This document shows, one piece after another, positions 1 to 27,325 of a stretch of 27,325 nt of DNA (its first letter is position 1; each line of letters starts with the position of its first letter). Position numbers and translations under genes: made by a program. A model generated the notes under the pieces. It saw only the letters and a list, made by a program, of their open reading frames with translations, had not been told where the DNA came from and searched no databases. The stretch is from a candidate division SR1 bacterium (GTDB taxonomy: Bacteria; Patescibacteriota; Gracilibacteria; Absconditabacterales; Absconditicoccaceae). The stretch lies in contig SKIU01000069.1 of the NCBI GenBank assembly GCA_007116275.1, positions 1 through 27,325 of the forward strand. Reading direction: 5' to 3'.

Positions 1-185
1 AGTATCCAAGGGAGTGTGCTTCCTGGACTGATAAGCTGTTCGGCAAGTTTCGTTAATCAACCATTGCTGACATTTTTCCAAAAATTACCCGGTACATGCG
101 TACATGCACTATCAGGGATATCAGCACAAGAACGTTCTTCACCATCATCAGTCACAAATTTATATGCAGCATCGACCACACTCAT
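1..185 (-). CDS. Probable MFS-type transporter, N-terminal part only (runs off the window edge)
   Basis: ATG at 185 gives MSVVDAAYKFVTDDGEERSCADIPDSACTHVPGNFWKNVSNG(TGA=G)LTKLAEQLISPGSTLPWI, with no TAA/TAG to the edge. The C-x-D-I-P-x-x-A-C...P-G-N-F...TK-L...P...L-x-W pattern resembles, from recall, the N-terminus of a group of MFS permeases. Confidence 0.5.
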
Positions 186-216
186 ACAAGCTCTATTAGC
201 GCATAAAAACGAGTAT

Positions 217-702
217 TTACGACAAAAAGGCACTCGTGAGTATCCTCATGATCGCATACGCTGATGCAACGACCACTATTCACTCTATAGCATATCTTAG
301 CGCCTTATTCCCTTCGGCAGCACCATCACCTGACGATGAAAAAATCCCTGTCGCATAGATATACCCAGCGTAGATAATCATCACCGCACCGATAACCAAT
401 GCTATTTGACTCAGAAACCTGACAAGATACACAACATAACCTATCAACGTATCCCAAGTCATAATACCACTCGCAAACTGATCACCAAGATTGTTACCAA
501 GTCCATCAGCCTGTTGATTGTACCTATCTCGTACAGTTCCTTCTCAGGCTCAAACATCTCTTACTGCATCAATAACAGTATCATTATTACTTTGTTCAGG
601 GATGATAAAGAAGTTGTTTGATGTATTTTGGTTTTGTGCATACACTCACGCAGACAAAAATAGTCCAGATATGATGAGTAATGCTAGTTTATATCGTTTC
701 AT
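217..702 (-). CDS. CPR-type pilin-like membrane protein (VirB2/TrbC/T4SS-pilin-like), 161 aa
   Basis: ATG 702 to TAA 217 with TGA=Gly. It has a signal peptide (MKxYKLALLIISGLFLSAGVYA), then a two-helix hydrophobic hairpin LSQIALVIGAVMIIYAGYIYATG...AAEGNKALRYAIEGIVVVASAYAIMRIL. This matches the typical Patescibacteria pilin pattern (IIYAGxxY...G...KxLxxAIxG). Confidence 0.7.
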
Positions 703-729
703 AATCTACTATAAAGAGAGTAAAGAGTA

Positions 730-1572
730 TTACATGCTACATTGCCTTGTTCACTCGACCACAAACCTGTTAACGGTCGTAAATGCAGCAACCATTTCGG
801 CAATAGATGATTGGAGAGTCATAAGTCTATTGTTAGCATAATAATCTACCAAATGCGTGGTCATACTTTTTCCTAGCATTCTATTTGCTTGGAGGTCAAT
901 AATCATCCTCGCATACATAAGTTCATATTGTGTTTTTTCTCTAATAAGTTCTTTACACAATTTTACAGCATTAGGCAGCTCTCTGGCTGCAGGTGTATTT
1001 GATCTGAGATTTTTATAGTATGCATTTGCCGTATCGCAGACCTCGTTATATAATGTATGCAATACTCCATTGTCTATATTCCAATATTGGTTAGTACTCG
1101 TAACAATAGCAGCAGGCATATTTCCATCAGGATTGTTTGCATAGTTTCTCATAAGTTCCCTTCGTTCTTTTCCTTTTTCATGCACGGGGACATCAGGATA
1201 TATAAGATCTTCATTTCCGTCTAGTCTCCTCAGCATGACATCTATGAGATGATCAAAAAGGTAAGTACTTTGGGGGAAGTAGCCATTGGTTGGGATATCT
1301 TTATCCTGATCACAAACAATAATATCATTACCATTGGCATCTACGGTATTTCTCAGATACTTCTGTTCACAACAATATGCTCTCAAATTTTTGGTTACTC
1401 TTTTGATAGCTTCTTCTGGTAACAGATCACTATTGGTACTGATTCCAGAAACCTTGTCATTACGTGAGTTTACCAAAGCACAATCAGCAGTAGCAGCACT
1501 TTGTCAAAAGCTAACCAGTGGCATACTAGCAGTGATGATAACAAGTATAAGCGCATATCCTCGACGATGCAT
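730..1572 (-). CDS. Hypothetical secreted, mostly helical, Cys-containing protein, 280 aa
   Basis: ATG 1572 to TAA 730 with TGA=Gly; this extends track ORF 751..1476 at both ends. N-terminal signal or anchor MHRxGYALILVIITASMPLVSFG; Cys at DCAL, YCCEQ, VCDQ, VCDT, LCKE and the C-terminal QCSM; motif YLFDHLIDVMLRRLDG. Confidence 0.8.
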
Positions 1573-1617
1573 AATAACTACAAACAAGATAAAATAATAT
1601 ATTTACTTAGTTTAGAT

Positions 1618-4600
1618 TTATTGTACCAGTGCCTGTATAGCAACATTAACACTATAGAGATTATCTCCTTGGGTATTTTGTACAATATAAGTAATGTAAT
1701 CTTCATTGAACAATACCTCTGCTTGCAATGATGTATGGTATGGCGTCGGTACATAGATATGTCAATCAGGACTAATGTAGGATATACAGTTGTTATTTTC
1801 TTTCACACACCATCCATTAGCAAAAGTGTCAAACGATGATCACAGTTGTTCCAGCGATATTGTTGGACTTAAAATCTGGATTGGATCCTCACCATACAGC
1901 GATGAAGCAGCATAATATATTTGGAAGATTTGCTGTCAAGCAGTAGCATCAACGACCCTTATCATAGGAACATGCGAAGCAAAATCTACATCAAGTGTAT
2001 ATTGATTGATGAAGTTGTCTTCTATCGTTATTGTTCCATTCATTGGATCAAGGAGTGCAACAGTTTCTCCCGCTGCATTATACAATCATATATCATCAGA
2101 TAGATTAAATATACTTCCAGTAATGACTGTCTGTCAGATACCCAGAGGAAACTGGCTAATCGTATTACCATTTTGTTCTGCTGATAATGTTTCTCGAACG
2201 GTTGTTCTCATACGTTCAAAGCTCACAAATCATTCATCCATATCATTGCTAATACTAGCGACGATACTTCCAGCATTTTCGCCTTCTCTATATGCATTAT
2301 CAATCTCTATAGTTGGAATATCAATACTCACAGTAATGGTTGTCCTATTGAAGTTATCATTGTAATCCATCGCACCGATAGTGATAACCTCTGACATAAT
2401 ACCAGTAAAGAATAACCCATCAATACTAGTGCTAGCACCTGTATACGTATCCAAGATGTTACCTTGGCTATCTTCTATCCAGTTATAAGCCACAGCGACA
2501 TTATCTTCTCGTGTCACATCCAAACGATAATCAGTACTCACATATCATGCATGATCAGTTCCAGTACTTATCACTTCATCAGTTTGCACTCTTACAAACT
2601 CAACGGTTGGGACAGGTCATACAGTATCCGCGAGTAGTTGTGTTCCTACGACGATTTGATTAGACCATGGACTTGCACGTTCATAGATAGAAACACTCTC
2701 GTTCCCTCTATCATACAATGTACTTACTTGTGCATATTTCCAATTCCTCGATAGATTTAATAGCGTGATGCTAATATCTTCTTCATCAGGATTGTAGTAA
2801 AATATATCTACTATCTCATTGCCCATAAGATTTTGTATAACGCCTGGATTGTTATTGTATGGACGCACAAAACGATCAGGATTTTCAATAGTTGTTCACT
2901 CAGGAAGCACTAAGGCATATACTCTATCAATGAGTGCATTACTCATGAAGCTGAGTGGATGGTATTTGTCATGATGTGTATCGACTCTATGATTAAGTTG
3001 GATAAGATATCCATCGACATCATCTCCCATAATATCATTATTGGTCCAAGAAAAGGATATACTATCAAATGACTGTCCTTGCATACGAAAGTTCTTCACT
3101 TCTCGATCTTTATCATAGATCTTTAGTGATATGTTGTTAGTAAATGACAATAATCCTCATTGTGAATTAATAGTAACATATCCATTGGCATCAGTAAGAT
3201 TATCAAGTTCTTCTGGATCGTCAAGGATAGGACTGACATAATACTGTCAGTGATATGTGGTTTTGTCACTGTTAGTCACAGTATTTTGTTCAGCATATTT
3301 GATATAAATACTATTACTATCTCGCATAATAATATCATCATTACCGTCATCATTGATGTCATATATACTGTAGTTATCGCCCACAGCATCGATATGGTCA
3401 TTACTCGTAACTACATTGATATGTTGTCCATTATCTCATATAACTCGTATTCCCTTTGCATATTGTGTTAGATCTGCAGAAGCGGTGTTAGTTACTCAAC
3501 CACAATTAACACAAGTGCTGTTATTGTTGCTGTTATTTGGTGTCTGTGCAATGAGAGGGAGCGCACTACTTGTGGTTTGGTTATATTGCTGAGATGTAGT
3601 TGGATTGCTTACTTGTTGTCATCATTGTTGTGAAACAAGTGCTTGCGATGATTGTCTTGTAGACGAAGCACTGGTCGGCACATTCGTCCTTGTACTGGAT
3701 GTATTGCCAGCTATAAGTGTCTTTCCTTGTTGGATTGTCGTATTAACTTGATCAAAATATTTAGACATATGTTGATGTTCTCTTGGATGCATCCCTAGTG
3801 ATGCTGGAGCACTGTTTGCGAGTGCACCTTGATATCACTGTGCTACTTCTTCCTGCAAATTAAGATAACTCAGGAGTGGATGCTCACTCGTATTGAGAAG
3901 ATCTTTTGTTCTTTTATTCGCACTAAATAGTGCCATACTTCGAGAGTGTTCTTCTTGGTTATTTGACACAAGTATAGTATCTCTTTCTTCTATAGCATCT
4001 AAGAATCCATCATAATCATTCTGTATGTGGTCTTTGATTTCTCTCACCTCTTGTTGTTTAGTATCTATCACAGACTGCACTTCCTGATGTATCTGTTCGA
4101 GCTGTTCTATATGAGCAACGACAGCATGATCCATACGGAGAATATTATCAATTTGTTGTATATCTTGCCTGTGTGTATTGCTAATACTATAATCTTCCAA
4201 AAGCTGCAATCATCCAATCAATTCTCTTTTGACAGTAGTATGAGAAACTTCAGGAATAGTAATATTATCCCAGTTCAGTAAATCATCTGGATTGAGGTTG
4301 ATATCTATATTGATATTATTTTGTATATTATTTATAACGTCAGTCACAGGATTGTTATTTAAGAACTGATTACCATCCTCGATGAGTGTATTGAGATTGT
4401 TGGATGAACCTTCCAATTTTTCAAATGGTTTAGTAACATTCTCACTGACACGTTCAGCCATGTAATTGATCGTATCATAAACACCATTAAAGTTAAACTG
4501 AATATTAACAAAAGTGTCTATTTGATAATCAAATCATTGCATTGGAGGATCTCTAAACATAGTAGTCAAGTCAAGATAGTCAAAAAATGGTACATTCCAT

Positions 4601-7600
4601 GACCTTTGTGTCATCTGTTCAATTTTTGACTTAACCCCATCTTCTGCTACCAATCAAACACCTTTTCCTTTTATAATACACATTATCTGACCAATAAACT
4701 CAGCTGCATTAATTGTCGCACTTATTGATGGCGATATCGCAGGGATCTTTGGTGCAGGAGGAAGGACAGGTAAATCTAATTCGACTTGTGGAAGTAGCGT
4801 TGGTAATGTTGGTAATTGCGGTGGTGGAGGCAGTATAGGAAGATTTGGTATATTAAAAGGACTAAAATCAAGATCCAAGGTTACAGTAGGAGGTCTTGGT
4901 AGGTCAGGGATTCTTGGTAGTGCAATAGATGTAGGAACAAACTTGAAACTTGGCAACAGGATTTGCATACCGATATTGATACGCGACATGTCCAGATAAA
5001 TATTTGGCAACTTAAATGGTGGTATCGGTAATATTGGTAATTGTGGACAGAGGAATGCCAAACTACAAGAATAATAATCATAGATATCATTGCTACAGGT
5101 ACCACAACTTTCTGCCCGATTCACTGAAAGATCAATAAGTGCCTGCCAGGTTCTAATAACGCCAATAAGTGTAATGATGGCGTCTACATACTGAGAAAAC
5201 CTCTTCGCATTAGTCCCAAGCCAGTATGATATTTCACCAAAGAATCTACCAATAAACCCTGATAGTTCAGTAAGATATCTATCAGTAACATGCATCCATT
5301 CATACAATTGTATTGGAAATTGTTGGTACTGTTCGAGTACTTTCAAGTTTTGTTTGATATCTCTCACAAGAAGATGGTAGTTCTCTTCTATATTCAAAAA
5401 TTGTTGGAAACGAGCATTCTGCGTAAATGTATCACATTGTTGCAGTTGATCCAATTCTGCATTTATTTCTTGCATACGACGAGTATCTCCAGCAGCTCTT
5501 GCCTGACTGAGTTCCGTATTGAGTCTTTGTCTCTCACCTCTAATATATGCTCTCGCTGTTTCTACTTCTTCCTCCCAATTTTCATCATTAATAACCCTGT
5601 TACTACAGATACCTAGTGCAGACTTCGTAATGTTTTTCCATTCATCTCGTATACCTCCATTTGCCTCTATCCATGTTTCCAAGTAACTTGCGTATCTAAT
5701 CACATCCTCCGCATAGATAAATGGTATCGGCACAATAACATCTTTGCTCGCAATATTAACCAAATTAACTTGTTCAAACATTTGTCCGACAAGTTCAAAT
5801 GGATTGTTTATTTCTGCAGAGAGATTGGCTAGGTCTCATTGTTGCAAAAGATTGTTCTGAGCTCGGTTGGATATATTATCTAATCAACGAACATCTATTC
5901 ATTCTCAGGCATTCCTATTGATTTCTTCCAAAGATGCTTCCTGTGAAAATATTGCTTCCAATGTAGTAGCGTCAAGTGTATCAAGTCATGCAAAAACTTG
6001 TTCGACATCAGGGAAGTAAATACCGATAGTCATCTGACTCATATTATTAATGATATATTTCACTTGTCTATCCATCCAGTCTTGGATAACACATTTAACT
6101 AATCCCATTGCCATCCCTCCCAGGATTTTAAGGTTTGTTTGCTCTCATGCTCTAAGTGTAATATTTTCAACAAATTCTTCAAAATCAGGCATCTCAGCAT
6201 CGACAAAAACAGGGTCTGCTTGAAAATCAATAAGCCCAAATCCATAGGTATTTTGTGGTATAATAGGAGTAGGCGAAGGAATAAATGGATCTTGTGCCAC
6301 AAGCGTAAATGGAGATGATGCATATTTATTGTCAACATTAAGACCATCAACGATAGTGGTTTCAGTATAAGCGATAGTTGGTTGTGTACAGGTACCTGCC
6401 TGTCCAGCATCTACCCACCACGGATCCAGTTGTTGCGTATAAACTTCATTTGGTCCAACTTCTGGAGCTGATGATCCACACGGTATAGCAAGACTAAGCA
6501 CAATACAATTTCCTCATAGATCTCTTATAGGTTGAGGAAGTCATTGTGTAGCCGATTGTGGTCACAGGCAGATAGCAAATCATAGTTGTGCTGTTAGTGT
6601 TGGTGAAACATACAGTCTAATCATAGAAGGTAATACTCATCCTGGCGCCCAGTAAAATGAGTCCGTTCCTGGTTGTGTAAGTCCATATGGCATAGGAATT
6701 GGAGCTCACATAACATAGGCTGTTCCAGGAAAGAAAAATAATGGCAGTCATTTATCTTGAAATAGCGTACAGCCAAATATATTAAATGTACCTGGTGTGA
6801 GAAATGACATATTAAATGGTACCGGAGGTTGTATACATGGGTCTCCTCATCATAGCTTAAATCATTGACACAATCATTGCAATGCAGTATCAAATGATGC
6901 AGATACATCACTGAGTGTGTCATCAACAAGGGTCATATTAAGATTTGCATTCAGGTCGATAGGATTTCACACACTAATATTATCAAGAATGGACTGATGA
7001 TCTCGTCCTTGATTGAGCATACTATCCACAAAACTACTGTTCATACCATTCCCGACATCACCAACGACATTAGATATATCATCCAGATTATTCCCTAGAT
7101 TATCTTGCATATCTTCATAATAATTAGTAATTTCTTCCCACAAATTTTCAAAAGTCTCGTTGTATGATCTATATGATTGGCTAGTATTCACATCATTGTA
7201 GAAAGTCCACGAAAACTTAGCACAACTATCACCAGGAGTAACTATTATATCAGGATAATTATCAGTAGTTCAATCCCTTTCTTTTTTAGCAACATCGATT
7301 ATCATAGGACTTCCTCATACATATTGTACTACATATGAGAAACTAATAGTATCGCCTGACTGTAGAGAAACATTATCTAAGAGATAGACAAATCCATCAT
7401 TCTCAGTATTCCACACAATCTCTGCATCATCAGGAATGGTTCCATAATCAAAATTTCCCAGTGATCAATCGCTATGCTGCGGTATGATCCATGGTCCACG
7501 GATTTGGTCGGCAAAACTCATAGTAGTATCTTCCGATGCTTTTATATGTACCGTAATCAATACATCTTCACCTTCCAATAACATTCATCCATTAAGATCT

Positions 7601-10600
7601 TCATATGTTTTATAGACGCGAACCGGATCATCACTACTCAAATATCACAATGATATATATGCTATTTCATCATTGGTAAGTGTCTCGTAACTTGGTATGA
7701 TGCTAAATGGATTTGGCGTATGACGGAGAAGTTGTTCTCATCCAGCTTGTATAAGCGCATCGATATCAAGGTTTCCCATCGCATTCAGGGGTCATTGTGA
7801 TTGCATAAGTGCGGACATATTTGCCTGAAAAGTATCGGTATCTATAGATTCATTTTCATACAAATTTGCTAATGCCTGCATAGCAGCATCAGTATCATTT
7901 CATCACAATTCAGATACGTGGTCACCAAGAGGATTACTGAGATCATCTTCTGGCGGCATGGCAAGTCCGTCTCGATGTACAAGACTAGCATCGAGTATAT
8001 GTATCTCTGGATCAAGTTCGACACCATATTGTTTGACTAATACAACATTATCTTCCTGTCTATCTTTCCATCAGTCATCACAAGTATATGCTAATTCTGA
8101 GACATAATTTGATCATCCATTGGTCATTCAACCATAAAATATTTTTACTGCTCATTCCTTATCATGTGTGATGATGTCTACAGTACCATCCAGATCCATA
8201 TCTTCTACGAATAACTGTGATACTCCATCCAAACTATCAGGTCATCATGCAACATCAAGACAAACCATACGTCCGTCTACATCAAATATTCACTCATTAT
8301 TGTGATATACTCTCAACTGATTGGTATTAGTTTGTATGATAATGTCATTGTAATTATTATTATTTACATCACCGACAAATATATCTTTAATAGTATCGGC
8401 AATCAACAAGAGGTTTTGTGTATCTTTATAAGGATCGGTTCATCCATAGTTTTTCAATAGTTTTATACTTCCATCAGTATGTGCAATAAGAATGTCGTCT
8501 AACTCATCATTATTAAAATCAAACGGAATGACCTTGAATATCGTTTTTCAAGGATTATTATAAATATTGGTCCCCATACTCGTATCAAATGCTGTATTAG
8601 CAGCTTTTTTATTCAAATCAATTCTTGTAACCAGAGGGTCTCCGATATTGATAGCAAATAGAGAAGCAAATCATTTTGTTGCATCTCCAATATGTTGTCA
8701 TGCTGCAAAATTATTAATATTTTTAAATGATCCCCTAAACCCGATAGTCAGATTTTCATTATTGCTATCTTCGATAGAGTTATAACTATTGTCTTTTGTA
8801 AAGAATCCGAATTTTTTGGTCAATGCGATTCCTTGTTCGCCGTTGGTAGATCATTCAGCAAAAATAATATGCATGCTTATAGTATCTATGTTGTTGATAT
8901 GTGTACGACTTGCAGCTTGGTTAAGAAGTGTTTGATCTGTTCTCTGTATCACCATACGTCATACAAGTGTATTATTATATTGTACATTCCACACAGGATA
9001 TCATTGATGTTGTTCGCTAGATAACGTTATAGCTACAGCCGCATCTAGTGTATCTACATCAAATACAGCGGTATTGTTTATTTGTATCGCAGATCATTGG
9101 ACACTATTACTTGTGATGAAACTATCGGTATTTTCAGGGATATAGGTAATAGTGTTCCCTTGTATATTTCAAGGGGTGAAATTAGTGATATTATTTATCT
9201 GCTGTAAACTAAAGTCACCTGCATCACCTATGTGAATATTTGCCAGATCACTAACTGCTATAGATAACCCATTGGATGTATTACTCAGTAGTGATACACT
9301 ATTATTATCAAGGTTCTTTATTTTTAGACTTGGAGTGACAATAAAGGAAACTTCTTTGATTTTGTCTGGATTGATAAGCTGCGTTGTTGTAGTAAGGAGT
9401 TTATCAGAGTTTTGTATACGATCATTGATATATGATGCATCTATATCAGAAAAATATCACCGTTGGTTTCATCGATCATTCCCAAACATATTCAGGTACA
9501 TAACATTGAGATTGTCGCGAGGGACGACATCATGCTGTATCGCAATACGGGCGTAGCCAGGTATATGATCAGAAAGTGCTACGCCGTCAATACGAGCATA
9601 TACATAAGCGATACCTCCTGGCTCATCAGTAGTGATAGTTATTTGCTCAGATCATCCCGTAACAGTGACGACACTACTTTTTTCTCCATTAACTAATAAA
9701 GACCCTATACCTCATACTTCTACATCCACAGCTTCTTGGACAGGATTTCACCAAATATCATACACTACTATATGACGATCGAAACTTTCTCACGGTCCAC
9801 CAAATGCAGGGATATTTTCTATAACAATTCTACTAACATCACCAGGATTAACGGTCACTGGTATCTGGACAGGATCAAGCCCAGGGACAGTAACTGTGAG
9901 GGTATCCTCTCCAGCTTGATATGTCGGCTCTAGATATATAGTTATATTGCCATCTTCTACAAAAAAGCTTGATGCTGGTTTGAGGATGGTTTGCGTTATT
10001 TGATTACCATCGACAGATACAGAACGAGTTTCACTAGTAGATGGTTGGAGTAAATTATTGCTTGATGTAATTTGTATATAGCTACTTAGATCGACACCAT
10101 CCACGTCAGTGAGTGAAAGTGTTATAGATGGTATAACATCAAGATCTATCTGTTCTACACCGTCTGTTGTCGTTGTTTTAACTCCATCAAATGATGCAGG
10201 CAATGTATAATCAATACTTGTATTATCTATGTCTAATACAGGTTCTTTAATACGTATCTCTTTAGCAGCAATAGGACTATTGCTTCCATCTCAAGGTCTG
10301 ACAAAAAGAGTGACTAATGTATCATGCGCAACACTAGTATCTGCAGGAGCGTTATAAAGAAATTGTGCTTTATTGAAATCAGTAAAGGACAGACCAGTAC
10401 TTGTGGTATTCCCATTAAATAATGAACCAGTCGACGAACTAATAATAAATTCATCAAGTCATATTCATAGTTTATTACCGAAGGTATCTTTTCCTGCTAC
10501 AATAACAGGAGCACGATCTCCACGTATAACACTATTTGGCCCTACAATTTCCAATGATGCAATAGATCATGGAAGGATGTTGATTTGCTGTGTTTTGTGG

Positions 10601-13600
10601 ATACATGCTTGTGTGTTTTGGGTGCTACATAGCTTAAATACAACAGTCGTCAATCCAGCCTTGGTAGAGTGAGAATGATTAGTATCTCCTAGTCTAATAG
10701 GAAGTCTTGTATTGTTATCAAAAAAATTCCTACTTAATGATACTGGATTGTCACAAAGATTGTTTGATTCTCCATCGATAATAAGACAATTGTCACCTGT
10801 AGCAGAAACCGTAACTTGTACATTCCCTAGATCTCTTGTAGACACTATTTGCAAATATTTCTCTTGGTCCAGTTCAGGATCTACATACCACGCACTCAGA
10901 TTACTCTTCGTTATCGTATATTGCATGATATCTTGCAAGTTTTGTTGTTGACTTGCAGGAAGGTTTTCTATGACTGTATCATTTGCTTGTTCCAGTTGTA
11001 CTGCAGTCGTTCGTTGCTTCCCATATTCACTCATATCATCTCAGTAGTTTGAGAATTGATTAGCGAACTCATTACCAAATGATCTATAATCAGGTATAGT
11101 GATAGTTAATCAAAACGGTTTTTGTGCAAGTTGTTTTGCCCAACATGCTACTGCTCCTGGCCATTTGACTAATGGTACTGGACTAAGTGGATCATAACCA
11201 CATTCTTGTTGTTCTTCATCTTCATCTGCTCTCATTTGGTCATAACTACTTGATGCGTTTGGTTTTTCTTGCTGAGAAAAATTATTTTGTGATTCTTGTA
11301 TATCTCTTACAAATCAAGGCACAGTACTATTGTCTATAGTGTGTACACCGTCAGAGTTGATAAATGCTACTTCATACCCATTGGCTACATATCATGGATT
11401 GAAAAGAGGAGATTGTTCATTATCTGCAACAAGATACGCATCCATAACATGTGTTATTTTTTGGTTAATATCAATAGTATCATAATGCTGTTGCATCGTA
11501 TCTTCTACAGTATCTTGTGCAAGTTTTTCTTGCCAAGGAAGATTCTGATAATGGAGTAATCTTGCTATTTCGTCTATAGTATTTTCTCCCAATGCATCGA
11601 TAAATATATTTTCATCTATAAGTGTATAGCTACGATTTGGTGTTGCAGTAATATTATGTTGGGCAAGAAAGTCGAATGCATCAGGGTTCGTATTGTAGTA
11701 GTTGGTTCTTGTATCCAATTGTGACTGGAGTAGTTGATTGTACTCTTGTACATAAGACTGCAGATGCTCTTTAATAGATAAGGCAATGGCATCAGGTTCC
11801 ATGAGTGTAAGTATCAAACCACTTTGTACATATACAGGAGTTGCATAAATATTTGGATAGGGGAGCGTAATTGTTTCTCATCACAGTCACACAAACGAAA
11901 TTCTTCTTTCATTATCAATAGGTCTATCTCTTGTAGTAATATTCATATTATTTACTTCATCAGGAATCGGTGATGTATGATGATATATTGTATCGATTGT
12001 CTTAAAAAGCCATCTTCTTGATACAGCACTTCCAACAACAGCAGGAGATCTTGGTCTATCAAGAACAATAATAGCAGGGGTTGCGATTTGGATATCTGAG
12101 GTTGTTAATGCATATGCATTTGCAAAGTTGACCATATTATATGGTGCAGTGTTTTTAGGTCTAAAACCATTGTTGAGTATGTCCATATCAATATCATTGA
12201 TACATCTAGGAAATTCTATGTTCCCTGCTTGATCAGAAGTGAGTATCGCTGATCCAAATTTTTCTATACTAGAAAGAGTATTTATATCAGTGATTTCATT
12301 TGAGACAGCTTTATGTCATGCTATATCATAGATAGGTTCTATTGCATGTTTGAAATAAGGAAATCCATCAGGAACATTCAATATCTGATCGTTACTATTG
12401 ATAGGATTTTCAATCAAGTTAATCGGAGAAGCTCACCCTCGTTTTCTGACAGCAAAATCCAATGGTGTTTCTTTTTGATCTCATTGATAGACAGTATTTC
12501 AACTTACTGGATTAACACAACTATTATTATTGTTCTCAGGGACTCGAGATTTAGCTACACAAATCAATCACAACAAAATACTACTAGAACAGGTTGATTC
12601 TCGTCTTCATTGTATTTTTGTACCACTTCGAAAATCTATCTCTGCACTTGTGTTGCTAAAATTATATCACCTATTCGCTTCTGTTTGTTGTGATAAGATA
12701 TTGAAGGTTCATCCAACTGATTGTGCAATATTAGTATTGAGAGTTAATCAATCGATTGATTCAATATTTTGATATGTTCCACGATATATATGTGTATCAG
12801 CAAGGGAATCTATATTGAGTGATCTTTCACCAAAAAAGAAGAAATCATAATTATCTATCTCATCTCCACACTGTACAAGTCAACATGTTGTTCTTTTGTA
12901 CTGATAGGTTATAGGTATGGGTATACGCATAGCATATTGTTCCTGTGTTATTTTATTATTTAGCGTTTCTTCAAGTGTGTCATTAAAATCTTTGATTGTA
13001 GGAGTAATGCCTTCTGCTATATCACGAAACATAATATCATCTTTTGTGCTAACCTTTTTTATATGAGTGTCTATTTGGTTATCACTTATCCATCTTCATC
13101 CGGCAAATATATTGTCTCTCATTGTCTCGCTATAGATATCCCCAAAAAGCGTACTATATCATCTGAGAAATTCAGGGATAATATTATCTAAGAGGGTAGT
13201 AAACGTAGGCGTGTCACTTGCATTCGTAAGAGTACTACTATTGTTAGAAAATAAATCGTTCATTGTATCTCCATACGCCATAAGTGCATTATTATATGCT
13301 AGGACATTGTCATCACTATATTCTGCCTCTGTGTCCAAAGCGCTGGTCATATCATTGACGAGTTTTGATCATAATCAAGCGATGTCTTGATTGCGATTTC
13401 ATTGGAGTATATTGAGAAAAAAGGTCGAAAACCTTCTATATGCTGTATCCTCAGCAAACAGATGTTTGTTCGTATAGTATTGTACATTACCATCTACAAA
13501 ATATTTTTTGAGTGCAGTAAAGTCATCATACCATATCTTAGCATCGACAAATCATCCTGGATTGTCTGCATAGTTGCTGAGTTTGTCAAAATAGTCATTG

Positions 13601-14133
13601 TATGCAGTGATCTCATCTTTAAAGTTAATAATCCCATGCCAAATATCTGCTTGCGCATCAGGATTTACGTTATATTCAAAAAACTCAGTGCTAGCATTAT
13701 ATATGTACTGCTGTTCTTCAAAATCCACATACGGATAAATGCTTGGAAATATGAAATTTTCATGATTGACCACAGGAAGAGGGATATCTCATATAAGAAT
13801 AGTTCCCACAAGTTTGCTTGTCTCTCATTTGATACCATCAAAATAGATATTTTCCAGTATTTTTACTATATCTTTAGCTTTAAATGTATCAGTATTAATC
13901 GGAAAAACGGTTGCTTTACTATTGGATACACGTTGTTGGATATAATTACGGGTGTACCATTGTATATCACTTTCTATATCATCATATATATTTTTATCAA
14001 CAAAAACTGCCACAATATTGGTGCTTTCTAATGTGGTTTCAGCTCTCGTCCCAATAACAAAATTGTGTATGATATATGAGAACAAATAGACAAAACAAAC
14101 GAGAATGACAGATATTTTTTTGGTCAGTTGCAT
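1618..14133 (-). CDS. Giant secreted/surface protein, 4171 aa (FG-GAP/VCBS-like Ca-binding loops, Ig-like domains, Pro-rich and Cys-rich regions)
   Basis: I read this frame from ATG 14133 to TAA 1618, translating the gaps by hand and using the track ORFs in between; the only interruptions are TGA. At least 14 track fragments (13825, 13552, 13159, 11887, 11392, 10567, 9790, 6967, 6145, 4654, 4210, 3835, 2896, 2617, 2230) lie in this one frame. It has a hydrophobic N-terminus MQLTKKISVILVCFVYLFSYII and DxN/DxDG loops at about 8520, 8370, 8200 and 3360. Confidence 0.9.
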
Positions 14134-14366
14134 ACAATAACCACTCAAACAAGTAAATATTTCCCTAAACTATATGAAAAACTACGAAAAATCACAACAA
14201 AGTCCATACCATTATCAGATATTCTATCTATCTTATACTATATAGTATGTATGGTAGTTGACATAATGAGAAAATTGTTTTAGTTGTTTGTGTTGATTTA
14301 CTATAGCGATAAATATAAAATTCCCTTGCATTCTTTATCAAAATCCATAAAAACTGTTCCAACACA

Positions 14367-14488
14367 CCAAAGACAGCAGGTTATTCCGATTCTTTTGGAA
14401 TAATAAATCCCGCCGAGGTTCGCATACATTATTGTATTTTGCTTAACTCTTTTTGTCTTGTGTGTATGAAAAAGAGTTTTTTTGTTTT
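14367..14488 (+). promoter_or_regulatory. Ribosomal protein L10 leader (rplJ attenuator)
   Basis: CCAAAGACAGCAGG (14367-14380), inner hairpin TTATTCC/GGAATAA (14381-14403) and TCCCGCCGAGG (14408-14418) match the AGACAGYAGG...CCYGCCGAGG core of L10 leaders. It lies directly upstream of rplJ. Confidence 0.75.
14445..14488 (+). terminator. Intrinsic terminator of the L10 leader
   Basis: Perfect 10-bp inverted repeat AACTCTTTTT (14445-14454) / AAAAAGAGTT (14469-14478) followed by TTTTTGTTTT. A competing helix CATACA (14423-14428) / TGTATG (14463-14468) could act as antiterminator. Confidence 0.65.
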
Positions 14489-14511
14489 ATTTCACTACTG
14501 TTCTCAAAACT

Positions 14512-15264
14512 ATGGCAATTAGTAAAGAACACAAAAAGCAACTAATTGAACAGTATGTGTCCGATTTAAGTGCTGCATCCAATGTCGTTATTGTGCAACA
14601 ATACGGTGTCTGAGTAAAAACTGCAACGCAGGTAAGAAAAGAGATCGCTAACGCACAATGAAAGTACGTTGTGGTAAGAAAAAGATTGTTTTTGAGAGCG
14701 TTACAAGAAGCGTGACTTCCAGAAGTTACGATGGATGATGTTCCAGGTTCAGTTGTATTGATTACTGCAAATGATGAAGCAAATGAATATGGGCCATTAA
14801 AGGCTGTCAATACTGCTTTGAAAGGATTGAAAAAAGAAGACAAAGGTTCTTCGTATGCCTTTCTAGGATGATACTTTGATAAGGTATGGAAAGATGCAGA
14901 ATATGTAACCGAATTGGCTAATATTCCATCGCATGAAGAATTGATCGCGAAATTGATGTTTATGTTGAAGTATCCTATGCAATCACTTGCCTCTGTTGTG
15001 GATCAGATCGCAAAGAAAGATCCATCAGCTAGTGATGATGCATCACAAGATACAAAAGAAGAAAAACCAGAAGAAAAAGCTGAAGCCATGCCTACCGGCA
15101 GGCAGGCGCCACAGGATGAAAAATCTGATGATAGTGCTACAGAAGAAAAAGCTGAAAAAGGTGTAGAAAATGCACAATCGGAGTCTCCAAAAGAGGCTGC
15201 TGAAGAGAAAAGTTCTTCTGAGGATCAAGAAACTTCTTGAGACAAAAAAGAAGAAACAAAATAA
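14512..15264 (+). CDS. rplJ: 50S ribosomal protein L10 with acidic C-terminal extension, 250 aa
   Basis: MAISKEHKKQLIEQYVSDL...YVVVRKRLFLRAL...LANIPSHEELIAKLMFML is a recognisable L10. Open with TGA=Gly to TAA 15262-15264; followed by rplL. Confidence 0.93.
15085..15107 (+). repeat. GC-rich near-palindromic element in frame within rplJ
   Basis: GCCATGCCTACCGGCAGGCAGGC: the core TGCCTACCGGCAGGCA is a 16-bp palindrome with one mismatched pair. It is a GC-rich island in AT-rich context and encodes AMPTGRQA. Confidence 0.55.
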
Positions 15265-15317
15265 GTGAATAATTGTTGTATTATAAAATTATCTTTATTT
15301 GTTATTTGTTTACAGTC

Positions 15318-15704
15318 ATGGAATTATCTAAGAATGTAGAAAAAGTATTTGAACTTGTTAAAGGTTTGTCTGCTATTGAGTTAAATGAGCTCGTAAAAGG
15401 TTTGGAAGAAGAATTTGATGTAAGTGCTGCTGCATGAGCTGTTGTCGCTGCAGGATGAGCTGCTGGTGGAGATGATGCTGCTGCAGGAGGTTCTGATACA
15501 GTGAATATTGAGTTGACAGAAATGGGGCAACAAAAAATTAATGTTATTAAGGTAGTAAAAGAACTTATGGGTCTTGGACTTAAAGAAGCAAAGGACTTGG
15601 TTGAAAAAGCACCAACGATTTTGAAGGAAGGAGTCAAATCTGATGAAGCAGATGATATTAAGGCAAAACTTGAAGAAGCTGGAGCAACAGTAAGCTTCAA
15701 ATAA
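15318..15704 (+). CDS. rplL: 50S ribosomal protein L7/L12, 128 aa
   Basis: [51 protein letters not shown]...[24 protein letters not shown]...[11 protein letters not shown]. Two TGAs fall in the Ala/Gly hinge. Confidence 0.97.
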
Positions 15705-15759
15705 GAAACAAGTTATGGTGTACAGCCAATAGCTATTTTACATCTAATGAGTGGAGTAT

Positions 15760-16419
15760 ATGACAGTATCAGTCGAACAAGTACTTGAAGCAAAAGCACA
15801 TATTGGGACGCTAAAAAGTGAAGCTCATCCAAAAACACAAAAATACCGAGCTGGAGTCTACAGTGGTGTTGTTGTTATTGATCCTGAATGTATTGTTGAG
15901 CAAGTCTCTGCTGCAAAAGAAAAAATTGACGCTTTGAGAAAAGAGTGAAAACAAATTCTTGTAGTTGCAGAAAAGCAAATGTACAGAAAAGAGTTGGAAG
16001 AATTGGCAGAAAAATCAGGTATTCATTACCTTAATCATAAGGTTCCATCTGGATTTATTACCAATTTTGATACCCTTTTTAAAAGGATAGCAACAATGAA
16101 TGATCTTCGTATGTTTATCGGAAGTGAAGAGTTTAGTGCATTAACAAAGAAAGAACAACTCACACACAAAAGAAAGCTTGCAAAAGCGGAGAGAGTCTAT
16201 AAAGGTGTAACTGGACTAAAAAAAATTCCTGATTTGGTCGTGGTTGTTGATGGTCAGATGATGAGTGGGTTTATTGAGGAAATAGAAAATAAATCTATTG
16301 ATTCTATTGTTATTGCTTCGACTAACTTTTCCAAATTTTGGAAGCAGGAAAATCTAGTATTAGCAAATATTGGATGATACAAGAGTATTGATTTTGTATT
16401 GAAAAGTATCTTATCATAA
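15760..16419 (+). CDS. rpsB: 30S ribosomal protein S2 (divergent), 219 aa
   Basis: EQVLEAKAHIG...HPKT...VIDP...ILVVAEK...YLNHKVPSGFITNF...LTKKEQ...KGVTGLKKIPDLVVVVDG. It lies upstream of tsf and ends at TAA 16417-16419. Confidence 0.88.
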
Positions 16420-16432
16420 ATATATATAATCT

Positions 16433-16867
16433 ATGGTAGAAACAAACATGGCATCACAATCATCCCAAATATCTATGTCATATATCGCATGAAGTGCAGA
16501 AAAAAAGAAGTGTGTTATGATGTATCTATGATTGGGAATCGTGTTGAGTGTATCTCGCGATACAATGTCTGTATTTGAATATTTTCATCTAAGACAGTCA
16601 CTCGGGCGACGAATGGTGTTTATGATAGTTGTTTTATTGTCGATTGTATTGATGTTTTTGCCACTAATTTGGTTTGTTTGATGGTTAGCTATCGTTGCTA
16701 TGTTAGCGGTAGGCTGATTCTTTGGAAAGCAAGCGTGGGATGGCCAATACTACGATAAAGTTGAAAATGCAACACTTCCTCTATTTGTAGGTATGTGATG
16801 ATGGATACTGCAGATGTTTGATATACAGATTAAGATAGAATGACAGGAAGATACTGAAATAAAATAA
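16433..16867 (+). CDS. Small membrane protein (DUF4870-like), 144 aa
   Basis: Absent from the ORF track because of six TGAs. MVETNMASQ...KKCVMMYLGLGIVLSV...FEYFHLRQSLG[CGA][CGA]MVFMIVVLLSIVLMFLPLIWFVGWLAIVAMLAVGG. About 3 hydrophobic segments; FHxRQ resembles the DUF4870 FHxxQ motif (from recall). Confidence 0.65.
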
Positions 16868-16895
16868 TGTTTTAATTTTCTAACTATTGCTTATC

Positions 16896-17702
16896 ATGAA
16901 AGTAGATATGCAAATCCTCAAAAAATTGAGAGATGCAACACTTGCATCATTAAAAGATTGTAAAGAAGCGTTGGTAGAAGCAAATGGAGATCTTGATGCT
17001 GCACATGAGATTCTCAAAAAAAATGGTACACTCAAAGCAGCAAAAAAAGCAGATAGAGAAACCAATGAAGGTATCGTAAAGTTTGCAGAAAAAAATGGAA
17101 AGCACGTAGGACTAAAACTTTTGTGTGAAACGGATTTTGTCGCAAAAAATGAGATGTTTCAAGATCTTGTTAATAATATCCTCGATGCATTAGCAGATAT
17201 CGATCAGACAGTAACAACTATAGATGATTTAGATTCTTCTGTAGCAGATGCTTTACATGTTATGGTTACTGAAGCTATTGCAAAAATAGGAGAAAACTTG
17301 AAGTTGGTGGATGTATATATTGGTACAGATAGTGCGTATGTATATAATCATCCATGAAACAAAGTGGTTTCTGTTGTCTATTATGACGGTGATGCAGAAA
17401 AAGCAACTGATGTAGCAAAAGAACTTGCCTTACAAGTCGCTGCAATGAATCCAGTATATTTGACAATGGATGATGTGCCAGAACAAGAAAAAAACGATGC
17501 TATTGCTGGTGAACGCGAAGCATTGATCAAAAGTGGTAAGCCAGAAGATATTATAGATAAGATAATGTCTGGAAAGATGCAAAAAGCATTTTCAGATATT
17601 GTGCTATTTGAACAAGAATGTATCAGAGATGGCGCAAAGAAGGTAAAAGAAATAATTCCAGAATGAGTAACTATCACAAAATATATTAGATGGTCTGTAT
17701 AG
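16896..17702 (+). CDS. tsf: Elongation factor Ts, 268 aa
   Basis: KKLRDATLASLKDCKEALVEANGDLDAA...KKADRETNEG...LLCETDFVAKNE...LQVAAMNP...KPEDIIDKIMSGK. Joined across TGAs; ends at TAG 17700-17702. Confidence 0.96.
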
Positions 17703-17728
17703 TTTTATTATCGTAGCTACTAGGGTAA

Positions 17729-18295
17729 ATGAAAAAGTATGAGTTAGTATTGATGGTTAATCCATCACTAAAGGAAGATGATCGTGAATCATTACTCAAA
17801 GATATTACATGAGTGTTTGGTAAAAATATCTTGGATACTGATGTTATTGGTTTGCAAGAATTGGTCTATGATCTCTCAGATAAAAAGTGAAACAATAGAG
17901 CATATTTTGTTTCATATCATATACAAGCAGATGCTGAGATGTTAGCAAAGATCAAAAAAGATCTTTTGTATAACAAAGATGTATTGAGATATTTTGTCTT
18001 AGCTATGTCAGACACGCAACCATTTCATCACTTTGAAAAGTTACACAAAGAGCTTGGAAAAGTGATTGAATCATGGGAAGATACTAAATTTTGACAGAAG
18101 TTGACGTTCTTCGCTGATGATAGAAATGTATGATATATATCACGAAAGTCTTTGCCAATGTTGCAGAAATATGTAACAAGATTTGGTAATATTAAACCAC
18201 GTAAATACACAAATAATCCAGTGCAAATACAGAAAAAATTAAGAAGTGTTATCTTGAGAGCGAGAGAAATGGGACTTATTCATTATACAAGATAG
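17729..18295 (+). CDS. rpsF-rpsR: Fused 30S ribosomal proteins S6-S18, 188 aa
   Basis: N-terminal half MKKYELVLMVNPSL...GLQELVYDL...RAYFVSY...NKDVLRYFVL is S6. C-terminal half YISxKSLPMLQKYVTRFGNIKPRKYT...QKKLRSVILRAREMGLIHY is S18. No TAA/TAG between them. Confidence 0.87.
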
Positions 18296-18336
18296 TCTAA
18301 ACTATATGCTATTATTTATATGCTTATTAAACCAAT

Positions 18337-18492
18337 ATGGCTAGTAAATTGAGAAGAATAAGGAAGTATAACTGGCATAAAAGACTCCATACGCATGGTT
18401 TCAGAAAGAGAATGGAAACAAGAGCAGGAAGAAGGGTCTTGGCAAGGAGAAGAGCAAAATGAAGAAAACAACTCACACCCCAAAAAAAATAA
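18337..18492 (+). CDS. rpmH: 50S ribosomal protein L34, 51 aa
   Basis: MASKLRRIRKYNWHKRLHTHGFRKRMETRAGRRVLARKRAK-G-RKQLT; the THGFRxRM...GRxVLARxRxKGR signature has TGA at the conserved Gly. Confidence 0.92.
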
Positions 18493-18552
18493 GGTGTGGT
18501 TTTTCTCTTTTTTCAGTATTGTTGTTTATATTTCTAATAACCAATTATTGTT

Positions 18553-22188
<3,636 letters not shown>

Positions 22189-22200
22189 TTATTCAAGAGA

Positions 22201-22262
22201 TCTGCTTTCAGCTTCTAGCTTTATCAATACAAGCTAGGAGCTAGTAGCCAGAAGCTAATAGC
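22201..22262 (+). repeat. Inverted arrays of GCTARWA-type heptamers forming a hairpin in the rpoB-rpoC spacer
   Basis: GCTAGGA GCTAGTA GCCAGAA GCTAATA GC (22233-22262) faces inverted copies TGCTTTCAGCTTCTAGC (22203-22219). The stem is GCTTCTAGCTT/AAGCTAGGAGC. Confidence 0.65.
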
Positions 22263-22289
22263 AATATATTTACCCCCTAAATTCCCGCT

Positions 22290-26093
<3,804 letters not shown>

Positions 26094-26117
26094 CATAAGA
26101 GAGAAAATCACTACATC

Positions 26118-26145
26118 TTGACATCGATATACAAATAACTATTAT
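26118..26145 (+). promoter_or_regulatory. Putative sigma70-type promoter for rpmA-rpmF-nusB
   Basis: TTGACA (26118-26123), 16-nt spacer, TATTAT (26140-26145), 33 nt upstream of the rpmA ATG. Confidence 0.5.
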
Positions 26146-26178
26146 CAACGCATATGTGTTTTATATTGGTTTAAAAAA

Positions 26179-26676
26179 ATGGCACACAAGAAAGCAGCTG
26201 GTTCTGCAAAAAACTTAAGAGATTCTAATCCAAAATATAGAGGAGTCAAACTCTTTGGTGGACAAAAAACAATAGCAGGTAATATTATTATTAGACAAAA
26301 GGGGGAGAAATTTGTTTCAGGAGATAATACATATACTGGAAAAGATAAAACTATCCATGCTAATATTGATGGAGTAGTTACCTTTAGTAAAAAAAATATC
26401 CAAAGGTTTGACGGAAGAAAATATCTTAAAACAGTTGTTAATGTAGTTCCTCATGGAGAAGAAAAAGAAGTAGTAGTAAAAAAGGCTACGAAAGAACTTG
26501 CTCCAAAAGCTTCTGCAAAAAAAACAACGGCTAAGGCTACAACCAAAAAAGCCACAGCTAAAACCACAACTAAAAAAGCAACTCCAGAAAAAAAACCTGC
26601 AACTAAAGTAGCTGCAAAAAAGACTACTACAAAAAAAACACCTGCTAAAAAAACTTCAACAAAGAAAACTACATAA
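26179..26676 (+). CDS. rpmA: 50S ribosomal protein L27 with Lys/Thr/Ala-rich C-terminal tail, 165 aa
   Basis: MAHKKAAGSAKNLRDSNPKYRGVKLFGGQ...AGNIIIRQKG...KDKTIHANIDGVVTF is L27, followed by a tail of about 73 aa with KKAT/KKTT repeats. Confidence 0.96.
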   Translation: MAHKKAAGSAKNLRDSNPKYRGVKLFGGQKTIAGNIIIRQKGEKFVSGDNTYTGKDKTIHANIDGVVTFSKKNIQRFDGRKYLKTVVNVVPHGEEKEVVVKKATKELAPKASAKKTTAKATTKKATAKTTTKKATPEKKPATKVAAKKTTTKKTPAKKTSTKKTT

Positions 26677-26720
26677 CATATAGCTAATCGCTAAAAACTT
26701 TAAAAACTTATTCCATTACC

Positions 26721-26951
26721 ATGGCAGTACCTAAGAAAAAAGTATCACAGTCGAGAAAGAGAAGAAGACATTGAACCCGACAAAGACTAACATTGAAAAA
26801 ATTACAAAACAAACTCAATATTGTAAAATCTAAAGATTCTGGAGAGTATGCACTCGGACATCATGTTTGTCTAAAGTCTGGAAAATATAAAGGAAAGCAA
26901 ATCCTTACTATCAAAACCAAAGGGGATAGTTCTACTGTAGTAGATGCATAG
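26721..26951 (+). CDS. rpmF: 50S ribosomal protein L32 (Zn-ribbon-less form), 76 aa
   Basis: MAVPKKKVSQSRKRRRH...SKDSGEYALGHHVCLKSGKYKGKQIL; ends at TAG 26949-26951. Confidence 0.9.
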
Positions 26952-26967
26952 TCTTTGATAAAAAATT

Positions 26968-26998
26968 GCCAATAGCTAGAAGCTAACCGCTAATAGCC
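26968..26998 (+). repeat. Tandem heptamer array in the rpmF-nusB spacer
   Basis: GCCAATA GCTAGAA GCTAACC GCTAATA GCC; same family as 22233-22262. Confidence 0.65.
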
Positions 26999-27025
26999 CG
27001 TGTTCTTTATAAAAACCCATTATCT

Positions 27026-27325
27026 ATGGATATTTCTCACAGAATCCATGCAAGAAAAGTAGTATTGAGTTATTTTTATCAACGCTACTTTTTTTTGTGA
27101 TTACAAAAAGATGAAGCAGTAATCACAGGATCACTCGCTATTGCACATACATTCCCTGATCATGAAGATTTTCAAGAACAAAAGGATCTTCTTATAGGTC
27201 TATTGGAGTCATACAATCATGTCGATATAGATGAATCTATACAGTATATGGTTAACCATATGTTTGATAAACGAAAAGATCAGATGGATACAAAATACAT
27301 GATAGATATGATGCCAGCTTTTGAT
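27026..27325 (+). CDS. nusB: Probable NusB antitermination factor, N-terminal part (runs off the window)
   Basis: MDISHRIHARKVVLSYFYQ resembles the NusB RxxAR...LxxLYQ start, and rpmF-nusB adjacency is common in Patescibacteria. The frame is open to the edge, but the diagnostic C-terminal half is not visible. Confidence 0.55.

Follow-up and report, generated by a model that had tools for sequence, protein, structure and literature searches.

The window analysed here, a stretch of 27,325 nucleotides from an uncultured SR1/Absconditabacterales bacterium of a soda lake, carries three tightly packed genes on its minus strand, which encode a giant protein, a secreted protein of 280 aa and a small pilin-like protein. 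An earlier note on this DNA had placed its source in the Absconditabacterales and had held that a 12.5-kb ORF in it is broken up by the standard code, and both claims were borne out: translation with table 11 shatters the region, leaving no ORF longer than 375 aa between 217 and 14133. Re-translation under code 25 (TGA=Gly, with CGA/CGG=Trp) recovered one giant ORF together with the 280-aa and 161-aa genes. The spacers between them, 45 nt (1573-1617) and 27 nt (703-729), were just as the note had given them, and a Kyte-Doolittle scan found the N-terminal signal or anchor segments that it had described on all three products. The features of the locus are as follows.

1..216, no strand assigned: sequence past the pilin-like gene to the contig end, where genes A-B-C are expected by synteny
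217..702, minus: T4SS_pilin/VirB2-like protein, 161 aa (signal peptide, hydrophobic helices, orthologue matches)
730..1572, minus: 280-aa secreted protein, P0002 family (signal peptide, six conserved cysteines)
1618..14133, minus: giant protein gene (ORF and full-length collinear homologues)
4339..5106, minus: family signature (alignment; 562 clusters at 50% identity)
5104..5751, minus: long helical bundle, residues ~2795-3010 (AF2 pLDDT 80-95)
6454..6921, minus: Gly/Pro/Cys-rich conserved block with invariant cysteines, residues ~2405-2560 (alignment, conservation)
7924..8766, minus: FG-GAP-like repeat region, residues ~1790-2070 (PF13517, conservation peak)
13549..14022, minus: gingipain/peptidase C25-like alpha/beta domain, residues ~38-195 (AF2 model, Foldseek, conservation)
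14047..14133, minus: N-terminal signal peptide or signal anchor of the giant protein (Kyte-Doolittle)
14169..14341, minus: promoter-like hexamer pairs upstream of the giant gene (consensus matches only)

The giant ORF (14148..1618, minus) encodes 4176 aa from a TTG, or 4171 aa from the ATG at 14133, and contains 97 in-frame TGA=Gly and 18 CGA/CGG=Trp codons. At 36% GC, with about 5% of random codons being TAA or TAG, the chance of 4,176 stop-free codons is approximately e^-219. The 280-aa gene (1587/1572..730, minus) gives 285 or 280 aa by start choice, and the pilin-like gene (702..217, minus) gives 161 aa. The recoding of CGA and CGG to Trp in Absconditabacteria has already been published (PMC8629427), and is supported here by rpoC codon 104 (CGA), which aligns with a conserved Trp in an HIW(F/Y) motif matched in solved beta' subunits, and by giant codon 3011 (CGG), which sits in a W/Y/F column of standard-code homologues. 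Database copies of the small proteins read TGA as Trp and would be wrong at two glycines of the 280-aa protein and four of the pilin-like protein. The neighbours of the giant gene in the window are ribosomal and RNA polymerase genes, including rplJ-rplL, and the promoter-like pairs upstream of 14133 share their spacer with the divergent L10 leader. No promoter-like or terminator-like sites were found on the minus strand at positions 1-1800.

The giant protein family

The giant protein belongs to a family that is collinear end to end across the GTDB class Gracilibacteria, with full-length matches at identities down to 26%. Its core is carried by 562 clusters (50% identity), nearly all of them in proteins of 3500-6000 aa, and most genomes searched had a single match locus. 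This mostly single-locus, near-universal conservation, together with the ribosomal neighbours, would fit a housekeeping role in the envelope as well as it would fit host attachment. Residues 5-34 are the sole strongly hydrophobic segment of the protein, its homologues have comparable N-termini, and neither an LPXTG motif nor a hydrophobic tail was found at its C-terminus.

The domain that follows the signal segment was modelled by AF2 with a pLDDT of 90-97 and has a caspase/gingipain-type fold, matching RgpB at a Foldseek probability of 1.00, with VIA Z scores of 8.2 for RgpB, 7.8 for PorU and 7.7 for Kgp. More than 10 AFDB clusters named 'Gingipain domain' also matched it (E 7e-8 to 1e-4), and its similarity to C25 in Atlas features was weak (0.76-0.79). 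Conservation is concentrated in invariant prolines and a near-invariant E..HG motif. The His of that motif is therefore present, but the Cys with which it would form the C25 His-Cys dyad is not, there being no conserved cysteine across 61 aligned N-domains. An active C25 protease was rejected on this ground, and because PF01364 also had no match in the giant protein at E<=1, the domain is probably not a protease.

Against Pfam and NCBIfam, the sole match in the giant protein was a sub-threshold one to FG-GAP (PF13517; 24 bits vs a cut-off of 26.9). At the aligned position, the collinear homologues P0016 and P0035 score above the cut-off (32.7 and 42.5 bits), and the region is probably a beta-propeller with Asp-rich loops. 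A sequence search of the PDB with the giant protein returned no match, nor did a search for RTX repeats. The Gly/Pro/Cys-rich block was modelled as beta-rich with low to moderate confidence, and the model of the core had a mean pLDDT of 61, its confident part being the helical bundle alone; searched against the PDB, AFDB clusters and the Atlas, this core model found no credible structural match. In the family signature a CxxC and a beta-hairpin come first, followed by a stretch of ~100 residues whose prolines are invariant and then by a helix that bears an invariant Cys and the conserved motif K..K.EQ.TQR. Distant homologues carry Ig-like Big_1/Invasin_D3, DUF11 and SLH domains, from which the beta-rich stretches of the window protein are probably Ig-like too, and no SLH domain was detected in it or in the close relatives scanned. 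The earlier suggestion of a giant adhesin was thereby upheld in part, in that adhesin-type components are present, namely FG-GAP here and in relatives, and the Big_1/Invasin_D3, DUF11 and SLH domains of the distant homologues.

The two small proteins

The 280-aa protein has one N-terminal hydrophobic segment (Kyte-Doolittle). Of its six conserved cysteines, two form a CC pair and another lies three residues from the C-terminus. It has no Pfam family, its homologues are all unnamed, and an Atlas feature search gave no usable match. Of 141 family genomes, 131 have the gene in single copy (77/79 of the high-quality ones). It comes after the giant gene almost without exception and adjoins it in most genera, an arrangement seen in at least 15 genera and three metagenome loci.

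The 161-aa protein has hydrophobic segments at residues 4-22, 85-121 and 137-161 (Kyte-Doolittle), which is the layout of T4SS_pilin (PF18895), a signal peptide and two hydrophobic helices with a short connecting loop, and is kept in the orthologue alignment, and also has a conserved N-terminal part of 60 aa. The window protein scores 22.2 bits against PF18895, under the cut-off of 26.6 (E 1.5e-4), whereas E<=0.01 was reached by nine of 11 orthologues (the best at 1.2e-6), and the precomputed assignments of most database orthologues include the family. The layout and most orthologues agree with the VirB2/TrbC-like pilin named by the earlier note, but the window protein itself scores under the threshold and its gene lies outside the VirB4 locus. 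The VirB4-like ATPase gene of this genome is on contig C80, away from the 161-aa gene, and its locus has a pilin-domain protein of its own (439 aa, 39.5 bits). Likewise, no T4SS setting next to virB4 was found in G013, G014 or G021, where the pilin-like orthologue is 22, 34 and 300 kb, respectively, from the VirB4-like match.

A conserved cluster of six genes

That the three genes form a unit held true insofar as they are real and tightly packed, but the unit is larger than had been proposed, since it also takes in the genes of three further secreted proteins, A, B and C. In the window's own genome these are encoded on contig C85. The ends of C85 and the window contig have no sequence overlap; from synteny alone, C85 would be joined to the start of the window with genes A-B-C convergent. 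In G142 (SR1 bacterium RAAC1_SR1_1), G055, L001 and L003, the giant, 280-aa and pilin-like genes converge on A, B and C, and in G013 the giant, 280-aa, A, B and C genes follow one another in that order on one strand. An N-terminal hydrophobic segment and conserved cysteines are common to the six products. Because the genes occur almost universally in the family, their co-occurrence cannot discriminate between readings of what they do.

The pilin-like gene is single-copy in 134 of 141 family genomes. It adjoins the 280-aa gene in 11 of 39 genera (~82 genomes), and within each of the 11 the adjacency is exceptionless, with spacers of ~40-90 nt where these were estimated; in G009 and G011 the two genes are together with the giant gene on another contig. 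In the other 28 genera it is far from the cluster, and was beside efp in all three such genomes examined. The earlier expectation that the trio would be syntenic in relatives thus held for the giant and 280-aa genes in most genera, and for the pilin-like gene in the 11 but not the 28. Because of its distance from the cluster in those 28, the pilin-like gene is possibly independent in function.

Some relatives that use the standard code link the giant gene to pilus genes of a different kind from the VirB2/TrbC-type that the earlier note had named. There it belongs to an operon like those of type IV pili (T2SSE, T2SSF, prepilin; PilB/PilC-type), in the order rplJ-rplL, two unknown genes, T2SSE, T2SSF, prepilin(s), giant and four small secreted proteins. 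Of the proteins encoded downstream, d537 showed similarity to protein C (hhalign 69%, E 4.5e-5), and the match between protein B and another, d208, was weak (hhalign 43%); the 280-aa protein, compared in the same way, had no convincing relation to A, B or C, nor to any of the four. No T2SSE, T2SSF or prepilin gene is near the giant gene in the window.

Comparison with known systems

A close precedent is in Vampirococcus, a cultured relative with a fibrous surface (PMC8080830). The largest protein of Vampirococcus lugosii, VAMP_16_20, is a 'hypothetical protein' of 4163 aa, and its authors proposed that the giant membrane proteins have a role in the fibrous surface and in host attachment (PMC8080830). 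These giants and ours come from the same order, are of near-equal length and share a predicted membrane/surface location, a likeness of description; a family, a core motif, partner genes and synteny are absent from that paper. In Omnitrophota, giant genes are preceded by T2SS/T4P-like loci (10.1101/2023.11.21.568195), so that the gene for a very long secreted multi-domain protein comes directly after gspE/gspF-type genes and others for small proteins with class III signals. Such an order is also that of the standard-code relatives, a likeness of arrangement; Omnitrophota are a different phylum, and no T4P-type genes adjoin the giant gene in the window or in its family.

The VirB2-like pilins of Patescibacteria (PF18895/PF04956; 10.1101/2025.01.22.634366) share with the 161-aa protein the signal peptide, the two helices and, across orthologues, PF18895. 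The 161-aa protein differs from them in its location away from virB4, in being single rather than arrayed, in its extra conserved N-terminal part of 60 residues, and in its linkage to the secreted Cys protein and the giant. Peptidase C25 proteins (RgpB, Kgp and the T9SS sortase PorU) have the alpha/beta fold of the giant's N-terminal 160 residues in common with it, but the giant has no conserved cysteine, PF01364 match or T9SS context. SiiE and LapA, giant adhesins secreted by type I systems, are alike in size class and presumed adhesive role; the window giant differs from them in having an N-terminal Sec signal and no RTX or BIg repeat array. No ABC/MFP export genes are beside it in the window, its neighbours being ribosomal.

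A probable surface assembly

We regard the three genes as an arm of a larger cluster, conserved in the Absconditabacterales (SR1), whose six genes encode extracellular proteins. Its products would form a surface assembly with host or prey contact as its likeliest use, a reading to which we give an even chance as a whole. That the cluster products build a cell-surface complex of some kind is likely. The genes, their export signals, the domain folds and the conserved linkage are established by the results above, whereas we infer that the products associate physically, are exposed at the surface and may act in host contact; the pilin-based filament of the earlier note, and its adaptor or chaperone role for the 280-aa protein, are hypotheses. 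The giant protein would exit via Sec and be either tethered by its N-terminal hydrophobic segment or released, displaying a non-catalytic gingipain-like domain, the FG-GAP region, beta-rich stretches and a family-specific core made of the helical bundle, the CxxC and a rigid proline run. The 280-aa protein would be its fixed, disulfide-stabilised extracellular partner, A, B and C would be additional secreted subunits, and the 161-aa VirB2-like protein may be a small subunit, membrane-embedded or polymerising, whose gene was brought beside that of the partner in part of the order. Together, these products would form the assembly at the cell surface, most plausibly for contact with a host or prey cell.

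Other readings have to be weighed against this one. The 161-aa protein could be the VirB2-type pilin of a chromosomal CPR T4SS that works with VirB4, its place after the 280-aa gene being neutral. The PF18895 matches of its orthologues, the VirB4-like ATPase on C80, the separation from the cluster in 28 genera, and a report that T4SS genes are scattered in Gracilibacteria (10.1101/2025.01.22.634366) speak for this, yet the VirB4 locus is already supplied with a pilin-domain protein, and adjacency to the 280-aa gene, with its short spacers, is kept throughout 11 genera without exception, also where the giant has moved away, which leaves such a pilin possible but doubtful. Somewhat less probable is that the giant is a client, or a tip or accessory component, of a type IV pilus-like machine, with the VirB2-like adjacency a later functionless rearrangement. 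This would account for the T2SSE, T2SSF and prepilin genes that precede the giant gene in standard-code relatives, as similar loci do in Omnitrophota, for a T2SSF in G036 that shares the strand of the giant core and lies ~11 kb upstream of it, for the rplJ-rplL neighbourhood still present in the window, and for the resemblance of d537 to protein C. However, T2SSF is not beside the giant gene in eight of nine standard-code genomes compared, it is far from it in 24 family genomes sampled, as is T2SSE in the five checked, and the giant begins with an ordinary Sec-type signal and not with a prepilin leader.

Least probable, in our estimation, is that the giant and its small partners are structural parts of the envelope, an S-layer-like or wall scaffold that serves cell integrity and not host recognition. 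Genes that are near-universal in the family and mostly at one locus per genome, a core strongly conserved class-wide, a position beside ribosomal and RNA polymerase genes, and the SLH domains of distant members would all suit a scaffold. Against it, FG-GAP, Ig-like and DUF11 domains are found more typically in adhesins, SLH went undetected in the window giant and the close relatives scanned, and S-layer proteins are usually far smaller. The reading of the six genes as encoding a surface assembly for contact can be taken a step further, and we do so tentatively: the giants may be an undescribed family of envelope proteins of 4,000-6,000 residues, with a core fold that has no structural match, which with four small Cys proteins and a VirB2-like subunit would build a fibrous host-contact organelle of predatory or episymbiotic Absconditabacteria, derived from an ancestor linked to type IV filaments.

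Significance

The locus bears on how CPR bacteria, with genomes of ~1 Mb, hold and exploit their hosts. For Absconditabacteria, among which Vampirococcus and Absconditicoccus are the two predators in culture, no more than 'giant hypothetical membrane proteins' had so far been named in this connection. The locus described here supplies a defined target, i.e., a nearly universal giant protein, usually at one locus per genome and with mapped domains, together with a fixed small partner, four conserved neighbour genes and an evolutionary link to pilus machinery. Should its products form a contact organelle, that organelle would represent a bacterial cell-cell interface of a new type; should they form a housekeeping scaffold of the envelope, the complex would still take up ~1% of a minimal genome.

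Genetic code and architecture

The window is the entire contig C1 from a 742-kb genome (118 contigs, 73% complete) and originated in a soda lake metagenome; in databases, orthologues of its 161-aa protein carry the label Candidatus Absconditabacterales or candidate division SR1. Under table 25 the giant gene is a single minus-strand frame from 14148 to 1618 with 97 in-frame TGA codons, giving 4176 codons from the TTG at 14148 or 4171 from the ATG at 14133. Two further frames follow:

14148/14133..1618, minus strand, giant gene
1587/1572..730, minus strand, 280-aa gene (table 25 frame)
702..217, minus strand, 161-aa pilin-like gene (table 25 frame)

The earlier note had described three co-oriented genes with gaps of 45 and 27 nt, each product having an N-terminal signal or anchor segment, and both points were borne out: the table 25 reading gave these spacers, and a hydrophobicity scan found one segment in the giant protein (N-terminal), one in the 280-aa protein, and in the 161-aa protein one at the N-terminus followed by two helices. 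The fragmentation of the giant ORF that it had attributed to the standard code was likewise seen, as table 11 yields no ORF above 375 aa in the left half of the window. Its proposal that CGA and CGG encode Trp holds at rpoC codon 104 (CGA, window 22599-22601), which pairs with the HIW(F/Y) Trp conserved in matched solved beta' subunits, and at giant codon 3011 (CGG, window 5116-5118), a W/Y/F column among standard-code homologues; window 16607-16612 is a further site of such behavior. In addition, code-25 translations of homologues show 'R' at the TGG-encoded W of the window genome in TWDT (pilin-like protein) and KTWQ (giant core). This reassignment is already published for Absconditabacteria (PMC8629427), and since it holds here, the recoded giant protein P0038 (TGA=Gly, CGA/CGG=Trp) was used for analysis.

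The giant protein family

Word-indexed searching recovered 22 homologues that are full-length and collinear (3,800-5,400 aa, 98-26% identity), and more distant 5,000-aa proteins have in common with the giant protein its N-terminus, FG-GAP region, Gly/Pro/Cys block and core. When a profile was built from the core (residues about 2840-3270), 562 clusters at 50% identity matched it; 348 scored below 1e-30, and almost all are proteins of 3,500-6,000 aa. Whole-genome searches placed the core in 22 of the 24 genera sampled in the Absconditicoccaceae. Of 16 further families in the class Gracilibacteria, 12 have it; as these show no TGA in frame, they use the standard code.

The N-terminal domain model (residues 30-430) has a mean pLDDT of 82.7, with 90-97 across the first 160 residues, and its alpha/beta part resembles gingipain R at a Foldseek probability of 1.0, with a VIA Z of 8.2 and an rmsd of 2.5 across 130 residues. 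The Z score is 7.7 for gingipain K and 7.8 for PorU, and many AFDB 'Gingipain domain' clusters match as well (best E 7e-8). Across 61 aligned N-domains a His-Gly is near-invariant and no conserved cysteine was found; from the model and alignment, we read the domain as a putative non-catalytic C25-like module. The core model (residues 2375-3265) has low confidence as a whole (mean pLDDT 61), its confident portion being a long helical bundle at about 2795-3010. Beyond the bundle are an invariant CxxC and a hairpin, then ~100 residues in which more than 10 prolines are invariant, and last a helix that carries an invariant Cys. No resembling structure was found in the PDB, AFDB or Atlas. The best match, a weak one, was the uncharacterised 1028-aa AFDB entry A0A2H0RWY8 (probability 0.77, E 0.027; core model residues 402-855), which may represent the core as a free-standing protein.

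A fixed partner gene and a six-gene cluster

The 280-aa protein had no match in Pfam, NCBIfam or Atlas, and a profile search of a large protein database recovered unnamed relatives only. Fourteen orthologues have in common a signal peptide and six conserved cysteines, two of which form a CC pair and another of which sits three residues before the C-terminus, and profile searches found exactly one gene copy in 131 of 141 family genomes (77 of the 79 of high quality). In at least 15 of the sampled genera the gene comes after the giant gene and is co-oriented with it, and this order recurs in three metagenome loci at 30-39% identity.

Of the three-gene synteny that the earlier note had proposed to check, the second linkage holds in part of the genera. 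Comparing the coordinates of the two profile-search result sets, the pilin-like gene (one each in 134/141 family genomes) follows the 280-aa gene in 11 genera, ~82 genomes: g42 (29/29), g23 (16/16), g12 (10/10), g51 (9/9), g57 (8/8), g58 (4/4), g45 (2/2), the window's own genus, g10, g53 and g52. In 28 other genera (~46 genomes) the two are on separate contigs or at a distance of tens to hundreds of kb. The detached pilin-like gene adjoins efp or is one gene away in the three genomes examined (G013, G014 and G021). A few kb or less from it, on the same strand, are canonical type IV prepilin genes (G014, locus L024 6167-6730; G013, locus L021 1925-3112). Tandem duplicates of the pilin-like gene directly 3' of the 280-aa gene occur at G090:C19:3212-4193 and G137:C23:34133-35086. 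Genomes G009 and G011 keep the 280-aa and pilin-like genes together with the giant gene on another contig, so it is the 280-aa gene that links the other two.

The neighbourhood also holds secreted proteins A, B and C (about 450, 400 and 600-800 aa). Their genes converge on the pilin-like gene in loci L001 and L003 and genomes G055 and G142 (complete genome RAAC1_SR1_1); in the complete genome G013 they come after the 280-aa gene, in its orientation. In the window genome, A-B-C stop 10 bases short of the contig C85 end, which fits a join to window position 1; a check for overlap between the two contig ends found none. Directly upstream of A-B-C (C85, locus L020 4969-5970, minus) is a 333-aa membrane-anchored protein with weak zinc-metallopeptidase-type matches (Peptidase_Mx, E 1.7e-4; ATLF, E 3.9e-4). 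In all, six conserved genes code for exported proteins and recur in linked pairs, with the 280-aa protein at the centre of the linkage.

Possible pilus ancestry and alternative readings

Three loci of standard-code relatives, from two divergent lineages, arrange their genes alike: rplJ and rplL come first, then two unknown genes, one of which has a PilO-like outline, then T2SSE and T2SSF, a prepilin or two, the giant gene and finally four small secreted proteins, each ending in Cys. One of these four resembles protein C (hhalign 69%, E 4.5e-5). A comparable arrangement, with T2SS/T4P-like genes upstream, is described for the giant genes of Omnitrophota (10.1101/2023.11.21.568195). The giant protein may accordingly be a type IV filament client; among reference genomes G036 agrees with the pilus-type order and eight others disagree, and in the genomes checked of the window's family the pilus genes are located elsewhere, not beside the giant gene. 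The rplJ-rplL neighbourhood is retained in the window, preceded by a leader:

14349-14492, plus strand, L10 leader RNA (Rfam L10_leader, RF00557; 54.7 bits), upstream of rplJ

As the leader extends to 14492, the L10 gene probably starts after that position and not at the TTG at 14458. A 188-aa ORF (17729-18295, plus) with an S6-like start and S18-like end is an apparent S6-S18 fusion. In the relatives, the terminal Cys lies within the last 1-5 residues of all four small proteins (L032 22178-25975; L030 21466-25245), as it does on the 280-aa protein and protein A in the window's family; it could be a common disulfide-capping feature.

VirB2-like pilins of CPR bacteria have been noted (10.1101/2025.01.22.634366), and the pilin-like protein may really belong to the T4SS. 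It scores sub-threshold against T4SS_pilin (22.2 bits) and TrbC, PF18895 is matched by 9/11 orthologues and annotated on most of those in databases, and its topology is VirB2-like; it differs from VirB2 in an additional conserved N-terminal region of ~60 residues. The genome's T4SS-type locus sits away from the trio:

Contig C80, locus L029 3030-7485, minus strand, VirB4-like ATPase, membrane protein and pilin-domain protein

The ATPase (708 aa; P-loop_TraG, AAA_10, DUF87) precedes a 439-aa protein whose two T4SS_pilin domains score higher than the Pfam cut-off, and the locus also encodes a 320-aa membrane protein.

Alternatively, the giant protein and its small partners may be a structural envelope scaffold. 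FG-GAP, the sole Pfam-detectable domain of the giant protein, scores 24 bits against a cut-off of 26.9 that is exceeded in homologues, distant members additionally carry SLH, Big_1/Invasin_D3 and DUF11, and sequence, Pfam and hydrophobicity scans found no LPXTG motif, RTX repeat or second transmembrane segment. The giant protein contains adhesin-type modules. That the six products form one surface assembly we consider roughly an even prospect, and a role of that assembly in host contact a more tentative one. Giant hypothetical membrane proteins of Absconditabacteria were noted previously (PMC8080830); the papers searched gave no account of the family definition, unmatched core, fixed partner, six-gene cluster or pilus-operon ancestry. 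The finding adds to the already known giant surface proteins of episymbionts.
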